A stretch of 64,000 nucleotides of DNA from a virus. The translations under genes and the position numbers were made by a program. The stretch is taken from positions 66,557 through 130,556 of the IMG/VR virus record IMGVR_UViG_3300043331_000441; one strand, written 5' to 3'. Below the pieces are notes generated by a model that was not told the DNA's origin, made no database searches, and saw only the letters and a program-made list of their open reading frames with translations. Positions 1 through 64,000 of this stretch are shown here, in pieces; positions within the stretch are counted from its first letter, which is position 1; each line of letters starts with the position of its first letter.

Positions 1-77
1 CCGAGGCCAAGCGCGGCCGTCGCCGCATCGACGGTCTGCTGATACCAAGCCCACCTCCGGTTCTCTTCTCCGGTCAT
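1..77 (-). CDS. partial ORF running off the window (MTGEENRRWAWYQQTVDAATAALGL...), possibly a holin or membrane protein
   Basis: ATG at 77 preceded by GAGG; open to the window edge; follows the lysin-like gene. Confidence 0.3.
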   Translation of the reverse strand, partial: MTGEENRRWAWYQQTVDAATAALGL

Positions 78-164
78 GCCTCATGTGTCACGCCTGGACC
101 CCCGCTGGCTTGGCAGTTGTGTGTCTGCGGCACGACTGATGGTACGTCGCAGGTCGGTCAGTCT

Positions 165-1445
165 CTACGTTCCCAGCTGGGCCAAATCCACCCAATTTGC
201 AGGGATCATGCCCTCAGACAGATAGACGCCGATCTGGCGTCCATAGTTGTCGAGTTCTGCGCTGCCGCCGCGATACACGCTCATGCTCGTGTCGTTCCAC
301 AGACCGATCGCTGGAGTCGCGTAATCGAATCCGTGCTGCTCAAGCGCTGCCCACATCATCTTCGAAATCGGGAAGTGGGCGCCGCCGTCTTGCACGTAGC
401 ACTCCACGGTGGCGTGGGTGCAGTACGGACGCATGCGTTCGTACTCAACCGTGGTCAGCTCGCCTTCTGGATGCTGGGTGGTCGGCGGGCGACGAGTGAA
501 CGTGTTGAACCCATACAGGGTCGTGAACACCGAGCGCGCGATGCCCTGCCCAACTCCGGCTTCGAAGTTGGCTATCGCCCGGTTGTACTCATCTGGCGTC
601 TCGATCTGCGGCATATACCCGTCTGCACGAGTGAGCGCGATCACTTCACCGTCATTTGGATGCGCGGACCCCCACAACACGACCTTCATGCCGAACTTGC
701 GCACACGACCAGGTGCATCCATGTTGAACAGCGGCTCGCCATTGGCGATCTGCAGACCGACCGTGGCGACCCCGGCTGCCTTCATCTTCTGCCACGCCGT
801 ATCGAGATCGCGGTAGTCGGAATCGTTGAGCGGGCCCCACGCCGTTGACATGAATGGCAGCGGCAACATCCAGGTGTTCGCAGGACCGGGCGGTTGGGGC
901 GGAGGAGGAGGCGGAGGCGGCGGCCCGAGCGGAACTGCCTGATTGATCTTTTTCAGATGCCCCCAGCACCACTGTGGGATCGATGCGGGAATGTTGGTTG
1001 GGCGAGGCGTAGCAGGGTTCGAGAACCGTTTGCGCTGCCATGCCGCCCAGTTGAGGAACGACCAGATGTACGGAGCGACAACAGACGGTTCTTTGGGAAT
1101 GTTCGGTGGGATCGGCTTCGGCTGGTTCTGGAAACGCCAGATCGCCCACGTAAGCACCCACGAATGGGGACAAGTTGTGGTACCCGGAATCTGGATTGGC
1201 GCTCGTGCGTTGACGCCATCCAGCACGGCATACGCCCATGCCTTGATCCCATCCGGCTTGGGAAACGTCGTCGGACGCGGCTGGGGGCGCCCCTTCCTGC
1301 GCCAGATGCACCAGTAGAGAACCTCGTCGGCGTAGGCAGGAACGTTCGCGGGAACAGAATCAGGCCGGTCGGCGAGCTTGCCTGAGTTGATCCGCCAGAC
1401 GATGTAGTCCTCAAGCCAGTCGTCAGGTGTGTCAGGCCAGGCCAC
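165..1445 (-). CDS. putative endolysin/cell-wall hydrolase: Trp/Pro-rich N-terminal repeats, poly-Pro linker, glycoside-hydrolase-like C-terminal domain
   Basis: ORF track 165..1508; start re-assigned to GTG 1445 (GAGG upstream, overlaps the preceding ORF). Repeats WxxWR..RP..VP..IP, PPPPPPPP linker, alternating beta/alpha C-terminal domain; located next to a membrane protein and an NlpC/P60 gene. Confidence 0.55.
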   Translation of the reverse strand: MAWPDTPDDWLEDYIVWRINSGKLADRPDSVPANVPAYADEVLYWCIWRRKGRPQPRPTTFPKPDGIKAWAYAVLDGVNARAPIQIPGTTTCPHSWVLTWAIWRFQNQPKPIPPNIPKEPSVVAPYIWSFLNWAAWQRKRFSNPATPRPTNIPASIPQWCWGHLKKINQAVPLGPPPPPPPPPQPPGPANTWMLPLPFMSTAWGPLNDSDYRDLDTAWQKMKAAGVATVGLQIANGEPLFNMDAPGRVRKFGMKVVLWGSAHPNDGEVIALTRADGYMPQIETPDEYNRAIANFEAGVGQGIARSVFTTLYGFNTFTRRPPTTQHPEGELTTVEYERMRPYCTHATVECYVQDGGAHFPISKMMWAALEQHGFDYATPAIGLWNDTSMSVYRGGSAELDNYGRQIGVYLSEGMIPANWVDLAQLGT

Positions 1446-1593
1446 TTCCCTCATCCTCTTCACATTCATGACGAGGGTCGTCCAGCAACTCCTCAGGCGT
1501 GATGCCAAGAAGTTCGGCAGCCTGCGCCAACATCTCCGGTGACAGTTCGGCGGCCGTTACTTCACGAGCTGCCTCCCAATCAATCTCACTCAT
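1432..1593 (-). CDS. small acidic hypothetical protein (53 aa, MSEIDWEAAREVTAAELSPEML...)
   Basis: Translated by hand; ATGA overlap with the upstream stop at 1590; below ORF-track size. Confidence 0.55.
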   Translation of the reverse strand: MSEIDWEAAREVTAAELSPEMLAQAAELLGITPEELLDDPRHECEEDEGSGLA

Positions 1594-1817
1594 TGCTCCT
1601 CCTCCACAGGCGTCTCCGCCGCAACTGCGGTCAGGTGACTAACCCAGATCGCGTAGATCGACATGAAGCCGATGAACCACAGCTCATTCTTCAGCAGCCA
1701 CCAGATCAGCGCGCCAGGGAAGATCCACAGGATCAGTAGCCAGAAGTTGATCGTCCGTCGATCTCGCGCCGAAAGCGATTCCGAGATCCAATCAGGCGGC
1801 CCATAAAGGAACCTCAC
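1590..1817 (-). CDS. small membrane protein, holin candidate
   Basis: 75 aa with two hydrophobic helices and an acidic C-terminus; GTGA-coupled; in the lysis region. Confidence 0.6.
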   Translation of the reverse strand: MRFLYGPPDWISESLSARDRRTINFWLLILWIFPGALIWWLLKNELWFIGFMSIYAIWVSHLTAVAAETPVEEEQ

Positions 1818-2656
1818 GGAACAAACCTGCGGATCGCTATCCTGTCATGTCTGTACGACGCGTCGAGCAGCTTGATTGGGTATGAGCCAAACGACCACAC
1901 ACGCCCACCGCCGAGATACAGCGCTTCATGCGAGGGATTGCCGCCGCGCCCGTAGAAGATCACATCGCCGAGCTTTGCGGAGGCAAGGTCTGGAATGTGC
2001 TGGCCAAAGAGAATCTGGACGTCGGTGTTCGTCCAGCGCCAGTCAACCTTGGGCAGGATGCCCGCCCAATGACAGCCACCTGCGATCGAGCCGGAACAGT
2101 CTGCGCGCGTTATCGACTCAGGGCGCCCCAGCTGCGAGGGGCGGTACTGGGAGTACGCGATTGCCCCTCGTCTGTTGTAGAGCGCCGTGTGCCACGCGAG
2201 CTGGCGTTGGATCATCGTGTTCAGCTTCGGCGTGATCAGTGAGATCGCGAGACTGTCGAACCACGGAGCAAGCTTCCTCCAGGCAGCCTCGTCATAGACA
2301 GTGGGCGTCAACGGCAGTCCCAAGCGACGCCGTGTCTCGCGGAAGTCTCTCGTGAACGAACCGGGTCCGGTGTACTGCGACCATGTACGCCGCACTGACT
2401 TCGGCTTGGCCATTAGCATCGCGAGTCGCCCGCCACCGCGAAATCGAGCGTGTGCGCGCTTCAGTGCATAGACCTTGTCTCCCTCGCTACCGGGTTCGCA
2501 GTATCGAAAGGGAACGACCAGGGAACCACTACCGATGGCGGTAAGAAACCGAACCTCTGGGGCCTCCGGCCGCTCCTTTACCGGGATGCTGTCGTCGCCG
2601 TCTTCGAGCGGTGGTTCATCGAGCGGCGCATTGTGGAAATTGTCGTAGACGTCCAT
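1814..2656 (-). CDS. NlpC/P60 cysteine peptidase (endolysin or tail-associated peptidoglycan hydrolase)
   Basis: ADCSG...GDVIFYG...HEALYLGGG...SFG catalytic motifs; ATG 2656 overlaps the upstream TAA. Confidence 0.78.
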   Translation of the reverse strand: MDVYDNFHNAPLDEPPLEDGDDSIPVKERPEAPEVRFLTAIGSGSLVVPFRYCEPGSEGDKVYALKRAHARFRGGGRLAMLMAKPKSVRRTWSQYTGPGSFTRDFRETRRRLGLPLTPTVYDEAAWRKLAPWFDSLAISLITPKLNTMIQRQLAWHTALYNRRGAIAYSQYRPSQLGRPESITRADCSGSIAGGCHWAGILPKVDWRWTNTDVQILFGQHIPDLASAKLGDVIFYGRGGNPSHEALYLGGGRVWSFGSYPIKLLDASYRHDRIAIRRFVP

Positions 2657-3147
2657 TAGACAGCAGCAATCCATCCACCCGATGGGTCAACAACGAGGGA
2701 GTTGACACCATCAGGAACAAGCGGAATGCCACCAGCAGTACGCAGTTCATGCGCAGTGATCGGGACGATATTTGCGTCTGTCCCAGCCGTGGTGTCAGAG
2801 TCGTAGCCCCAGATACCGATATCCCACGTATCGCCTGCCGACACGCCAGCAAACGTCTGCAACGGCAGAGTCAGCAGGATCCGGTTGTTCGTGTCGTCGA
2901 CCGTGTAGGCCGAAAGAGAAGCGTCAGTCAGTGTCTTGCGCGCATAGCCGGTGTTCGTGACCTCTGTGTATCCACCAGCGAGGATCGCCGCGAAGGTATC
3001 GAAGTCGGCGAGACCGTTGATCCCAGCCACGCTCCCCGACGCGATGATCATCAGGATCAACGCGCTGTTTGTAGGGTCATTACCGTCTACGCGCGCGTAT
3101 AGCTCGACCTCCCTACCTTTCGAGACATTGAACTGGACCGAAGCGAT
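2656..3147 (-). CDS. conserved actinophage virion/minor tail protein with a probable non-canonical ATC start
   Basis: Frame is open from 3147 (IASVQFNVSKGREVELYARVDGNDPTNSALIL...GYARKTLT) past the track start 3060; in-frame TGA lies just upstream; GGGGTG SD-like sequence precedes the ATC. Confidence 0.7.
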   Translation of the reverse strand: MASVQFNVSKGREVELYARVDGNDPTNSALILMIIASGSVAGINGLADFDTFAAILAGGYTEVTNTGYARKTLTDASLSAYTVDDTNNRILLTLPLQTFAGVSAGDTWDIGIWGYDSDTTAGTDANIVPITAHELRTAGGIPLVPDGVNSLVVDPSGGWIAAV

Positions 3148-3159
3148 GTCAGATCACCC

Positions 3160-3318
3160 CTATTTCGTCGGCGGCAAATCAGTGACCGCGGTCTGTGTCC
3201 CGGAGACAATCGCGCAGACCGGGTCGTAAACGACAGCGACGGCCTTGATCAGAGGTGGCGTGGCAACCTGAGTTGCGCCCCCGGAACAAACGGGGTCGTA
3301 AACGACGCCGCGGCTCAT
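3160..3318 (-). CDS. 52-aa peptide with a duplicated VVYDPVC motif
   Basis: Translated by hand: MSRGVVYDPVCSGG...AVVYDPVCAIVSG...; fills the gap between neighbouring genes. Confidence 0.5.
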   Translation of the reverse strand: MSRGVVYDPVCSGGATQVATPPLIKAVAVVYDPVCAIVSGTQTAVTDLPPTK

Positions 3319-3337
3319 GGCCCTAGAGTCTAGGGCC
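3319..3337. promoter_or_regulatory. perfect 8-bp hairpin abutting the start codon of the 3160..3318 ORF
   Basis: GGCCCTAG-AGT-CTAGGGCC. Confidence 0.35.
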
Positions 3338-3348
3338 GGAGGCGGACA

Positions 3349-3696
3349 CTAACGTGGCTGATTGAGCCAGTAGTAGAACCCTGACACGAATTGCGCAAGG
3401 TCGGTCTCTAGGCCGGTGAAGCCATCGAGTGTGACTTCGGTACGGAGATCACCACCGTCAAGGGCGCATGAGACGACGCTCCCGTCTTCGTCTAACTGAT
3501 CAGCCCACCAGTAGACGCGGCTGCCAAACACGTACGCAAGGTAATCGTTGCCGAATCCGTAACTCAGCCTAAGCGGCGATATCTGCGCTGCACCGCCACC
3601 ACCAGCATCGATTGTCCACAGGCTGTACTTGGGGTCCTTAGGAACGTCTCGGCGGGGCCAATCGAGTAGCGGCAGGTTGACCACTAGATTCCCCAC
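3349..3696 (-). CDS. hypothetical virion-associated protein (beta-rich)
   Basis: 115-aa ORF co-oriented and overlapping within the tail operon. Confidence 0.6.
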   Translation of the reverse strand: MGNLVVNLPLLDWPRRDVPKDPKYSLWTIDAGGGGAAQISPLRLSYGFGNDYLAYVFGSRVYWWADQLDEDGSVVSCALDGGDLRTEVTLDGFTGLETDLAQFVSGFYYWLNQPR

Positions 3697-4469
3697 TTCG
3701 ACATCAGGTAACTCACGACGGTGGGGGCGTCGGTCGTGGAGAGCGTCGAGCCGAAGATCATGATCTCACCGATGAACCAGCGGGTGTAATCATTATTGCC
3801 GAACGAGTTGCCATTCATGCCGATACGGGTGGTGCGGCTGGCGGACGGAGTACCGAGCGTGCCCGAGTAGCTGTTGTTGTTGTAGTAAAGGGTGGAGGAT
3901 GCACCGCCGGTTGAGCGGTATCCGGCGACAAACGGGATTCCTTTGATGAATACGCCATTTCCAGTTGAGATAGAGTACGAGCCAATCTCGGAGTTATAGA
4001 CATCAACGCTGCCACCGTTGCCAACATGAAATTGCGTGCCGCCTGTGCCGCCTTGTTGGCCGATCAGGGTGGGAAAGGTGGAGTAGTCAAAGAGACAACC
4101 GACAACAAAGGCTGAATCTGTTGCGTCCGAACGTGATGCATTCGATGTGAGATAGCTTCCCGTCCAGGCGAACGATAGGTAGGGCATCATGTTTTTCTTT
4201 GTGCCACCAGGGATGCGGGCGAGTGGGACAGCCCCGGCGCTGATAGAAAGCGCGTTGCCTGCACCAGAAAGATCAGTTATCGATGACACTGTGTTATCGG
4301 CGGTGAAAGTGATCGAGCCTATGTTGGATGGGTCCCACCACGCCACGTCAGGGGTTACGGGTGGACGAGGGGCGCCGATCTGCCCGAAAGCCAGTCCGGG
4401 AGAGATATCGCGGTTTCCGGCGACCTTGGTGAGCCTACGACCGGCGATCAGTTGCTTCTCGGTGAGCAT
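3684..4469 (-). CDS. LamG/concanavalin-A-like minor tail protein
   Basis: WWDPS..ITF...VSS..DLSG.GN motif and C-terminal IGEIMIF..LS...VVSYL..KWGI; ATG 4469 overlaps the upstream TAA. Confidence 0.72.
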   Translation of the reverse strand: MLTEKQLIAGRRLTKVAGNRDISPGLAFGQIGAPRPPVTPDVAWWDPSNIGSITFTADNTVSSITDLSGAGNALSISAGAVPLARIPGGTKKNMMPYLSFAWTGSYLTSNASRSDATDSAFVVGCLFDYSTFPTLIGQQGGTGGTQFHVGNGGSVDVYNSEIGSYSISTGNGVFIKGIPFVAGYRSTGGASSTLYYNNNSYSGTLGTPSASRTTRIGMNGNSFGNNDYTRWFIGEIMIFGSTLSTTDAPTVVSYLMSKWGI

Positions 4470-4827
4470 TAGGCTCGCGCCTGGACTACTTCGCCCTTGA
4501 TCACGATCTTGTCTACGACTTCTGCCGACGCGACAATCGCGAGGTTGTTCCGCAGAATGCGACCGGCCTCGATTAGTACCCACCCGGCCTTTGATGGGAT
4601 TGTCTGACGGGTCACATCGTCAGGGATCGTCGTGCCGCCCCAGCCAATCTCGACCCACCGGTCAGCCGTGTCGTCGTTGTACGCCCACAGCGTGACGATG
4701 TCACGATCCGTAGTCGAATTGACTGCCGTGTGGATAGCTGTGTCCGAGCCGTCGATCGGCCCTGCGGTCGTGACCTTGATTCCACGGCCATGCGTCGAGC
4801 CGGAGAGCGGCTGCTTGCTGTACGTGC

Positions 4828-4831
<4 letters not shown>
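4469..4831 (-). CDS. small beta-sandwich virion protein
   Basis: 120 aa, ATGA-coupled; pattern ...LWAYN...IP...LRN..AIVASA..V..I.G resembles the repeated ~100-aa module in this window. Confidence 0.68.
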
Positions 4832-5970
<1,139 letters not shown>

Positions 5971-5971
<1 letters not shown>

Positions 5972-8496
5972 CAGGGGAACTTTATACTGCCAAACGTAAG
6001 AATTGGTCCGGGCTCCCACGGGATGTAGGGATCAGGATCAAAGGGAATCACCCACAGTGTCGGCACATACTCGTTGGTGACCGGATGATTTGTGTCACAG
6101 AGTGAGTAGACGACGTTGCCCTTGGCGTACGTCTTATGCATCGATCCATTATCCAGCCACAGACCGGTGCTGTTGTTACGACGACTTGCCCAACACGCTC
6201 CACCGCCTGTGCCGTCTTCTGCAACACGTTTGATCATCCACGACCCATCACCGCTCCAGGAATTGGAATCGATCGTCAACCAGATCGATCCATCTGTGGT
6301 CGCGACTACATCACAGCCACTCGGATCAATCCACAACCCAACCTCTGAGTCGAAGGGACGAACGGTTGGGTATGTGATCAACCCACCCACTGGGTTGACC
6401 TTGGTGATATAGACGCCGTAGTCCAGTGATAGTCCATTACCGTGCGCAGATGCCAAGATTGGTGTCTCACCGTCATCGACAAACGAGAATCCTTGCTGCC
6501 AGTGCAGAATGGTTGGATCGCCCGGGGGATCATAGAGATCTGCAAAGTTAAAGTGTTGGTTGGCCCAACTCCCAGGGGCGCCCCCGTACTCCCACAACCA
6601 CCACTCAAAGTGCGGCACGCCGGGATCGTGTGTAGTGGTTACGCCGTAATACGTACAATACGCGACTGTGGGATTTTCCCCAGGGCCATCTGACTGACAG
6701 AACGTCAGATCAACCTGGACGCATGTATAAAAGTCAACAACCGCGAGGTCGTTGGCGTCTCTATCGGCATTCGCGTGCGGATTGATCGGTTCCGGGATTT
6801 GCGCATCGACCCATGCGGAACCATTCCAGTAAAACGCAAACGGCATCTGCGCTTCAAAGAGCGGGCGACTTACATCGGGATCGTTCTGACAGAACGTGAT
6901 CCAAGGAACACCAAGCGGTGAACATTTGATTTGTGGTGCTGATGCGTTCGGGCTTCCGGCTGACGCCGCAAAGGTAGAAGCGGATTTGCCGACGATCTCC
7001 CCGCCTAGATCAGACCAGGATGCGCCTCCGACGTCGTACTTGCGGACGTGGATTGCCCAGTCTGCGTCACCGATAGCCATGTAGTCGCCCTTGTTTTCCC
7101 CGTAGGCGATAAAAAGATCAGTTCCGTCAGTATCCATGGAGAGAGACATGATGGTTCCCGCCCCAGTACTGGCGAAGACAAACGGGAATGACCCATCGCC
7201 ACCAACACCAAAAGGATTGTCGCTTACCAATGACCACGTCGTCCCATTCCACTTATGGATCGCGGCGCGAAGATCACCAGTGTCACCAGGACTAATCGAC
7301 TCGAAGAAAATAATGTAAACATCTCCGTTGTCAGTAACACATAGATCTTTTTGCCATGTGTGAGACCCAGTCGATTCGTGTAGGAAGTTTGCTGGCGTAT
7401 CGACATCTGGCCAGCCAACCGGGAGATCGGGAATCTCCAAAAGCTGGATGGGATCGCCAGGACGCCCCCCGGTCTCCTCCTTGTACCAGCGTAGGTCTTC
7501 GAAGATCGTGATATCGCCGCCGCTGCCGTGTGTCCCACTCGCGTAATACGCTGTAAATGAGAACTCAAACTCGTCCGCAGCAAGAACTGGCATAAGCCAC
7601 GGCCCATCGTAATCAGATACACGCGGTGGATCACTGGTCTGATCTGTGAGTTCGATCCATTCATATGTCGTGCCCACAGATGGTATTTGGGTAGTTGTGA
7701 GTGGAAAACCGTTTCGTCTGATCTGGCAGAAGAAGAATTCCCCGGGAAGCGTTGCGCTCTTGAGGCGCGCGAAGAGACGCCAACGTCCAGGGCTTGGAAG
7801 ATCTGCACCAGAGATTGTGAACGTTGGGACAACGTCGGTGATATTGGGAAAATCAGAATATGGAAGCGGAGTTGAGTAGGTATCGAAGTTGTCGGCATCG
7901 TTGATGTAGTCGGCCCCAACAGTGACGGTCGCCTTGCCTCCATTAGCTCCGGCAAGAATATTGGTGATCGTTGGAGCGGCCGGAGTCAGTGTGTACGTGA
8001 GATCAAGAGAACCTTCTTCAACACCGTTGTAGTCGGCGACGATGATGTACCAGACCCCAGTCTGGGACATGTCAGTAAGAAAACTGCCTGTCTCATCTCT
8101 GCTGCTGCCATAGAACTCACGCAGCACCGGAGGCGGCGTCTCGGTACCGTCCCCAAGGCCGCTACCTCCACCTGCGTATTGCAGCTTCGTAAAATCAGGT
8201 GTAGTCGGGTCCCATGTGTTGTCGTCTACCTTGAGGACGTCGACGTATGGAAAAAAGCTCGCGCTGCCCCCCGTCTTTGTGACACTCAGATCCAGGGAGA
8301 CGTTGTAGCCACCAGCAAATGTGCCCTCTAGATATGCGCTGAGGTCGAACTTCAGCCAAACCGTTGCCGCATATCCCCCCAAAGACACGAGTTCGTTTGT
8401 CTCGTTCCCCGCCCCAACAATCGAGAGCGACACAGAATGCGGGGCAGCATCTTGCTGCAACGCAAGCGCGTCCTGAATGTTGTCATATAAGGCCAT
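5971..8496 (-). CDS. large acidic beta-rich (propeller-like) tail/virion protein, paralog A
   Basis: 841 aa; N-terminus LYDNIQDALAL shared with 8523..11108; Trp/Asp/Gly-rich blade-like motifs. Confidence 0.7.
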
Positions 8497-8522
8497 TTAC
8501 GGGACGCCCCTGACCACCGTTC

Positions 8523-11108
8523 TCACGGCCTCTTAATGTCCCCGTAGACGAATTGGATGCATGACACATATGGCATCTTCAGTACAAAGATGCCATCCGC
8601 GAATTGACCTGATCCACCGTCGTCTAATTGGGTATCAGCACACCACGCTGTGTAGGCAAAATCTCCCACGATCTTGATCGGATTGTTCGTCGTAGAGAAC
8701 TGATACATAACCCAACGATTAGTTCGGTTGGCCCCATCTTCGGTTGCGGTTTCCATTATTGCTGGAACACCGGCCATCGCGAAACCAAGACTGAATCCGG
8801 GACTGGACTTGAGAATCTTCGGCTCGTAGTTGACGAGACTAGAGATTGATTCTGACCACATCGCTCTATAGATCTCGCCGTCTGGGCCCATTGCAGATGA
8901 ATTGCGCGACTGCCGCCATGGACCGGCGGACTTGCCTGGAAAATCTGGGTTGTATAGCTCCCATTGTGTGCCGCCGTCGTTCATCACCCAGACATCCCAG
9001 ATCTCATCATCTGAATTGAAACTTTGCAGCAGGTCACCGGCGAGAACGAGTTTCCCGAGCGTCTCATTCCAGAAAAGATCATGGTCAATTAATAGTCGTG
9101 ACCAGAGGAAATTGGGGTCGGGTGCTGTGGTGAACCATTGGAGGCGATCGTTCCCTTCGATCGAGACCCAGTCAGTGATAATTTCGTCATGCCATCCTGT
9201 CCCGACTGTGTAACTGATCGTCTCGGTTGGGTATTCGTTCGCCGCGCGAAAATAGGTATAGACAAGCGTGAATCCATCAGTGACAAGGCCTTCGCCAGAC
9301 CGGGCCGCAACCATCGCGCTGAGGCGATCGTAGAACCCGTTCTCCCCCGATACCTCGTAGACCCCACCGACAATGTCAGGATCGTTGGGGTCTGGGCAGT
9401 TGAGGTCTGTCCAGTTAGTTCCATTCCACCGCCAGACGGTCATGCGCCGGTCGTTGCCGGGTGACGAGACATCAAGCGTTTCCACAGCGGCGACGTAAAC
9501 GTCCCCATTGCCTGGTGCAAGAATTTCGGGAGCTAGAACCGAAAGATCGTAGTTCCTCGTTTGGTTCGTGATCCCATACTTGTTCTGCCCCGTTCCCAGT
9601 TCTGTTACTGAATCATCAGAGGTATCGAGCGCGAAGCAATGCCATTTGAAGAGTGTTTTGTCTGGAACTCCAGGAATGAATGTATCCCATTCCCAGAACG
9701 CGAAGTACACGAAGCCGTCGGCCTCTGACGCTTTCGCACTAACACCCCATCCGACTTCCCTAAATGCAGTCGGAGGTGTGTTGACATTCAGAGTTGCGAC
9801 TTGTGTCCAGTCGTCCGTATTCGGGTCGTATTTCTTGACCCCGACCCATTCAAGGTTTGACGACTCGTCGTGGACGATTATGTAGACCGTGCCATCAGCG
9901 AGCGCGGCGATATCAAAATCAGCCCAATTGATCCCCCATGCGAAATCACCTTCATCGTACGGCGTAATGCCCTGATCGGCCCAGATCTCGTCGAGTACGA
10001 ACTTCTGCCCGCCCCAACCATTAGGACTTCCCCACACGTCCCCTAGTGGCGTTGCTGGGAATGCCAATGATGGCGTGCAGGCCGATGACGTGGGGGCGCC
10101 CGTGTCGCGGGTGAAGCACACTTGCCTGACGTCATAGGGAACAAGTGAAAACGGACTGGACGACAACTGCGCATCACTAACGGTGAGAATCTCGATTTCA
10201 TCACCGGGCTGAAGAGGAATCCATGTGCCAGTGAACTCATCGTCGTTCGTAACCCATGTAGCGCCATCCAAGCCGTCGTAGGCGGAGAATGTGAAATCAG
10301 AATCGTCGTCTGGTGCTAGCGTCCCTGCCCCAAGAAACATGCGCCCATTGACGCGAGCGAGAACTCGGATCGACCCATTGTTCGCTGCGTTTACCGACAT
10401 CTTCCCCGTAACAGACATCGTGTACTGCCCCGCTACTCCGGCCCAGGTAAACGTGAGCGTCGGCTCTTGCCCGTCTATTGGATAGTTGCCATTCGGCCAT
10501 TGATCCCATGCTTCGCGCACGTAATTGGTATCGACGACGCTGGCGGTCGTGCTACTGGGGTTGATGATGTCGATAGCGTCGAAGCAGACTGGTTCTGCGT
10601 CGATCGTGACAGTGACGTCGGCCGCGCCATACGTCGCAAAATCCCAATCGGTTAGGAAGAAGTAGAAGACGCCATTATCACTTCTAAAGTCACCACCAGA
10701 TGTGTTGGCCCCATTAAGTCCGCCACACAATAGAAATGTGTCTGCTGGTGGGTCTGTGGTGCCGTCTCCGATGAAGCGACTATTGAGGTCTTTCAGCTTT
10801 GAAAAATCGGGACTGGTCGGGTCAAAAGTTGCATCCGTGACCTTATATACGTTTACATAAGGATGGAAATTGGCGTCCCCTCCGGTGCGTACAGCATCAA
10901 GTGTTACTTCGACGTTTGGATTGACCCCGTCGATCGCTACGGGGTAGCCGCTGAGGTCGATCTTCGCCCAAACGCCTTCCCATCCTTCGCCAAATGTAGA
11001 TTCGTTGCCCTCGAACGTCGCACCAGTGGTGTCTAACGCCAGCGTGTGTGGAAGCCCGTCCTGCGTAAGGGCCAGGGCGTCCTGGATGTTGTCGTGGAGC
11101 GGTGGCAC
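8523..11108 (-). CDS. large acidic beta-rich (propeller-like) tail/virion protein, paralog B
   Basis: 861 aa; LHDNIQDALAL...TFDPTSPDFSKL matches paralog A TWDPTTPDFTKL. Confidence 0.7.
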   Translation of the reverse strand: MPPLHDNIQDALALTQDGLPHTLALDTTGATFEGNESTFGEGWEGVWAKIDLSGYPVAIDGVNPNVEVTLDAVRTGGDANFHPYVNVYKVTDATFDPTSPDFSKLKDLNSRFIGDGTTDPPADTFLLCGGLNGANTSGGDFRSDNGVFYFFLTDWDFATYGAADVTVTIDAEPVCFDAIDIINPSSTTASVVDTNYVREAWDQWPNGNYPIDGQEPTLTFTWAGVAGQYTMSVTGKMSVNAANNGSIRVLARVNGRMFLGAGTLAPDDDSDFTFSAYDGLDGATWVTNDDEFTGTWIPLQPGDEIEILTVSDAQLSSSPFSLVPYDVRQVCFTRDTGAPTSSACTPSLAFPATPLGDVWGSPNGWGGQKFVLDEIWADQGITPYDEGDFAWGINWADFDIAALADGTVYIIVHDESSNLEWVGVKKYDPNTDDWTQVATLNVNTPPTAFREVGWGVSAKASEADGFVYFAFWEWDTFIPGVPDKTLFKWHCFALDTSDDSVTELGTGQNKYGITNQTRNYDLSVLAPEILAPGNGDVYVAAVETLDVSSPGNDRRMTVWRWNGTNWTDLNCPDPNDPDIVGGVYEVSGENGFYDRLSAMVAARSGEGLVTDGFTLVYTYFRAANEYPTETISYTVGTGWHDEIITDWVSIEGNDRLQWFTTAPDPNFLWSRLLIDHDLFWNETLGKLVLAGDLLQSFNSDDEIWDVWVMNDGGTQWELYNPDFPGKSAGPWRQSRNSSAMGPDGEIYRAMWSESISSLVNYEPKILKSSPGFSLGFAMAGVPAIMETATEDGANRTNRWVMYQFSTTNNPIKIVGDFAYTAWCADTQLDDGGSGQFADGIFVLKMPYVSCIQFVYGDIKRP

Positions 11109-11341
11109 TACTCCTCGTAGAGTCCTGAGTAGAACCGTCTCAGGCTACGAGTGCTTCCGATGAGGCCCTGGCGCGCCTGAGACGTTCCCTGGCGCGCCTC
11201 AAGTTCCCCAGTGATCTGAAGAAGAAGAACCTCTAGTTCCTCAGTTTCCATGCTCTTCAGAGAATTCTTCTGTTTAAACGCAAACGCGATCTTGTCTTTT
11301 ATCTTCTGCGTTTCTTCCTTGGACTTTCGTTCTCGTCTCAT
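11108..11341 (-). CDS. small basic/helical hypothetical protein
   Basis: ATGA overlap at 11341; 77 aa. Confidence 0.5.
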   Translation of the reverse strand: MRRERKSKEETQKIKDKIAFAFKQKNSLKSMETEELEVLLLQITGELEARQGTSQARQGLIGSTRSLRRFYSGLYEE

Positions 11342-11775
11342 ACTGTCATCTGTACCGGCCAATAGACGTACACATCGCCATCATCGAGTGGATTCACAGA
11401 CATCACTCCTGCATACCAATCTGTACCTCCGCCGAAAACCGGGAACGTATAATCGAAACTGATTGCCCTGTACGCGACGGGCAGAGTGAACGCGACGGTT
11501 CCAGTGACAGCTCCTGCCGTGAGATCAAGACGGCCGATGAACTCAGTAAAGCCATCGATTCCATGGCGAAATGCACAGTACGCCGTCCCGTACTGGGTAA
11601 AGCTGTTTTTCCAGACAGGCGATTCCCATGTCTCGCCTGGCGCAACGTCGCCCGTGCCCCCGCTGACGTAGATGTAGGGGCCGGGCAGCACGGGCTTTCG
11701 CTGTTCGCGCCTGACGGCCTGGCGGTTCTCCTTGATTCTTCCGTACGCCTGCTTGGGGCGAAGTGGTTGTGCCAT
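11338..11775 (-). CDS. minor tail protein
   Basis: 145 aa; W.N...Y....FR...DG...G.....G....FTLP..YR motif typical of tail-tip beta-sandwich proteins. Confidence 0.7.
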   Translation of the reverse strand: MAQPLRPKQAYGRIKENRQAVRREQRKPVLPGPYIYVSGGTGDVAPGETWESPVWKNSFTQYGTAYCAFRHGIDGFTEFIGRLDLTAGAVTGTVAFTLPVAYRAISFDYTFPVFGGGTDWYAGVMSVNPLDDGDVYVYWPVQMTV

Positions 11776-12992
11776 TAGAGACCGTCCGGCGATCCGATGA
11801 TGTCCGTGTATTCCGCAACACCATCTGCGTCGATGTTGATTTCGTATTCATACACGAGCAGGGAGCCTGAGTATCCACCTGCCAGGCGTGAGCCAGCTGC
11901 AACAGAGATCAGATCGCCGACAGCAAAACTCGCGCCGCCACCGCTTGCACGCTCTGGCTTGATACCAACAAATGTGCGCGGGACGGCCCGTAGATATGCC
12001 TCGTTAGCGAACATCTCCTCGAACAATGGACGCGCTGTGGTCTGCTCATCCTCGTTCGCATCGTGGATCTGGATTTCCTGCATATAGCCATAGGATCCAC
12101 GTGATCCCATCCAGCGTGCCACGAGACCGGCGGGCCACAACGGACCTGGCTCACCGCCATCTCCATCCGGGCCAGCGTTAGGCGCGGTTGGTGTGATCGA
12201 ACCAGCCCAATGGGCAATGTCATTCGCGTTCCAGGGGCGCTTCGGCCCGAGCAGATACCAAAGAGCGTTGATCACTTCTTCCATGTCCACGGTGCGTTGC
12301 GCGGACTGCGAGTTAAAGGCGCCCGTCTGGTACTGGATCGCGACCGAGCCAGTGAGGTCGTTGACGAAACCACCGTTCGTTAGATCGACCGTGCAGGAAC
12401 CGAATCCTGGATTGACCAAGATGTTGAGTTGCCCAGTGCTCAGCAATGTGTCCGCCAGTTCCTGGAGGTTCATCGGCCAGTCAGCGGGCAGTCCTGTCAT
12501 GTCTGGCCCGCCTGCCGCGACTGAATTCACACCCACCGGAAACGACGTCCCTCCGGGGGCGAGCAGATCACAGTCATTGGCAGCTTCGATGAACGCAGCC
12601 ATGATCGCGGGCGCGGTCACATTGTCTGTGATCACCGCAGTTGGATTGGCAAGGTTGCACGGTCCTGGCGCGACCGACATGTTGAAACGATCGACTGCCC
12701 CGTAGCCAGTACCTGACTTGCACATGCGCTTGCTGAGATAGATCAGATGGTCGTAGGCCGTAATCTGCAAGTAGGTGGCGTTCTCGTCACCCTCAACTTC
12801 CGTGTACCAAATCGGCCCCGAGAACAGCAGGCCACCGTTCGAGAGATGCATCTCGCTTGTCCCGACGTTCGCCGTCACAAGATGGCCCGGCACACGCACG
12901 ACAAGACTTGCGGGACGATTCAGCTTCGGACGCCAGGTGATCTGCTGGCAGTACGGAGTGATGTTCGTCCCATCGATATCTACAGACCACAT
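11775..12992 (-). CDS. minor tail / baseplate hub (Tal-like) protein
   Basis: 405 aa directly after the Dit-like gene; C-terminal F.VGDLISV motif. Confidence 0.75.
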   Translation of the reverse strand: MWSVDIDGTNITPYCQQITWRPKLNRPASLVVRVPGHLVTANVGTSEMHLSNGGLLFSGPIWYTEVEGDENATYLQITAYDHLIYLSKRMCKSGTGYGAVDRFNMSVAPGPCNLANPTAVITDNVTAPAIMAAFIEAANDCDLLAPGGTSFPVGVNSVAAGGPDMTGLPADWPMNLQELADTLLSTGQLNILVNPGFGSCTVDLTNGGFVNDLTGSVAIQYQTGAFNSQSAQRTVDMEEVINALWYLLGPKRPWNANDIAHWAGSITPTAPNAGPDGDGGEPGPLWPAGLVARWMGSRGSYGYMQEIQIHDANEDEQTTARPLFEEMFANEAYLRAVPRTFVGIKPERASGGGASFAVGDLISVAAGSRLAGGYSGSLLVYEYEINIDADGVAEYTDIIGSPDGL

Positions 12993-12993
12993 C

Positions 12994-13461
12994 TCAGCTA
13001 ATCGTGGGGTCAGCCGCTACAAGGGTGAACGAGAATGACTTCTCAAGCATGTTCCCAGAGGTCTGGAACTCTCCACCCTCAGTGCCATACGTGCAGCTGA
13101 TCGAGTGCGCCCCGCCACCAGTTTCCGTCCAGGATAGGGTGGCTGCTGAATTCAATTGTGCTTCCAACGCAGACTTTGCATTACTGATCACTGCGTTGAC
13201 AGCTGCGATATAAGCACTATCACTGATATCTGCCACCGATCTGATCAGCACCTTGCCCGTGAATGTAATCACGCGCGGGCCGAAGAACGCGGCATGCACA
13301 ATCCCGCCATCAGATTGCCCCTGTGGGTCGATCTGCTTGCGAATCGGTGCGCCGTCCAAACCCTGGATGTCTCCACCTTCAAAATCGGTGTGGAGCGTGT
13401 CACCACTCGTTGCATTGACTGTTAGCGAGCCAAAGGTGTACTGAACGCAGGTATCTGCCAC
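12994..13461 (-). CDS. distal tail (Dit-like) protein
   Basis: 155 aa right after the tape measure; IQGLDGAPIR...DG....FGPRVITF.G...F.F.L.A.DP. Confidence 0.75.
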   Translation of the reverse strand: MADTCVQYTFGSLTVNATSGDTLHTDFEGGDIQGLDGAPIRKQIDPQGQSDGGIVHAAFFGPRVITFTGKVLIRSVADISDSAYIAAVNAVISNAKSALEAQLNSAATLSWTETGGGAHSISCTYGTEGGEFQTSGNMLEKSFSFTLVAADPTIS

Positions 13462-13463
13462 AA

Positions 13464-16400
13464 CTAGCCTTCCTGCGCTCCACGAGCGGCGTGAGACTCA
13501 ACGAACCAGCGGCGACCGGCCCATGGATTGCCCTTCGTCTGCTTGACCGTGCCCGCGCCCTTGCCATTCGTTGTGTCATTACCGCTCTCGCTGAGGATCA
13601 CCTGCGTCAACTTGTCCAACGCCGCGATCAGAGAGTCGTTCGACGAGATCTGCTTATCGACGTCGGACCGCTTAAAGCGGAACCCGCCACGCACCGGGTC
13701 TTCAAGTGGTCCGCGCCCCGGAGCGAAGGCTCCGGTCGCGCCAGCACCCTGACGCCGCTTGAGGAACTGCGCGATATCCGCCGTGAAGCCAGTCGGGCCA
13801 GCAAACGGCTGATCGACATTGATCAAATTCCCGGCGATCTCGTTGAACCTGTCCGAGAACTGCTTCAACAGATCGAACGCGGTCGTGCCCTGCTTCGCCT
13901 TATCCGCGGCGTCTTCGAGCACGTTCTTGCGCTCGATCAACCAGTTGTTCAGCTCTGTGCGCAGCGCCGTTGTATCGCGTCCCGCCTTCTTCGCGGCAGC
14001 AATCTGTTTCGCGGTGTTCTTGATCTCAGCGTCGATCGCCTTGAGCAACGGATTCTTGTTGCCCGTCAGCTCGAACACTGAGCGCGCGAAGTCAACCTGT
14101 CCCTGGAGGCGATCCTCAAACAGCTGGTCGCGATCGTCGCGAAGTTTGTTGCGCTCCTCGACCGCCTTGCGTAGCAGGGCGCCCTCGACCCTGCCAAGAC
14201 GGATCATTTCGTTGAGCTTCTTGATCCGCGCGTTGGTGATTCTGATCTGGCCGGTGATGTCACCGACGGCCTGGGCCGCGTTCAGTCGCGTCTCGAACCG
14301 ACTCTGCTGACGTTCAAAGCGCTGCTCCGCCATTTGCTGTTCGAGCGATGCAATGTTGTTATCGATCTGCTCAAGCGTGGTTCGCCTCTGATCGATCTGC
14401 TGTTCAGCAACCTTTCGGTCCTTGATGCCCTCATCAATGAGCGCAATCTCACGTACAGTACGTGCACGCTGGGCACGAAGAACCGCAAGATTGTCAGCAA
14501 GATCTGTGGTTTTCTCAGCGCGGATCGATCGTCTCTCTAGGCGCGATTGCGCTGGTTGTAGGGCATCAAGGAATGCCTGATCAGCCTTATCGCGCGACTC
14601 TTGAATATCATCGGCCTTTTGCTTTGCGTCAGCGGTGATCTGATCGTTGTTGGACTTGATCTGCCCCGCAAGCTGTGCCTGATCTGCCAAGGCGGTCGAA
14701 AGCTCCTTCTTCGCTCGCGCTCGTGCCTTGCTCGGACCCTTTGGCAGCGTGCCCAAACGTTCAGTGGCGACTCTTTCCCGGCGCCTCGCGTCGGCAAGCT
14801 GCTTTTCGAGAACAGCGTTTTGCTGCGCGGGGCCACCACCAGCGATCAGCACGCGGTTCATTTCGTCGATCAACGCCTGGGCGCCCTGATTGATCGTGGC
14901 GAGCGAACCAAGGAACGCCTGTGTCAGACCTCGTTGCAGCGATTTCCCAAATTCCTCACCAGTCAGCTCGCCTGTATGGGAGAACCGTTCGCTGCTCGTG
15001 GTCGACGCCACCGCCAGCCGGTTGTAAAAGCTCTTTGTGAGGCCAAAGACATCTGCCCCGGCAAGCTTCCGCTGCAAACCATCAATGACCGCCTGTCCAG
15101 CATCCGACCCTGCCTGCCCGCCCAGATTCGCAGGCAATTTAACATCAGGAACCGTGAAAGGAATCTTGATTGGCTTTTGATTGGCAAGCTTCTGCAGTCG
15201 ATCGATGAGAGGCCCGAGACCCTTGGCAAATTTCTGTTCCTCTTTTGTTCCTTGAGACAGTTCTCCCTGCATCTTTTGCAGACGCACGATTGCCTCGTTG
15301 AACCCAGGAAGATCAGGCTGCTCATTTAGCCTGTCGAGAACCTTTTGTACTTCCTTACTTGCATCCCTTGCGAAGAAACCGAGCTTTTCCAGGCCCTTCC
15401 CCACTGGATCAAGCGCAACCAGTGTTGCGGCTGGACTAACTGCCGCACCCGCAACGATAGGAGCGATCTTCTTCGCGTTCTTTTCTAGGAAACTACTCGT
15501 CTGCTTATCGACTTCTCCGGTATCAATTGGTCCCAATTTGATTTGTGGAACACTTCCCGCGATCCTCTTGGCATTATTGATTAGATCGCGGATCGCCTCG
15601 TTGGTTGCGTTGACGTTAGATGCAACTTGTCCTATCGTGTTGGCAAATAACGTAAGCGGACCAGCAACTACATTCCCAAGAGCTAGGCCCAACGTTGAAA
15701 GCTGATTTTTGAGATTCTCTGCTGCTCCAGCAAGTCCAGACATCCGAGCCGCAGCCAAGTTGGCTGCTGTGCCGGTCTTCTCTAGGCTCGTGATCTGGGC
15801 ATTGAGGCCGGATGCGCCAGAACGCGCAAGAATCGCTGCACCGCGAATGGCATCCTGTCCGAAGATGACGGCGAGCGCCTGGTCGCGCTGCGCCTTGGTC
15901 AGATCTCGCGTTTTTTGGGCGAACTCATCAAATACATTGAGATTAATTCCGCCAGTTGCCGTGCGCAAATTAAGACCAAGTTCGTCGATGACCTTTTGAG
16001 CCTTCGTTGTCGGATTGATCAGCCTGATCAATGCGGTGCGGAACGATGTACCAGCGTCTGAGCCACGCAACCCAGCGCGAGCAAACAGCGTTAGGGCGGC
16101 AACGGTCTGCTCCAGTGACAGGCCCGCCTGACGGGCAACCGCTGCCGATTGGCTGAGCGCAGTACCAATATCAACGATCGACCCCTGCGAGTCATTAGCA
16201 GCATTTGCCAATGTGTCTGCGACCCTGACGGCCTGATCACCGGCAAGACCGAAAGCGTTGAGCGCTGATGCGGCTAGCTCGGTTGCCTCGGCATTGTCGA
16301 TCCCCGCAGCGGTAGCCAATTGCAGCACTCCACGGACACCATCGATCGAGTCCTGCACACTAAGTCCAGCCTTGGAAAGCTCGGTCATTCCTTCTGCCGC

Positions 16401-18167
16401 GCTCTGAGCACTAACGCCAGGCAACGACACATCAGCACCAAGTTGGCGGGCCGTTTCGGTGACGCGAGTCATTTCGTCGGCCGTTGCGCCCGCAGTCACC
16501 CTGAAGGTATTCAGTGTTGACGAAAACTTTGCTGCCAGGCCGACTGACTTAGCGAGCGTGATGAGCGCAGCTGATGTTCCCAAGAATGCAGCATTTGCCG
16601 CCAGCGCAGATCCACGCAAGCCGAGCAAGCTCAATGTATTGGCAAGAATTGATTCTTTGACACTCTTATTTGCCGCAACTCTCGCCGCTGCCGATCCAAG
16701 CTCTGCTGTCGTTGCCTTTGTGGTTTCGATCTGTGACCGTGCGCGAAGAAGAATATTCTCCTGGAGAAGAGGATTCTGAATTTGGAGCGCCAGTGTCTCT
16801 GCCTCAAGAGCCTTTGCAGCAGCAGCTCTAGAGAGACGCAATCGCTGGTTGGCTGCATCTTCTTCGCTCTTAGCGCCGACAATTTCTCCTGTTGATAGCG
16901 CTGCCTTCTGAGCTGAAACGGCGATAGCTGATTCGGCCTTTTGCAGCGTTCTCAAATCCGCGGCTGAAGCGAGAGTTCTTGTCTTGGTGGCCTCAGCTGC
17001 AGCGGTGCCAGCCTTGGTTGAGGCGATCAGCTCCTTGTTTCCCGTGTCTGTCGCTAGGGCGGCTGCCTTTTCTGCGGCTGCAACTCCAGCCGAGGCAACA
17101 GACCGAGCTTTATCTAGTTCAGCCTTCCGTTCAGACAGTGACAGGCCCGCGGCCAGTGACGCCTGGAGTCTTTTCTCTGCATCGGCCTGGAGTTCAGCAG
17201 ACCTTGCAACGTTGGTGGCGATAGGATCCTTTACCGCGGTTTGCGCGACGCCTCTACCTGCCGCCGTAGACGCCTTTTGTGTCGCGTCGACTACCCGAAG
17301 GGTGCTCTTTGTCTTAGCGATATCTGCCGCAAGGCTGTCTTTCATCTCGCGCGCGTTGCGCGCCAATGCAAGATTCTGCTCCGCGAGCGCCGCTTCGTAC
17401 GCCTTAGCAGCGCCCCTCGCTGCGATCTGCTGTCTTGCGAGCGCTTCTGAGAGACGTTCTTGTCGTGTTGCTCCACTCGGAGCCTGACGCGCAAAAGCAG
17501 TCTTTGTGAGGGCTTCTTGGAAACGAGTCTCTGCCACCGTCGCTCTCTTGGTGGCGGCTGTTGTCTTATCTCTTGCTTTTGCGGTTTCTTCTGCCGCCTT
17601 TGTGGATTGGGCCAACGCCGGGGCGGCGGACACCGGTGTGGCGACTACTACTGGCTGTGGTGCAGCTGCTGGTGCTGCCGTCCTCGTGGTGGCTGCCGCC
17701 GCGCCAGCAGCCGGGGCAACCGGTGCGACCACTCCCGTAGACGACGCTTTGACTTCCGTTCTGAGCCTTTCCCTGAACCCCTTCAGATCTGGAACGACAC
17801 GCACGCGAGCGACGACAGTCGCCGATGACTTGTTGACTCCCTCACGGAGGCTCTTCTGGAATCCCGTCATCGACGGGACGGCATTTACCGTGACCGTGAA
17901 CGGGATCTCTTGGGCCGCGGCCGCGGCACGCTTGACCCCGAACATGAAGGCCCTGGTGTCAGCCTCGACGATTACTTTCGCGCGAACGAACTTGTTCGTC
18001 TCGGCAGTGACTTCGCGAACCTGTGAGCGGAAGAGCTTCGTATCTGCCCGGACGATGATCGTCGCGGTCTTACGCTCGATCGCCTCGATGTCCTTCTTGA
18101 TGCGGAAGAAGAACGGCCGAGTGTCGGCCCTAACGACGATTGTGGATTCGCCGATGAACTCGGACAT
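13464..18167 (-). CDS. tape measure protein (TP901-type core)
   Basis: 1567 aa, Ala-rich helical; ARQLGAD..SAQSAAEGM.ELSKAG.S....GV..LATA...GLRGSDAGTSFR core; follows the chaperone pair. Confidence 0.95.
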   Translation of the reverse strand: MSEFIGESTIVVRADTRPFFFRIKKDIEAIERKTATIIVRADTKLFRSQVREVTAETNKFVRAKVIVEADTRAFMFGVKRAAAAAQEIPFTVTVNAVPSMTGFQKSLREGVNKSSATVVARVRVVPDLKGFRERLRTEVKASSTGVVAPVAPAAGAAAATTRTAAPAAAPQPVVVATPVSAAPALAQSTKAAEETAKARDKTTAATKRATVAETRFQEALTKTAFARQAPSGATRQERLSEALARQQIAARGAAKAYEAALAEQNLALARNAREMKDSLAADIAKTKSTLRVVDATQKASTAAGRGVAQTAVKDPIATNVARSAELQADAEKRLQASLAAGLSLSERKAELDKARSVASAGVAAAEKAAALATDTGNKELIASTKAGTAAAEATKTRTLASAADLRTLQKAESAIAVSAQKAALSTGEIVGAKSEEDAANQRLRLSRAAAAKALEAETLALQIQNPLLQENILLRARSQIETTKATTAELGSAAARVAANKSVKESILANTLSLLGLRGSALAANAAFLGTSAALITLAKSVGLAAKFSSTLNTFRVTAGATADEMTRVTETARQLGADVSLPGVSAQSAAEGMTELSKAGLSVQDSIDGVRGVLQLATAAGIDNAEATELAASALNAFGLAGDQAVRVADTLANAANDSQGSIVDIGTALSQSAAVARQAGLSLEQTVAALTLFARAGLRGSDAGTSFRTALIRLINPTTKAQKVIDELGLNLRTATGGINLNVFDEFAQKTRDLTKAQRDQALAVIFGQDAIRGAAILARSGASGLNAQITSLEKTGTAANLAAARMSGLAGAAENLKNQLSTLGLALGNVVAGPLTLFANTIGQVASNVNATNEAIRDLINNAKRIAGSVPQIKLGPIDTGEVDKQTSSFLEKNAKKIAPIVAGAAVSPAATLVALDPVGKGLEKLGFFARDASKEVQKVLDRLNEQPDLPGFNEAIVRLQKMQGELSQGTKEEQKFAKGLGPLIDRLQKLANQKPIKIPFTVPDVKLPANLGGQAGSDAGQAVIDGLQRKLAGADVFGLTKSFYNRLAVASTTSSERFSHTGELTGEEFGKSLQRGLTQAFLGSLATINQGAQALIDEMNRVLIAGGGPAQQNAVLEKQLADARRRERVATERLGTLPKGPSKARARAKKELSTALADQAQLAGQIKSNNDQITADAKQKADDIQESRDKADQAFLDALQPAQSRLERRSIRAEKTTDLADNLAVLRAQRARTVREIALIDEGIKDRKVAEQQIDQRRTTLEQIDNNIASLEQQMAEQRFERQQSRFETRLNAAQAVGDITGQIRITNARIKKLNEMIRLGRVEGALLRKAVEERNKLRDDRDQLFEDRLQGQVDFARSVFELTGNKNPLLKAIDAEIKNTAKQIAAAKKAGRDTTALRTELNNWLIERKNVLEDAADKAKQGTTAFDLLKQFSDRFNEIAGNLINVDQPFAGPTGFTADIAQFLKRRQGAGATGAFAPGRGPLEDPVRGGFRFKRSDVDKQISSNDSLIAALDKLTQVILSESGNDTTNGKGAGTVKQTKGNPWAGRRWFVESHAARGAQEG

Positions 18168-18511
18168 CAGCCCTTAGGACCTCCAAAATCAGAACTCTGC
18201 ATCAGGGCCTGCAACATCGCCATCGAGGCATCGTTATCTGGCGCCCTCGGCGCAGGCTGCGCTTCACCAGTTTCACCGAGCTTCGAGTTGAGTTCATCCA
18301 TTGCCTCTTGAAACTTCATTCCGTAGTCCCGATACACCTCGATGATTAGCACCCGTGCCACATCAATGACGAGCGGGAATCTCACGCTGGCGGGATCGTG
18401 CCCCGCCAGCACAAGGCGTCCGTTTACGTAGCCGCGATTCGCTGCTGCCCATCCTCCGAGGGCTGAAGCTGCTCGGTAGGGGTTGGCGCGGAGGTGGTCT
18501 CCAGCAGCCAC
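18167..18511 (-). CDS. tail assembly chaperone, -1 frameshift extension (G-T)
   Basis: Overlaps the end of the chaperone in the -1 frame; candidate slip site CCA-ACC-CCT-ACC at ~18477-18485; ends at the TMP start. Confidence 0.7.
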   Translation of the reverse strand: MAAGDHLRANPYRAASALGGWAAANRGYVNGRLVLAGHDPASVRFPLVIDVARVLIIEVYRDYGMKFQEAMDELNSKLGETGEAQPAPRAPDNDASMAMLQALMQSSDFGGPKG

Positions 18512-18810
18512 CGATACAATTCAGCGTAGTGAGAGTGCGGAATCGGATTCTTCTTCCGCTTGGTTAGAGAGCGCCAACGGGCCACGCCGTCGTTGAAATC
18601 AGGGTCGATGAACAACTCGATCCTCTTGATGAAATCAGTGATTGTGTCGAACACGGTTGGGTCGGCAACGACACCGTCACCGTTGGTCTCCAGATCCTGG
18701 TTGTCCTGGTCGAAGACCTTCGCGATGTCCTCCCAATAGGGATAGATCCAGCGGAACACCTCTCCGCCGATCTCGAACTCGCGGTCCTCCACTACCGTAA
18801 ATCTCTTCAC
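18424..18810 (-). CDS. tail assembly chaperone (G)
   Basis: GTG 18810 with GGAGG; position between the terminator gene and TMP. Confidence 0.75.
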   Translation of the reverse strand: MKRFTVVEDREFEIGGEVFRWIYPYWEDIAKVFDQDNQDLETNGDGVVADPTVFDTITDFIKRIELFIDPDFNDGVARWRSLTKRKKNPIPHSHYAELYRWLLETTSAPTPTEQLQPSEDGQQRIAAT

Positions 18811-18835
18811 TTCATGCCCTCCCTGAGAGCGTTGA

Positions 18836-19366
18836 TTAGGTCCCCTGGACCACGTCGTAGCCGTCAAAACACACGGTGATTGACAGCCTGCTTCCACCAC
18901 AACCGCCATTCGGTTGCAACGGAGCGAGGGCGCCCCAGATCACATCGCAGCACCTGTCGAAAAGCTGTCCTTCTGCGATCAGGTGATAGAGGTGGTTCCA
19001 GAGTGCCCATTTGTCAGCATTGATCTGCGCGGCGGCCTCCTGTTGTTCGTTGGCTGGTGGTGGATTTCCATTGGTGTCAGGAACTGGCACACAACGAGAA
19101 GCTGTGACAGCGAGTTGGACGCGATTGATACGCGCGATGCTTGCGCGCGGCAAAGTCGGTGCAGAATCGCCTTCTGAGATCGGGGCGATATGTACGGCGA
19201 GCTGATCGCAGCAGTCGAGTGCGACTGGCCCAGGAGCGACAAACGACCTCGCTGGTGCGCCAGACAACGTGGCGTCGTAGCTGGGAATCGTGTCGAGAGC
19301 TTCAATACAGGCGTCGAGAAACTCTGTTGCCAGCTCGTGAAGATCTTGAGGGCCAATACCGCTCAC
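18836..19366 (-). CDS. tail terminator protein
   Basis: 176 aa; DCCDQLAV...RC.P...PP...A...D...L...GGC.G motif of actinophage terminators. Confidence 0.75.
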   Translation of the reverse strand: MSGIGPQDLHELATEFLDACIEALDTIPSYDATLSGAPARSFVAPGPVALDCCDQLAVHIAPISEGDSAPTLPRASIARINRVQLAVTASRCVPVPDTNGNPPPANEQQEAAAQINADKWALWNHLYHLIAEGQLFDRCCDVIWGALAPLQPNGGCGGSRLSITVCFDGYDVVQGT

Positions 19367-19765
19367 CTAGGCCGTCTCTAGCCTCGCGAATCGTCCTCCG
19401 CCTCCACGCGACACATGCGCACCATGGAACGCCGGGATTGAGGTCTGATAGTCAGCCTTCGCCTCTTCTAGCGCAGGTCTGAGCCAGACCTGCTCGTTGT
19501 CCTCCTTGGAGGCGAGATATGCGGAGAGTTTTCCGGTGTTACGGATCCCGATAAACGCTTCGAGGCCGACCGACGTTTCGATCACGTCGTAATCGACTGC
19601 ATCGAGAATTTCATCGATGTTGCCGGAGTAGTTGCGAAGGATTTCGCGCACGTTGTCCCGCGCGTTAGTAACGACATCTTCGGCAAAGGCTCTTACGGTC
19701 AGACCTACGGGGCCTTCTTCTGACGCCGTGAGAAAGATCATGTTGCTCTCGTTGAGCTTTGCCAT
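19367..19765 (-). CDS. neck / HK97-gp10-like tail completion protein
   Basis: 132 aa with C-terminal WLRPAL; sits between the adaptor and terminator genes. Confidence 0.6.
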   Translation of the reverse strand: MAKLNESNMIFLTASEEGPVGLTVRAFAEDVVTNARDNVREILRNYSGNIDEILDAVDYDVIETSVGLEAFIGIRNTGKLSAYLASKEDNEQVWLRPALEEAKADYQTSIPAFHGAHVSRGGGGRFARLETA

Positions 19766-20929
19766 TCAGACCCCGAGTTTCTTCGCGTAGCGATGGGCGT
19801 CCGGCGACCAGGTGCGAGGTCTCTGCTGCATGCCCGCCACTGCGAATGCGTTGAGGAAGACATCAACCGCAGGGATGCCTGTCGCCCAACCACTGACGTC
19901 GCTCTTGCCGTAGAACCAGGCAATCGTCGCGGACTTGTCGATCGTCACGCCCTGTCGTGTGACTCTGACCGCGTTTGCGGGAATCTCACAGTCGCCTGCT
20001 CCACCCAAACACGCCTGATAGAGCTGGCAGGCAAGCGCGTTTGCTGCCTGCACACCAACGGCAGGCGGGTTCTGCCCGTACGTGTATGTCACCGAGAAGG
20101 TGCCGTCTTCTGTATCGGGCAGATCAAGAGCCTGACATGACGGCCATGACAACACAGTCGTGGGGTCGGCTGGGTCACGTACCCGTACGAGCCAACGATG
20201 GTTGTCGAGCCGATAGGTGTCGGGATCAACGACGTCGCCGTCGATCTTGACCTGAGTGACTTCGCGAACGGGATAACCGGACAAGAGGACACGCGAAAGT
20301 GGGGCGCATCCACACGGGTCGTCGTCGCAGCCCCACGAGTTTCCAAGCCAATGCCATGGTGCAATGACATGTCCTCGCGAAAGCACCTGGATTCCGCAGC
20401 CGCAATTCGTTCGACAGGGGCGGACTGTCTTCGAGCAGAGCCCTGCAAAGAGACGCCCGGAGAGCGCGAACAGCACTTCCGAAGCAGCAACCACATGATC
20501 GTCGAGCGCGCTGAAGTCGGTGCCGACATCGACGCCGCAGCACGCCAACGCATCACTGCTTGTCGTCCACGCCGTGCACGGCCCGACCGCGAGGCCACCG
20601 TCATCGGGCGGAGGAATAGGCGGCAGCACCCCTGCCGAATCAGGGACAACGACAAGGTCTTCCGTGGAAACGGTCTTCGGGTCGAAAGAACCGTCGTATG
20701 ACCAAAGGATCGAATACTGGCCGTCTGTCCCCGGCGCTGCTGGTGCATTCCAGGTGTAGACACCCGTCGGCGAGCCGCCGACAATGTTCTCTGTGATGTT
20801 GAGAGTCGTCGGGCCGACGACCGTGACGCCATCGTTGTCGACGATCGAAACTTCAACTGTGCCAACGAGTCCGGTGATGCCGCTTTCGTAGACAGCCTCG
20901 AACGCCTGCGCCGCTCCGACGTAGATCAT
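19766..20929 (-). CDS. head-to-tail adaptor with an extra N-terminal Ig-like domain
   Basis: ASEVLFALSGR.F.G.C...VRPC..C.C...LA..L...C..C.IP.....RQGV motif; ~100-aa beta-rich N-terminal extension. Confidence 0.78.
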   Translation of the reverse strand: MIYVGAAQAFEAVYESGITGLVGTVEVSIVDNDGVTVVGPTTLNITENIVGGSPTGVYTWNAPAAPGTDGQYSILWSYDGSFDPKTVSTEDLVVVPDSAGVLPPIPPPDDGGLAVGPCTAWTTSSDALACCGVDVGTDFSALDDHVVAASEVLFALSGRLFAGLCSKTVRPCRTNCGCGIQVLSRGHVIAPWHWLGNSWGCDDDPCGCAPLSRVLLSGYPVREVTQVKIDGDVVDPDTYRLDNHRWLVRVRDPADPTTVLSWPSCQALDLPDTEDGTFSVTYTYGQNPPAVGVQAANALACQLYQACLGGAGDCEIPANAVRVTRQGVTIDKSATIAWFYGKSDVSGWATGIPAVDVFLNAFAVAGMQQRPRTWSPDAHRYAKKLGV

Positions 20930-20956
20930 GCACCCAGTGTAGGTCTGGATGCGGAC

Positions 20957-21520
20957 TTACTTCACACGCCGGAACGCGAGACCGCTGCGGAGAAAGTGGT
21001 TGTAGGGATCCGTGTTGATTGCGGCCAGACGGCGACTCTGTTCCGTGAGCTTCTCGTCGAGGAAGTAACCGACTGCCGCAAGCGCACCACACCAGTACGG
21101 TTTCGGCTGGCAATTCACGTGATGATGCCCGCCCTGTCCTGGTTCCGCGTGCGTCATGACGACCAGCGTGCAGTGCTGGAAGCTGTCGAGAATGTTGGGC
21201 ACGAACCGCTCTTCGACGTGCTCGACGAACTCGCACGACCAGCAGAGATCGAAGCTTCGCTCAAGCACGGGGGCGCCCCCGGTGTAGTCCCACTGCATGA
21301 TCTCGGGCGCGTCCTGGGGGACGCCGTCGATGCCGAGCACGTCGCAGCCGAGCTTCTGGAAATGCGCGACTGCCTGCCCGTCGCCACAGCCAACGTCGAG
21401 TACCGAACGAATCCCAAGTGTACGCACGAGCCAGTCCCACAGATCGGGGAACTGCGTCGCAGGATCACCACCGATGACGAAACCGCCGAGATGCTCAGCG
21501 ATGTCCGTACCAGCCGCCAT
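20957..21520 (-). CDS. class I SAM-dependent methyltransferase (glycan-associated type)
   Basis: SVLDVGCGDG motif I, FDL.WS.EFVEH, PGQGGHHHVN; start re-assigned to ATG 21520. Confidence 0.88.
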   Translation of the reverse strand: MAAGTDIAEHLGGFVIGGDPATQFPDLWDWLVRTLGIRSVLDVGCGDGQAVAHFQKLGCDVLGIDGVPQDAPEIMQWDYTGGAPVLERSFDLCWSCEFVEHVEERFVPNILDSFQHCTLVVMTHAEPGQGGHHHVNCQPKPYWCGALAAVGYFLDEKLTEQSRRLAAINTDPYNHFLRSGLAFRRVK

Positions 21521-22598
21521 CCCACAATCCTGCCAGCTGACGGAACCACGCCTCGTAGCGCGGCTTGACTGCCTCCAGCGACCACAACGCAGCAGCGCGG
21601 TCACGCAGACGCTTAGGACTGCTCTCAAGCGCCTGTGCGAGGCACTCCCGCACATCGACGAGGGTGTTGAAGCGGTACTGCGGCTCCACCGTTTCGGTGA
21701 ACGCTCCCCAGTTGGTCGTGATCGCTGGCGTGCCACACAGCTGTGCCTCGACCGCGACGCCACCGAATGGCTCGATGTAGAGCGTGGGCGCAAGCAACGC
21801 GCGTGCCTTGCCCATCAGTTCAGCGCGCTCCTTGGAGCCAACGGTGCCGAGATAGTGGACATCGCCCTCCATCCGCGTCCCGTCCTCCGCAATGATCAAC
21901 CCTTCGCTTACCTGTCCCGCGCCTGGCCCGACCACCAGCAGCTTCATTCCCGCATTGCGTGCGATCTCGGACGCGACCTCGATACCCTTACGTCGGATCA
22001 ACCTGCCGACAAAAAGCAGGTAGTCATCCTTCTTCTTCGTGAGCGGAAACTCGTTAAGGTCGAAGTAGTTGGGGATCACCGTGTCGTAGAAGCGACCATC
22101 GTGGATGCCCTTGCCGCCGTAGCAGTGGTGCCGCCAGGTGTGCGACTCGAAACAGACATAGTTCGTGAACCAGCCGGAGTAGCCGACTCCGTACTCACAC
22201 ACGATCCGGTCGGAGAACGCACTGGCGATCGGATGCGATGCCCAGCCACCAGCGAGCAGAATCAGGTCTTCTTTTTCGACCCGTGAGGAAAGCTCCGCAA
22301 CGGCACGGCCATTCATCGTGCGCCACGGTTCTTGCTCGTAATCCCAGCTCCCACCGAGCGTCGCCACATTGCTGGGGTTGAGGCCGGGGTACCAGCGCTG
22401 CCGCTCTTCCTCTGTATGGAGGGAGACGTGTTCTGTGACGGGCGCGTCGTTACGGTCGCCCCAGTAGAGCGTGACGTCCCAGTCGTCCATCATTCGACAG
22501 AACTTGAGCCCCTTCGCGGTATAGGCGCAAACTGTGATGTCGTCGGTAGTTGTGGTATGCGGCAGCCCGACCAGGTGTAGCCGTGGGTTCTTGCTCAC
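21495..22598 (-). CDS. GT-B (GT4-like) glycosyltransferase
   Basis: LFVGRLIRRKG, EPFGGVAVEAQLCGTPAITT signature. Confidence 0.92.
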   Translation of the reverse strand: MSKNPRLHLVGLPHTTTTDDITVCAYTAKGLKFCRMMDDWDVTLYWGDRNDAPVTEHVSLHTEEERQRWYPGLNPSNVATLGGSWDYEQEPWRTMNGRAVAELSSRVEKEDLILLAGGWASHPIASAFSDRIVCEYGVGYSGWFTNYVCFESHTWRHHCYGGKGIHDGRFYDTVIPNYFDLNEFPLTKKKDDYLLFVGRLIRRKGIEVASEIARNAGMKLLVVGPGAGQVSEGLIIAEDGTRMEGDVHYLGTVGSKERAELMGKARALLAPTLYIEPFGGVAVEAQLCGTPAITTNWGAFTETVEPQYRFNTLVDVRECLAQALESSPKRLRDRAAALWSLEAVKPRYEAWFRQLAGLWDGGWYGHR

Positions 22599-23545
22599 AG
22601 AACGCGGCCGTCAACCGAGATATCGAGCACAGCGTCCGTGCCAGCGAACGCCTGTACGGTTTCTCCATTCTCCAGCACAAAGAGTTGCCGCAGTTTACGT
22701 TCTGTGTCTGCTGGAATCGAATAGCCGTCGTATATACGCGTACCGGCCGCATCATCACCAATCGAGAGAGTGAAGTCCACCGGTGAGCCAGACGGATTAG
22801 AGAGATGAATCATCTCGATTAGACTACGTCCTGTCGAGGTAAGAAGTGTTGTTGGTGAGGTACCCAACCGCAAGGGCCCAGCAAATCGCCTCGGGCCCGC
22901 TAATGCCAGTGGTGGCCCTGGCCAATCTGTCGCTTTCGTGACAACCGCATCCATCCAGGTGCTTTCCGTTAGTGCCTGGATGCCAATGTCGAAAGACTCT
23001 GCGTCCGCAGCGATGGATTTGCTGCCACCAGAGCAGACTGTCTCGGTCAGCGTCTCGGACATTGCGTCGGTGTAGTAGCGAACCTCAAGCGTGTCAGTTG
23101 AGTGGTTCGCGTAATATTCCACTCGCCACCATGCATCCAAGGGGATTGTTGCGGTGCTCGTAGCAATCAGTCCCGCTGCCTGGTTGTACACCTCAATCTT
23201 GCCGGTCGATGTGATTCCCCATTGCCATGAGGTGCCGGTGCCTCCGGTTCGTTGATAGACGTTGGCCGCTAGATATGCGATGGCAGGGAAGGCCTCGCGA
23301 TATACGCAAACTCGACCGTAGTACTCAGTCTGGGTCCCAAAGGAAGATTCCCATCTGAGATGTGCCGTCCCCCCACCACCGGTAGTCAGAAAGTGAGCTG
23401 AATTAACACCGATCGCCGGGGACTCGTCGTAGCTGATCGAATCATTCTTGTTGACTACGTCCCAAGGACTCGCGTCGCCAGGATCCGATGTTGTGATCTC
23501 CTGTCCATTGGTACCTAGGTCAAAGTTGGCAGTTAGCTCAGCCAT
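22595..23545 (-). CDS. virion protein: LamG-like domain plus C-terminal ~100-aa repeated module
   Basis: N-terminal domain homologous to the N-terminus of 23549..26299; C-terminus RFAGP...NPSGSPVDFTLSIG. Confidence 0.72.
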   Translation of the reverse strand: MAELTANFDLGTNGQEITTSDPGDASPWDVVNKNDSISYDESPAIGVNSAHFLTTGGGGTAHLRWESSFGTQTEYYGRVCVYREAFPAIAYLAANVYQRTGGTGTSWQWGITSTGKIEVYNQAAGLIATSTATIPLDAWWRVEYYANHSTDTLEVRYYTDAMSETLTETVCSGGSKSIAADAESFDIGIQALTESTWMDAVVTKATDWPGPPLALAGPRRFAGPLRLGTSPTTLLTSTGRSLIEMIHLSNPSGSPVDFTLSIGDDAAGTRIYDGYSIPADTERKLRQLFVLENGETVQAFAGTDAVLDISVDGRVL

Positions 23546-23548
23546 ATC

Positions 23549-26299
23549 TCATATCCCCGCTGCGTAGCGATTGCTATCAACTACCGCAACCTCTTGAATT
23601 TTCCAACCTTGGTCGGGGTGCCCTCCGCCCCAATGCCATGGATCAGTCGGGCACGGGACAGGCTCGCCTCCATACGAGGCCTCGGTCACATTGATACGTA
23701 CTCCCTGACATGAGATGGGTGAATCAAGCTCAACGTCATGAATCCATTGTTCATCCCAGTATGTTTCAACGACACACCATGAGTTGAAACCATCGCTTCC
23801 AAAATAGAACCATGGAGGTGTCGGCTTATTGATTTGTTTTCGAGTTATCCATTGTGAACCGTCGAACGTTTGAACATCAGCTTTAATAATAGTGCCAGCT
23901 GATTGCCAACTTGGTCCGCACCAAATAATCACACGCTCAATCGTTCTATTCCCACTCCAGACTAGTGTGAGATCAGATGGCACGTCCTCAGCGACATTCA
24001 ACCCATCGGGGGCAATCCCCCAATTTGGGCCGTAGCCTGTCATATACGCATCGTCTGCAAGCAATGCGTATGTGACTCCACCCAACTGTTTGGTTGTTGA
24101 CGCAGGAGATATAGAAGCTCCGTTACCGAGTGGGCTATGCCCGTTGACGCGATAGACACTCGCACTAGCACCACTTGGTAGACGAACATACGTAGGAATG
24201 TCAGTCATTGACAACGTGATGCGACCCTTGCTTTGTGGCAACGTTCTCTCGTTGCCAAAGCCATCGACCACAACAATTCCATCAGACGTTCCATTGATGG
24301 TCAGTGTTATCGAGCCACCAGTCATGAATGAGGTCGCCATCAACGCAAGCGTGCTGGCACCGTCAGCGTTCGTATAGACGTTCCCCATATACATGGCATT
24401 GCCAAACGTTCCAAAGTCAACTGCAGATGCAAATGGTTTGCCCCAGGTTTCCTCAGCGAGTACTCGTCCGAGTACGGCATGCGGATCAAGCGAGCCATCT
24501 GACCATTCAATGATCGCTGGGACGTCCCAGAAACCGTGCTGGACGTCATACCACCAAGGGTTACGTTCGAATGGCAGTCCCATTTGCTCAAAAACAAGCG
24601 TTTCCAGGATTGCCTTCCTCGCACGCCGCGGGTGGTAGATGCCATATGTGTTGCAATTAGCTCCAACTGATTCCGTCTGCCAAAGAGGCTTGCTGCTTTG
24701 CCCGTGCGCCGCAAGATCGTCCTTGAGCGCCTGGATGGTGAAGCGCCCAAGATTGAGGTCGCCAGTGACGAATGCGTTGTAAGCATGAAAGCTGATCGCA
24801 TCGCAGTAGTCACCACCATCTGCGTCAAGAAATGGTGTCATTGGAAAGGTCGGCCCGATGGCAACCGGACAAGGGCCGATGGCTTTTGCATTTGCATTTC
24901 CCGCATGTACAGCATCAGCAAACTCTTGCATCTTGGTCGCTGTGAATGAGTCAGGAGCTGGCTCATTGAGAGGGCCCTCGTAATATTTGCAATCAGGATA
25001 AAGCGCCTGTACGACTGTCGTAACGCCAGCAATTTGTTCTGGTGTATATGCGCCACCATTAGGGAACGCAACCCATGGTTCGCGGGCGGGACGTTCTGGG
25101 TCTGGGATCCCATTATCAGCCCAGTAGGCTATCGTCAGGGCCAACGATTGCTGGGCGTTGGCAATATCAGCCGTAGGATCTTCGGCATCTTCAATGCTAA
25201 TTCGCGATGTGCCTAACCCCATGACTCCTTTCATCACAAAGTCATTCCCGGCTATTGGGCCCCCGGAGACATCGCCACCAGGCATCGCTACGAAGTGAGG
25301 GTCGTCGCGGATCACGCAGAAGTTTGTGACACCGTAGCTGTAGTCATAATCCGCGTGGTATTCAGGGCCGGTGAGGTAGACCCGATACCAACCTGGCTTC
25401 CAGCCCCCCGTCGGAGCCGCTGGCACAAGGGTCGCCTCAGTGTCAAGCGTCGTCCCCTGCGAGACGATCTTGCCGAAGTAGTTACGCACGGTGTACACCA
25501 GCTCGGTAGCCAGATTTGGATCATGGTCATTTGCGCTGTACGGCCCCGGATAGCTGGTTGCGAACGCAACAACATCGTCCATGTAGATGTGCTCGCCAAG
25601 AAAGGTGCCACCAAAGCCAATGTCGTCAACCTCGTCGCGCATAGGAGCACCAGAACCGGAAACGACCTCAGTAGGAGTCGTGCTCTCGGCGTTGTTGAAG
25701 AGCTTCATTTCGAGCGTCTGCGGACCGTGGTTTGCGTGATATTCGATCCTGATCCACTGATTCGTTGCGATGGGTGTAGTGAACGTCAGCACCAGGGAGA
25801 AGGCCGCGCTGTACAGCTCGATGATTCCAGTCGGTAGTACTCTTGCCGACCAAGCGGCCTGACCCGCGGAGTCTGTCTGCAAGAATCCCCACGCCGAAGC
25901 TGGCCACGCAGGGTAGTACAAGTACAAGCGCCCGTAGTATTCGTTCGCGGTGCCGAAGTTGTTCTTCCACCAGATCGATGGTCCACCACCCGCGCCTGCG
26001 TTTTGGATCTTTGCCGCCAGCGATCCATGCGCCACTTGTTCGCTGCTGTAGGTAACACTGTTGCCTGCTAATGCTTCGATCAGCGTCCATGGTGTTAGTG
26101 ATCCTTCGTCTGGGTCAGACGTAATCGGTTGTCCGTTGACCCCTTGCTCAAAATCAGCAGTGCACTTTGAGAAAGCCCCGAAGGGGATCGCGACTTCGTC
26201 GCCAACGTAATGAACTCCGTTGCGCTTTCGACCAGCCTTATTCCAGAGACAACGCCGGTAGTAACCTGGACGAGGCTGGCTAAGGCTCGGGAGTGTCAA
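23549..26299 (-). CDS. multidomain glycoside-hydrolase-like virion protein (LamG-like, GH-A TIM barrel, discoidin-like C-terminus)
   Basis: YYEGPLNEP acid/base motif, DAISFHAY, LWQTES nucleophile motif; TTGA overlap at 26299 suggests the true start. Confidence 0.72.
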   Translation of the reverse strand: MTLPSLSQPRPGYYRRCLWNKAGRKRNGVHYVGDEVAIPFGAFSKCTADFEQGVNGQPITSDPDEGSLTPWTLIEALAGNSVTYSSEQVAHGSLAAKIQNAGAGGGPSIWWKNNFGTANEYYGRLYLYYPAWPASAWGFLQTDSAGQAAWSARVLPTGIIELYSAAFSLVLTFTTPIATNQWIRIEYHANHGPQTLEMKLFNNAESTTPTEVVSGSGAPMRDEVDDIGFGGTFLGEHIYMDDVVAFATSYPGPYSANDHDPNLATELVYTVRNYFGKIVSQGTTLDTEATLVPAAPTGGWKPGWYRVYLTGPEYHADYDYSYGVTNFCVIRDDPHFVAMPGGDVSGGPIAGNDFVMKGVMGLGTSRISIEDAEDPTADIANAQQSLALTIAYWADNGIPDPERPAREPWVAFPNGGAYTPEQIAGVTTVVQALYPDCKYYEGPLNEPAPDSFTATKMQEFADAVHAGNANAKAIGPCPVAIGPTFPMTPFLDADGGDYCDAISFHAYNAFVTGDLNLGRFTIQALKDDLAAHGQSSKPLWQTESVGANCNTYGIYHPRRARKAILETLVFEQMGLPFERNPWWYDVQHGFWDVPAIIEWSDGSLDPHAVLGRVLAEETWGKPFASAVDFGTFGNAMYMGNVYTNADGASTLALMATSFMTGGSITLTINGTSDGIVVVDGFGNERTLPQSKGRITLSMTDIPTYVRLPSGASASVYRVNGHSPLGNGASISPASTTKQLGGVTYALLADDAYMTGYGPNWGIAPDGLNVAEDVPSDLTLVWSGNRTIERVIIWCGPSWQSAGTIIKADVQTFDGSQWITRKQINKPTPPWFYFGSDGFNSWCVVETYWDEQWIHDVELDSPISCQGVRINVTEASYGGEPVPCPTDPWHWGGGHPDQGWKIQEVAVVDSNRYAAGI

Positions 26300-26709
26300 G
26301 GTTGTGCCTTGATCATTTGTATTGAGCCATCCGAAAACATCACGCAAAGCTCGGTCTTGCCGCCGTTATCACGGCAGAACAACCGTGCGGTATTGGCGGC
26401 AGGTGTGGATGGTGCCGTCATCTCAGTGATCTCGATATAGGTCGTGATCGGCTGGCGTAGTCGTAGGGCGCCCCCGGATTGCTCTAGTGTTGCGTCATCA
26501 GGCGTTAACATATCGCCGGAATCTACTTTGTTTGTGTCAAGCTGGTTAATTGCATCCTGCACGGTGACTGCGGTGACATCGCCTGCTGGAGTATTGACGA
26601 TGTTGTTGGCATCGATTGTCCCGTCAGCATCAATCGAGACTCCGAGGAAGTCGTTGAGGATCGTTCCCCACGCATCTGCGTCGTCGCCGACGATCGGCAG
26701 CCGAGACAT
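26296..26709 (-). CDS. fibre-associated small protein
   Basis: MSRLP..G.D...WG.ILNDFL N-terminal motif seen in phage fibre proteins. Confidence 0.7.
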   Translation of the reverse strand: MSRLPIVGDDADAWGTILNDFLGVSIDADGTIDANNIVNTPAGDVTAVTVQDAINQLDTNKVDSGDMLTPDDATLEQSGGALRLRQPITTYIEITEMTAPSTPAANTARLFCRDNGGKTELCVMFSDGSIQMIKAQP

Positions 26710-26719
26710 CAGTTCCTCC

Positions 26720-27595
26720 TCATGTCAATCGTTGTCCATCGACAGTGATGTCGAGCACGTTGTTTGTGCCAGCAAACGCCTGCATGATCTCACCATTCTC
26801 CAGCGGCAGTACGAAGCGGAACTTCTTCTCGGAATCGGCTGCAATCGATAGTCCATCGAAGATACGCGTTCCGGCGGCATCTGCGCCAATCGAAACAGTG
26901 AGATCAACGGGGCTGCCTGAGGGATTCTGTACATGGACCTCTTCGATCAGACTACGGCCGGATGACGTAAACAACGTGGCCGCTGATGTTCCGAGCTTGA
27001 CTGGTCCCGCGAATCGTGTCGGCCCGGTAAGAGAAGAAGTTGTATACGTGACCTCAAGACGAGGTTCTTGCGGTGCATCTTCCAGAGATGCGATATTGAT
27101 GGCATTAATCGTTGTCGGTTGAGTAGTATTTGCAGGAGCAATTCTGATTCCCGTGTAACCAGTTTTGTTGATTCCAGTCAAGCCAGTTAGCGCAACAGTG
27201 TTGACGATGCCTTCCGTGAGATTATTGGGCTCGATCAGTGATATTGCGTCACCAGATGATGTCTGCTCCCAATCGCCTGCTACTGATGGCTCTCCCCCAA
27301 AATCATAGAAATCAGCTGCATACGTAACACTGTTACCATTATCAATGTTGACCGCATAGATAAGAAGATTTGCTGACGTGATAGTCGCGATATCTGGTAG
27401 CGATGAGGTGTCGAAGCGCATAAACGCGTTATCTACGAAGAAGTCGCCACCAAACTGCGTCTTGGATGCGACGAGAGTCGTTGTTTCTTCCGCAACAAAT
27501 AGTCCCGTTCCAATATCGGCCCAGTTAGCAACGCCACCGCGGTAGCCCGTGCCGTCGTCGGTGTCGACCGCTATCGGAAAGGTGTCAGTCGGCAT
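26720..27595 (-). CDS. virion protein: beta-sandwich (F.FDTS.LP...TI.SA.L) plus C-terminal ~100-aa repeated module
   Basis: TGATG-coupled start 27595; C-terminus RFAGP...NPSGSPVDLTVSIG. Confidence 0.72.
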   Translation of the reverse strand: MPTDTFPIAVDTDDGTGYRGGVANWADIGTGLFVAEETTTLVASKTQFGGDFFVDNAFMRFDTSSLPDIATITSANLLIYAVNIDNGNSVTYAADFYDFGGEPSVAGDWEQTSSGDAISLIEPNNLTEGIVNTVALTGLTGINKTGYTGIRIAPANTTQPTTINAINIASLEDAPQEPRLEVTYTTSSLTGPTRFAGPVKLGTSAATLFTSSGRSLIEEVHVQNPSGSPVDLTVSIGADAAGTRIFDGLSIAADSEKKFRFVLPLENGEIMQAFAGTNNVLDITVDGQRLT

Positions 27596-28368
27596 CAGAG
27601 GACCCCGGGATCTTGGTATGAGACGAACCCGTGGCGTGGCTGATAGGCGGCAGCGGCGGTGGTTCCGATCAGCGCGAACCCGACGACGCCCCACGCGTCG
27701 CTGTCGGTGATCGAGCCGGTGCCACCGTTGATCGTTCCCGCTGACGCCATTGGCGCATCGATCAGATAGATGGCAGCGTCGTTGCCTGTTGCGGACGCAA
27801 ACGACGCTTCCGTGGTCCAAGTGCCACCCGTCTCTCCGCTGAACCCGGCGAACGGGTTGTCGTCGTTGATACCGAGCAGGTTGATCGCAAGTCGGTCGGT
27901 GTCGAGTGTTGTCACGCCGGTGTCGGCCGCCGTGTTTGACGTGCCAACCCCGTTCGCAGTGCTGCCCGCGCTGCCGTTCTCGATCACGGTCGCCAACGTC
28001 GTTCCGGTCGAAACGTTCTGGAACTCGTAGAACCGGAAATACACGTCGTTGCCGCCGACGTTTGCGCCCGTCACCTCAGGAGCGCTCGTCGAGGTGGAGC
28101 GGCCGAAAAACACGTACTGGTTGGCGGCGGTTGGGCTGCCGATTGCGTACGGGTTGTTCGGAGCGGCCGTCCACGATCCCGAAACACCGGCCAAACTGAG
28201 GATGTTGGTGGTTGACGAGATCGTCGGCGGGCTTGAGCTTGTTCCGTCTTGCAGGTACTGGAAGATGATGACCCGGTTGGCGGCACCGGGCGAATGGCAG
28301 GTGGCGATCCATTCGCCCGATATGTCTTGGCCTCCGGTTGACGCTGCGACAAACGACGGGGCGGCCAA
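27595..28368 (-). CDS. Thr/Ser/Gly-rich beta protein ending RHGFVSYQDPGVL
   Basis: 257 aa; C-terminal motif shared with 30378..31130. Confidence 0.7.
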   Translation of the reverse strand: MAAPSFVAASTGGQDISGEWIATCHSPGAANRVIIFQYLQDGTSSSPPTISSTTNILSLAGVSGSWTAAPNNPYAIGSPTAANQYVFFGRSTSTSAPEVTGANVGGNDVYFRFYEFQNVSTGTTLATVIENGSAGSTANGVGTSNTAADTGVTTLDTDRLAINLLGINDDNPFAGFSGETGGTWTTEASFASATGNDAAIYLIDAPMASAGTINGGTGSITDSDAWGVVGFALIGTTAAAAYQPRHGFVSYQDPGVL

Positions 28369-28369
28369 G

Positions 28370-28474
28370 CTAGCCGGTCTCCTTGCCCACCACCGCCTCC
28401 ATCCCAGTTGCTTCGTTCGCCTGAGTGCCGACGAACCGGCTGGCCGGGAACGTGATCCCAGATGGAGGCGGCAT
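28370..28474 (-). CDS. 34-aa micro-ORF overlapping an 11-bp inverted repeat
   Basis: TGATG-coupled; MPPPSGITFPASRFVGTQANEATGMEAVVGKETG; inverted repeat at 28393-28403 and 28461-28471. Confidence 0.3.
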   Translation of the reverse strand: MPPPSGITFPASRFVGTQANEATGMEAVVGKETG

Positions 28475-29988
28475 CACTGGTACCCGGGCGACACGTATCC
28501 GACACCAGCCGCACCGACTGGAACAAAATCACCGTCTGGCCTAAGTCCTATCTGGAACCACTCTCCAGTGATCGGCCATGAGCCGCCGGGGTTCCAGCAG
28601 GCCCAACACGTCGCATTGCCTGCCCATGCGGAGTGCTGCGACGCCCACGGGTGCCGGGGGTCAGTCTGTAGCCAGAGGTTCTCGTGGTACTCGGCCCAGA
28701 CGGCGGTCTGCTTCCACAGCGCGTACCCGTCGGGGGTGGTGTTGATGAAGTTCGTGTTGCGGTAGTCCCACGTGCCGAGCGGGTGCTGTGAGTACTGGCG
28801 CGGCTGCATCTGCAAGACGTTGCTGGTCGAGATGAAGGTGTCCTGGTAGAGCTTGAGCACGGTCGGCCCGTTCCACGACTGGATCGTGTCGGTGTGGATC
28901 TCGTTCGGATCACCGTCGGCCGTGTGCCAGACGGGGTGCAACGTCTCCAGCCTGCTGTTCTGCACCTGGACGGTGCCGCTGTTGCCACGGCTGTTCTCGA
29001 TCGTGATCGCCTGGCCCATGCCCGAGCCGTGGATCCACATGCCCTCGATATGGATCGTCCCTGATTGCCCACCGATCATGAGTCCGCGCTGGTGGTAGTT
29101 GGAGTCGCCTGCAGCAGCGACCGTGTTGATGACGATCTCGCCGCCGATGATCACCACGTTGCGACCGCCGCGAACCCAGAGAGCAGGCATGTCCCTATTC
29201 GGGTTCTGACCCAACGGCGTGGACGGCATCTTGACGATGTAGTCCTGCCCGGCGGCCAGATCGAGGAAGCGGTTGCTGCTTGACACAGTAATCGTCGTTG
29301 GGTTCGACAATGCCGGGGGCGCCCATTTCAAGGTTCCCGACGGCGGCGGTGGAGGAGGCGGTGGTGGCGGCGGAGGAGGCGTGGTCCCATTGGAGATGGT
29401 CACAACCACCTGTTGTGCTCCACCCACGTTCCCAGCAGCGTCATATGCCCGTGCGCCGAACGTATAGCCAGAGCCGTTGGCGACTGACGTGGTATTGAAC
29501 GACACGGAATATGGCGAACTAGTATCCGAGCCGATCAGATTGCCATCGCGGAAGAAATCGACCTTCGTGACCCCGACGTTGTCGCTCGCTGTTGCAGACA
29601 CATTGATCGTGCCGCTAACTGTCGATCCATTCACCGGGGCGGTCATGGACGAGGTCGGAGCCGTTGTGTCCGTTGGCGGTGGCGGAGCTGCGGGAGAGTA
29701 CGTTCCGCGATTGCCTTCCGTGATCACCGAGACTTTGAAGGACGCGGGCCCCTTTGAGAAGCGAACCGTTGAGCGATTGGGGTCATTGGTACGCGACACC
29801 AACGTGAAATCAGTTCCGTTCTGCGATGTGAAGAACAGATATCCGAATCCAGACTGCGGCGTCCAGCCGAGCGTGATTGACGAATTCGTCTGTGAGACGA
29901 GTCGGACGTCGAGCGTATCTGCGGCGGCAGCCGACACCGAAAGAACGATTCCGACTGCGAGCGCCGCGATAAGGGCTATGCGCTTCAT
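28474..29988 (-). CDS. secreted protein: signal peptide, FN3-like, bacterial Ig domain, poly-Pro linker, beta-helix-like domain
   Basis: MKRIALIAALAVGIVLSVSAAAA; DTTAPT..TAP.NGSTVSGTI.V.ATASDNVGV.KV.F; two poly-Pro runs. Confidence 0.8.
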   Translation of the reverse strand: MKRIALIAALAVGIVLSVSAAAADTLDVRLVSQTNSSITLGWTPQSGFGYLFFTSQNGTDFTLVSRTNDPNRSTVRFSKGPASFKVSVITEGNRGTYSPAAPPPPTDTTAPTSSMTAPVNGSTVSGTINVSATASDNVGVTKVDFFRDGNLIGSDTSSPYSVSFNTTSVANGSGYTFGARAYDAAGNVGGAQQVVVTISNGTTPPPPPPPPPPPPPSGTLKWAPPALSNPTTITVSSSNRFLDLAAGQDYIVKMPSTPLGQNPNRDMPALWVRGGRNVVIIGGEIVINTVAAAGDSNYHQRGLMIGGQSGTIHIEGMWIHGSGMGQAITIENSRGNSGTVQVQNSRLETLHPVWHTADGDPNEIHTDTIQSWNGPTVLKLYQDTFISTSNVLQMQPRQYSQHPLGTWDYRNTNFINTTPDGYALWKQTAVWAEYHENLWLQTDPRHPWASQHSAWAGNATCWACWNPGGSWPITGEWFQIGLRPDGDFVPVGAAGVGYVSPGYQ

Positions 29989-29997
29989 ACGATCACC

Positions 29998-30378
29998 TCA
30001 CTCTGCAGTGAATTCTTCGCCGGAAACGGTGAGCGTCAGTACGCCGTCTGTTCCGGCGAAATATTGGATGATCTCGTTTTCTGACATCACGTCACGTCCT
30101 GCCAATTCCCAGTTTGAGTTGGCCGGGATTGGCACATCGTCCAAAATCCGAGTTTGCGCACTATCAGCACCAATTGACAACGTCATCGTGACAGTCGATT
30201 CGGATGGGTTGTAGACATGAATGTGCATTGGCACGGCAACTGTTGCCGCTGGCACGGTATAACCGGTGATTGCGCTATTACCGACCAGTGTGGGGCCAAC
30301 GAACCTTTTCGGCCTGCTTACTGTGAGCGCTGGCAAGTTGTACGAGCCCGCGCCGTAGATGCCATCGCCGTAGGCCAT
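29998..30378 (-). CDS. ~100-aa repeated module protein with a short N-terminal extension
   Basis: TGATG-coupled start 30378; RPKRFVGP...NPS...TLSIG. Confidence 0.72.
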   Translation of the reverse strand: MAYGDGIYGAGSYNLPALTVSRPKRFVGPTLVGNSAITGYTVPAATVAVPMHIHVYNPSESTVTMTLSIGADSAQTRILDDVPIPANSNWELAGRDVMSENEIIQYFAGTDGVLTLTVSGEEFTAE

Positions 30379-31130
30379 CAGAGGATCCCTGGATCCTGAT
30401 AGTTGACGAAGCCGTGGCGCGGGGGTGGGGGCACGAACACGGGTCGCACGGCGATTACAACGGCAGCGTTGCGCGCATTCGATGTGTCTAGCGACCAGGT
30501 CCCTACGTCCTGGGTAGCAGCGTTTAGCTGTCGGAATCCAACACCACCTTCGACGCCTCCGACAGCATCCGCGCTGATACCGGTGAGGACATCGCCCGAG
30601 AAGTTCGTCGGCGACGACGTCAGACCACTGTATGTGCCGCCGGTACCCGTCTCGCCGGACGCGCCCACTGAGATCCACAACGTGTCATCAGCACCCCACG
30701 ACGGGCCAAACGAGGCGGGATCTGCGGCCGAGGCGGTGCCAGTCGCATAGCTTCCTCCTTCTGGCGGTGCGGAGACATGGGCTCCGGCAATCGACATGAG
30801 AATCATTCCGGCATGCCCGGTAACCGTCGCTCCCTGCGTGACCGTGAACGTGCCCGTCTCTGAGCCAGTCGAAAACTTGTATGCAGCGCCAATCGCCATT
30901 GTCGACGTCGTCGAGGCATCAAGAAATTCGGTGAAGCTTGCTCCCCACGTTCCCCACACAGCATTTGCTGTGGCTGTCGATTGATAGGCGACTACGATTG
31001 CAATCAATAGATCGCCCGCGCTTTTTGTGAGCGAGGTGAGGCTCGGGAACGTACGGGCCGCTGTTGTGTTTGCCTGCAAACTGGTGAGCACCCGTCCCGC
31101 GCCTGTGGTTGGAATAGTCGGGAACGCCAC
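30378..31130 (-). CDS. Thr/Ala/Gly-rich beta protein ending RHGFVNYQDPGIL
   Basis: 250 aa; AGDLLIAIV motif; C-terminal motif shared with 27595..28368. Confidence 0.72.
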   Translation of the reverse strand: MAFPTIPTTGAGRVLTSLQANTTAARTFPSLTSLTKSAGDLLIAIVVAYQSTATANAVWGTWGASFTEFLDASTTSTMAIGAAYKFSTGSETGTFTVTQGATVTGHAGMILMSIAGAHVSAPPEGGSYATGTASAADPASFGPSWGADDTLWISVGASGETGTGGTYSGLTSSPTNFSGDVLTGISADAVGGVEGGVGFRQLNAATQDVGTWSLDTSNARNAAVVIAVRPVFVPPPPRHGFVNYQDPGIL

Positions 31131-31132
31131 CG

Positions 31133-36901
<5,769 letters not shown>

Positions 36902-36975
36902 CTATTGGCCTCCTCAGCTTCTCAGCTGATAGCTACGCCCCTGTAGCTGGGACTCCTTGACGTAGACCGCTCTCA

Positions 36976-37296
36976 TTACGTGTATTCATCTCCTGAAATC
37001 GTGAGAGTCAGGATGTTGTTCGTTCCTCCGAACGCCTGGATCACTTCGGCGGCGGCGAGCACGTGGTAACAGAAGTGCTCGTACACCGAGTCGGCCGCGA
37101 TAGCGAGGCCATCGAACAATCTCGTTCCCGCCGCGTCAGTGCCGATCGACAATGTGAAATCGACCGGCGACCCGGATGGGTTCGAGATGTGGATATGCCG
37201 TACGACCGTCGTTGTTGACCCAGGCACCGTGTACTTCGTCGCAGCCGCGTTAGAGACCTGCGCCGGGCCTGCGAGTCGCTTCGGGGTGCGGGCCAT
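36976..37296 (-). CDS. stand-alone copy of the ~100-aa repeated module
   Basis: 106 aa; KRLAGP...NPSGSPVDFTLSIG...G.EYT; directly after the major tail protein. Confidence 0.78.
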   Translation of the reverse strand: MARTPKRLAGPAQVSNAAATKYTVPGSTTTVVRHIHISNPSGSPVDFTLSIGTDAAGTRLFDGLAIAADSVYEHFCYHVLAAAEVIQAFGGTNNILTLTISGDEYT

Positions 37297-37310
37297 CTAC
37301 CTGCCTCCTC

Positions 37311-37970
37311 TCAGCTGGACGGAGTGACGTTGGCGAAGGCACAATCAGCTGCCGGAGGCTCGACGTCCGTCTTCCACCAGCCGCCCTCGGAGATGTCCTG
37401 GGCATCAGGCGGACCATCGCCATACGGGCCATCGCCCCAGTTCAGATTCGTGCGCGAGAACCCGTTCAGCGTCGGAAGCGCAATTGCCTCCTCGAACGTG
37501 TTGTCGCCGATCTGCCAGACCGTCTTCGGGAAGACCCAGTGGATCCACGGGTACGTCCCGTCCTGACCTGAGCCGACCACGTGCTTCGTCCAGAACTCAA
37601 GCGCGACCGCCGGTTCGTCCTCATCACACGCGAGGGCGCCCGAGAAGGCCTGGCCGACGATGTCTGCCCCATCCTCGATGGTCGGCGAACCGAGCATCAG
37701 TGACATCAGGGCAGGCTCCAGTGCCGCGTTCTGGAACGCGAACTCGAACCAGTTAAAGGTGTCGTTCGCCTTGAAGCGAGCAACCGAACAGCCGCACCCG
37801 TTGCGCTGCGAGAAGGTGTCACCCGTCTCGATGTTCGGGGTAAGGCTGACCGACGTGACCTTGTCAGTCACGTACGAGTTGTTCGCCGTGCCGATCACGT
37901 TGCCGCTCGCGTCGACGGTCGTCACCCGCAGGCGGCAGATTCCGAAACTCACGCCACAGTTCACAGCCAT
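37311..37970 (-). CDS. major tail (tube) protein
   Basis: 219 aa; RVT.VD..G........G.....N.CG...A.E.W....YW.FP motif of actinophage tube proteins. Confidence 0.85.
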   Translation of the reverse strand: MAVNCGVSFGICRLRVTTVDASGNVIGTANNSYVTDKVTSVSLTPNIETGDTFSQRNGCGCSVARFKANDTFNWFEFAFQNAALEPALMSLMLGSPTIEDGADIVGQAFSGALACDEDEPAVALEFWTKHVVGSGQDGTYPWIHWVFPKTVWQIGDNTFEEAIALPTLNGFSRTNLNWGDGPYGDGPPDAQDISEGGWWKTDVEPPAADCAFANVTPSS

Positions 37971-38026
37971 GGCTTACTTCCTCCTTTCGGCGTCTGTCGC
38001 CGACTTTCGCTTCGTGATGACGACCA

Positions 38027-38857
38027 TCACGAATCCCAATCCACCAGGACAGCGACCTGCAGTTGCGTGTCCCAGGTCACGAGCACGTACCTCTCGGCAC
38101 GGAACGTGACGTCGTTGTTTGAGCGGTCGAGGACGTCCTTGATGTCAAGCACCGCAAGCGGGGCGAGCCGCACTTCCACCGGCCCCGTTGCATAGACCCA
38201 GGACTCCCCGGCTCCTGCCTCGGCACGACCCGAAGGGGTCGCACCGGTGTATCCGCCGCCTGCCACAACCCTTGTTCCGTTGGCGGTGACAAGGGCATCG
38301 AGCGGTTCCGGATCGAACCAACGGGAAACAACAGGCGGTGTGGCATGGATCAATCCCTGTTTGCCCGTCTTGCCGATCTCCTCTTCCAGGTACGCGAGCG
38401 CAACAGCGGGCGGCTTGGCCGTCGCTCCTGCGTCCGAGAGGGTGTGTGCCGCGTCCGCCAGAAACGGATTCGTGGCAACACCGGTTCCCTGGGAGAGCTG
38501 CATTTCGACGCTGTATGACTGCACAGCGTTCATTGCGATCTCAGCCCGATTCGCGAATTCTTCGGGATCACCAATCGACATCGCAGAACATGTGATCGGC
38601 AAGTACGAAACAAAGCTCGCGAAGTGCGGGCTATCCACGCCCGAACCCTCGTCTTTCGTGCGAAATGTCCCTGTTGAACACGGGTCCCATTCGCCCGGAA
38701 GATCCTCTGGGTACGGGTAGACGGCCGCCCCGCTGAGCCAATGCTCATCGCCTGGCGGTACGACAACTCCCGGCGTGTTGAGCAAAGAGTGCGGCGGTGC
38801 GACCGGCAGATGACCGTCGTCAAGGACGACGGGCGGGCCAAACGTCAGATTGCTCAC
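38027..38857 (-). CDS. second capsid protein (pentamer/minor capsid type, cluster-B-like)
   Basis: 276 aa directly after the MCP; W..C....K......F..Y....C...VE..L...HA pattern. Confidence 0.65.
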   Translation of the reverse strand: MSNLTFGPPVVLDDGHLPVAPPHSLLNTPGVVVPPGDEHWLSGAAVYPYPEDLPGEWDPCSTGTFRTKDEGSGVDSPHFASFVSYLPITCSAMSIGDPEEFANRAEIAMNAVQSYSVEMQLSQGTGVATNPFLADAAHTLSDAGATAKPPAVALAYLEEEIGKTGKQGLIHATPPVVSRWFDPEPLDALVTANGTRVVAGGGYTGATPSGRAEAGAGESWVYATGPVEVRLAPLAVLDIKDVLDRSNNDVTFRAERYVLVTWDTQLQVAVLVDWDS

Positions 38858-38879
38858 GTAGCCCTCCTATGAGCATGGC

Positions 38880-38905
38880 CGGGGAGGCGGTTGCCCGCCT
38901 CCCCG
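38880..38905. terminator. GC-rich hairpin after the major capsid gene (attenuator or terminator)
   Basis: CGGGGAGGCGG-TTGC-CCGCCTCCCCG, 11-bp stem. Confidence 0.6.
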
Positions 38906-38942
38906 TAGTCATCTGCCATCCGCACGTCGATCCTCAGCTCAA

Positions 38943-40736
38943 TCAGCAGGAGATCGCCGTGCCCGCCGCCGGGAATGATCCGGCCGGGCAGATCGTCACA
39001 GTCGCCCAGCGGGCAGCCTGTGTCGGTCCGATCCGTGCCACGTTCTCGAACGTCTCGCCGAACACCTGGTAGTCGTTCGTCGAGTTGAGCGTCGAGTCGC
39101 GGACGATGCCCAGCTCCAGGACGCCGCCGTCGAGGTGCAGGAACGTGCCCTCCGGGAAGAGCGCGATCTGCGCGTCATCCGGGAAGTCGTCGATCGCGGA
39201 CGCCGTCTCATCCGAGAAGCCCTGAGTCGTGCCCGTGCTCGGCGTGTCCTTGTACCACGTCGGCTCAACGCCGTAGGCGCGGAGGTTGGCGGTTGCCTCC
39301 TCCATTGCCATGAACCGGTCGAACTGCGCCGACACCTGGTCGGTGACCAGAAGGTCAGGCAGCCACTCCGGAGCCAGCATCCGCAGGCGGAAGTTGCGGT
39401 CGAGGCGGAGCACGTACCGCATCGAGGCCCGCGTCCGCGTCACGGCATAGACGAAGTGCGACCACGCGCTGAGCGTTGCCGCGCCACCCGTGACGTTGAT
39501 CGAGAGCGCCTTGATGCGATCGAGCAGCCGGGCCTCAGCCGTGCGTGCATGGGCTGCCATCGTGATCGCGTTCTCGTGCGCGATTCCCTCCGGCCATGCG
39601 CGCGCGTTGAGGTTTCCGTACTCGCGGCAATGCGAGATGATCCCGATCGCAACATCTGTCCACGTCGGGCACGTGAGGTCCTGACAGGACTTGGTGGCAA
39701 ACGTTCCGCCAGCCGCGTCGCCCTCTTCCTCAATCACCGTGATCGCCGTCGAGATGTCACCGATCGTCGAAACCGACGGCACCGAAATGCCGCCACGCTC
39801 GGCCTGGAACGAAGGAAGCGCATCCCGCACCGGGCGGTCGGTGACCGCGAGGTCAGGGATGTCATACAGCGGCGTCAGCGGTGCGCAAAGACCACCCGAA
39901 GCAACAAGTGCCTTCTGGCCGTCAACGCCGAGGTACGGGTTACCAATTGCCCGGATCTTGCGAACGTTGGCCGCGTGATCGCCATCGAGCAGGCGGCGAT
40001 CCTCCGGGAACTGGTACTGCGCCGAGGCAATCAGCAGCTTCTCTTCGACACCATGCTGATGCTTGGTCGGCGGGGAACGCCGCGAGACGTAGTCGATCAT
40101 CGACTTCGCGAGCGTGTAAGCATCGAGATGCACGCCTGCGCGTGTTCCCTCGACACCAGAGGCGGCGACAAGCACCGGCCGCGTCGGGCCAGCATCGCCA
40201 GGGGTGCGGTCGGCGTCTGCAACCGGAACAGGCCGTCGATAAACGACCTGCGGTGCCGACGGGCGCGGCGGGGCGGCCGGAACAGGCTTCGGCTCCGGCG
40301 TCTCGTCAGCCGATGCGACGAGAACGGCCTCCTTCTCCTCCTCTTCAACTTCCTCGACAGCCTCGACCTCTTCAGCCTCGGCCTCGGCCTCGACTTCGTC
40401 GCCGCTGTCGTCGCCCTCGTCGCCGTCGTCGTCACCATCGGACTCTTCAGCCTCAGCGACCGGCGGGCGGACCTGGTGAATCTTGTCGAGCTTCGCCTGC
40501 TGGTAGGCGGCCTCAGCCTCTACACGCGCCTGCTGCAGCTCGGTGATCTGCTTGATCTGCTCGACGCCCAGTTCGAGCTGAGCAAGAACCTCTTCGGCTG
40601 ACATGTCGCCGATGTAGGTCGGGTCGTCAGCCTCGATCTTGGACAGTGCGACCTCATGGTCCTCCAAGAGAGACTGGAGTTCCTCATCCGACAGAGCGGC
40701 GAGATCCTCAGGCAGTTCCGGAAAAAGGGGATCCAT
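38943..40736 (-). CDS. major capsid protein with an acidic N-terminal scaffold domain
   Basis: 597 aa; Glu-rich helical N-terminus; ALVASGGLCAP..P.YD, LP.FQAERGGI, FP.GTF..LDGG.L.LG.VRDSTL..TND. Confidence 0.9.
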   Translation of the reverse strand: MDPLFPELPEDLAALSDEELQSLLEDHEVALSKIEADDPTYIGDMSAEEVLAQLELGVEQIKQITELQQARVEAEAAYQQAKLDKIHQVRPPVAEAEESDGDDDGDEGDDSGDEVEAEAEAEEVEAVEEVEEEEKEAVLVASADETPEPKPVPAAPPRPSAPQVVYRRPVPVADADRTPGDAGPTRPVLVAASGVEGTRAGVHLDAYTLAKSMIDYVSRRSPPTKHQHGVEEKLLIASAQYQFPEDRRLLDGDHAANVRKIRAIGNPYLGVDGQKALVASGGLCAPLTPLYDIPDLAVTDRPVRDALPSFQAERGGISVPSVSTIGDISTAITVIEEEGDAAGGTFATKSCQDLTCPTWTDVAIGIISHCREYGNLNARAWPEGIAHENAITMAAHARTAEARLLDRIKALSINVTGGAATLSAWSHFVYAVTRTRASMRYVLRLDRNFRLRMLAPEWLPDLLVTDQVSAQFDRFMAMEEATANLRAYGVEPTWYKDTPSTGTTQGFSDETASAIDDFPDDAQIALFPEGTFLHLDGGVLELGIVRDSTLNSTNDYQVFGETFENVARIGPTQAARWATVTICPAGSFPAAGTAISC

Positions 40737-40817
40737 TTCGACTCCTTCTTGACGTGTTAACTCACGCCTGGAGTCCCCTGGACCCGGCTACCGGGGGGCG
40801 CCCCGCGCCGACCCGCT

Positions 40818-41009
40818 ATGCGCAGAGTAGATACTGCTGCGGACGTAAGACAAATGACTCGTCATTACTGGAATCCACAGGGCCGATTGTGTAAGGTCAT
40901 GGTGATGAGTCGCTGGCAGGCATCGGCCTCCTTGCGAAGGCACTCCGAACTGGATGCCTTCGAGTACGCCTGCCCGCGCATCAACGTCACGGGCAAGGGA
41001 CCCCTCTAA
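40818..41009 (+). CDS. small hypothetical protein of the plus-strand island
   Basis: 63-aa ORF (alternative start 40854), co-oriented with the next two genes. Confidence 0.4.
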   Translation: MRRVDTAADVRQMTRHYWNPQGRLCKVMVMSRWQASASLRRHSELDAFEYACPRINVTGKGPL

Positions 41010-41024
41010 GAAAGCGGGCTGGTC

Positions 41025-41240
41025 ATGACGACGTCCCGCACTACGGCGGGGCGGTCGGTGGCCATTCGGCTCTCGGAAGTTCCCGTCAAGATTCGTCGCC
41101 GCTACGGCCATGCGCTGTACGAGGCGGCGGTGCTCGACCGCGATCTGACGCTTGCGGCGCAGCTTCACGCTGCCGTCGAGTCCCCGTCTGATCGCGTCTA
41201 CTGGCTGCCTGAGAAGGCCGTCCGAAAGGTGCTGCGCTGA
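41025..41240 (+). CDS. small hypothetical protein
   Basis: 71 aa; TGATG-coupled to the HNH gene. Confidence 0.55.
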   Translation: MTTSRTTAGRSVAIRLSEVPVKIRRRYGHALYEAAVLDRDLTLAAQLHAAVESPSDRVYWLPEKAVRKVLR

Positions 41241-41623
41241 TGTCGACCTTCGTTAAGCAGGGATACATCAGAATCAGCCCGTCGCTGACTGACAACCGCA
41301 TGTCAGGACGTGAAAAGGTCGTACAGGAGCGGGTTTGTCGTGTTTGCGCATCCGGAGAGGACATGACACGTCATCACCTTGTGCCGCTGTCATGGTTCTT
41401 CTCGCCAAAGGGTTCGCATCTGCGCGGTATCCGCAACGCGAACGCGAACATCGTGCCGCTTTGCGAGATGTGTCACCGGCTGGTCGATGGTGTGCGCGAT
41501 CCCGTATTGCGGCTCAAGAAGCGGGCTGCACTACGCGAACGGCTTGGCTCGAACGAAATCGCGTTCATCCTCCAGGTACGCGGGCGGCAGTGGCTTGACC
41601 ACAACTATCCCCGTAATCCATAA
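41240..41623 (+). CDS. HNH endonuclease
   Basis: CRVC...RHHLVP...NIVPLCEMCH zinc/HNH motif. Confidence 0.88.
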   Translation: MSTFVKQGYIRISPSLTDNRMSGREKVVQERVCRVCASGEDMTRHHLVPLSWFFSPKGSHLRGIRNANANIVPLCEMCHRLVDGVRDPVLRLKKRAALRERLGSNEIAFILQVRGRQWLDHNYPRNP

Positions 41624-41656
41624 TGTGAACGCAAGCAGCCACGCGCTGCTCACGAA

Positions 41657-41689
41657 ACACAAAGAGGCCCAGGAAGGGCCTCTTTGTGT
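41657..41689. terminator. bidirectional terminator between convergent genes
   Basis: ACACAAAGAGGCCC-AGGAA-GGGCCTCTTTGTGT. Confidence 0.8.
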
Positions 41690-41713
41690 GAGCGACTACC
41701 TGTCGAGTTGAGC

Positions 41714-41983
41714 TTACTCGTCGCGTCCGTAGGCGCGGTCCCTCGCGCGGCGCAAGTTTCGAATCAGCTCGTTGATTCCTCGTCGATCGAGCGTGACGTA
41801 CCAGCCGTCTCCCTCTGGAATCTCCAGAGCATCGTGGGTGACGGTCGCACGACCGACGCTAGCAACCTGAACGTATTCCCTCCCCCAGGCCACCTTAACG
41901 AGAACCTCCGATTCCTCAGAGAGGTTCTCGGAACTCCGCACGTATTCCACGGGCATCACGCCCTCCTGTTCGTCCCACATCAC
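41714..41983 (-). CDS. conserved actinophage hypothetical protein
   Basis: V.V.W....VQVA...GW...LDR..IN.LIR.LRRARD.AYG.DE pattern. Confidence 0.72.
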   Translation of the reverse strand: MMWDEQEGVMPVEYVRSSENLSEESEVLVKVAWGREYVQVASVGRATVTHDALEIPEGDGWYVTLDRRGINELIRNLRRARDRAYGRDE

Positions 41984-42022
41984 ACGGGGTATGCGACGAA
42001 CGTATCAGCTTCAAGAACGAAC

Positions 42023-42050
42023 AAAAAGCCCGGAGTCGTCCGGGCTTTTT
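42023..42050. terminator. intrinsic terminator (A-tract, stem, T-tract)
   Basis: AAAAAGCCCGGA-GTCG-TCCGGGCTTTTT. Confidence 0.85.
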
Positions 42051-42181
42051 GTGCGCTCACGGGGCTGACCCTAATCCCTGCCGTCAACGCCGAAGCTCGG
42101 GCCTGCTACCACCGACTGCGCCAGCCGCCGATGGGGGACTCTGGCTCGGGAGAGTGATCCCGATGTTGCGCAGACGGAATC

Positions 42182-42883
42182 TTACAGCAGATCGTCAATG
42201 AAGGCGATGGCGCGGCGACCTTTGTCACCACGTCGTTCGTCACGATGCACCGTCGAAGGCAAATCGTCCGGGTGTTCGACGAGACAAGGGACAGTCGCCC
42301 AGAACAAACGCTTCTGCGTGCGCGCCCAGTAGCCGATCACGGCATCGTCCGAGCTGTGGGGCACCGGAACCGGGATCTTGGCGGTCGCGTACCAGGCCAG
42401 GAAGTCAGCGAGCTGTTGGATCGGCCAGACAAGCGCGACGACATGGTGGATGTCGCGGAAGTAGACCGGCGACCAATGGTCACCGGTAGCAAGCGCGCCT
42501 AGAAAGTCCGTGCGTGTGCGGCCAGGGAGGCCGCCGACGAAAAGTGAGACCACGTCCCCCGGTCTCTCGTCGACGGCCTCCCTGATGCGCGAGGCCGCTT
42601 GCTGGCAAGGTAGCGCGTCGTCTTGGATAACGCAAAGGTGCGTTATGTCCGAAGGTGGATTCTCAAGACACTTGAGATAACCACGCATTGGTCTACGCCG
42701 CTCACTCCCCGGATGATCGGTAATGACTTCCGCGCCAGCGGGGAGTAGCGGAAGAATGCGCCCCAAGGCGTCATCGCGTCCAGCCATGTGCTGGACGCGA
42801 TACGCGATTCTTACTTCTTCGCCCCGAACCCCGTCGTCCCGTTGGCCTTGATCGGCTTCAACTCCATCATCATTTCGTCCCAC
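42182..42883 (-). CDS. GT-A-fold glycosyltransferase-like protein (start uncertain)
   Basis: HLCVIQDDALPC DxD-like motif; DD.VIG.W....VPCLVEH.D.PS. Confidence 0.68.
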   Translation of the reverse strand: MGRNDDGVEADQGQRDDGVRGEEVRIAYRVQHMAGRDDALGRILPLLPAGAEVITDHPGSERRRPMRGYLKCLENPPSDITHLCVIQDDALPCQQAASRIREAVDERPGDVVSLFVGGLPGRTRTDFLGALATGDHWSPVYFRDIHHVVALVWPIQQLADFLAWYATAKIPVPVPHSSDDAVIGYWARTQKRLFWATVPCLVEHPDDLPSTVHRDERRGDKGRRAIAFIDDLL

Positions 42884-42954
42884 ACGCGCACGTTACCCTT
42901 CTCATCAACAAGAACGCGGGTTTCGCACTTCGGAAGCCAGATCTCTTTCTTCAC
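42811..42954 (-). CDS. 47-aa hypothetical protein
   Basis: GTGA-coupled; MKKEIWLPKCETRVLVDEKGNVRVWDEMMMELKPIKANGTTGFGAKK. Confidence 0.5.
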   Translation of the reverse strand: MKKEIWLPKCETRVLVDEKGNVRVWDEMMMELKPIKANGTTGFGAKK

Positions 42955-43232
42955 GACCTCCCCTTGGGCAGCGTAAACCCAACGGCGTTACCTTCGCCAT
43001 CCTCGATGACGTCGCCACCGACCAGCTCTGCAACTTTTTCGGGTGGGAAGTTCTTGCTGTACTCAGCAAGTACCTCCCCCCAAAACTGGGCCAACTCGCG
43101 GTTGGCGATGTCCACCATCATGTTGCGGTCGGGCGACCGAGTGAGTTCTTGATCCTGGGAACGTCGTAGCGCCTTGCCCGCAAGAGAAGCGATTTCTTCA
43201 CGAACAACTGTGCGCACTTCGTCTTCAGTCAT
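42951..43232 (-). CDS. hypothetical protein (93 aa)
   Basis: Start re-assigned to ATG 43232, which overlaps the protease stop. Confidence 0.6.
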   Translation of the reverse strand: MTEDEVRTVVREEIASLAGKALRRSQDQELTRSPDRNMMVDIANRELAQFWGEVLAEYSKNFPPEKVAELVGGDVIEDGEGNAVGFTLPKGRS

Positions 43233-45126
43233 TGCTGCACCCAAGAACGCCTTCCCGCCGTGAGATATGTGCGCGAACCCTGTTGCGCTTCGCTGCAGGT
43301 GCTCGGCCGATTGCCCGCCGCGCGTTGATCGCCGACGTTCCGTCGCCTGTGCACTTCGTGATCGGGAACGACCCATCCGGCAATGCGACTCCACTCTTAG
43401 CCCACCGTCTCCGCTGTGCCGCGGTCGGCGCGAACTCAGCTTCGAGTTCGTCGGCGGTCATCCAGATCGTGTCCTCCGTCACTGTTCCCACGGTCTTGAT
43501 CTCGTCAAGCACGTCCTCAGACACCTCGATCATCTGCGGGGCTGCCGCCATCGACGTGTCCTCATCCATCTTCTTCTTCTTGCGCGGCTTCTTCTTTGCC
43601 AGCTGGATCGTGCGACGAGCCTCTGACTTCAGCGTTTCAACGCGACGCTGTACTGCCCGCGAAGGCGCCCCCGGCTCGGCGAAGCCGGAGGCGAAGAGAG
43701 CGACGACGCGCTCGTCCACGCCAGAGGCGACAAGCGCTGCCTCATAGCGAGGAACCGGGAACCCGGCCACGGGTACAGACAGCGCGGCGCAAAGCTCCAA
43801 GCGCCCGTTTTCCTCGCGCCAGTCCCCGGAAGGGGGGTTTGCTTCCATGTCACGGACACGCTCGGCCGGGCAATCAGAGCGAACAGCGCCCGAAAGCCAG
43901 ATGCCGTAATTGCCGTCCTTGGCGCGCACAAACGCGCCGACTGTGCCTGTCTTGTCGTAATGCTCGATTGCGCCTTGCGTGCCGAGGTACGGGCTAACGC
44001 TGGCGTGACCATCCGCGCCGACAGTGATGCGGCCGACGTTGACCTTCTCGCCCTCTGCGGTAGTCAGGGAGCCGGTGTGGAAATAGGCGTAGCCTGACTT
44101 TGAGCGCGGAGCCATCTCGCAGGTGGCACCAACTGCACGGTGGCATTGGTTCCAGAGTGCGAGATGCCCAAACACGTGTCCGTCAGCGGTGATCGTCAAC
44201 GGGCACGGGCCATCCGTCTCTTCCATATAGAACCAGTCCTTCGGCGGCTTCAGTGGTGCGATCCCTGCGGCCGAAGCAGTAAGCACACGGCGGATCGGGA
44301 ACGCCGACGCGACAACAACCTTGTCGGGCGTCTCGACGATCTGCATCGTTGCGTCCTCGAACGCCTGGAACGGGCACAGGGTCGCGCCCATGATGCTGCC
44401 TTCAAACCCGCGCACGAAGTTGCCGCCGAGCAGATCCATCAGATCCATCTCGCCCTCGTCGAGCGGCTCTAGCGTTTCTGGATCAAGCAAATGCGTGGCG
44501 CTCTGCGCGAAGTCGATCGAGACTCCGCGTAGCACTTCCTCTTCAAGTAGGTCGTGTGCGCGCTGTCCGTCCTCGTTGTCGGCGAAGACGCCCGATCCCA
44601 TAATGGCGACCGCCCCGTCTCCGAGATCAGGGCGGTCCTCACGCCAGATGTTGGTGATCTTCCCTGCGACCCACGCGCCCTGATGGCCATCGTTCGTCTC
44701 TGTCTGCGCCATCAAGGTGAGCGGCAGGTCGCGATGAGTGATCTTGCCTGGCATCAGATAGCGGTTGTCGCTCGTCTTGATGCCTTCGACCGCAAGCACG
44801 CCCTCCCAGGTCGGGCTATCTTCCTCGGCCATATCGTCCTCGACGATTTCGTCATCAACTGCTGGTGCGGCTGTCAACGTCCACGTCATCGTTCCGTCTG
44901 CGGTGCTGGATACGGCCGTCGTTGGCCCGACGAATGTCCAGAGCGGATTAGGCTCGACCGTCGCCATAGTTTCCTCCTCTGCGCTAGCGGCTCCGCTCGC
45001 GTAGAGAGCCTTCTGATGTGCGCGAGCCTTCTCCTTTGTGTCGTGGCAACCGCCGGGCACCGGCGTCCGCCTCCCGACTGGAATAACGCAGTACTTGCTT
45101 CCTCTCTTGTGAACCTTCCAGGGCAC
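43225..45126 (-). CDS. capsid maturation protease (cluster-B-like) with a C-terminal ALPDGSFPI domain
   Basis: TSDNR..PG.I.HRDLP..L..Q....H.GA...G.I; PP..WF...PLTI..DG.VFGH.A.W..CH; lies between portal and MCP. Confidence 0.8.
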   Translation of the reverse strand: MPWKVHKRGSKYCVIPVGRRTPVPGGCHDTKEKARAHQKALYASGAASAEEETMATVEPNPLWTFVGPTTAVSSTADGTMTWTLTAAPAVDDEIVEDDMAEEDSPTWEGVLAVEGIKTSDNRYLMPGKITHRDLPLTLMAQTETNDGHQGAWVAGKITNIWREDRPDLGDGAVAIMGSGVFADNEDGQRAHDLLEEEVLRGVSIDFAQSATHLLDPETLEPLDEGEMDLMDLLGGNFVRGFEGSIMGATLCPFQAFEDATMQIVETPDKVVVASAFPIRRVLTASAAGIAPLKPPKDWFYMEETDGPCPLTITADGHVFGHLALWNQCHRAVGATCEMAPRSKSGYAYFHTGSLTTAEGEKVNVGRITVGADGHASVSPYLGTQGAIEHYDKTGTVGAFVRAKDGNYGIWLSGAVRSDCPAERVRDMEANPPSGDWREENGRLELCAALSVPVAGFPVPRYEAALVASGVDERVVALFASGFAEPGAPSRAVQRRVETLKSEARRTIQLAKKKPRKKKKMDEDTSMAAAPQMIEVSEDVLDEIKTVGTVTEDTIWMTADELEAEFAPTAAQRRRWAKSGVALPDGSFPITKCTGDGTSAINARRAIGRAPAAKRNRVRAHISRREGVLGCSND

Positions 45127-45129
45127 GGA

Positions 45130-46923
45130 TCACCTCCCGCCGTTTGCATCCTTGGATCGTTCAAGGTGCGTGGCGAACCCGACCGGTAGCTGTGGTAGCC
45201 GCTCGTCATACAACGTGCGGGCAGCAAACGACTCGATCATCTCGCAGATCGCGTCTGCCTGCTTCGGTGTGTAGTCCCAGTAGACGAGCATGTCCTTGAA
45301 AGTGTCCGTCCCGCCCCGGACGAGACGCAAGGGTTCCCAGCCAAGTCGCTCGACGACACCGGGCCCGATGATCGATGCGACCAGCGCATGCGGCTGTCCG
45401 TCTGCCTTCTCGAAGCAGTCAGGACAGTTGCGATGCTTCTGATAGAGCCTGATCCCTGCTAGCTCACGACAGCGCGCAAGTGCCATCATCGCCGCGCCCA
45501 TCGCTTCGTAAGACTCTGCCGACGAGGTAACGACTCTTGTCCGACGCCCGGAATCCCCCTCCGGACCGGGCGTCGGAGGCCCATCCACCGCAGGATCACG
45601 CCCGTTTGTCGTGGCTGTCGAGATCTGCTGTCGCGACGGCTGCTTGTTGCGGCCCTGAATCTCAAGCCACCACTGCTCGTCCTCGTCGTCCGGTGCCCAT
45701 TCCTCAGGAATGTTCTTCATCAGGCGGTAGCCGCGACGACTGACGACTCCGTACTTCGCAGCGTCGTCTGCATCGTCCGAGCGATCCGGCTTGACAACAA
45801 CGGCTGATGCGTCGTAGTCAACGACTACCGACCCCCAATTGGGGTATCCGGCATCACGGAGCGCTGGTTGGAGATACGCGGCGCCGAGTTCGTCGCAGAA
45901 CTGCTCGGCGACCGGAGCGCCGTGCGACTTCCACATGTCGCCGAGAATCTGCATCGACGCCCAGTGATTTGTGTTGCCAAGGCCTTTGAGCGCCTCCGGC
46001 GGCATGTCCATGCCGTACGCGAGGCGATCGATTGCCTCTTTGCGCAGGTCGCGCTCCATGTAGTCGTTTTTCGTGTCGTGCGTCTGGATGTAACGGATCT
46101 TCTCGATGTACTCACCCATCACCCACGAGACGAGTGGTGCGCGACCGGCTGCCGAGTCAGGCTCTTCGATCGCCTTGATCATGTTGTTGAGGAAGTCCTC
46201 CGACCACGGGTCCATATAGACGTCCTCGTCACCGCCAGCCTCGGCGGGAGGCGGAGCGATCTCGGTCGGAAGGAAAAGCAGCCCGTTGGTCAGGCGCGAA
46301 GTGGCGGTTGCACGCACAGACTTTGTGAGCAAGATCAGCTCTTCGGCAATCTCCAGTGCGGCCTGCATCGGTGATTCAGCGTCATAGGAACGATGTGGAC
46401 TTGGTGTCCACATGCGATACACAACCGCCTGGTCTGGGCTGTACTCACGTGTCGTCGAGCCCGACAGCTTGTGGATGATCTTCTTGACGCCGCCGTTCGA
46501 GTTCGTTTCGACATCGATTTCGCCGTTCCAGACAAACGACCAACGCTCACGCTCTGTTTCAAGCTCGCGCCCAAAGAGCAGACCCTCGCCGGTGATGAAC
46601 ATCAGGCGGCCGTAGTTCCAGAGCAACTGCGACTTGCCACCGCCCGGATCACGAATCCGACCCAGAAGATCAACAGGCAAGCCGTCCTTGATTTCAACCT
46701 TCTGCTCCTGCGCATCGATCATGGAAGGAAAGATGCGCAGCGGCTTCAACATGCGCGCATAGAAACGCGACGCGAAGCCGAGTTCCGGTACTAGCTTTGA
46801 GACAGCAAGTGCCCTCTCTTGCCACGGCAGCTTGCTTCGCTTTGCGTAATCAGAATCGCGGTCGCCTACTCGGTAGGCAGACGCGACAAGATTGCGTCCA
46901 AGACGCCGATTGGGCAGAGCCAT
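45130..46923 (-). CDS. portal protein
   Basis: 597 aa; VPEL.FASR......LRI, R.W.P.P.....A.SP, LA..MDMPPE.L.G...NHW....I. Confidence 0.88.
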   Translation of the reverse strand: MALPNRRLGRNLVASAYRVGDRDSDYAKRSKLPWQERALAVSKLVPELGFASRFYARMLKPLRIFPSMIDAQEQKVEIKDGLPVDLLGRIRDPGGGKSQLLWNYGRLMFITGEGLLFGRELETERERWSFVWNGEIDVETNSNGGVKKIIHKLSGSTTREYSPDQAVVYRMWTPSPHRSYDAESPMQAALEIAEELILLTKSVRATATSRLTNGLLFLPTEIAPPPAEAGGDEDVYMDPWSEDFLNNMIKAIEEPDSAAGRAPLVSWVMGEYIEKIRYIQTHDTKNDYMERDLRKEAIDRLAYGMDMPPEALKGLGNTNHWASMQILGDMWKSHGAPVAEQFCDELGAAYLQPALRDAGYPNWGSVVVDYDASAVVVKPDRSDDADDAAKYGVVSRRGYRLMKNIPEEWAPDDEDEQWWLEIQGRNKQPSRQQISTATTNGRDPAVDGPPTPGPEGDSGRRTRVVTSSAESYEAMGAAMMALARCRELAGIRLYQKHRNCPDCFEKADGQPHALVASIIGPGVVERLGWEPLRLVRGGTDTFKDMLVYWDYTPKQADAICEMIESFAARTLYDERLPQLPVGFATHLERSKDANGGR

Positions 46924-46929
46924 TGACGC

Positions 46930-47004
46930 CTACTGCTTGCCTTCTGGCGGCTGCTTCGGCGTCTGCTTCGGGATCTTGCCCTTTTTACCGCACCCGCATC
47001 CCAC
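46930..47004 (-). CDS. 24-aa MGCGCGKK micro-protein
   Basis: GTG start with AAGGAG SD; MGCGCGKKGKIPKQTPKQPPEGKQ; ends 6 nt before the portal ATG. Confidence 0.6.
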   Translation of the reverse strand: MGCGCGKKGKIPKQTPKQPPEGKQ

Positions 47005-47083
47005 GTCTAATCACTCCTTTGCGCAAAGGACTCAACGCGTAGGAGGGTACAGCTGGGCTAGGGCATATCGCACGGGACGGCGC

Positions 47084-47137
47084 TAGGGCGCTGGCGTGGA
47101 GCGGGGGAGGCTCCAAGGGAAGGGCGCCAGCGCCCTA
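47084..47137. terminator. long branched hairpin downstream of the Ro60 gene
   Basis: 13-bp inverted repeat TAGGGCGCTGGCG / CGCCAGCGCCCTA enclosing an inner TGGAGC/GCTCCA stem; no U-tract. Confidence 0.55.
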
Positions 47138-47150
47138 ACGATGGACGAAC

Positions 47151-48779
47151 TTAGATCTTGCCAGCGATGAAGTCGCTAATCAAGTTCGGCGTCGCCGTAT
47201 CGAAGCCGACGACATCGAGTTGACCAGCGTCCTGCGGATCGTTGATCTGCGTTGCATATGAAACCATCGCGACCGTGACGCAGCGGGCGTTGATGCCGCT
47301 CTGCTTGCGGTACTGCACCAGCGCCTGCGCCGGGTGGTAACGATGCCCGGCCCACGTCTGATGGTCGGTGTAGAGCACGAAGCCGTCGAACTGCTTGCGC
47401 TTCTTGATCGCGTACTCCATCGGCAGCGAGCAGTCGGTGCCGCCACCCGTCGCCGGGAAGGAGTTGAGCGCGTCATCGAGCCGCTGGCTAGACGAGATGC
47501 CCGCGGCATAGACCGACGTATCGAAGCCGATCACCTCGACGTCCGGCTCGACGTTGAGCGTGATCAGGGCCATCGCGACCCCTGCCTCACGCGGCGACAG
47601 CGGGGCGCCCTGAATGCCGTAGCCCATGCCCATCATCGACCCGGACACGTCGACTGCCAGCAACAGCTTCTTGTTGGTCGGCTCAACGTTCTTGAATGCC
47701 GTGTAGAACGCAGCATCGAGTGCGTCGGTGATCTTCGGCTTCGGCGTCCAGCCCTCGCCGCGCGACTGGTAGCCGTGGCCCGACGCATACGTGCGTAGCG
47801 CGAACAGCACCGCCATCGGATGGATCCGCGACTTGCGAATGTACTCGGCGTCCGCGAGCTGATCGAGCACGATCTTGAGTAGCGCCGTGTCCTCCAGCGT
47901 GCGGTTACGAGTCATCGTCGCAAGGTTGCGGATCAACGCCGTCATCGGCATCCCCGCCTCCAGCAGGGCGCCCCAGACGTCGGTCGAATTGAGATGTTCG
48001 GTCTTGAGCGCCTCCCGCGGCAGACGGAACTCACGGATCAGTTCAGCCGTCCGAGCCGTGGACGGAGAATCCTGTGCAGCCTCGAACGCGCCGAGTAGAG
48101 CTGGCTTGTCAAGCTGATCAGAACCGGATCGATCGGACTGGGTCGGAGTAGGCTTGTCATTGCGCACGATCCACTCGAAGATCGCGGCATTGTCCTTGTG
48201 GGCCGGGTGTGCAAGCCGAAGCAAGTCACGATGGCTCCAGCCGCCGCGCGAGCGGTACTTGATCGCCTGGTAGGCAAGCTGATCTGGATTACGGTCGTAC
48301 CAGTTGGAAACGGCCCACCGCATCGTCCGGCCCCAACCGCGCATCGTCTCTGCGTACGCAACGAACGAGTACAGATGCGTGCCGATCCGCGCGACCTTCG
48401 GCAGCGCCTCAGCCGCAGCCCGCTTCGTCACGTTGTCGCCATGCGAGATCGCGTAGGCGAGCGCATATAGCGCCTGATCATTCTTCGGCGCACGCCCCTC
48501 GTCAGAGATCGTGACAATCTCGTTGACGGTCTTGACGCCGTCCTCCTTGAGGCACTCGCCGAGCGCGATGATGTTCTGCTTCGTCAGCTCACGCTCGCCG
48601 ACGTAGTACGCGCCACCCTCGGTGCCGAGCACAAGGAAGCGCCGTAGCCGCGCCCACTTGTCAGCCTGCCAGGCGTAGCCCCCGGCCTCGTTCTTGACCT
48701 GATCTGCCCGCATCGGCTCCGACTGCGGAGTCCGACGGGTGCCCCCGTGCTGCAGCAAAGCGTTCCGCTGCTTGGCCAT
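47151..48779 (-). CDS. rsr: Ro60/Rsr RNA-binding protein (TROVE + vWA domains)
   Basis: 542 aa; RLRRFL.LGT.GG.YY, Q.IKYR.R.GWSHRDLLRL.H, MP.TALIRNL..M, vWA LAVDVSGSM...TD..TW, DVVGFD. Confidence 0.95.
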   Translation of the reverse strand: MAKQRNALLQHGGTRRTPQSEPMRADQVKNEAGGYAWQADKWARLRRFLVLGTEGGAYYVGERELTKQNIIALGECLKEDGVKTVNEIVTISDEGRAPKNDQALYALAYAISHGDNVTKRAAAEALPKVARIGTHLYSFVAYAETMRGWGRTMRWAVSNWYDRNPDQLAYQAIKYRSRGGWSHRDLLRLAHPAHKDNAAIFEWIVRNDKPTPTQSDRSGSDQLDKPALLGAFEAAQDSPSTARTAELIREFRLPREALKTEHLNSTDVWGALLEAGMPMTALIRNLATMTRNRTLEDTALLKIVLDQLADAEYIRKSRIHPMAVLFALRTYASGHGYQSRGEGWTPKPKITDALDAAFYTAFKNVEPTNKKLLLAVDVSGSMMGMGYGIQGAPLSPREAGVAMALITLNVEPDVEVIGFDTSVYAAGISSSQRLDDALNSFPATGGGTDCSLPMEYAIKKRKQFDGFVLYTDHQTWAGHRYHPAQALVQYRKQSGINARCVTVAMVSYATQINDPQDAGQLDVVGFDTATPNLISDFIAGKI

Positions 48780-48813
48780 GCTGAACCTCCTTTGGCAAGA
48801 GACGCACTAACGT

Positions 48814-48945
48814 CCACCGGGCGTGGTGTGGGAGTCGGGTGGGAGGCTCTCGCCTTGATCCCGGGTGAGCGTTGCGGATTCGAACCGCTACAGCGCTTAC
48901 CGCCGCCTGCTGGAAGATAACCGACCGGCCCTCCGGCCCAAGTGG
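48814..48945 (-). ncRNA. Y-RNA-like unit A (terminal Ro-type stem, T-arm-containing interior)
   Basis: Minus strand 5' CCAC-TTGGGCCGGAG...GGTTATC, T-arm GCGG-TTCGAAT-CCGC, 3' CACACCACGCCC-GGTGG. Confidence 0.75.
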
Positions 48946-49004
48946 AAAAACAACTATAGCGAACTGCGGAGGAAATGCAAGTGCCTATTTGCAGGTATTT
49001 CGCG

Positions 49005-49150
49005 GCGGATGTGTGGTGAGGTCGGGTTTACACCCATCAGATTGCTCTGCTGAGCGATCTTGCGACGCCTTGTCGCCTACCCGCCATGAGAGGCGGGTAC
49101 CGGAATCGAACCAGTCAACGAGATAACCGAGTCTCTTTCGACCCAACCGC
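49005..49150 (-). ncRNA. Y-RNA-like unit B (YrlA-like circularly permuted tRNA module)
   Basis: 5' GGGTCGAAAG (fits the GNCGAAN0-1G Ro-site motif as I recall it), T-arm ACTGG-TTCGATT-CCGGT, looped acceptor ACCCGCC-TCTCAT-GGCGGGT. Confidence 0.8.
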
Positions 49151-49170
49151 GAGTGCGAGAGTCTAACAGA

Positions 49171-49297
49171 GAGGGGGCGTGTGAACGAGATCGGTTTGAG
49201 GCTGCTGCTCTTCCAACTGAGCTACACGCGAAGCGTGGCGGGACTTGAACCCGCGACCCGCAGCTTGGTAGGTAACCGAAACCCTCCGGCCCACCTC
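49171..49297 (-). ncRNA. Y-RNA-like unit C (classic YrlA T/acceptor/D module)
   Basis: GCTGC...GCGGG-TTCAAGT-CCCGC-CACGC-TTC-GCGTG-TA-GCTC-AGTTGGAA-GAGC-A-GCAGC; the anticodon stem continues into the terminal stem. Confidence 0.85.
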
Positions 49298-49313
49298 ACA
49301 AATGAGTATAGGC

Positions 49314-49429
49314 GAGGGGCGTGTTGTGAGGAACGGTCGCGTGCTTTCGCACGTTCGCAGGGTTTGAACCCGCCTTCCCAGGTCGTAACCTGGTTTGTCC
49401 CGATAACCGTCAGCCTCTCCGGCCCACTC
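49314..49429 (-). ncRNA. Y-RNA-like unit D (T-arm plus two hairpins)
   Basis: 5' GAG-TGGGCCGGAG...GGTTATC; GCGGG-TTCAAAC-CCTGC; CGTGC-GAAA-GCACG; 3' CACAACACGCCC-CTC. Confidence 0.75.
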
Positions 49430-49467
49430 ACTCACCGGTAAGGACCTACGTTACGAGCGTATCAAAT

Positions 49468-49605
49468 GAGAGGGGGGCGTGGTATGCGATGGGCCGTGGA
49501 AGGGCCGGAATCGAACCGGCGTCTTCGGCGTTCTAGGCCGATGCTCTACCTCTGAGCTACCCCAGCGATGTGCTGGATAACCCAAGCGCTCCGGCCCACC
49601 CTCTC
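49468..49605 (-). ncRNA. Y-RNA-like unit E carrying a canonical-order tRNA body (anticodon AGA) with a truncated acceptor stem
   Basis: GGGG-TA-GCTC-AGAGGTA-GAGC-A-TCGGC-CTAGAAC-GCCGA-AGAC-GCCGG-TTCGATT-CCGGC-CCTT-CCA inside the shared terminal stem. Confidence 0.8.
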
Positions 49606-49643
49606 TGTGCGCCTCTTGCCGAGGCACACATCATCTTAAGCAA

Positions 49644-49712
49644 TCCCGGGCGTGTTGTGCTTGAGGGGTCTGTTCTCCAATGAAGGTAACCCTCGAAGCT
49701 CCGGCCCAAGGA
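49644..49712 (-). ncRNA. Y-RNA-like unit F (minimal, ~65 nt, no tRNA module)
   Basis: TCC-TTGGGCCGGAGCTTCGAGGGTTACC...ACCCCTCAAGC-ACAACACGCCC-GGGA. Confidence 0.7.
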
Positions 49713-49721
49713 CAAAAATGT

Positions 49722-49854
49722 GGCGGGCGTGGTGTGAAGATCGGTGTTTTGGCGTCCTTGGCCACTAGACGACATAGCCCGAAGGCCACGGCGGGATTCG
49801 AACCCGCGTATCCCTCTTATCAGGAGATAACCGATGCTTCTCCGGCCCAACCGC
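49722..49854 (-). ncRNA. Y-RNA-like unit G (permuted tRNA with a retained GAT anticodon-like loop)
   Basis: CTC-CTGATAA-GAG loop, GCGGG-TTCGAAT-CCCGC, CGTGGCC-TTCG-GGCTATG acceptor, GTC-TAGTGGCCAAG-GAC D-arm. Confidence 0.82.
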
Positions 49855-49865
49855 ATGAGACTCTA

Positions 49866-50066
49866 TCAGGCCGCGACCGGAGCCTTCGGAGGGCGCCCGC
49901 GACGCTTAATCTGGCGGCCTCCAAGCTCCTCTGCCTCTGAATCGGTGATGTCCAGGATACGCACACCCTTCTTGGGATCGTGGAACTTGATCGTCACCGA
50001 CGCACCTGTGCCCTCGGGGATTTCCTGTCCCGAGCGATCACTCACAAACACTTCCTTCTTAGCCAT
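49866..50066 (-). CDS. Lsr2-like small DNA-binding protein (dimerisation-like N-terminus plus RRGRPPK AT-hook)
   Basis: MAKKEVFVSD.SG...V.I....LD.TD.EA..L...RRGRPPK; strong AAGGAGG SD. Confidence 0.65.
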   Translation of the reverse strand: MAKKEVFVSDRSGQEIPEGTGASVTIKFHDPKKGVRILDITDSEAEELGGRQIKRRGRPPKAPVAA

Positions 50067-50070
50067 TACA

Positions 50071-50089
50071 CCTCCTTTCTCTAAGGAGG
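50071..50089 (-). promoter_or_regulatory. hairpin sequestering the SD of the Lsr2-like gene
   Basis: Minus strand CCTCCTT-AGAGA-AAGGAGG, starting 1 nt after the ugd stop codon. Confidence 0.55.
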
Positions 50090-50090
50090 A

Positions 50091-51161
50091 TTATACGTCT
50101 ACGGCAGGATCTGTGTGCGTGAACTCGATGTTACGTTCGCGCAGAATGTTTGCAAGTAGCGTTGCTGGGGAACCAACAGTCAGCGCAGTCTCGGGCTTAT
50201 AGGCTTTCCCGAGGATCTCAACGGGTCGAAAGGCAGATTGCGCGTTCTGTTCTTCGGCGATCAGGTCTGCGAGCCACTCGGTCTGTCGTTCTCGGCAGAC
50301 CATGAGTGCTTCAAATAGGTCGTAGGACAAATTGACTTCCCTTGCCAGCCAGGAGAGGGCGATGTTGTCGCGGGGGTGGCAACCGCCGCCGTCCCCCATC
50401 CCTCCGCGCAGATAGGCCGGGCTGAGAAGTCGCCTGTCGGCCAGAGACAAGGCGTCCACAAGGTCATCGACGTCCGCTCCTGTTTTCTCGCATAGCTCCA
50501 TCATCGTGTTCGCGAACGCGATCTTCAAGCCAATGAAGGTGTTGTAGGCAACTTTCGTCAGTTCTGCCGTTCTGATCGTGGTGACAAACATCGGCCGCTT
50601 ATGGATCACGCCATAGAACTCCCGCAGCGGTTCTGTGTGCGCACCATCGGTGCCAACGAGCACGAACTCTGGGTCGCGGAAGTCGGGGATGGTGGTGCCC
50701 ATCGCGATGAAGAACGGGTTGTAAAGCAAGCGCGACAATAGATCGGGATGGCCAGAGAACAACACGCGCTCAACGGTGCCGGGGAGCACCGTGGAGATCA
50801 CGACGATCGGGCATTGCGCATCCACGACTGATGTTACGGCGTTCCACAAGTGGCGGTAATCGAAGTCGGCGCGCGTCTCAGATAGCCTCGTCACGCCCTC
50901 ATACTCTGGCTGGTGCGGAGTCTGCACAGCGACAAACACAATGTCGGCCCATGGGCAGATTGCATCCGGCGGCATCAACCGCAGATGACTGACATCAAGC
51001 AGCTCCTGGGCGCCCTCTTCGACATACGGCAGCTCGCGCTTTTCGATGTAGGCACGGACTGTGGGGCTGGTATCCCAGCCCCACACGTGATGTCCGGCGG
51101 CTTCGGCAGCAAGCGCGACGGGAAGCCCAAGCTTGCCCAGGCCAATGAAGCCAACTCTCAC
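50091..51161 (-). CDS. ugd: UDP-glucose/GDP-mannose dehydrogenase, lacking the C-terminal ~50 aa
   Basis: GFIGLGKLG Rossmann motif, ISTVLPGT, YNPFFIAMG, ELTKVAYNTF, GDGGGCHPRD catalytic Cys, GKAYKP; ends DPAVDV. Confidence 0.92.
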   Translation of the reverse strand: MRVGFIGLGKLGLPVALAAEAAGHHVWGWDTSPTVRAYIEKRELPYVEEGAQELLDVSHLRLMPPDAICPWADIVFVAVQTPHQPEYEGVTRLSETRADFDYRHLWNAVTSVVDAQCPIVVISTVLPGTVERVLFSGHPDLLSRLLYNPFFIAMGTTIPDFRDPEFVLVGTDGAHTEPLREFYGVIHKRPMFVTTIRTAELTKVAYNTFIGLKIAFANTMMELCEKTGADVDDLVDALSLADRRLLSPAYLRGGMGDGGGCHPRDNIALSWLAREVNLSYDLFEALMVCRERQTEWLADLIAEEQNAQSAFRPVEILGKAYKPETALTVGSPATLLANILRERNIEFTHTDPAVDV

Positions 51162-51349
51162 GAGAAAGCGTCCATCATCTTCGCCGAGCAGAGCCGCCCG
51201 ATCTCCATCAGGGCTTCTTCATCCTCTGGCTTTGGTGGGAAGGTGATCTCGTCAATCTGACGTAGTAACTCCCAAAGAGCGATCCGCTCGAACTCATCGA
51301 AGTCGAAGAACTCGCAGAGGGACTCGAAGTGCTCTTCCTTCTCGGTCAT
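51158..51349 (-). CDS. 63-aa acidic hypothetical protein
   Basis: ATGA overlap at 51349; 3' part of the track ORF 51158..51622. Confidence 0.55.
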   Translation of the reverse strand: MTEKEEHFESLCEFFDFDEFERIALWELLRQIDEITFPPKPEDEEALMEIGRLCSAKMMDAFS

Positions 51350-51555
51350 GCAGGCGGAAGCAGCAACTTGCCCTCGACGGTCATCAGGATCTTGTCGCCC
51401 AACAACTGCTTGAACACACGACGGGCAGCGCGACGCTCGCCCTTCTTGATCTCGCTCATCAGGTAATCGACGGTGTTCGCGCGGCGCGAGACAGCGACGA
51501 TGAGTTCGCGCTCCAACCTCGCTGCCTGTGCTGGATCTACTTCGGTGACAGCCAT
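51346..51555 (-). CDS. small hypothetical protein (winged-helix-like)
   Basis: 69 aa with AAGGAG SD. Confidence 0.6.
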   Translation of the reverse strand: MAVTEVDPAQAARLERELIVAVSRRANTVDYLMSEIKKGERRAARRVFKQLLGDKILMTVEGKLLLPPA

Positions 51556-51566
51556 GCTGTTCTCCT

Positions 51567-52322
51567 TTACCGTTTGACGAGTACCGCCCCAAGATACTCG
51601 CCGTGCTTGGTGAGATATTCACATTCTTTCACATCGAACCACGCACCGAACCGTTCTTCGAGTCTTTTTTGGTCATACCAGTCGGCGTATCCGCCGATCG
51701 GGTCCCAGTGCGTCCAGTAGCGCTCAAACAGCTCTGAGTCAGCGACTGATTCTGGTGGTTCTGTCTTGGTGGCGATGCGCCACGCTTCGTCCGAGTAGAC
51801 CATGAGGCGCAGCTCGCCGTTATGGACGAGCCAATGCGCCATATGCGAAACGACCGGCACCGGGTTTGGAATGTGATGTAGCACGCCGCAGCAGTGGATC
51901 ACGTCGAACTGGGCGTGATGGGCGTCGAAGATGAAGGGCGGCGCTTCATGAATGCGGAAGGAGCGCTCGGCGCGATAGCCGCTTGCCTCCAGCGTGCGCT
52001 TTGCGAGCATGATGTTGTACTCGGTGATGTCAGCAACGTAAACGCGGTTGCCCATCTTCGCGTACTGCAGCGCCTCAAGGCCGACGCCGCAACCGTAGTC
52101 GAGCACATCTTTGCCACGTGTTGTGTCGAGGCCGAGCACCGTTCGCCAACGCATCTGGAAGTTTCGCCAACCGCCATAGCGCGATTCGGCCATCTTCCCG
52201 AGCACATCATTGAGCGTCTCGTCGTCCCAGGTCAGCATCTCCTGAGCGGGGAAGTAGCCGATATCGTCGACCGGGGGCGACGACCATGCTTTGCGTCGTT
52301 CTGAGAAGGACGGGATCGTCAT
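51567..52322 (-). CDS. class I SAM-dependent methyltransferase
   Basis: DVLDYGCGVG, FDVIHCCGVLHHIP. Confidence 0.9.
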   Translation of the reverse strand: MTIPSFSERRKAWSSPPVDDIGYFPAQEMLTWDDETLNDVLGKMAESRYGGWRNFQMRWRTVLGLDTTRGKDVLDYGCGVGLEALQYAKMGNRVYVADITEYNIMLAKRTLEASGYRAERSFRIHEAPPFIFDAHHAQFDVIHCCGVLHHIPNPVPVVSHMAHWLVHNGELRLMVYSDEAWRIATKTEPPESVADSELFERYWTHWDPIGGYADWYDQKRLEERFGAWFDVKECEYLTKHGEYLGAVLVKR

Positions 52323-52912
52323 ACACGCCCTCTAAAAACGCCATGGAACGCCATCCCGGAATGGCCAAGGAATGTCTGAAGCTCAGTGACCTTGCCTGGT
52401 TGATCCAGCCACTGCTCTAGCAGCGTTGGCCTGATGCTATGCGGATGCCAGCGGTCAATTGGTTGGTAGCACCACTCCATCAGGCGCAGTACTGGAGCGA
52501 GGCGAAGCGCAACACGAATGAACTCTTCGGGATTGATCACATGCTGGAGAACGTTGTAACACCATGCTTCGTCGTAACCACCCGCGTCGTCAGGCAGTTC
52601 CTCAACGGGCATCTTGAGCAGGCTGATACCGACTTCCGAATATCTGATCCGCGTCCAGTACGGATACTCGCACGGATCGACTACGGCACAGTTCGGGCCC
52701 AAGTTCTGACACTTGAGCAGCAGCGAGGATGGTCCTCCTCCGAGGTCAACCACGTTGCGTCCTTCAAGATCGATCTGCATCCATTGGTTCGGGTGCAAGT
52801 CCATCAGCGGCGCGAACTCGATCTGCTTCATGTCCTCGACGAGGGTGGTGCGGCAGTCGCCCCACCACTCGGCCTCGGCCTTCTGCGCGAAGCGCCACTG
52901 ATCGAACATCAC
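52319..52912 (-). CDS. class I SAM-dependent methyltransferase
   Basis: VVDLGGGP..L, VVDP, YDEAWCYNVLQHV..P, HPH. Confidence 0.85.
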   Translation of the reverse strand: MMFDQWRFAQKAEAEWWGDCRTTLVEDMKQIEFAPLMDLHPNQWMQIDLEGRNVVDLGGGPSSLLLKCQNLGPNCAVVDPCEYPYWTRIRYSEVGISLLKMPVEELPDDAGGYDEAWCYNVLQHVINPEEFIRVALRLAPVLRLMEWCYQPIDRWHPHSIRPTLLEQWLDQPGKVTELQTFLGHSGMAFHGVFRGRV

Positions 52913-52980
52913 AGTCGCCGGGCGATGTAAATGATCAGCAGAACAAGCAGAACGAGAACCAGCAGCTCAACGAGCGTCAC
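52909..52980 (-). CDS. 23-aa single-TM micro-protein resembling a type IV pilin N-terminal helix
   Basis: GTGA-coupled at both ends; MTLVELLVLVLLVLLIIYIARRL. Confidence 0.65.
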   Translation of the reverse strand: MTLVELLVLVLLVLLIIYIARRL

Positions 52981-53183
52981 TCGGCTGACTCCCAATAATC
53001 GGGTGGGATCGGCTGGGCGACCGACCCCTCATCGAGCGGCAGCTCTGGTGGGATAACAGCACCAACCCCAGCCGGGTCGCCACCTTCATTGAGCAGCCGA
53101 CGTAACTCAAGGAGTTGTTCAACAGAGAGGCGGCGGATGATCTCGGCAATCGTCGCCACAGACAGCTCTGGAGTCTCAGCCAT
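52977..53183 (-). CDS. 68-aa hypothetical protein
   Basis: Start re-assigned to ATG 53183, which overlaps the upstream stop. Confidence 0.55.
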   Translation of the reverse strand: MAETPELSVATIAEIIRRLSVEQLLELRRLLNEGGDPAGVGAVIPPELPLDEGSVAQPIPPDYWESAE

Positions 53184-53379
53184 TGACGAGCCTAATCGTT
53201 GTTTGCTTCGTCTTGAGCAGCTTCTCCCACGAGTCGCTGTCGTGGTTGACCATCTCCAATGCTTGGGGGATGAATGAGATGTTGACGGCCAGAAACGAGT
53301 CCCGCTCATGGTCGACGCTAATGCTGTTGACGCAGTCGTAGATGCGTCCGTCGATCTCAACTACGAGTCCGAACTGCAC
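53176..53379 (-). CDS. hypothetical protein (start uncertain; frame open further upstream)
   Basis: 67-aa track ORF that fills the operon gap. Confidence 0.45.
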   Translation of the reverse strand: MQFGLVVEIDGRIYDCVNSISVDHERDSFLAVNISFIPQALEMVNHDSDSWEKLLKTKQTTIRLVNG

Positions 53380-53452
53380 GCCGGGCGTTTGTCCGGGCTT
53401 GGTGGTTTCGGAACCGGTGATGCCTCTGGTGTGGATCCTGATGTTCAGGACA

Positions 53453-53704
53453 TCACCAACCGCGCCTGGCTCTGATCCAGGGCACCTTCCAGCTCATCGG
53501 AGCGATGCCAGCCCATAAGAGCTTCCGCCACCATGGAGCATCGTTCTCCCAGGCAATGTCCGCGACCCGATGCCACCATTCTGCATCCTCCCAGCCCTGG
53601 TTCCACTCCGCTTCAAACCGGTCTAATGCTTTGTTGGCCTGCTCATCCGTGATCAGTTCGAACTCGCGCAGGGTCTCGATCATCCATGGGTAGCTCATGC
53701 TCAC
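53453..53704 (-). CDS. Trp-rich hypothetical protein
   Basis: 83 aa; GTGA-coupled. Confidence 0.6.
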   Translation of the reverse strand: MSMSYPWMIETLREFELITDEQANKALDRFEAEWNQGWEDAEWWHRVADIAWENDAPWWRKLLWAGIAPMSWKVPWIRARRGW

Positions 53705-54525
53705 GACATTGCCGCCCTGAGCTTCGCCGCATCGTTCTCTCGGTCTTGTTGTGTTCTCTTGTAGAGGTCGACAACGCCATCTTTGAGACCACGCTCCTCA
53801 CGCTCGGCGTGAGTTTGATCGCGCTCAGCCTTTCCGAACGTGTAATGCCAGTGTTCGGTCACGAACGGCAGGAGCTTGTGTCTCCCGATCATCTTCGCGA
53901 CCTCGTTAAGCCACACGTCGTTCCAATCGGACGAGAACAGTGGAGGCACGAAGTATCCCACTGTTTCAACCCATTTGCGATGCAGGAAGCCATGCGTGCC
54001 GAACGTTTCTCCGTGCGGTCCACGATCATCGCCGTAGGCAAACAGGATCTTGTCAGGTGTTTCCGCGAACGCCTTGCGGACGACGGCATCCCAGCCAGGC
54101 GTGTCAAACGTGAGGTCATCCCCGCAATGCATCATGATCTCGCCACGGGCCTTCGCTGCGCATTCATTCCAGCATGCTGACAGCAAGGCCCGTGGCCCCA
54201 CGAGATATTCAACGCCACGGAAGTGGGGTGAGAAATAGTCCTCGACGCGGGGGTCATCCTCGTCAAGCCGCACGATGAACTCGATCCGACGTGTATGGGT
54301 TGCTGTTTGGAACGCGGTCAGGATCGTGCGACCTAGCCAATCGGGGCGCCCCCGCGAAGGGACGAGAATCGAGATCATGGTTGGTTTGTTTTCACCGACG
54401 CGGCGGATTGTCACATCAGTCTGTTCGGGGATATAGCGCCATGGGTCGATCACCGTACTACCCGGCCCGAAGTCCATCTCGGTGTACTGCGCGTGTTTGG
54501 TCGCGACGAAGTAGACCTTGCTCAC
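53701..54525 (-). CDS. GT2 glycosyltransferase with a 49-aa N-terminal extension resembling the missing Ugd C-terminus
   Basis: GTG 54525 overlaps the peptidase TGA; ISILVPSRGRP, MHCGDD, WNDVW, EHWH GT-A motifs from 54378. Confidence 0.88.
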   Translation of the reverse strand: MSKVYFVATKHAQYTEMDFGPGSTVIDPWRYIPEQTDVTIRRVGENKPTMISILVPSRGRPDWLGRTILTAFQTATHTRRIEFIVRLDEDDPRVEDYFSPHFRGVEYLVGPRALLSACWNECAAKARGEIMMHCGDDLTFDTPGWDAVVRKAFAETPDKILFAYGDDRGPHGETFGTHGFLHRKWVETVGYFVPPLFSSDWNDVWLNEVAKMIGRHKLLPFVTEHWHYTFGKAERDQTHAEREERGLKDGVVDLYKRTQQDRENDAAKLRAAMS

Positions 54526-55343
54526 AAGGGCAGCTCCACCGATGTCCACGCTTCACCGTAGGCCTGATATAGGCCTGTCCAGTCAGAGAGCTTCATTTTG
54601 AACGAACCGCTGAGGCCCCAGTTTCCACCCCATGAGTTCTTGAAGATCAGCGTGTCGCCCTGGACGCCGTAGAGCAAATATGCGTGCCCGCCCGCGTAGC
54701 CTCCGGTTGGCTTGATGTATCCGCTCGCGTCTGGTTCGAACATGTCGTACGTCCAGTCGGTGCCGACGACCAGCGGCCCATGCTGGCGTAGCCAGGCGAG
54801 CACGTCTGCGATCGTCGCCGCCGCGGCGTATGTGGTGAGACGGCCACGAGCCTGCATTGCCTTTGCTCCGTCACGCGGGTAGGCCCCGTCCTCCTCACCG
54901 GGGCGCCCTTCGATCACCTTGCACTCGTAGTAGATCGCGTGCCCGTCGCTGTCTCCATAGGTGTTCTCAACTGGCTCGGCATCGCTCCAGCCTGCCCAGC
55001 TAAAGCCGACGCAATGCCCGGTGTTGCTTTGGTCGAGCTGAAAACCAGTGACGTCCCATGACTTGTCGGTCGTTGGCACAGGCGGCGGGCCGCCAGCGAT
55101 CTGCGCCAGCGCATTGAACGCCTTCCACCAGTGGGTCACGGTGACATCGCTGTAGTAACGGGCGGCCCACTGCTTGTAGGTGATCGTCGTCTTTCTCAGC
55201 TCTGCGGCCGCGTAGAGCGCCAAGTCTTCTGCTGTGCCAGCGACCAACTCGCTGCCGAGCGCTTGAAAGTTTGCGAGCCGAAAGTCGCGTAGGTCTGGTG
55301 GTGATGGCTTGCGACCAAGGAGTTGCGGGGATGGTTCAGCCAT
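54522..55343 (-). CDS. papain-like (C1) cysteine peptidase
   Basis: LDQ..TG.CVGFS (Gln/Cys), GGHAYL..G (His), KNSWG..WG (Asn); N-terminal PDLRD. Confidence 0.88.
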   Translation of the reverse strand: MAEPSPQLLGRKPSPPDLRDFRLANFQALGSELVAGTAEDLALYAAAELRKTTITYKQWAARYYSDVTVTHWWKAFNALAQIAGGPPPVPTTDKSWDVTGFQLDQSNTGHCVGFSWAGWSDAEPVENTYGDSDGHAIYYECKVIEGRPGEEDGAYPRDGAKAMQARGRLTTYAAAATIADVLAWLRQHGPLVVGTDWTYDMFEPDASGYIKPTGGYAGGHAYLLYGVQGDTLIFKNSWGGNWGLSGSFKMKLSDWTGLYQAYGEAWTSVELPL

Positions 55344-55346
55344 GTC

Positions 55347-55985
55347 CTACTCCTTTACGGGCGGTGTGATCCCGCGCAGCGCCCATGTTTGTTGGTAGTA
55401 CTCGTCGTCTGGATCTTCGCGCGCGAGGCTGACGATGCAGGATTTGCGCACACGTGTCCAGCGATAACCCATCTCGACTACCGCTGGCGAGAGAAGCGAG
55501 TCTTCAGTCCAACCAGGCGGGTATTCGACACCCCAGGGACGCTCGTCGTAACGCAACCCCTTGTCCCACAGCTCGCGTCGAATCACGTTGTTGCCGCCGA
55601 CGTTGCTGGGGGCGCTGAGTTCCTCTTTGCTGGTCCGCAGTCCGACTTGGCCAACGTGGACATCGCGGAAGCGGTCGAGCATCGCTTCGCACCAGCCGCC
55701 CAGATATGAGAAGTCGTTGTCGGAGCGATGTAGGAATGTCGTCTGCGGCGGCATCTGTTCCCAGCCCCGGTTGCAGGCAAAGCCGGGGAAACGATTCTGT
55801 TCAAGGAAAATGACCGTGTCGTGCGGTGAAACATCGAGTGTCAGCCAGCGTCTAGTCTCGTTATCTGACGCGTTATCGACGATCACGAGCGAGTACGGCA
55901 CAGAAACAGTCTCTTTGTATGACCTGTAACACTGCTGGAGAAGCTCCAGACGGTTGAACGAGATGATCACCGAGTGAAGGTGCAT
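55347..55985 (-). CDS. GT2 glycosyltransferase
   Basis: IISFNR, IVDNASD, SDND, EDS motifs. Confidence 0.88.
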   Translation of the reverse strand: MHLHSVIISFNRLELLQQCYRSYKETVSVPYSLVIVDNASDNETRRWLTLDVSPHDTVIFLEQNRFPGFACNRGWEQMPPQTTFLHRSDNDFSYLGGWCEAMLDRFRDVHVGQVGLRTSKEELSAPSNVGGNNVIRRELWDKGLRYDERPWGVEYPPGWTEDSLLSPAVVEMGYRWTRVRKSCIVSLAREDPDDEYYQQTWALRGITPPVKE

Positions 55986-56773
55986 CAGCGTGCTTCGCAG
56001 GACGTACAGAGCGGAGCAAGTTCCGATTTCGCAAACAGTGCGGTCTGGCCTGCATCGAGATCCCTTGCCTGTCTACTCGCCCAGACGCTTGCGACTATCC
56101 CGCGCTTCTCACACTCGGCCTCCAGTGCATTGATCTGACGCGCTGTATCTGGGAACCAGGCGGCAATGTCATGGATTTCTTCCGAACGTGCCAGCGCACC
56201 ACAGAGACACTCGCCCGATCGATGCAGCAGATCAACAACTCGATTGCGCTGAAGTCCCTTTCGTTCGATGAACTCGTTGCAATCAAGCTTCGTCCAGTCA
56301 AGGATCGGAGAAATCCACGTCATCCGCGTGTTTTTCGAATCGCGTCGGATCGGGACGCTGATGCCAGCGCCCATCCGACGTACAGATTCGTCTTTCCGAA
56401 TACCGGTCACAAAACCGTGCCGCCCCTCGATTCGTCGATGCCAGCGCAGCAACGGCTGCTGCTTCAAGTAGAAGAGCATCGTGTTGTGGCTCGCGCTGCC
56501 GTAGGGGAAGCCGCCGCGCGTGAGCACAAGTTCTGCGTAACGCCCCTCCGGAGCGTGAACCTCATGCAACGACCAGCGCTGGCGCTCGCAGGTGTCGCGC
56601 ACGAACTGGCGCGTTTCTTCGATACCGATCCCCGTGTTGATGTGCACAACACCGGCAAATAGCGGGTGTTGTGCTGCAAGTGCGGTCGAAACGAGTGAAT
56701 CGTGACCGCCAGAGAAAAGTGCGTAGATATGCGTAAGATCTTCTTGCGCGACAGCATCCTCAAATACACTCAT
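55985..56773 (-). CDS. PAPS-reductase-family (PP-loop) protein
   Basis: LFSGGHDS, HINTG, GIRKDES.RR, PILDW, SGECLCG, C-terminal CTSC. Confidence 0.88.
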   Translation of the reverse strand: MSVFEDAVAQEDLTHIYALFSGGHDSLVSTALAAQHPLFAGVVHINTGIGIEETRQFVRDTCERQRWSLHEVHAPEGRYAELVLTRGGFPYGSASHNTMLFYLKQQPLLRWHRRIEGRHGFVTGIRKDESVRRMGAGISVPIRRDSKNTRMTWISPILDWTKLDCNEFIERKGLQRNRVVDLLHRSGECLCGALARSEEIHDIAAWFPDTARQINALEAECEKRGIVASVWASRQARDLDAGQTALFAKSELAPLCTSCEAR

Positions 56774-57402
56774 ACGACCCGCTCTTGGTACAGCTCGGGA
56801 AATAATTCAGCCTGCACGCGCAAATGCATTTCTACCTGCGCCTTGCGGTCGCGCCACATTGTTCGATGCGCAGACTGCGGGTTGATGTGGGCGTTGTAGA
56901 TCGCCTGTGGTACGGGGAAGACACGCGCGCCTGCTTTCCAACACTTGGCCCACAGTGACCAATCTTCAAAACCGTGCGGGTAGTTGCTGAATCCTCCGAC
57001 TTGCTGAAAGAGCCTGCGCCGCAGTACCGTGCCAACAACGAGGTAGTTATCTGTACTGAGATCCTTTTCCGGGATCAAATACACCGGGCCAGGCCGTCCT
57101 TTGCGGTGATAACAGACAGATGGCTGCAATAACGCTGGTTCAGGCCGTGCATCGGAGCAGATTGCCTCCGTCATCGCACGGCAATAGTCGTAATGCAGGT
57201 CGTCATCGGCGTCGAGGAAGAGCAACCACTCTCCTGTGGCCCGTGACGCAGCACGGTTGCGAGCTGGGCCTATCTCACCACCGCGATCGTGGTGATAGAT
57301 CACTTCATAGGCGTTCTGTTCTTGCGCTGAGGGAATGGCGCGTTGCATCGCAACCTCGCGCCAGTGATCTGCGCCGTAGGTTGTAATGACAATGGAGATC
57401 AA
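56770..57402 (-). CDS. GT2 glycosyltransferase
   Basis: ARNRAA..A.GEWLLFLDADD, GGF...EDW.LW. Confidence 0.9.
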   Translation of the reverse strand: MISIVITTYGADHWREVAMQRAIPSAQEQNAYEVIYHHDRGGEIGPARNRAASRATGEWLLFLDADDDLHYDYCRAMTEAICSDARPEPALLQPSVCYHRKGRPGPVYLIPEKDLSTDNYLVVGTVLRRRLFQQVGGFSNYPHGFEDWSLWAKCWKAGARVFPVPQAIYNAHINPQSAHRTMWRDRKAQVEMHLRVQAELFPELYQERVV

Positions 57403-58097
57403 CGCTGCCGCTCCATGCGTAGCCGTTCTTGGTCAAGACGCGCGATCTTGCCGCGGCGTTGCATAAACATTCGCTGATCGTGTGATGTAGAGCGATGTGC
57501 CTTCTCATACGTTGCATCCATCTCCGATTTGCCCCAATGCGGATGCAAATGTTCGACTATGGAACGCTTTGAGAAGACAAATTGACGTCTTCGCGTTGCG
57601 GTCTCGATGAATTCACTATCTGTCCATTGGTGATCGTAGGCCTCGGAAAAGATCAGCCCCGTCCCATCGGAGGTACCGCCGTAGTGCGTGATATAGGAAC
57701 GAGCAAAGAGCGAATGCGTCGAATGACGTCCGCGCTTGACAAGCGGGTTACCAAGGTCGTTCGTGCCGACGACACCACAGCCCGTGCGCTCAGCAAGCTT
57801 GAGCGCATACACATCCCAGCCCGGATAGAAAACAAGGTCGGTGGCTCCCTGGAAGAGCCACGGTTCATCTGTCTGCTCGAAGCCAAGCGCAAGCTTTTTG
57901 GCGTAATCAGCCTTTCCGGGCTGCCACGTTGCTGTTAAGAGCAGTGCTTGTGAATCTTTTGCCTCCTCGATCGCCGTATCCCCGGGCGAGAAGATGAATA
58001 CGACCCGATGTGCGCTACTAGTGTTTTCGGCGACAGAGGCGAGGAGCGGCTTGATCTGCTGGGGGCGCCCCAGCACGGGAATCAGCAGTGCGATCAC
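57399..58097 (-). CDS. GT2 glycosyltransferase
   Basis: LIPVLGRP, GA.DL.F..GW, GTNDLGN, H.W.D.E, VEHLHP. Confidence 0.85.
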   Translation of the reverse strand: MIALLIPVLGRPQQIKPLLASVAENTSSAHRVVFIFSPGDTAIEEAKDSQALLLTATWQPGKADYAKKLALGFEQTDEPWLFQGATDLVFYPGWDVYALKLAERTGCGVVGTNDLGNPLVKRGRHSTHSLFARSYITHYGGTSDGTGLIFSEAYDHQWTDSEFIETATRRRQFVFSKRSIVEHLHPHWGKSEMDATYEKAHRSTSHDQRMFMQRRGKIARLDQERLRMERQR

Positions 58098-58336
58098 GCC
58101 AGGATCGCACTCAGCATCTCAGATAGCTCTTCGGGTGTGAAGCGTGATTGCCAGTAGTTGATGTCGTCTTCGGTCGGCGTGATCGACTGCACTGCGCGAC
58201 ACATACGACAAAGATGTGGCCTGCCTTCCGCGACTTTGCGACGAGCGGAGCGGTCGTTGATTTGGTCGAAATCACCGCACTGTGTGCAGCGGATCGACAC
58301 CCGTCTTGGCGGCTTACGCGTGTGAATGGTCTCCAT
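58094..58336 (-). CDS. small zinc-ribbon protein
   Basis: CTQC...CRMC. Confidence 0.65.
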   Translation of the reverse strand: METIHTRKPPRRVSIRCTQCGDFDQINDRSARRKVAEGRPHLCRMCRAVQSITPTEDDINYWQSRFTPEELSEMLSAILA

Positions 58337-58364
58337 GGGCGCGAAAGGATACGGTCAGCGTCGG

Positions 58365-59966
58365 CTATGCGGCTGCTCGACGACGAAGTCTGTGAATCCC
58401 GCTGGTCTTGATCGGGGCATTCTGACGACTCCGAATCCAGTTTCCGAACTGGCTCCAAGCGTCCACATCGTCGTCATGCTTGGCATGGGGAAAGCTGGCA
58501 CAGCTGGCGATGAACTTTGCCACGTCGGCGGGAGTTCGATGTTCGTCGTAGGCCGGTTGCCAGGGGGGTCCATATCCAGGCAGGAAGTAGTTACCTGACT
58601 CCAGGGCATCTGATGCTGATTCTGCACGGGTCTCCTTGTTTCCTTCTACACCAGCAGGGATCTTCTGCACACCAGTAATTTCCCGCTTCAAGTCCACGAT
58701 CAGCTCTACGCCATAGCCTGCGTTCTCGATCAGAACCGAGAAATAGCTCGTTCGCCAGGTCTGTCGCGCCCAATTGGCCATGTCGCGGATCGTCCGCTTT
58801 GCTTTGCCGTAGTTCATCTTGTCGCAGACAAGGTCAAGCAGATAGCGATCTGCGCCCTTGACGCCCCAGCACTGGATCGCAACGTTGTCTGATGTCTCTT
58901 TGTCTTTGAGCGGTGTGTCGACCGAGATCACGATCTGGTCGAAGCGGTCGAGTTCTTTCCAGCGTTCCATCGTGCGGATACGCGGATCGTAGAAACGCCA
59001 CCACTCGACTTTGAGGATCTCGCCTTCACGGGCGGCTGGTCGCTGCTGCAGCTGTCCGGCGGCACGGTGGCTGCCGAGCGATCGTGCCAGCGCCTCCGAT
59101 GCTTTCTCGTCGCGATGGTCTGGCCATAACAGCTCGCCTTCTGTGCGCGGGTCATTGGGCCAGACAAACGGATGGTCTGGTTCGTAGCGTTCGGGCAGGC
59201 AAAGAACGGTCCAGTCTTCGAGGTCAAGCACGTGCGCGGCAAGGTCGTCTTCGTGCAGACGCTGCATCACGATCACACGCGCATGCTTGAAGCCGATGTC
59301 GATCCCGCGCGTGGAGAGCGTGCCGTCCCACCAGGTGTTTGCCTCGTCAAGCGAGGCGCGGCTGGTGGCGTCGGCGGCGTCGGCCTTGATCGGGTCATCG
59401 ACGATGATCCGATGTCCGTGCTCCCCGGTTCCGGTCGACTTCGGGGCGGTCGCGAGGCGTGTGCCGCCACGGTCGTTGCCGTAGTAGTGCTCGCCTTCGC
59501 GCACGAACTGGAACATGTGGCCCCAGCGCAGCTGGTACCAGTCACTCATCATCAGTGTGCGGCTCATGGCCGACATGCGTCCAGCGAGGCGTGTCTCGTA
59601 GGAAGCCGACCAGTAGCGCAGCCAGGGGCGGGTCGTCCATTCCCATGGATGCCAGAAGACGGAGACGGTGCCCGTCTTCATTGATCCTGGGGGCACCCAG
59701 ATCTGTAGACGGGTTATCTCTCCGTCTGAAACCGCTTGCAGGTGTTCGCAGATCGCGTCGATGTGCCAGTTGTGGTGGTAGGGCACCTCTGGATTGAGCA
59801 CATGCCAGCCGGAGGCGATGAACTTCGAGAGCGACTTGGGAAGTTCTTCACGCTCGCGTGAGACGTCGCGCCGCGCGCGTTCGGCAAGCAACGCCTCGTA
59901 CAGCCGTTTGGTCTCGTCGCTGAGACCGGGCGTGAGGTCAGGCAGCTGCTGACTCGTCGTCGACAT
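58365..59966 (-). CDS. terL: terminase large subunit
   Basis: VPPGSMKT Walker A, IIVDDP Walker B, MQRLHEDDL, nuclease ISVDT and HDDDVDA. Confidence 0.95.
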   Translation of the reverse strand: MSTTSQQLPDLTPGLSDETKRLYEALLAERARRDVSREREELPKSLSKFIASGWHVLNPEVPYHHNWHIDAICEHLQAVSDGEITRLQIWVPPGSMKTGTVSVFWHPWEWTTRPWLRYWSASYETRLAGRMSAMSRTLMMSDWYQLRWGHMFQFVREGEHYYGNDRGGTRLATAPKSTGTGEHGHRIIVDDPIKADAADATSRASLDEANTWWDGTLSTRGIDIGFKHARVIVMQRLHEDDLAAHVLDLEDWTVLCLPERYEPDHPFVWPNDPRTEGELLWPDHRDEKASEALARSLGSHRAAGQLQQRPAAREGEILKVEWWRFYDPRIRTMERWKELDRFDQIVISVDTPLKDKETSDNVAIQCWGVKGADRYLLDLVCDKMNYGKAKRTIRDMANWARQTWRTSYFSVLIENAGYGVELIVDLKREITGVQKIPAGVEGNKETRAESASDALESGNYFLPGYGPPWQPAYDEHRTPADVAKFIASCASFPHAKHDDDVDAWSQFGNWIRSRQNAPIKTSGIHRLRRRAAA

Positions 59967-60660
59967 CGATCACTTCGGCTTCGCCGATCTGTCGCGCCTC
60001 AACGGTGGAGATCAGCTTGTCGAGATCGCCGTCGGTCAGCTCGGGGAATACCTGTTCGACGAGCAGCTTCAGTTCGTTGGTTGTGCCGCCCATGATCTCG
60101 GTCTTCTTGGTCAGGAAGGCCTCACGGAACTCTGGCAGGTGGATGATCGCGAGGTCGCGTGCGGCGCGATAGTCACCGTTTTCCGCCATTCGATGGATCG
60201 TGGCCCGCAGCCCTTCCTGATAGTTCGGGTAGCCAATCTTCTTCGCCTCGCCGTACTGTTCGGCAAACGCCGCGTCTTTCTGTGCGCGGCGATGGATCTG
60301 CGTCAGCGTTGTCTTTGGCTCCAGCAGCTCGGCGGCATCTTTCATCGGCACACCCGCCTCGATGTACTCGCAGAACTGCTCCAGCATTTCGGGCGTCAGG
60401 TAGTCGGCCTTGACGTGCCCGGAGAGCGTGGTTGTGCGCGGTTTGCCTGCGTCTACGCGTGCTGGTGCTTTCTCGCGTCCCTCGGCGCGCGCACGCAGGT
60501 AATCGGCCGCGAAGAATGGGTCGTAGTCACGGCTTTTCTCCGAGAGCAGCCGTCTGAACATCGAGGCGGTGTAGCTCTCGTGCGTGAGTTCAGCGGCTTC
60601 TGGTGGAGATTTGCCAGCGCGCAGCCACGTCAGGAAGGTCTCTTTCTCTTCCTCCGTCAC
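59938..60660 (-). CDS. terS: terminase small subunit
   Basis: 240 aa helical with tandem HTH-like repeats (F...L.AG......AA); overlaps terL. Confidence 0.75.
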   Translation of the reverse strand: MTEEEKETFLTWLRAGKSPPEAAELTHESYTASMFRRLLSEKSRDYDPFFAADYLRARAEGREKAPARVDAGKPRTTTLSGHVKADYLTPEMLEQFCEYIEAGVPMKDAAELLEPKTTLTQIHRRAQKDAAFAEQYGEAKKIGYPNYQEGLRATIHRMAENGDYRAARDLAIIHLPEFREAFLTKKTEIMGGTTNELKLLVEQVFPELTDGDLDKLISTVEARQIGEAEVIDVDDESAAA

Positions 60661-60693
60661 GCCGCCAGTGTAGGGCGACGATCGGATGCGTGT

Positions 60694-60897
60694 CTAGTTT
60701 CGCGGCGGCATCGTGATGTGGATCAGGCGCTGCACAAGGATCTCGTCCTTGATCAACATGCGAGCGGTGATCTTCGCACGATGCAGATGCTCGGCGCAGA
60801 GATAGACCTCGCCAAGGTATTTGCCATCGGCCAAGTGCACACCGCGGTAAGCGAGCTTGGCGGTCTTCCCGCATGTCTTCCAGTAGCACGTAATCAC
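60694..60897 (-). CDS. small Cys/His-containing hypothetical protein
   Basis: GTGA-coupled start 60897; CYWKTC...LCAEH. Confidence 0.55.
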   Translation of the reverse strand: MITCYWKTCGKTAKLAYRGVHLADGKYLGEVYLCAEHLHRAKITARMLIKDEILVQRLIHITMPPRN

Positions 60898-61220
60898 TTG
60901 TCGAGTTTCGCGGCCGCAATCACAACAGCGTTGATCGCCAGTGGAACCGCTACGAGCACGGTGGCGTGCGGCCACAGCATCCAGGCTCCCCACCAGAGAA
61001 GCGAAATCCAAAAGCCAGCACAGTAGGGGCAGGTGAGGAAGGTGCCCCATTCGAAGCGGTAGTCGTCGTTGGGGTCCTCGCCCTCTTGCCAGTCAGGGTC
61101 GAGGTTGAGGACCCAACGACGGGGTCGATCGAGGATTTCGTCTTCGGCCAGTAAGCGGAAGATCCGCCAGGCCGCAAGGCCAAGCAGAAGAAATTCCCAC
61201 CAGCTCGGAACGTCAACCAC
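60894..61220 (-). CDS. DUF1360-like membrane protein
   Basis: WRIFRLL..D.I....R...CPYC.GFW plus TM helices. Confidence 0.75.
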   Translation of the reverse strand: MVDVPSWWEFLLLGLAAWRIFRLLAEDEILDRPRRWVLNLDPDWQEGEDPNDDYRFEWGTFLTCPYCAGFWISLLWWGAWMLWPHATVLVAVPLAINAVVIAAAKLDK

Positions 61221-61378
61221 TACTTCTTCTTCTTTGCCTTGTCCTTCGCCTCTTCGGCGGTGCGCTTCTCATCGGTTGGCGGCTCGGTTGGGTCACGATG
61301 GATGCGCTCGTATGTCTGGTCGTCGGCGTGGTCGCCTTCGACCGGCGTCCAGGCTGTGTCATCGCGCTGTGCGGGCAT
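61220..61378 (-). CDS. 52-aa charged hypothetical protein
   Basis: Translated by hand (MPAQRDDTAWTPVEGDH...KKK); AGGA SD. Confidence 0.55.
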   Translation of the reverse strand: MPAQRDDTAWTPVEGDHADDQTYERIHRDPTEPPTDEKRTAEEAKDKAKKKK

Positions 61379-61387
61379 TGGTTCCTC

Positions 61388-61597
61388 CTAAGTGTTTGCG
61401 GCTGCTTCGACGTCGGACTTGATGATCTTGCCGCCCTTGCCGGTGCCGGTTAGAGAAGCAAGGTCAACACCCAGTTCTGCCGCCGCATCGACGGCTCCCT
61501 GGGTGGCGTCTGGCTGCGCGGGTGTCATGTCGCCGATCCGGCGTGACCAGCTGCCGTCGTCGTTTTGCTGCCAACGCGCCTCATCCTTGACCATCAC
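61388..61597 (-). CDS. stand-alone E3/E1-binding (peripheral subunit-binding) domain protein
   Basis: ATQGAVDAAAELGVDLASLTGTGKGGKIIKSDV matches the PSBD consensus A...A.E.GVDL..V.GTG..GRI.K.DV. Confidence 0.8.
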   Translation of the reverse strand: MMVKDEARWQQNDDGSWSRRIGDMTPAQPDATQGAVDAAAELGVDLASLTGTGKGGKIIKSDVEAAANT

Positions 61598-61648
61598 AGC
61601 TCCTTTCCTTGCGTACGGGTTGTATCAAGGGCAAGGGACGTTTACCCA

Positions 61649-62521
61649 TTAGCGCCTGGTAAGGAACTGGGCCAAGATCATCATCCCGACGAAGGTCACC
61701 GCAGCTCCGCTCAGCCCACCCGAAAGCCATTTCGGGCCGATCTTCGTGATCGAGATGATCAGCGACGCAAGCGAGAACATGACTGCGGCGAGTGAGATGT
61801 AGAGAACCGCGTAGCGCCCTTTGAGTTGGTCGTTTTGGATGTGTTTGTTGTAGCCGAGATACGTTGTCATCTTGTTGGGGCCGACGGCTTCGTAGGGCAC
61901 GCCGTAGTCTTCGGCTAGCTGCCGCGCCACTCGTTCGAGCCGTTTGGGGACGATCAGCTTTTGTGGGTAGGCGTACTGGCCACGGCAGCCGCTGTGCGCG
62001 ACGGTGACGGTGCCCCATAGCGCGACTTGCGCGAGGATGGTGTTGCTGCGGAAGTATGGGTTGCATCCCTGTGGTGTGCTGACGGCGTAGATACCGCAGG
62101 TGCAGTAGTTCGTCGCGATCGGTCTGCCTTCGATCCATTCCGTCCCTTCGTCGACGTAGCGCCAGTAGTGACCCGCTGGCGGTAGCTCGTCGGGCGGTTG
62201 TGCGTAGACACCGGGCGGCGAGTAGCAAATGCCCATCTCTTGTTCCCAGTCGATGATCTCCACGGGCGCGGTTGAATTGGCCGTGTCGAGGCCGGGAACG
62301 TAGTAGTACGCATATGGCGGCGGGTCGCCTTTTTCTAGCTGCCAGCTGTATTTCACGTCCTGTTGCGGCTGGTGTATTGGGCTAATACAGGCTGCTTCGA
62401 GCTTTGCCGCTTTGGGCCACACGGTGTTCTGTTGTGGGGAGCAAAGAAACCCGTTGACGATCGCGAGTGCCTTCCAGCCGATGTACGGCTCGATCGAGTC
62501 AGGCACGATGATCTTGCTCAT
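61649..62521 (-). CDS. Cys/His-motif hypothetical protein with two C-terminal TM helices, paralog 2
   Basis: IVPDSI.P..GWKAL...L.SPQQ...W...A.C; C.CGIYAV; V.LWG...G.RGQYAYP; ATGA-coupled start 62521. Confidence 0.72.
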   Translation of the reverse strand: MSKIIVPDSIEPYIGWKALAIVNGFLCSPQQNTVWPKAAKLEAACISPIHQPQQDVKYSWQLEKGDPPPYAYYYVPGLDTANSTAPVEIIDWEQEMGICYSPPGVYAQPPDELPPAGHYWRYVDEGTEWIEGRPIATNYCTCGIYAVSTPQGCNPYFRSNTILAQVALWGTVTVAHSGCRGQYAYPQKLIVPKRLERVARQLAEDYGVPYEAVGPNKMTTYLGYNKHIQNDQLKGRYAVLYISLAAVMFSLASLIISITKIGPKWLSGGLSGAAVTFVGMMILAQFLTRR

Positions 62522-63078
62522 CGTCCCTCCACCCAGAAGGTGACGATCTCGATCTCGGCTCCGTAGTTTTCCGCAACGGGGCGTGCGAGTTCCTCCTGTT
62601 GTCTGGCGGCAACAATCTTTTGCGGGTAGGCGTACTGCCCGCGGGCGCCCTGCGAGGCGATCACGGTCTGTCCCCAGAGCGCGATTTCGCAGAGCACCCG
62701 ATTTTCGCCTTGCAGGTAGTAGCTGCACTGTTGTGGTGTTTCGACGACGTAGATGCCGCAGCTGCAGGGCTGCATGTTGTGCGGCAGCCGCTTTGGCCTC
62801 CAGGTTTTGCCTGTCGGGGCTGGGCTTGCTGGCCAGGAGAAGGTTGTGGTGCCGCCTTCACGTAGGAAGCTGGCGGGGATCCAAAACTCTTCTTCGTCCC
62901 ATTCCGCTGGTGTGTCGTGCAGCTCCCATTCGTATTCGAGCTGAGCTTTGCTGCAGGCTGCTTCGAGCGGCTGCCGTAGCGGCCAGCGCGTCGCTTGTTG
63001 TGGGGAGTAAAGCCAGCCGTTACGAATCACGAGTGCTTTCCAGCCGGTGACCGGCTGGATCGAGTCGGGGACGATCAT
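62518..63078 (-). CDS. Cys/His-motif hypothetical protein, paralog 1 (soluble)
   Basis: Same motifs as 61649..62521. Confidence 0.75.
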   Translation of the reverse strand: MIVPDSIQPVTGWKALVIRNGWLYSPQQATRWPLRQPLEAACSKAQLEYEWELHDTPAEWDEEEFWIPASFLREGGTTTFSWPASPAPTGKTWRPKRLPHNMQPCSCGIYVVETPQQCSYYLQGENRVLCEIALWGQTVIASQGARGQYAYPQKIVAARQQEELARPVAENYGAEIEIVTFWVEGR

Positions 63079-63224
63079 GCAGGCACCGGCTCCTCAACTG
63101 GCGTTTCGACCGGCGGTGTTTCGGCTGGTTCGGGGTTAGGCTCGCTTGGTGCGGGGGCCGGGTTGGGCACTGGTTCGGTGACCGGCTCGATCGTGATCGT
63201 TTCCTTCTCTGTTCCGATTTCCAT
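63075..63224 (-). CDS. 49-aa Pro/Glu-rich peptide
   Basis: MEIGTEKETITIEPVTEPVPNPAPAP...EPVPA; AAGGAG SD; ATGA-coupled to the next gene. Confidence 0.65.
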   Translation of the reverse strand: MEIGTEKETITIEPVTEPVPNPAPAPSEPNPEPAETPPVETPVEEPVPA

Positions 63225-63867
63225 CGTTGTTCTCCTTTGCGAGTGCGCTGCGCAGGGCTGCGATTGCCCGTTCGCGTCGCTCCTGCGCGTTGCGTGGTTT
63301 CGGTGGCTGTTTGCGTTGCTTTGCTGCGGCAGGTAGCCCGTGACTCTTGTGCCCGACCCAGGGACGGGGGTACCCCGCCGCTTCGATCGCGTCAGCCCAT
63401 TTCAGAAACGGGGAGTTTCGTTTGGAGCTGCTTTGGTAGACGTTTGATCTAGCCGGAAAAACATAGCCGTCGGGATCATGGACGTTGCTGATCCATTCAG
63501 TTGACAGCGGTGGGTGTCCGCGACGGCGTTCCCATTCTTGGATTGCTTCGATCACCTTCTTTCGCGTCCAGTATCTGCGTGCTTTGGTTTGTTCGCGTGC
63601 GCAGTTGATGCAGATCCGTGAGGGCAGCGCTCTGCCGCCGGTTTTGCGGCAGCAGCGGGTGACGCCTCCGCAGATTTCGCAGACGCCGCGAATGCTGCGC
63701 TTGTAGGCGAGTGCCTTGAGGCGGTTGCGCTCGTAGTACTCGGGGTCGGTCCAACGCAAGATGGTGTTTGAGGAAACGCCTAGCGCGCGCGCGATCTGGA
63801 TCGGGCGGAGGCCGAGCGCGTGCAGTTGGAGTGCTTCTTCGCGCAGCTCTTGCGGGTATGGCTTCAC
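63136..63867 (-). CDS. HTH plus zinc finger plus homing-endonuclease-associated repeat protein
   Basis: N-terminal HTH (IARALGVSSNTILRW), CEIC...CINC, WTRKKVIEAIQ.W....G.PP...W..A.EAAG. Confidence 0.7.
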   Translation of the reverse strand: MKPYPQELREEALQLHALGLRPIQIARALGVSSNTILRWTDPEYYERNRLKALAYKRSIRGVCEICGGVTRCCRKTGGRALPSRICINCAREQTKARRYWTRKKVIEAIQEWERRRGHPPLSTEWISNVHDPDGYVFPARSNVYQSSSKRNSPFLKWADAIEAAGYPRPWVGHKSHGLPAAAKQRKQPPKPRNAQERRERAIAALRSALAKENNDGNRNREGNDHDRAGHRTSAQPGPRTKRA

Positions 63868-64000
63868 CGTTGTTTGCCTTTTTTGGGCCTGGCACGCAGT
63901 GTGTGTTCGCGCTCGGCTTCGGAGCGGGCGAGTTGCGCAAACAGGCTTTGTTCGTAGACGCTGTCGCCCCAGGCTGAGCGTAGGTAGTCCTCGATCGCCA
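63864..64000 (-). CDS. partial ORF entering from the window edge
   Basis: Open frame ...DYLRSAWGDSVYEQ...KKGKQR, GTGA-coupled to the HTH gene. Confidence 0.45.
   Translation of the reverse strand, partial: AIEDYLRSAWGDSVYEQSLFAQLARSEAEREHTLRARPKKGKQR

What the first reader, a model, noticed from the sequence alone, without database searches (positions are those of the whole stretch)
48814..49854. Seven-unit array of diversified Y-RNA/tRNA-mimic RNAs feeding a Ro60 gene
Seen: 1.05 kb without credible ORFs, holding seven tandem units on the minus strand. Each starts TGGG(C/T)CG(G/A)AG-N5-9-GGTTA(T/C)C and ends CA(C/T)A(C/A)CACGCCC or a variant. Outer stems covary per unit (CCAC/GGTGG, GCGG/CCGC, GAGG/CCTC, GAG/CTC, GAGAGGG/CCCTCTC, TCC/GGGA), as do inner stems (ATCGGT/ACCGAT, ACGGT/ACCGT, GAGGG/CCCTC). 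Six contain a TTCRANT/C T-loop arm. Established: YrlA RNAs are tRNA mimics with a Ro-binding terminal stem, usually one or two per ro60 locus. Inference: a constant Ro60 handle with variable cargo, i.e. a programmable RNP repertoire. Cargo could act as decoys for host anticodon nucleases or tRNA-sensing defences, or as adaptors tethering different enzymes to Ro60. I know of no description of such a multi-unit array, but cannot search to confirm.
Basis: partly seen in the sequence, partly recalled or inferred. Interest (0 to 1): 0.95.

Follow-up and report, generated by a model that had tools for sequence, protein, structure and literature searches.

The report
Seven-gene Y-RNA array beside phage Ro60
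An uncultured 130-kb soil phage carries seven different small Y-type RNAs in a row, all with the same Ro60-binding "handle" but different inner parts, directly in front of its Ro60 gene; this is an enlarged form of a known protein-RNA system and a good case for testing what the variable parts of Y RNAs do.

Summary
On the minus strand, 48811-49856, lie seven non-identical units, directly upstream of a canonical Ro60 gene (TROVE + Ro60 vWA, 47151-48779). Each unit pairs its 5' and 3' ends into the same Y-RNA lower stem. The parts in order: a unit-specific outer helix, GGGC/GCCC, a bulged C, G-C/G-U pairs, an inner stem ending in GGUUAUC, then a variable module.

The modules are two YrlA-type permuted tRNA mimics (U1, U5), one cloverleaf with an anticodon arm (U3), three T-arm-plus-hairpin modules (U4, U6, U7) and one minimal hairpin (U2).

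Covariation supports the stems, both in orthologous arrays of three related phage contigs and in 46 short units from many phages.

The array is not unique. A handle profile finds 3 or more units at 25 of 80 phage Ro60 loci and 34 of 80 bacterial ones, with at most 8 in any contig sampled. Unannotated units also sit in cultured actinophages. This scan has noted similar Ro60-RNA arrays on other DNA many times.

"Constant handle, variable module" is the textbook Y-RNA model, so this is an expanded variant, not a new kind. Ro60 binding, discrete transcripts and function remain untested. The anticodon-nuclease decoy idea fits at most one unit.

The parts
47151..48779 (-). Ro60 gene (542 aa, TROVE + Ro60 vWA domains)
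   Evidence: Pfam PF25045 9e-49 and PF05731 2e-41; PHROG 850 RNA-binding protein; PDB Ro60/Rsr chains at E 1e-99 to 1e-107
49719..49856 (-). Unit U1: Y-RNA handle plus YrlA-type permuted tRNA mimic. T-arm 49791-49807, closed acceptor-like hairpin 49773-49790, D-like arm 49754-49773.
   Evidence: Fold (z -2.4); partial Rfam YrlA hit of 17 bits; 9 compensatory pairs across 3 orthologues; module 84% identical over 80 nt to a unit in a contig whose Ro60 is 55% identical
49641..49713 (-). Unit U2: minimal Y RNA, handle plus a short hairpin and no tRNA-like part
   Evidence: Fold; aligns end to end with the Rfam nematode sbRNA model RF01656 at 18.3 bits, below threshold; seed of model R1
49467..49605 (-). 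Unit U3: handle enclosing an unpermuted cloverleaf. D-arm 49543-49557, anticodon arm 49525-49541 with loop CUAGAAC, T-arm 49504-49520. The acceptor stem has only 4 bp.
   Evidence: Rfam tRNA 53.5 bits over model positions 6-65 of 71; ARAGORN calls 'tRNA-Ser(aga)' but there is no long variable arm; fold z -3.8; orthologue in L003 keeps the loop letters UAGA, the L005 orthologue has another loop and no T-arm
49310..49434 (-). Unit U4: handle plus hairpin (49378-49393), T-arm-like hairpin (49358-49372) and hairpin (49340-49353)
   Evidence: Fold (z -2.3); 6 compensatory pairs across orthologues; module has no similarity outside the close relatives
49165..49299 (-). Unit U5: handle plus YrlA-type permuted tRNA mimic. 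T-arm 49238-49254, acceptor-like hairpin 49225-49237, D-arm 49207-49222.
   Evidence: Rfam YrlA 41.6 bits, E 2e-7, model positions 23-85 of 114, below the gathering score of 69; module similar to units in Gordonia phages Cashline and Sixama
48998..49153 (-). Unit U6: handle of the GGGUCGAAAG type (exact GNCGAAN0-1G motif) plus T-arm (49100-49114) and three further hairpins
   Evidence: Fold z -2.9; orthologues in L003 and L005 show compensatory changes
48811..48946 (-). Unit U7: handle plus hairpin (48890-48907), T-arm (48874-48888) and a further stem. It ends 32 nt before the Ro60 start codon.
   Evidence: Fold; the module is replaced by unrelated sequence in the orthologous units of L003 and L005, while handle and position are kept
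48953..48980 (-). Promoter-like TTGCAT, 16 nt, TATAGT in front of U7, conserved in both relatives
   Evidence: Read from the sequences. The strict consensus scan did not list it (3 of 6 matches in the -35 hexamer).
49860..49865 (-). -10-like TAGAGT, 17 nt before the U1 core. Similar hexamers: TATACT 49305-49310 before U5 and TAGACT 49160-49165 before U6.
   Evidence: Across 176 distinct units from all loci, TANNNT is enriched at -19 to -16 from the core: 34 units against about 8 expected.
49607..49629 (-). Conserved spacer hairpin (GCCUCGGCAAGAGGC core) between U2 and U3. It belongs to no unit and its role is unknown.
   Evidence: Present almost unchanged in L003 and L005
48786..48815 (-). Small hairpin with a compensatory change in relatives, then the Ro60 ribosome-binding site AAGGAGG. 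There is no U-run terminator between U7 and Ro60.

Best explanation
The stretch 48811-49856 (minus strand) is a tandem array of seven distinct Y-RNA genes belonging to the Ro60 gene directly downstream. The host genome is an uncultured soil phage of about 130 kb, probably an actinobacteriophage.

Each RNA closes on itself through a Y-RNA lower stem made of:
- a unit-specific outer helix of 3-7 bp;
- the invariant helix GGGC/GCCC;
- a bulged C;
- two G-C or G-U pairs opposite a CAYAM internal loop;
- an inner stem of free sequence that ends in GGUUAUC.

Inferred step 1: this shared handle is the binding site for the outer face of the phage Ro60 ring, as in Xenopus, Deinococcus and Salmonella.

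Inferred step 2: the seven different inner modules give seven Ro60 particles. They differ in which host tRNA-binding or RNA-decay protein they tether to Ro60, or in how they gate its cavity, as Yrn1 tethers PNPase. The phage itself encodes no RtcB, Rnl-type ligase, CCA-adding enzyme or PNPase, so any partners would be host proteins.

Inferred step 3: some units are made from their own -10-type promoters. Others, U7 in particular, may be cut out of a transcript that runs on into Ro60.

Shown here: sequence, folds, covariation, linkage to Ro60 and recurrence elsewhere. Not shown: binding, discrete RNAs and the biological role.
For: - Seven of seven units carry the handle, and no further unit was found in the 130.5-kb genome.
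- All seven minimum-free-energy folds close 5' end with 3' end in the same register.
- Handle pairs on 46 short units from many phage contigs: 95.5% of cells paired against 76.8% in shuffles and about 50% when slid. Eight of 11 pairs change on both sides. Covariation score 0.516 against 0.214, reached by 0 of 500 shuffles.
- Orthologous arrays in contigs whose Ro60 is 82% and 86% identical keep unit order and handle and show 4-9 compensatory pairs per unit.
- In 80 phage Ro60 loci chosen by protein only, every handle hit lies on the Ro60 strand, none inside the gene, and nearly all within 1.1 kb upstream.
- The handle contains the published bacterial Ro-binding motif GNCGAAN0-1G: exactly in U6, and as CGAAG alternating with CGGAG in orthologues (PMC4201824).
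- The handle also contains the UUAUC motif of sbRNAs and vertebrate Y RNAs (PMC4726728). A Cashline unit scores 31.8 bits on the nematode sbRNA family RF01656 and window U2 aligns to it end to end.
- U5 and U1 match the tRNA-like core of Rfam YrlA; U3 matches tRNA.
- The protein is a canonical Ro60.
- A phage Ro60 has been shown to bind two upstream Y-like RNAs and host PNPase (PMC12135203).
Against: - There is no direct evidence of transcription, RNA ends or Ro60 binding. Two soil metatranscriptome libraries hold exact contigs over parts of the array, but at depth 2-4 and also over flanking coding DNA, so DNA carry-over is not excluded.
- No unit reaches the Rfam gathering score of YrlA (best 41.6 against 69), and none matches Rfam Y_RNA.
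- Fold energies alone are unremarkable for U5 and U7 (z -1.0 and -0.7).
- The strict sigma-70 scan found no promoter, and only U1 is followed by a clear U-run, so discrete transcription units are not established.
- The alignment used for the covariation count was fitted to the model's structure, which favours it.
Confidence: 0.78

Rival explanations
1. The array acts mainly in cis. It would be a long structured leader of the Ro60 mRNA with seven Ro60-binding sites, through which the protein controls its own synthesis or the stability of the message, rather than a set of free trans-acting RNAs.
For: All units lie on the Ro60 strand. U7 ends 32 nt before the start codon with no terminator between, and a conserved promoter sits just before U7. 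The strict scan found no promoters or terminators separating the units.
Against: In other phages and bacteria the same units lie downstream of Ro60, or are interleaved with tRNA genes several hundred bases away. -10-like hexamers are enriched at a fixed distance before units. All characterised Y RNAs are discrete stable RNAs (PMC4201824). Seven different modules, two of them conserved in distant loci, are not needed for a feedback site.
Confidence: 0.08
2. The RNAs are chiefly decoys or sponges for host tRNA-directed defences or tRNA-handling enzymes (anticodon nucleases, PARIS-type effectors and the like). Ro60 would serve only to stabilise them.
For: Six of seven modules carry a T-arm and three are extended tRNA mimics. 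A Ro60-like protein of phage Bas63, encoded next to tRNA-like genes, was reported to counter the ppl defence system (preprint PMC11482910). The phage has only two true tRNA genes, so the mimics are not part of a translation set.
Against: Only U3 has an anticodon arm. In U1 and U5 the handle replaces it, and U2 has no tRNA-like part, so anticodon nucleases could be decoyed by at most one unit. The U3 loop is not kept in the L005 orthologue. No defence or counter-defence gene was linked to the locus here.
Confidence: 0.1
3. The region is a decayed tRNA gene cluster. The shared flanks would be processing or promoter-terminator signals unrelated to Ro60.
For: ARAGORN and Rfam call one tRNA. T-arms are frequent. 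In Sixama and Blueeyedbeauty the units sit among real tRNA genes.
Against: The order T-arm, closed hairpin, D-arm of U1 and U5 cannot be a tRNA. U2 has no tRNA part. The flanks pair with each other with covariation and carry the Ro-binding motif. The units occur only next to Ro60: 61 of 80 phage loci hold at least one, all on the Ro60 strand.
Confidence: 0.03
4. The stretch encodes small proteins, for example the 99-aa and 90-aa frames on the minus strand.
For: Stop-free frames of 60-100 aa exist on both strands.
Against: The frames are not conserved in phase or length between relatives whose Ro60 DNA is 82% identical, and whole units are inserted or replaced. The DNA is 61% G+C, where such frames arise by chance.
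Confidence: 0.01

Closest known systems
Bacterial and phage Y RNAs bound by Ro60/Rsr: Deinococcus Yrn1/Yrn2, Salmonella and M. smegmatis YrlA/YrlB, mycobacteriophage YrlAs (Chen et al. 2014, PMC4201824); Thermus phage phiLo Yrl1/Yrl2 (PMC12135203)
   Same: The RNAs are encoded next to Ro60 on the same strand. The 5' and 3' ends pair into a stem with the GNCGAA-type motif. A second module often mimics tRNA (T-arm, closed acceptor-like hairpin, D-arm), as in U1 and U5. More than one Y RNA per locus occurs: at least two in three bacteria, and four small RNAs upstream of rsr in Deinococcus.
   Different: Here there are seven units in one head-to-tail array, and eight in a close relative, with at least four module architectures. 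Most units have CGGAG instead of CGAA(N)G. All have GGUUAUC. No unit reaches the Rfam YrlA threshold. There is no RtcB/RtcA neighbour, and the locus lies between a glycan-synthesis operon and the portal gene.
Metazoan Y RNAs and nematode stem-bulge RNAs (Rfam RF01656 ceN72-3_ceN74-2; review PMC4726728)
   Same: Conserved lower stem with a bulged C followed by a G-U or G-C pair. The 5' strand reads GG(U/G)CCG(A/G), the UUAUC motif sits where the upper stem meets the loop, and the loop is variable. They form multigene families (4 in humans, 18 or more in C. elegans). Cashline and window U2 units align end to end with RF01656.
   Different: Scores stay below the family's gathering score (31.8 and 18.3 against 38). 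There is no Pol III context and no La-binding U tail. The modules are tRNA-like, which is not described for animal Y RNAs. The review states that bacterial Y RNAs are not homologous to the vertebrate clades.
tRNA gene clusters of large actinobacteriophages
   Same: Tandem small structured RNA genes with T-arms. In Sixama and Blueeyedbeauty, Y-type units alternate with real tRNA genes next to Ro60.
   Different: The units are closed by the Ro handle instead of an acceptor stem with a free CCA end. U3 has only a 4-bp acceptor stem and an anticodon (AGA) not used by bacterial tRNAs, the latter from my own knowledge.

Membership tests
Y RNA (Ro60-associated ncRNA, broad sense) | Encoded beside a Ro60 orthologue on the same strand (the bacterial and phage rule) | tested here: met
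   The array ends 32 nt upstream of a TROVE + vWA_Ro60 gene. In 80 phage loci all handle hits are on the Ro60 strand.
Y RNA (Ro60-associated ncRNA, broad sense) | The 5' and 3' ends pair into a long stem with a conserved bulged helix, the Ro60 binding site (GNCGAAN0-1G in bacteria) | tested here: met
   Folds and covariation. U6 matches the motif exactly. Six units have GCCGGAG, one A-to-G change, and orthologues alternate CGAAG with CGGAG.
Y RNA (Ro60-associated ncRNA, broad sense) | A second, variable module (internal loop or effector-binding domain) | tested here: met
   Modules of 22-100 nt with a mean pairwise identity of 0.48, against 0.78 for the 5' handle.
Y RNA (Ro60-associated ncRNA, broad sense) | Physically bound and stabilised by Ro60; exists as a discrete small RNA | not testable with these tools
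   Only contigs from two metatranscriptome libraries, which are inconclusive.
YrlA (Rfam RF02553) | Score at or above the curated gathering score (69 bits) | tested here: not met
   U5 scores 41.6 bits (model positions 23-85 only) and U1 17 bits. The YrlA-like units of cultured actinophages also score only 34-47 bits.
YrlA (Rfam RF02553) | tRNA-like domain in the order T-arm, acceptor-like closed stem-loop, D-arm, with the Ro stem in place of the anticodon stem | tested here: met
   Met for U1 and U5. Not met for U2, U3, U4, U6 and U7.
tRNA (Rfam RF00005) | Complete cloverleaf with a 7-bp acceptor stem and a free 3' end | tested here: not met
   U3 scores 53.5 bits, but only over model positions 6-65 of 71. 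The acceptor stem has 4 pairs, two of them G-U, and runs on into the Ro handle. ARAGORN's 'Ser' call lacks the long variable arm.
Nematode sbRNA / metazoan-type Y RNA (Rfam RF01656) | Score at or above the gathering score (38 bits) | tested here: not met
   Window U2 scores 18.3 bits (E 0.19) and a Cashline unit 31.8 bits (E 9e-5 in a 401-nt search). Both alignments run end to end and share the GGNCCGGAG, GGGUUAUC and CAC..AAC..GNCC blocks.

The most novel reading that the evidence does not exclude
Phage Ro60 with its array is a multi-adaptor particle system. Each Y RNA would use the common handle to load onto Ro60 and its own module to recruit a different host enzyme or RNA. The phage would thereby redirect host RNA decay, repair or tRNA handling, or disarm RNA-based defences, on several fronts at once. 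Modules would be swapped quickly between related phages as hosts change. A second, independent novel reading: the handle, including UUAUC, is truly homologous to that of animal Y/sbRNAs, so Ro60 and its RNA moved between bacteria or phages and animals as a pair.
Probability: 0.25. Interest if true: 0.85.

Novelty: new variant of a known kind. Interest (0 to 1): 0.6.

Why it matters
What the variable half of a Y RNA does is still largely open. One tether, Yrn1 to PNPase, is established, and the partner of the tRNA-like YrlA domain is unknown.

A phage that keeps seven different modules on one handle offers a natural panel for pull-downs and genetics. Its close relatives keep the handle and unit order while replacing modules.

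The same handle occurs, unannotated, in cultured Gordonia, Mycobacterium and Streptomyces phages, in places under small 'hypothetical protein' calls. The question can therefore be taken to the bench, and those genome annotations can be corrected.

The survey also suggests that several Y RNAs per Ro60 locus is normal in both phages and bacteria. That is more than the YrlA-centred catalogues imply.

Tried and rejected
- Covariance model R1, built from five short units, finds only short units and mis-aligns long ones because of its length limit. I used it only for the covariation count on short units.
- A loose search for any 5' core plus a complementary 3' partner gave hundreds of chance hits and was dropped.
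- A permutation test of the outer helix with free partner position was weak: 6 of 6 pairs in 29% of real units against 6.5% of swapped controls.
- Regex typing of D-arms and unit ends was unreliable.
- The built-in promoter/terminator scan found no promoter. Its one terminator-like site lies inside U7's handle.
- Megablast of 20 kb of the window against GenBank phages gave no match.
- Reads: the two RNA libraries hold exact contigs at 49149-49400, 49618-49840, 48771-48927 and 49621-49771. They also hold contigs over coding DNA, at depth 2-4 and as contigs only, so neither transcription nor RNA ends can be claimed. Parts without cover mean nothing.
- RtcB, Rnl-type RNA ligase, the CCA-adding/poly(A) polymerase head domain and RNase PH/PNPase domains were not found in the phage, which is 92% complete.
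- The Annual Review on bacterial Ro60 and the supplementary tables of Chen et al. 2014 are not held. I could not check the largest number of YrlAs they list for one locus.
- No structure prediction or complex prediction was run; neither bears on an RNA finding.
Full report
WHAT IS THERE. The window is the second half of a 130,556-bp IMG/VR virus record rated 92% complete. On the minus strand, between a 66-codon ORF (49866-50066) and a 542-codon gene (47151-48779), lie 1,046 bases holding seven units.

Each unit begins with a short unit-specific sequence, followed by:
- (U)GGGCCGGAG, or GGGUCGAAAG in U6;
- 5-8 free bases;
- GGUUA(U/C)C;
- a variable interior of 22-100 nt;
- CA(C/U)A(C/A)CACGCCC or a variant;
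- the complement of the unit-specific start.

A strict search (5' motif, 3' motif, pairing of the ends) returns exactly these seven in the 64 kb. An nhmmer profile of the 5' handle returns the same seven and nothing else in the 130.5-kb genome.

The downstream gene is an unambiguous Ro60:
- Pfam vWA_Ro60 9e-49 and TROVE 2e-41;
- PHROG 850;
- PDB Ro60 chains 9nen and 1yvp and Deinococcus Rsr 2nvo at E 1e-99 to 1e-107.

Next downstream is the portal gene. Upstream lie sugar and methyltransferase genes.

STRUCTURE. All seven minimum-free-energy folds have the same frame:
- an outer helix of 3-7 bp that differs between units;
- the helix GGGC/GCCC (GGGU/AUCC in U6);
- a bulged C;
- two G pairs opposite a small 3' bulge;
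- an internal loop;
- an inner stem of free sequence whose 5' strand ends in GGU of GGUUAUC.

Fold z-scores run from -0.7 to -3.8, so energy alone is not the argument. Covariation is.

(a) Three related contigs carry orthologous arrays: L003/L004 with seven units (Ro60 82% identical) and L005 with eight (86%). Unit order, outer helices and handles are kept. RNAalifold on the three-way alignments gives 4-9 pairs with compensatory changes per unit, for example in the T-arm and acceptor-like hairpin of U1.

(b) On 46 short units from many phage contigs, aligned with model R1, 95.5% of handle cells are standard pairs. Shuffles give 76.8% and slid controls about 50%. Eight of 11 pairs change on both sides. 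The covariation score is 0.516 against 0.214, reached by 0 of 500 shuffles. That alignment was fitted to the model, which favours the structure somewhat. The pair after the bulged C is G-U in 23 sequences and G-C in 21.

Open frames across the array are not conserved in phase or length.

THE MODULES.
- U1 and U5 have T-arm, closed acceptor-like hairpin and D-arm in that order, the permuted tRNA mimic that defines YrlA. Rfam YrlA scores are 17 and 41.6 bits over the tRNA-like core only, and the gathering score is 69.
- U3 holds an unpermuted cloverleaf (D-arm, anticodon arm with loop CUAGAAC, T-arm) that Rfam scores as tRNA at 53.5 bits over positions 6-65. Its acceptor stem has only four pairs and continues into the handle.
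- U4, U6 and U7 have a T-arm plus other hairpins.
- U2 is a bare handle with a small hairpin.

The modules of U1, U5 and U3 have relatives in distant loci; U1 is 84% identical over 80 nt to a unit in a contig whose Ro60 is 55% identical. The modules of U2, U4, U6 and U7 are found only in the close relatives.

Between those relatives, modules are replaced while the handle stays. U7 has a T-arm here but not in L003 or L005. The U3 orthologue in L005 has another anticodon-type loop and no T-arm.

Three-way identical columns are 46-69% in the units against 72.5% in the Ro60 gene. Within the array the 5' handle is 78% identical on average and the modules 48%.

A cloverleaf inside a handle is rare: 12 of 304 handle hits, mostly this clade plus one distant contig.

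WHAT KIND OF HANDLE. The published bacterial Ro-binding motif is GNCGAAN0-1G (PMC4201824). U6 has it exactly. The other six units have GCCGGAG, and their orthologues alternate CGAAG with CGGAG.

The handle also carries UUAUC. A review names this motif as conserved in nematode stem-bulge RNAs and vertebrate Y RNAs (PMC4726728).

A unit of Gordonia phage Cashline scores 31.8 bits (E 9e-5, gathering score 38) on the nematode sbRNA family RF01656. Window U2 aligns to that model end to end at 18.3 bits. Rfam's YrlA model aligns its own, different handle only in two cultured-phage units.

The handle is therefore of the animal-like Y/sbRNA type and the modules are partly of the YrlA type. Whether the resemblance to animal Y RNAs is homology or convergence on one Ro60 surface is open.

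HOW COMMON. I fetched 80 phage Ro60 loci by protein similarity alone, the best 80 of 488 and not de-duplicated.
- Units per locus at 11.5 bits or more: 0 in 19 loci, 1 in 25, 2 in 11, 3 in 10, 4 in 8, 5 in 4, 6 in 1, 7 in 2.
- Every hit lies on the Ro60 strand and none inside the gene.
- The largest arrays are in the window's own clade (7-8). Others reach 6, and one contig has 8 spread over 3 kb.

In 80 bacterial Ro60 loci (Chloroflexota, Verrucomicrobiota, Armatimonadota and others) the counts are 0 in 14 loci, 1 in 19, 2 in 13, 3 in 23, 4 in 9 and 5 in 2.

These are lower bounds, because other handle variants exist.

In cultured phages the units are present but unannotated:
- two upstream of Ro in Cashline and two in Myrna;
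- units alternating with tRNA genes in Sixama and Blueeyedbeauty;
- in mycobacteriophage Jedediah, a handle hit under the small 'hypothetical protein' call gp233 and a partial YrlA hit overlapping gp232.

LITERATURE (library limits apply).
- Chen et al. 2014 report 355 YrlAs in 254 bacteria and 22 phages, at least two Y RNAs in three bacteria, and four small RNAs upstream of Deinococcus rsr.
- Thermus phage phiLo Ro60 binds two upstream Y-like RNAs and host PNPase.
- A preprint reports that the Ro60-like gp130 of phage Bas63, next to tRNA-like genes, counters the ppl defence.
- A Listeria phage study suspects Y RNAs near a Ro-like gene.
- I found no paper describing arrays of five or more units.
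- The modular model of conserved stems and variable loop is textbook for Y RNAs.

Earlier notes of this scan describe Ro60 or Ro60-like genes with arrays of 3-9 handle-sharing RNAs in many other phage genomes. I did not test those loci.

EXPRESSION AND CONTEXT. TANNNT hexamers lie 17-21 nt before the core of U1, U5, U6 and U7. Across 176 distinct units they are enriched at -19 to -16: 34 against about 8 expected. A TTGCAT, 16 nt, TATAGT promoter-like site before U7 is conserved in both relatives. Only U1 is followed by a U-run, and nothing terminator-like separates U7 from Ro60. A mixture of own promoters and processing is therefore likely but unproven.

The stretch occurs in soil and rhizosphere metagenomes. 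Two soil metatranscriptome libraries hold exact contigs over parts of the array and over neighbouring coding DNA, at low depth, which is inconclusive.

The phage has two true tRNA genes, His and Asp. It has no RtcB, Rnl ligase, CCA-adding enzyme or PNPase, so any partners of the modules would be host proteins. The distant relatives of its portal protein are all actinobacteriophage proteins. That suggests an actinobacterial host, with the caveat that the phage database is rich in such phages.

VERDICT. The best reading is a tandem family of seven Y RNAs for the phage's Ro60. The anticodon-nuclease decoy idea fits only U3. The finding is a new variant of a known kind. It is valuable as a natural panel of modules on one handle and as a pointer to unannotated Y RNAs in cultured actinophages. 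It is neither unique nor categorically new.

Noticed in passing
window 49866-50066 (-): A 66-aa ORF directly upstream of the array with a strong ribosome-binding site. It ends in a basic RRGRPPKAP tail and, from memory only, its N-terminal half resembles the Lsr2 dimerisation domain of actinobacteria and their phages. No Pfam or PHROG match.
   Followed up: partly
window 49607-49629 (-); L003 about 3325-3345; L005 about 3168-3188: A hairpin with core GCCUCGGCAAGAGGC between U2 and U3, almost unchanged in all three related arrays and preceded by a -10-like hexamer. It belongs to no unit and has no explanation.
   Followed up: no
L046 (Mycobacterium phage Jedediah, ON755189.1) 2622-2961: The annotated 'hypothetical proteins' gp232 and gp233, directly upstream of the Ro-like gene, overlap a partial Rfam YrlA hit (2726-2803, 36 bits) and a handle-profile hit (2871-2893). 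These small CDS calls may be Y-RNA genes.
   Followed up: partly
L128 (Gordonia phage Sixama) 5673-6010; L129 (Streptomyces phage Blueeyedbeauty) 720-1160 and 1870-2040: Y-type units with the same handle alternate with annotated tRNA genes in the tRNA clusters beside the Ro gene. None is annotated. These are culturable systems for testing.
   Followed up: partly
L070/L071 5475-5640: A distant phage contig (Ro60 47% identical) has a cloverleaf that ARAGORN calls tRNA-Ile(gat), enclosed by the Y handle like U3. Three more units follow, all downstream of Ro60.
   Followed up: partly
window 49206 and 49808: One DNA contig of a soil metagenome run joins these two places, the T-arm regions of U5 and U1, with 21 other letters between. 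It may be an assembly artefact at tRNA-like repeats, another organism, or an array variant (table 5c).
   Followed up: no
L005 3191-3310: The orthologue of U3 in this relative has lost the T-arm. Its anticodon-type arm has the loop UUUUUAG on a CCGGG/CCCGG stem, a different 'anticodon' from the UAGA-containing loops of the window and L003.
   Followed up: no

What the first reader, a model, noticed from the sequence alone, without database searches (positions are those of the whole stretch)
49171..49854. Three different tRNA topologies grafted on the same handle, two exposing anticodon loops
Seen: unit C is the YrlA-type permutation (T, looped acceptor, D; handle replaces the anticodon loop). 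Unit G is permuted but keeps a 7-nt CUGAUAA loop (Ile GAU-like) as an extra hairpin. Unit E is in canonical D-anticodon-T order with a CUAGAAC loop (anticodon AGA, rare in bacteria) and the handle replacing most of the acceptor stem. Unit F has no tRNA body. Inference: units were built by repeated capture of different tRNA genes. Non-chargeable RNAs displaying anticodon loops are what a nuclease decoy or ribosome/T-box modulator would look like.
Basis: partly seen in the sequence, partly recalled or inferred. Interest (0 to 1): 0.8.

Follow-up and report, generated by a model that had tools for sequence, protein, structure and literature searches.

The report
Phage Ro60 gene with seven Y RNAs
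An uncultured 130-kb phage carries seven small RNA genes in a row in front of its Ro60 (Rsr) gene; all share the known Ro60-binding handle of bacterial Y RNAs but carry differently wired tRNA look-alikes, a larger and more varied version of a known RNA-protein pair whose function is still unknown.

Summary
Seven Y-RNA-like units (48815-49851) lie directly upstream of a true TROVE+vWA Ro60/Rsr gene in a 130.5-kb virus record.

- Each unit is closed by the published Ro60-binding motif plus GGUUAYC.
- Unit C is a classic YrlA permuted tRNA mimic.
- Unit G is the same, with the published "V" stem-loop.
- Unit E is a near-complete tRNA body in canonical order (Rfam tRNA 53.5 bits), clamped by the handle.
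- Units D, B and A keep a T arm. Unit F has no tRNA part.

Relatives keep the array and the handles but swap, lose or rewire the cargo.

Across 171 YrlA-type units, the V hairpin most often has a 7-nt loop (78 units). Its flanking bases have the composition of real anticodon loops, and its middle triplet is free. I found no description of this in the papers I could read.

E-type units recur in only a few phage lineages, with abnormal loops. They are not decoding tRNAs.

The decoy idea is untested and gets little support. Repeated tRNA capture is only partly supported.

This scan has already found similar handle-tagged tRNA-mimic arrays beside Ro60-like genes on other DNA. Verdict: a new variant of a known kind.

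The parts
47151..48779 (-). rsr: phage Ro60 orthologue, 542 aa
   Evidence: Pfam TROVE 2.3e-41 and vWA_Ro60 9.3e-49. PHROG 850 RNA-binding protein 9.5e-88. 67-69% nucleotide identity to the Ro genes of Bixzunavirus mycobacteriophages.
49720..49851 (-). Unit G: YrlA-type Y RNA. Handle; anticodon-like hairpin 49813-49827 (loop CUGAUAA); V loop GAUAC; T arm 49791-49807; 7-bp closed acceptor hairpin 49773-49790 (UUCG loop); Asp/Glu-type D arm 49754-49770; handle 3' strand 49724-49745.
   Evidence: Coordinates, fold. Consensus fold with L001, L003, L007 and phage Cali orthologues has 41 pairs, 13 compensated. The orthologues hit Rfam YrlA at 33-37 bits.
49644..49710 (-). Unit F: minimal Y RNA, handle plus one short hairpin, no tRNA element
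   Evidence: no Rfam match. The same type is seen in L001 (2 copies), L003 (2), L007 (2) and phage Cali (2).
49607..49629 (-). Conserved 9-bp hairpin (GGCAA loop) between a -10-like hexamer (UAAGAU, 49633-49638) and unit E; probably the 5' leader of the E transcript
   Evidence: Conserved in L001 and L003; coordinates. The leader role is inference.
49471..49600 (-). Unit E: tRNA body in canonical order inside the handle. Hairpin X 49561-49577; D arm 49543-49557; anticodon arm 49525-49541 (loop CUAGAAC); 4-nt V loop; T arm 49504-49520; handle 3' strand 49475-49494.
   Evidence: Rfam tRNA 53.5 bits, model positions 6-65 of 71. ARAGORN tRNA-Ser(aga). Consensus fold with L001 and L003. Tertiary-contact bases U8, A14, G18G19, G15/C48 and the UUCGAUU T loop are read directly from the sequence.
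49313..49428 (-). Unit D: handle, 6-bp hairpin 49378-49393 (UACG loop), T-like arm 49357-49373, GAAA-capped hairpin 49340-49353, no D arm
   Evidence: Orthologous units in L001 and L003 have different hairpin sequences.
49169..49295 (-). Unit C: classic YrlA. The anticodon-stem-like helix (49260-49265 with 49200-49208) runs on into the handle; T arm 49238-49254; 5-bp closed acceptor hairpin 49225-49237; D arm 49207-49222.
   Evidence: Rfam YrlA 41.6 bits, E 3.5e-7, below the gathering score of 69. MFE cloverleaf. An orthologue is present in L003 and absent in L001.
49003..49148 (-). Unit B: handle with the exact GNCGAANG motif (GUCGAAAG), T arm 49100-49114 directly after GGUUAUC, then three further hairpins
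   Evidence: MFE z = -3.0. Conserved in L001 and L003; L007 has a unit that looks similar on reading the sequence.
48815..48942 (-). Unit A: handle, hairpin 48890-48907, 4-bp T arm 48874-48888 (only in this phage), last unit before the rsr ribosome-binding site
49864..50069 (-). Conserved 67-aa ORF just upstream of the array, with an RGRPPK tail; no family match
   Evidence: Syntenic and 69% identical in all three genomes. No Pfam or PHROG hit.
48953..49865 (-). TANNNT (-10-like) hexamers 8-15 nt upstream of units G (49860-49865), E leader (49633-49638), C (49305-49310), B (49160-49165) and A (48953-48958), and about 30 nt upstream of D (49456-49461); none before F
   Evidence: Hexamers are kept at the same places in L001 and L003 (read from the alignment). 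The E. coli-type promoter scan found nothing, so this is inference.

Best explanation
This is a phage rsr locus with seven Y RNA genes.

Each RNA pairs its 5' and 3' ends into the Ro60-binding handle. The 5' strand is UGGGCCGGAG, a short variable helix and GGUUAYC. The 3' strand is the complementary helix and CACACCACGCCC. Each RNA presents a different 'cargo' at the other end.

The cargoes are pieces or whole copies of a closed tRNA cloverleaf:
- C is T arm, closed acceptor hairpin and D arm, with the handle running on from the anticodon stem.
- G has the same three arms plus an anticodon-arm-like hairpin, so the handle is a fifth helix at the D/anticodon junction.
- E is acceptor-like hairpin, D, anticodon and T arms in natural order, so the handle is a fifth helix at the T/acceptor junction.
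- D, B and A keep a T arm. F keeps nothing.

None is a decoding tRNA.

Most likely mechanism (inferred from work on bacterial and Thermus-phage Ro60): each RNA docks on the phage Ro60 ring through the handle. Its cargo then either recruits a host RNA-handling protein (PNPase, or enzymes that recognise the tRNA elbow or anticodon loop) or gates access to the ring. On this reading the array gives one Ro60 protein a panel of adaptors during infection.

Shown here: the anatomy, the linkage to rsr, the conservation and the covariation. Inferred: binding to Ro60, separate transcription of the units, and the adaptor role.
For: - Rsr identity: TROVE plus vWA_Ro60.
- The handle pattern occurs only in this array in the whole genome. 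It matches the published GNCGAAN0-1G and YUAY motifs of YrlA RNAs.
- Same-strand arrays of 1-8 handles lie next to Rsr homologues in about 40 viral contigs, whereas single matches without Rsr look like chance.
- Syntenic arrays occur in L001/L002, L003 and L007.
- Rfam matches: YrlA for C and tRNA for E.
- Covariation over 63 YrlA-type cores: 94.9% of cells paired against 33-52% for slid controls; 15 of 20 pairs have double changes; 0 of 500 shuffles reach the observed values.
- Consensus folds of the G and E orthologues.
- Handles are more conserved than cargo: 64% against 37% of positions identical in three genomes.
- E is not a working tRNA. Its acceptor pairing is at most 4 bp, with no conserved CCA. 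Its anticodon AGA comes with a short variable loop. The L003 orthologue lacks the T arm.
- Published function of the pair: Y RNA tethers Ro60 to PNPase; YrlA is modified by TruB and DusA and, in M. smegmatis, is cut by RNase P and CCA-tailed. Thermus phage phiLo Ro60 with two upstream Y-like RNAs binds host PNPase.
Against:
- C scores below Rfam's gathering threshold for YrlA (41.6 against 69 bits), and G gives no YrlA hit because of its unusual D arm.
- The Ro motif reads GCCGGAG in six units, one mismatch from the published consensus.
- The effector of any YrlA tRNA-like domain is still unknown, so the adaptor step is an analogy.
- The phage has no RtcB, RNA ligase or CCA-adding enzyme, so the 'RNA repair platform' version of the model has no phage-encoded partner.
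Confidence: 0.75

Rival explanations
1. Anticodon-nuclease or tRNA-targeting-defence decoys. The units display anticodon loops so as to soak up or inhibit host tRNA-cleaving toxins, perhaps handing them or the cut products to Ro60.
For: - G and E do expose 7-nt loops with U33 and a purine at 37.
- Over 78 YrlA-type hairpins, the loop frame has the composition of real anticodon loops: C32 86%, U33 95%, A37 77%, A38 77%, against 69/94/78/63% in 447 ARAGORN tRNA calls from the same loci. The triplet varies, with 33 different ones.
- The triplets differ between close relatives: GAU, ACU, GCC in G-type units; AGA, UUU in E-type units.
- Bacterial rsr is genetically linked to tRNA damage responses (abstract of PMC7790460).
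Against: - The stems are 3-4 bp and are fixed by the GGUUAYC motif rather than copied from tRNAs.
- 15% of the triplets start with A34, against 3% in real tRNAs.
- E-type loops are non-natural: AGA; 9 nt in L040; 6 nt in L072.
- The same hairpin is just as common in bacterial chromosomal YrlA RNAs (55 of 125 units), where a counter-defence role makes little sense.
- A stoichiometric decoy against a catalytic nuclease needs very high expression, which is unknown here.
Confidence: 0.12
2. Precursors of working tRNA-like molecules. G (7-bp closed acceptor) is opened by RNase P and CCA-tailed, as M. smegmatis YrlA is, and E is trimmed to a tRNA. The products are charged or used in translation.
For: - M. 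smegmatis YrlA, with a 7-bp acceptor stem, is cleaved by RNase P and CCA-tailed in vivo.
- G has a 7-bp acceptor hairpin.
- E scores 53.5 bits on Rfam tRNA, close to the phage's own tRNAs at 60-61 bits.
- Other Rsr-linked loci (L126, L114) encode an un-permuted form with an open 7-bp acceptor stem and an encoded CCA.
Against: - E has no 7-bp acceptor stem and no conserved CCA. Its AGA anticodon lacks the long variable arm of tRNA-Ser, and the L003 orthologue lacks the T arm.
- A Ro handle of more than 40 nt remains attached to G at the D/anticodon junction.
- No aminoacylation of any Y RNA is reported in the papers I read.
Confidence: 0.06
3. A decaying tRNA gene cluster or tRNA pseudogenes that happen to lie near rsr, with no function of their own.
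For: - Cargo turns over quickly, and units are lost between close relatives.
- Many phage rsr loci sit next to real tRNA clusters.
Against: - The handle is strictly conserved, confined to this array and paired around every unit.
- Helices are kept by compensatory changes.
- The arrangement recurs next to Rsr in about 40 viral contigs, and the YrlA-type core in more than 100 bacterial contigs.
Confidence: 0.03

Closest known systems
YrlA Y RNAs of bacteria and mycobacteriophages (Rfam RF02553; Chen et al. 2014, PMC4201824; crystal structure in Wang et al. 2018, bioRxiv 10.1101/312249)
   Same: - Encoded upstream of rsr on the same strand.
- GNCGAA-type Ro motif and YUAY.
- T arm 5' of the D arm, with a closed acceptor hairpin between them.
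- Optional 'V' stem-loop before the T arm.
- Units C and G fit this plan. Phage Cali, a Bixzunavirus like the ET08 of Chen et al., has one such unit plus two minimal ones.
   Different: - Seven units here (eight in L003), against the one to four described.
- The scores are below Rfam's threshold.
- G's D arm is of Asp/Glu type.
- The V hairpin is shown here to have the frame of an anticodon loop. The published papers treat it as a variable-arm equivalent.
Deinococcus radiodurans Yrn1
   Same: The T and D elements lie in the opposite order to YrlA, with an 'anticodon arm' between them (Chen 2014). This is the same orientation as unit E.
   Different: Yrn1 has only partial D features and a 6-nt loop. 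Unit E is a nearly complete tRNA body (53.5 bits) with all the tertiary-contact bases, and it has an extra closed hairpin before the D arm.
Thermus phage phiLo Ro60 with Yrl1 and Yrl2 (PMC12135203)
   Same: A phage-encoded Ro60 with Y-like RNAs directly upstream. That study shows binding and the formation of complexes with host PNPase.
   Different: phiLo has two RNAs described as stem-bulge-stem, with no tRNA mimicry reported. Here there are seven RNAs with tRNA-derived cargo.
Circularly permuted tRNA genes of red algae and an archaeon (cited in Wang 2018)
   Same: A closed acceptor loop, with the 5' and 3' ends paired beyond the anticodon stem.
   Different: Those are processed into real, decoding tRNAs by the splicing machinery. 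Nothing suggests that here.
Handle-tagged tRNA-mimic arrays beside Ro60-like (DUF2828) genes, noted earlier in this scan
   Same: Tandem RNAs share one handle, carry differently wired tRNA pieces and lie next to a ring protein.
   Different: Those have other handles and a divergent protein. This locus has the canonical TROVE protein and the canonical YrlA handle. I did not check those notes.

Membership tests
Y RNA (Ro60-associated ncRNA) | Encoded next to a Ro60/Rsr gene, on the same strand | tested here: met
   The array ends 36 nt before the rsr start codon. The same arrangement is seen in about 40 viral Rsr loci.
Y RNA (Ro60-associated ncRNA) | The 5' and 3' ends pair into a stem that carries the Ro-binding motif (bacterial GNCGAAN0-1G) | tested here: met
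   All seven MFE folds pair GGGC with GCCC around an internal loop that holds the motif. Unit B matches the motif exactly. The other six read GCCGGAG (one mismatch), and their orthologues in L001, L003 and L007 often read GCCGAAG, which is exact.
Y RNA (Ro60-associated ncRNA) | Physically bound by Ro60 | not testable with these tools
   Needs immunoprecipitation or EMSA.
YrlA (RF02553) | Reaches Rfam's gathering score (69 bits) | tested here: not met
   Unit C scores 41.6 bits with E 3.5e-7 for the core only (model positions 23-85). Unit G gives no hit.
YrlA (RF02553) | T arm, closed acceptor hairpin and D arm in that order, with conserved T and D sequences | tested here: met
   C and G. The 63-sequence alignment has a nearly invariant T loop and D arm and strong covariation in the acceptor hairpin. 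G's D arm departs from the family consensus.
tRNA (RF00005), for unit E | Cloverleaf core above Rfam's gathering score (29 bits) | tested here: met
   53.5 bits, but only model positions 6-65.
tRNA (RF00005), for unit E | 7-bp acceptor stem with a free 3' end, and a usable anticodon | tested here: not met
   At most 4 pairs (GGGG with CCUU, two of them G-U), and these compete with hairpin X. CCA is not conserved in L001. Anticodon AGA comes with a 4-nt variable loop. The T arm is missing in L003.

The most novel reading that the evidence does not exclude
The 'V' hairpin of YrlA-type Y RNAs, and the anticodon arm of E-type units, are true anticodon-arm mimics read by a factor that recognises anticodon-loop shape, such as a modification enzyme (for example the t6A37 machinery, given 54% U36-A37), an anticodon nuclease or a synthetase domain. 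Phage arrays diversify the triplet and the wiring so that Ro60 carries a panel of pseudo-tRNAs. This would make the Ro60/Y-RNA particle a player in the phage-host conflict over tRNA.
Probability: 0.15. Interest if true: 0.85.

Novelty: new variant of a known kind. Interest (0 to 1): 0.55.

Why it matters
The partner of the tRNA-like domain of bacterial Y RNAs has been unknown since 2014. Three results bear on that question.

- Phages keep one Ro60-binding handle while rapidly rewiring a closed tRNA cloverleaf around it.
- One phage can hold seven or eight such RNAs.
- The family-wide 'V' hairpin has the frame of an anticodon loop with a free triplet.

Together these narrow the candidate partners to proteins that read the tRNA elbow and the anticodon-loop shape. 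They also offer a natural panel of variants to test. The finding adds little if the field already regards the V arm as an anticodon relic of the proposed dimeric-tRNA ancestor.

Tried and rejected
- The E. coli-type promoter and terminator scan found no promoter and only one chance-level terminator-like site. The TANNNT hexamers I list come from reading the sequence and the alignment, so they are inference.
- A test of cognate against non-cognate pairing of the inner handle helices was weak: -8.45 against -6.74 kcal/mol, with mixed ranks. The script also failed to parse window units E and C and mis-set one L007 unit, leaving 23 units, and most of them share the CGGU/ACCG core. I rely on the folds instead.
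- The metagenome scan returned only a duplicate of L002.
- Single handle-pattern hits without Rsr (about 80 loci) were treated as chance. This fits a rough estimate, made from the pattern's information content and my guess at the size of the collection, of some hundreds of random matches.
- RtcB, CCA-adding enzyme and Rnl2-type ligase were not found in the phage, so an RNA-repair operon reading was dropped.
- The reviews by Sim and Wolin (2018), Sim et al. (2020) and Burroughs and Aravind (2016) are not held in the library. I could not check whether they already call the V arm anticodon-like.
- BLAST of the E body against phage records gives only generic class-I tRNA hits (Phe, Thr, Ala, Val; 75-83% identity), so no donor isotype can be named.
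Full report
**Where and what.** The window is the right-hand 64 kb of a 130,556-base IMG/VR virus record, estimated 92% complete. The finding lies on the minus strand. Each starts with UGGGCCGGAG (UGGGUCGAAAG in B), a short variable stretch and GGUUAYC. Each ends with a complementary stretch and CACACCACGCCC.

The ORF that starts 36 nt after unit A (48779-47151) is a Ro60/Rsr orthologue: Pfam TROVE 2.3e-41 and vWA_Ro60 9.3e-49, PHROG 850. Portal and head genes follow it. A conserved 67-aa ORF and a UDP-glucose dehydrogenase-like gene precede the array.

**More than chance.** The exact 10-mer occurs seven times in the window, six of them in the array, while two-mismatch matches are at the shuffled expectation. 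The relaxed handle pattern occurs seven times in the whole genome, all in the array and all on the minus strand. Five of the nine perfect T-arm-like hairpins in the genome lie here, and two of the other four belong to the phage's own tRNA-His and tRNA-Asp.

**Identity of the handle.** Chen et al. 2014 define bacterial Y RNAs by three features: a GNCGAAN0-1G motif near the 5' end, a conserved YUAY, and a location within 4 kb of rsr on the same strand. Unit B matches the motif exactly. The others read GCCGGAG, and their orthologues in related phages often read GCCGAAG. GGUUAYC contains the YUAY. MFE folds of all seven units pair GGGC with GCCC and the inner stretches with each other. These are therefore Y RNA genes by every criterion that sequence can test.

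**Unit anatomy** (coordinates).
- **C** is the classic YrlA plan: an anticodon-stem-like helix that runs on into the handle, a T arm, a 5-bp closed acceptor hairpin and a D arm. Rfam YrlA scores it 41.6 bits, E 3.5e-7, below the curated 69 bits.
- **G** has a T arm, a 7-bp acceptor hairpin closed by UUCG and a D arm. It also has a hairpin, UCUC-CUGAUAA-GAGG, directly after GGUUA.
- **E** has a D arm, an anticodon arm (loop CUAGAAC), a 4-nt variable loop and a T arm in natural order. It scores 53.5 bits on Rfam tRNA, but only for model positions 6-65. ARAGORN calls it tRNA-Ser(aga).
- **D** has a hairpin, a T-like arm and a GAAA-capped hairpin, but no D arm.
- **B** has a T arm directly after the handle and three further hairpins.
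- **A** has a hairpin and a 4-bp T arm.
- **F** is a handle plus one short hairpin.

**Relatives.** The Rsr protein finds three viral contigs with 82-86% identity (L001, L002, L003) and one with 51% (L007), all with syntenic arrays.

A three-way alignment shows that the handles stay nearly fixed while the cargo changes:
- The window lacks a second F-type unit that L001 and L003 have.
- L001 lacks unit C.
- L003's E unit has no T arm and has a different anticodon arm (loop UUUUUAG).
- The window's unit A has a T arm where the others have unrelated hairpins.
- The window's G has an Asp/Glu-type D arm (UCGUCUAGUGGCCAAGGACG) where all orthologues have UAGCUCAG...GAGC.

Positions identical in all three genomes are 64% in the handles, 37% in the cargo, 56% in the spacers and 69% in the neighbouring ORF.

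Consensus folding of the G orthologues, including the unit of Mycobacterium phage Cali, gives 41 pairs with 13 compensated. For E it gives 31 pairs with 5 compensated. These include a hairpin ('X') between GGUUAUC and the D arm whose sequence differs in all three genomes.

**A wider view of Rsr-linked arrays.** The handle pattern found more than 120 viral stretches. About 40 of them carry an Rsr homologue (35-50% identity) beside 1-8 handles on the same strand. The rest are single hits that look like chance. The window (7 units) and L003 (8 units) are the largest arrays seen. Phage Cali has three units: one YrlA type and two minimal.

**The V hairpin looks like an anticodon arm.** ARAGORN repeatedly mis-called YrlA-type units as tRNAs, using the hairpin after GGUUAYC as the anticodon arm. 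I therefore collected every match to handle + GGUUAYC + up to 30 nt + GGGUUCRA in the viral and genome collections. This gave 171 distinct units, 46 viral and 125 bacterial, from Cyanobacteria, Actinomycetota, Alphaproteobacteria, Deinococcus, Longimicrobium and others.
- In 135 units a hairpin is anchored on the YC, and 78 of those have a 7-nt loop, against 9.6 +/- 3.0 in shuffles.
- 66 also have U at loop position 2 and a purine at position 6, against 1.3 +/- 1.1 in shuffles.
- The shuffles ignore relatedness, so these are not probabilities. Even so, the 78 loops carry 33 different middle triplets and 19 different stems.
- Loop composition is C32 86%, U33 95%, A37 77% and A38 77%. The 447 ARAGORN tRNA calls from the same loci give 69, 94, 78 and 63%.
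- The triplet is freer than in real tRNAs: A34 15% against 3%, and U36 54% against 30%.
- The hairpin is followed by 5-7 nt (typically GAGGUC) and then the T arm, which is the natural order of anticodon arm, variable loop and T arm.

On a 63-sequence alignment, the four helices (anticodon-like hairpin, T, acceptor, D) are 94.9% paired, against 33-52% when the partner is slid. Fifteen of 20 pairs have double changes.

Chen et al. describe this element as a 'less-conserved stem-loop V' equivalent to the variable arm. Wang et al. mention a model in which YrlA arose from a dimeric tRNA transcript; an anticodon-arm relic would fit that model. I found no statement of the loop signature in the papers I could read, but three key reviews were not available.

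**One cloverleaf, several insertion points.** With the V hairpin read as an anticodon arm, G is a complete closed cloverleaf (anticodon arm, T, acceptor hairpin, D) with the Ro handle as a fifth helix at the D/anticodon junction. E is the same cycle opened elsewhere (acceptor-like hairpin X, D, anticodon, T), with the handle at the T/acceptor junction. In C the handle continues the anticodon stem, as in the Salmonella crystal structure.

E-type units are rare. ARAGORN finds them only in the window, L001, L040 (9-nt loop) and L072 (6-nt loop; there a 7-bp open acceptor stem runs on into the handle). Their tRNA bodies are unlike one another, which suggests separate origins. D. radiodurans Yrn1 is the published precedent for this orientation.

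A further wiring turned up outside the window. In L126 and L114, and in an incomplete form in L053 (only the D-arm half was examined there), the acceptor stem is open (7 bp in L126 and L114, followed by a discriminator base and an encoded CCA). The Ro handle is there closed by a GCUUGC loop, between the D arm and the anticodon-like hairpin.

**Is E a tRNA?** No. Acceptor pairing is at most GGGG with CCUU, and it competes with hairpin X. No CCA is conserved. AGA with a short variable loop fits no bacterial isotype. The L003 orthologue has lost the T arm. BLAST gives only generic class-I tRNA matches.

**Transcription.** Conserved TANNNT hexamers lie 8-15 nt upstream of G, C, B, A and the hairpin that precedes E, and about 30 nt upstream of D. 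There is none before F. This suggests mostly separate actinobacterial-type promoters. It is inference only; the E. coli-type scan is blank.

**Function.**
- A phage Ro60 with two Y-like RNAs binds host PNPase and damps it.
- The partner of the YrlA elbow is unknown.
- The phage has no RtcB, RNA ligase or CCA-adding enzyme.

My best reading is a panel of Ro60 adaptors or gates whose cargo is read by host tRNA-binding proteins. The decoy reading is not excluded but gets little support: the stems are short and motif-bound, the triplets are often non-natural, the same hairpin occurs in chromosomal bacterial YrlA RNAs, and E-type loops are irregular.

**Earlier notes of this scan.** Similar arrays of handle-tagged tRNA mimics beside Ro60-like genes have been reported on other DNA, and the same phage holds other tRNA-shaped RNAs. 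I did not test those notes. This locus is the canonical version, with a TROVE protein and the YrlA handle.

**Verdict.** This is a new variant of a known kind: an unusually large and varied Y RNA array, plus a family-wide anticodon-loop signature that deserves an experimental look.

Noticed in passing
L126 (array-file coordinates 1105-1235 of the upstream stretch); L114 likewise; L053 incomplete: An un-permuted Ro-handle tRNA. It has an open 7-bp acceptor stem followed by a discriminator base and an encoded CCA, then a D arm. The Ro handle follows as a hairpin closed by GCUUGC, then an anticodon-like hairpin (loops AUGCAAA in L126, CUGUAAA in L114), a V loop and a T arm. L053 shows the D-arm half, and its next unit has an AUGCAAA hairpin; the acceptor closure and CCA were not examined there. 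Such an RNA would have a free CCA end while still carrying the Ro60 handle.
   Followed up: partly
window 48987-49011 (-): A 25-nt stretch, CAUCCGCCGCGAAAUACCUGCAAAU, is identical in the window, L001 and L003, which makes it more conserved than most units. Its first part closes unit B's terminal stem. The rest lies upstream of the -10-like hexamer of unit A and rsr, so it may be a regulatory site.
   Followed up: no
window 49607-49629 (-): A conserved hairpin (GGCAA loop) lies between a -10-like hexamer and unit E in all three relatives. It may be a leader or a processing signal.
   Followed up: no
L007 1658-1736 (+): A minimal (F-type) unit matches the Rfam nematode stem-bulge RNA family ceN72-3_ceN74-2 at 26.3 bits, E 0.0058. 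The printed family consensus shares GUCCGGAG...GGGUUAUC...CACCAAC with the phage handle. From my own knowledge, these nematode RNAs are regarded as Y RNA homologues, which would make the handle plus UUAUC motif very old.
   Followed up: no
L259, L265, L250 (bacterial) and L011, L013, L074 (viral): Real tRNA genes (Asp, Gly, Trp, Thr), four of them with an encoded CCA, start about 60-90 nt after the handle motif of a minimal Y-like unit. Shared tRNA processing might define the Y RNA's 3' end.
   Followed up: no
YrlA-type units of 46 viral and 125 bacterial loci: 54% of the anticodon-like loops read NNU-A-A (U36 A37 A38), twice the share in real tRNAs (30% U36). From my own knowledge, U36-A37 is the determinant for t6A37 formation, so these hairpins may be substrates or mimics for that enzyme. 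This was not tested.
   Followed up: no
G000:C1:56706-56810 and 56934-57086 (outside the window): Two Rfam tRNA matches of 105 and 153 nt span the full model, so these are tRNA-shaped RNAs with large inserts.
   Followed up: no
window 49864-50069 (-): A 67-aa ORF with a strong ribosome-binding site and a C-terminal KRRGRPPK (AT-hook-like) tail is conserved directly upstream of the array in L001 and L003. It has no family match.
   Followed up: no

What the first reader, a model, noticed from the sequence alone, without database searches (positions are those of the whole stretch)
50091..54525. Split, order-reversed UDP-glucose dehydrogenase: its C-terminal segment is fused to a glycosyltransferase 3 kb upstream
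Seen: Ugd stops at ...GSPATLLANILRERNIEFTHTDPAVDV, part-way through the UDP-binding domain. The GT2 ORF starts (clean GTGA coupling at 54525) with SKVYFVATKHAQYTEMDFGPGSTVIDPWRYIPEQTDVTIRRVG before its own MISILVPSRGR at 54378. From recollection, this subfamily ends ...YDP.VD...VYFIGTKH..F....F..GSVVIDPWRYIP....V.VI.IG, so the 49-aa tag is the missing end. Both junctions look like adapted gene boundaries. Inference: fragment complementation would physically dock the dehydrogenase on the transferase, channelling UDP-glucuronate. Alternatives are a circular permutation of the 50.1-54.5 kb block or a mis-assembly.
Basis: partly seen in the sequence, partly recalled or inferred. Interest (0 to 1): 0.8.

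Follow-up and report, generated by a model that had tools for sequence, protein, structure and literature searches.

The report
Split dehydrogenase completed by glycosyltransferase tag
In a large group of uncultured phages, the last 45 residues of a sugar-nucleotide dehydrogenase have moved onto the front of a neighbouring glycosyltransferase and are still conserved there, so the two enzymes probably have to lock together for the dehydrogenase to be whole, much like a laboratory split-protein tag.

Summary
The dehydrogenase gene (50091-51161, minus strand, 356 aa) stops in the middle of its UDP-sugar domain. The first 44 residues of the GT2 glycosyltransferase 3.4 kb upstream (start 54525) are the missing end. 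A profile of 59 full-length phage relatives is covered at positions 2-359 by the first piece and 369-412 by the tag; only a variable loop is absent.

It is not a mis-assembly or a relic. Five other IMG/VR contigs have the same layout. At least 119 metagenomic protein clusters carry tag plus GT, and 120 carry the truncated dehydrogenase. The truncated forms make one clade. The tag has dN/dS about 0.08, like the GT domain. Its start codon overlaps the upstream stop in all four loci examined, and the internal Met is not conserved.

Sister phages have GT ... methyltransferase - full-length dehydrogenase, so only the last 45 codons moved.

No intein, intron or junction repeats were found. The best reading (about 0.7) is non-covalent co-folding that ties the dehydrogenase to the transferase. 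Binding, activity and channelling are untested.

I found no prior description. I class it as a new variant of natural gene fission with complementation. The scan had not noted this on other DNA.

The parts
50091..51161 (-). Truncated nucleotide-sugar dehydrogenase ('UgdN', 356 aa). It has the NAD-binding domain, the central domain with the catalytic Cys motif GGGCHPRD, and the first strand-helix-strand of the UDP-sugar domain. It ends 4 residues after ..THTDP.
   Evidence: nodes 2-359 of 413. PHROG 9148 'UDP-glucose dehydrogenase', E 9e-74. The 120 closest database relatives are all 285-370 aa.
54394..54525 (-). The tag: residues 1-44 of the glycosyltransferase. It equals the last strand-helix-strand-strand of the dehydrogenase's UDP-sugar domain and contains the T-x-H, VIDPWR and final G motifs.
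   Evidence: HMM nodes 369-412, E 1e-15. Aligned with 27 full-length tails. Invariant T9, H11, D27, P28, R30 and G44 in 40 homologues. dN/dS 0.08. AF2 secondary structure E4-6, H13-16, E24-26, E39-41.
54376..54393 (-). Short conserved linker (residues 45-50, consensus ENKPAL) joining the tag to the first strand of the GT-A fold. In this window it holds an ATG (54378) that is not conserved.
   Evidence: Column identity 0.67. The consensus has L where the window has M. pLDDT dips to 76 here.
53701..54375 (-). GT2 / GT-A glycosyltransferase domain (residues 51-274).
   Evidence: PF00535 at 24.0 bits against a cutoff of 23.3. phrog_14945, E 1.5e-34. AF2 pLDDT 93.7. Foldseek matches GT-A transferases, best E 7.5e-9.
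54522..54525 (-). GTGA start/stop overlap between the upstream peptidase-like gene and the tag-GT gene.
   Evidence: The same overlap occurs in L009 (GTGA), L013 (GTGA) and L030 (TTGA), although the upstream gene differs.
51567..52322 (-). SAM-dependent methyltransferase (251 aa). It is the one gene always found between the two pieces, and it also lies in front of the full-length dehydrogenase in a sister phage.
   Evidence: tblastn matches in L009, L030, L013 and L011 and in the unsplit sister L168.
51346..51555 (-). Small ORF (69 aa) just upstream of UgdN. It is conserved only in the closest relatives and is probably not part of the mechanism.
   Evidence: L009 57%, L030 51%. L013 has a different small ORF at this position.
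52319..53704 (-). Variable filler between the tag-GT gene and the conserved methyltransferase: a second methyltransferase (52319-52912) and small ORFs (52977-53360, 53453-53704).
   Evidence: Only the 127-aa ORF has matches in L009 and L030. In L013 the tag-GT gene is followed directly by the 251-aa methyltransferase.
54522..58097 (-). Upstream part of the same glycan operon: papain-like peptidase (54522-55343), GT2 (55347-55985), PAPS-reductase-like PP-loop enzyme (55985-56773), GT2 (56770-57402), and a GT-A paralogue of the tagged GT (57399-58097). The operon lies between the large terminase (58365-59966) and the portal (45130-46923).

Best explanation
This is a conserved natural split enzyme.

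The dehydrogenase is made as two polypeptides. The 356-aa body carries the NAD domain, the catalytic domain and the first strand-helix-strand of the UDP-sugar domain. A 44-residue piece carries the remaining three strands and one helix of that domain, and it forms the N-terminus of a GT2 glycosyltransferase of the same operon.

The two pieces are proposed to co-fold without a covalent bond and rebuild the Rossmann-like UDP-sugar domain. A six-residue conserved linker would then hold the transferase rigidly on the dehydrogenase. Because these dehydrogenases dimerise through the central domain, the complex is probably 2:2. The consequence would be that the dehydrogenase is complete only when bound to the transferase, and that its UDP-uronic-acid product is released next to the transferase's donor site.

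Shown here: the split, the identity of the pieces, their translation, their conservation and their single origin.

Inferred: binding, restoration of activity, stoichiometry, channelling, and whether the arrangement is adaptive or a neutral ratchet.

Likely origin: the ancestral order was GT ... methyltransferase - dehydrogenase. The last 45 codons came to lie in front of the GT, for example by tandem duplication of the block followed by loss of the outer parts, and fused in frame. The original 3' end was then lost.
For: - The two pieces tile the full-length profile without overlap. Only the variable loop is missing; in full-length relatives that loop has column identity 0.20 and is where AF2 confidence dips (mean pLDDT 77 over residues 361-370).
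- A full-length relative models end to end on solved UDP-glucose dehydrogenases (3vtf: Z 39.3, rmsd 2.3 A, 400 residues aligned, model range 1..419). The tail is therefore an integral part of the fold.
- The tag is as constrained as the catalytic GT domain. dN/dS is 0.081 against 0.089 with synonymous sites near saturation. Column identity is 0.59 against 0.61 over 120 homologues.
- The half-domain left on the body is as conserved as the rest of the body (0.70 against 0.71), so it is not decaying.
- Tag residues D27 and R30 are invariant. They align with the D-G-R motif of 3vtf. In human UGDH, D440 positions R442, which binds the UDP ribose (PMC12493151).
- The tag's start codon overlaps the upstream stop in four loci with three different upstream genes.
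- The internal Met is replaced by Leu in most homologues.
- The genome has exactly one copy of each piece.
- 119 of the 120 closest GT homologues carry the tag, and all 120 closest dehydrogenase homologues are truncated. At least 19 identical longest-contig lengths occur in both lists.
- The 43 sampled truncated forms are monophyletic (support 0.84), with unsplit sisters in the same gene order.
- This GT and this dehydrogenase are neighbours in dozens of unsplit phage contigs, in both orders, and are fused once (P0242, 898 aa).
- There are no intein parts, introns or junction repeats.
Against: - No physical or enzymatic evidence exists. A two-chain model could not be run here.
- AF2 gives the tag high confidence (pLDDT 86-92) in the transferase chain alone, so the tag might be folded against the GT. 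The coordinates could not be inspected.
- The Arg of VIDPWR is replaced by G, A or N in some full-length phage relatives, so it may not be essential in this family.
- Earlier notes of this scan describe 'short' UGDH-like enzymes in CPR bacteria that lack the whole UDP domain yet are conserved (unchecked). Partial versions of this fold may therefore work alone.
- Conservation of both pieces fits complementation but would also fit a new, different role for the tag.
Confidence: 0.7

Rival explanations
1. Domain atrophy with a re-used tag. The 356-aa dehydrogenase works alone with a partial UDP-sugar domain. The 44 residues on the transferase have taken on another role, such as helping the transferase bind UDP-sugar or oligomerise, and do not bind the dehydrogenase.
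For: Functional partial domains, including Rossmann folds, are documented (PMC4432964). Unchecked earlier notes of this scan report conserved UGDH-like enzymes with no UDP domain at all. The tag has high pLDDT within the transferase model alone.
Against: The tag keeps the residues that are conserved in the tails of full-length dehydrogenases (T-x-H, D-P-x-R, final G). The body keeps its half of the domain at full conservation. The cut lies in the one variable loop. Both pieces were inherited together in a single clade.
Confidence: 0.17
2. Covalent or genetic rejoining. The pieces are joined by protein trans-splicing, by RNA splicing of a permuted transcript, or by a programmed DNA rearrangement, giving a normal contiguous dehydrogenase during infection.
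For: Relatives of this very gene do carry inteins and a probable split intein at the catalytic Cys. Excising 50091-54525 as a circle would bring the two ends together.
Against: The body ends 2-15 poorly conserved residues after its last strand, and the tag begins 2-3 residues before its first. There is no room for intein halves, and Pfam finds none. No Rfam intron was found in 49800-54800. There are no direct or inverted repeats at the two junctions. A stop codon and a coupled start codon are conserved at the junctions.
Confidence: 0.03
3. Relic of a rearrangement. The dehydrogenase is a dead gene and the tag is untranslated or neutral leftover sequence in front of the transferase's true start at 54378.
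For: An ATG exists at 54378 in this window.
Against: That Met is Leu in most homologues. Tag dN/dS is 0.08 with synonymous sites near saturation. More than 100 diverged clusters keep both pieces intact. The catalytic Cys motif and the NAD motif are intact in the body.
Confidence: 0.02
4. Assembly artefact. A contiguous ugd gene was broken and rearranged by mis-assembly of this metagenomic contig.
For: The record is a metagenome-assembled virus contig.
Against: The same order, the same truncation point and the same tag occur in contigs from five other samples (3300027907, 3300009156, 3300015371, 3300033475, 3300033412) at 63-85% protein identity. They also occur in more than 100 protein clusters from JGI, ENA, NCBI and Logan assemblies.
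Confidence: 0.01

Closest known systems
UDP-glucose 6-dehydrogenase / nucleotide-sugar dehydrogenase family (TIGR03026; Pfam PF03721 + PF00984 + PF03720; structures 3vtf, 3gg2, 2q3e, 1dli)
   Same: The body has the NAD-binding and central domains with the catalytic Cys motif. Body plus tag together cover the whole three-domain fold. A full-length phage relative superposes on 3vtf at Z 39.3.
   Different: All described members have the three domains on one chain. Here the third domain is cut in its middle loop, and its second half is on another enzyme encoded upstream. The substrate was not determined.
Split NrdA of Aeromonas phage Aeh1 (NrdA-a / NrdA-b; PMC3045599)
   Same: It is a phage enzyme encoded in two pieces that assemble without RNA or protein splicing. 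Both pieces are needed for activity in that case.
   Different: There the split was caused by a homing-endonuclease gene. The pieces stay in their original order, each piece stands alone, and new tails mediate assembly. Here the order is reversed, no endonuclease is present, the cut is inside a domain, and the small piece is fused to a pathway partner.
Intein-containing and split-intein ('fractured') genes (PMC2677866), including relatives of this same dehydrogenase
   Same: The same gene family is broken in other phages: L128 and L127 carry inteins with LAGLIDADG domains, and L134 and L195 have two adjacent ORFs with intein halves.
   Different: Those breaks lie at the catalytic Cys, keep the gene order and are healed by protein splicing. 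The window's split lies 90 residues further on, has no intein parts and must be non-covalent.
Engineered split-protein tags (for example GFP1-10 plus the GFP11 strand; PMC6402836)
   Same: A short terminal strand segment fused to a protein of interest completes a larger, otherwise incomplete fold, and so reports or enforces association.
   Different: Those are artificial. This is a natural, evolutionarily conserved case in which the tag carries three strands and a helix, and the completed fold is an enzyme's substrate-binding domain.
Circular permutation by duplication and deletion, and natural split or permuted DNA methyltransferases such as M.AquI (from my own knowledge, not checked here)
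   Same: A C-terminal segment comes to lie in front of the rest of the coding sequence. Tandem duplication followed by loss of the outer parts is the standard route.
   Different: Here the permutation spans a three-gene block rather than one gene. The moved segment therefore lands on a different protein.

Membership tests
Nucleotide-sugar (UDP-glucose/GDP-mannose) dehydrogenase family | N-terminal NAD-binding Rossmann domain with a G-x-G-x-x-G motif | tested here: met
   PF03721, E 3e-16, residues 1-177. The motif GLGKLG is at the N-terminus.
Nucleotide-sugar (UDP-glucose/GDP-mannose) dehydrogenase family | Central helical domain with the catalytic cysteine | tested here: met
   PF00984, E 1.9e-22. 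GGGCHPRD is present, and the Cys is invariant in 51 full-length relatives.
Nucleotide-sugar (UDP-glucose/GDP-mannose) dehydrogenase family | Complete C-terminal UDP-sugar-binding domain on the same polypeptide | tested here: not met
   Only PF03720 positions 2-41 of 103 are present. TIGR03026 scores 185.7 bits, below its cutoff of 189.8, and covers 1-357 of 413.
Nucleotide-sugar (UDP-glucose/GDP-mannose) dehydrogenase family | Complete C-terminal domain when the tag of the transferase is counted | tested here: met
   Nodes 2-359 plus 369-412 of a 413-node family profile are covered.
Nucleotide-sugar (UDP-glucose/GDP-mannose) dehydrogenase family | Two-fold NAD-dependent oxidation of a UDP-hexose at C6; substrate identity | not testable with these tools
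   The best named models are UDP-glucose 6-dehydrogenases (AglM, TuaD), but all score far below their cutoffs.
GT2 / GT-A glycosyltransferases | GT-A fold with Pfam Glycos_transf_2 and acidic D-x-D type motifs | tested here: met
   PF00535 at 24.0 bits against a cutoff of 23.3. Foldseek probability 1.00 to GT-A enzymes. D88, D90, D136 and D137 are invariant in 40 homologues.
Split inteins / fractured genes | Intein N-fragment after the first piece and intein C-fragment before the second, with a nucleophile at the junction | tested here: not met
   No intein domain in either protein. The tails are 2-15 variable residues. By contrast, relatives L128, L127 and L134 do hit PF14890.
Naturally split enzymes assembled without splicing (Aeh1 NrdA type) | Two separately translated pieces that together make up the whole enzyme, both under purifying selection | tested here: met
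Naturally split enzymes assembled without splicing (Aeh1 NrdA type) | Pieces bind each other and activity needs both | not testable with these tools
Naturally split enzymes assembled without splicing (Aeh1 NrdA type) | Split caused by a mobile endonuclease gene lying between the pieces | tested here: not met
   The genes between the pieces are methyltransferases and small ORFs with no endonuclease domain. In addition, the order of the pieces is reversed.

The most novel reading that the evidence does not exclude
The split is an evolved assembly device, not just a tolerated accident. A 44-residue piece of the dehydrogenase's substrate-binding domain serves as a built-in tag. The tag makes dehydrogenase activity strictly dependent on, and stoichiometric with, the glycosyltransferase that uses its product. 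The result would be an obligate channelling complex. This would be a natural counterpart of engineered split-protein tethers and a general route to enzyme complexes by interdigitating one domain between two chains.
Probability: 0.3. Interest if true: 0.75.

Novelty: new variant of a known kind. Interest (0 to 1): 0.62.

Why it matters
Natural enzymes cut inside a domain are rare. Cases where the small piece is carried by the next enzyme of the pathway are rarer still, and I found none described for this family.

If the pieces co-fold, this clade shows how operon rearrangement alone can turn two neighbouring enzymes into an obligate complex. It would also supply a compact, evolution-tested 44-residue complementation tag based on a Rossmann-like domain.

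More than 100 natural variants of both partners are available for studying interface co-evolution.

It also matters for annotation. Gene callers and Pfam label the body as an ordinary 'UDP-glucose 6-dehydrogenase' and miss the tag on the transferase.

Tried and rejected
- Co-occurrence of the two pieces in the large protein database therefore rests on five IMG/VR contigs, plus at least 19 identical longest-contig lengths shared by the two hit lists. It does not rest on inspected contigs.
- **Megablast.** A search of the block against GenBank phages found nothing.
- **PDB sequence search.** A single full-length relative did not align through the tail. The profile search did, for 3vtf.
- **Full-length dehydrogenase-GT fusion as an intermediate.** I found only one fusion, and it is in the opposite order: GT-GT-dehydrogenase, P0242.
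- **Stand-alone 'tag only' mini-proteins or tags on other partners.** In the 1.84-billion-protein library, the 16 candidates look like contig-edge fragments or chimeras. The two halves of P0327 never occur together in viral contigs, and P0287 has no close locus. In 63 further viral loci the only intein-less split at this loop is the contig already known.
- **Model coordinates.** They are not available to scripts, so I could not see whether the tag packs on the GT domain in the single-chain model.
- **Small ORF upstream of the body as a possible assembly factor.** Rejected, because it is not conserved across the split clade.
- **Literature.** Searches found no description of this split. The mycobacteriophage virion-glycosylation paper (PMC10527164) is not held.

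Full report
**What is there.**
The window is the last 64 kb of a 130,556-bp uncultured virus record, 92% complete by CheckV. All the genes described here lie on the minus strand.

Between the large terminase (58365-59966) and the portal (45130-46923) lies a glycan-synthesis operon. In order of transcription it holds:
- a GT-A-like protein (57399-58097)
- a GT2 (56770-57402)
- a PAPS-reductase-like PP-loop enzyme (55985-56773)
- a GT2 (55347-55985)
- a papain-like peptidase (54522-55343)
- the tagged GT2 (53701-54525)
- small ORFs
- two methyltransferases (52319-52912 and 51567-52322)
- a 69-aa ORF
- the dehydrogenase (50091-51161)

The dehydrogenase is 356 aa. Pfam finds complete N-terminal and central domains, but only positions 2-41 of the 103-position UDP-binding domain. 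NCBIfam's nucleotide-sugar dehydrogenase model is matched over 1-357 of 413 positions and falls just under its cutoff.

Phage relatives are longer: 381 aa in Pelagibacter phage HTVC008M, 412 aa in Synechococcus phage Bellamy, 417 aa in the huge phage LR756502. Eighty IMG/VR loci gave 59 distinct full-length relatives of 399-440 aa.

I built an HMM from those 59 sequences (413 nodes). It is matched at nodes 2-359 by the 356-aa protein (E 3e-158) and at nodes 369-412 by residues 3-46 of the transferase (E 1e-15).

A search of the whole record with the family profile finds exactly these two places and nothing else. The nine unmatched nodes are the loop that varies in length and sequence in full-length relatives (column identity 0.20).

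**It is real and old, not an artefact.**
- The same layout (tagged GT, then the 251-aa methyltransferase, then a dehydrogenase truncated at the same spot) occurs in IMG/VR contigs from five other samples. Protein identity is 63-85% for the GT and 70-77% for the dehydrogenase.
- In the 5.8-billion-protein collection, 593 proteins match the tagged GT at E <= 1e-10. Of the best 120 (56% identity or more), 119 carry the tag, and many begin exactly at M-S-K before the first strand.
- The 120 closest dehydrogenase relatives (67% identity or more) are all 285-370 aa and end a few residues after H-[TS]-D-P.
- I built a maximum-likelihood tree of 128 sequences. The inputs were every third truncated database hit, the split loci, all distinct full-length loci, and HTVC008M and Bellamy as outgroup. 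The alignment was trimmed to the 356 shared positions. The 43 truncated forms make one clade with no full-length member inside (support 0.84). Its sister is a group of five full-length sequences, and the joint node has support 1.0.

**The tag is translated and constrained.**
- In four split loci the tag's start codon overlaps the stop of the upstream gene (GTGA three times, TTGA once), although that gene is a peptidase, a small ORF or another GT.
- The window's internal ATG at 54378 is not conserved. The consensus there is A-L.
- Between the window and its 85%-identical relative, synonymous sites are near saturation (pS 0.63). dN/dS is 0.081 for the tag and 0.089 for the GT domain.
- Over 120 homologues, column identity is 0.59 for the tag, 0.67 for the six-residue linker and 0.61 for the GT domain.
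- Over 119 truncated dehydrogenases, column identity is 0.70 for the retained half-domain and 0.71 for the rest.

Neither half of the cut domain is decaying.

**Structure.**
AF2 models a 421-aa full-length relative at pLDDT 93.3. Its third domain reads strand 320-323, helix 338-348, strand 354-356, then a loop in which confidence dips (mean pLDDT 77 over residues 361-370), then strand 377-380, helix 385-388, and strands 397-400 and 413-416.

That model superposes end to end on solved UDP-glucose dehydrogenases (3vtf: Z 39.3, rmsd 2.3 A, 400 residues aligned, model range 1..419). The cut therefore falls in that loop. One strand-helix-strand stays on the body and strand-helix-strand-strand goes to the tag.

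By the usual Rossmann strand order (my inference, not computed here), the tag's strands would lie on both sides of the body's two strands. That means co-folding rather than simple docking.

The tagged GT models at pLDDT 93.7. The tag shows the same secondary structure (E4-6, H13-16, E24-26, E39-41) and confidence dips at the linker. The GT part matches GT-A enzymes.

In a profile alignment the family's ..viD-p-f-R-y.. lines up with ..vvD-G-R-y.. of 3vtf. In human UGDH, D440 positions R442, which binds the UDP ribose (PMC12493151). D27 and R30 of the tag are invariant in the split clade. However, the Arg is G, A or N in some full-length phage relatives, so its necessity here is uncertain.

**How it arose.**
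This GT and this dehydrogenase are neighbours in dozens of unsplit phage contigs, in both orders, often with overlapping ends. They are fused once, as GT-GT-dehydrogenase in the 898-aa protein P0242.

In the sister group, L168 has GT ... 251-aa-methyltransferase homologue - full-length dehydrogenase. The split clade has the same order, except that the last 45 codons sit in front of the GT. This is an operon-level circular permutation.

Tandem duplication of the block followed by loss of the outer parts would produce it, with every intermediate still functional. That route is inference.

**What it is not.**
- No intein domain, and no room for intein halves.
- No intron in 49800-54800.
- No repeats at the two junctions that could support excision or inversion.

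By contrast, relatives of the same gene do carry inteins, and probable split inteins, at the catalytic Cys. Splicing-based repair is therefore used elsewhere in this family but not here.

**Mechanism, with odds.**
- Most likely (about 0.7): the two chains co-fold and rebuild the UDP-sugar domain, tethering the transferase to the dehydrogenase through a short rigid linker.
- A partial-domain dehydrogenase working alone, with a re-used tag: about 0.17. This rival gains some weight from documented domain atrophy (PMC4432964) and from unchecked earlier notes on CPR 'short' UGDH-like enzymes.
- Rejoining, relic and artefact together: under 0.1.

Whether the arrangement is adaptive (gating, stoichiometry, channelling) or a neutral ratchet cannot be decided from sequence.

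**Comparison and novelty.**
The closest described case is the split NrdA of phage Aeh1, which assembles without splicing (PMC3045599). It differs in three ways: it keeps gene order, it was caused by a homing endonuclease, and its pieces stand alone.

I found no description of a nucleotide-sugar dehydrogenase split in this way, or of its tail on a glycosyltransferase. The scan's own index has no such note on other DNA.

I class it as a new variant of a known kind, with interest 0.62.

Noticed in passing
L128:12810-15272; L127:13954-17529 (also L160, L213, L215); L134:7366-9126 (also L135, L136, L139); L195:1592-4147; L228:532-4174: Relatives of the same phage dehydrogenase are invaded by inteins at the catalytic-Cys site. 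The 821-aa form has one intein with a LAGLIDADG domain. The 1192-aa forms have two insertions. Some contigs have the gene in two ORFs with intein-like halves; in L195 about 840 nt lie between them, like the 'fractured genes' of PMC2677866.
   Followed up: partly
P0242 (898 aa, one Logan contig of 12,533 bp): A natural single-chain fusion of two GT-A domains with a full-length dehydrogenase of this family, in the order opposite to the window's tag fusion. It is a single sequence, so a frameshift or a gene-calling artefact is not excluded.
   Followed up: partly
window 52319-53704: The second methyltransferase (52319-52912) and the 83-aa ORF (53453-53704) have no counterpart in the closest split relatives. 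In L013 the tagged GT is followed directly by the 251-aa methyltransferase. The space between the two pieces is therefore a site of gene gain and loss.
   Followed up: partly
window 57399-58097: The 232-aa protein with no Pfam hit is a distant paralogue of the tagged GT (about 23-25% identity by tblastn, same PHROG 14945). The operon therefore has four GT-A-type transferases.
   Followed up: partly
L170 (Mycolicibacterium sp. S2-37, NZ_JAFEVR010000004.1), L169 (Saccharimonadales MAG), L171 (Actinomycetota MAG): The only hits of the GT family in 185,579 species genomes are these three. L170 and L169 have an untagged GT near a full-length dehydrogenase. L170 may be a prophage and hints at actinobacterial hosts for part of the family.
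   Followed up: no
A3 alignment; L023, L024, L028, L031, L045, L077: The Arg of the VIDPWR motif is invariant in the split clade but is G, A or N in several full-length phage relatives. This is odd if it corresponds to the UDP-ribose-binding Arg of classical UDP-glucose dehydrogenases.
   Followed up: no
L001 (LR756502.1 456387-457640), L002 (HTVC008M), L003 (Bellamy): In marine and huge phages the full-length dehydrogenase sits next to a NadE-like amidotransferase, a methyltransferase and often a carbamoyltransferase. This suggests a conserved phage pathway to a modified uronic acid or uronamide. The window has a PAPS-reductase-like PP-loop enzyme instead.
   Followed up: no
P0327, P0306, P0321, P0330 (short proteins): These short database proteins join the dehydrogenase tail to unrelated N-terminal sequence. 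For P0327 the two halves map to different viral contigs and never together, so they are probably chimeric assemblies or miscalled genes rather than further natural splits.
   Followed up: partly
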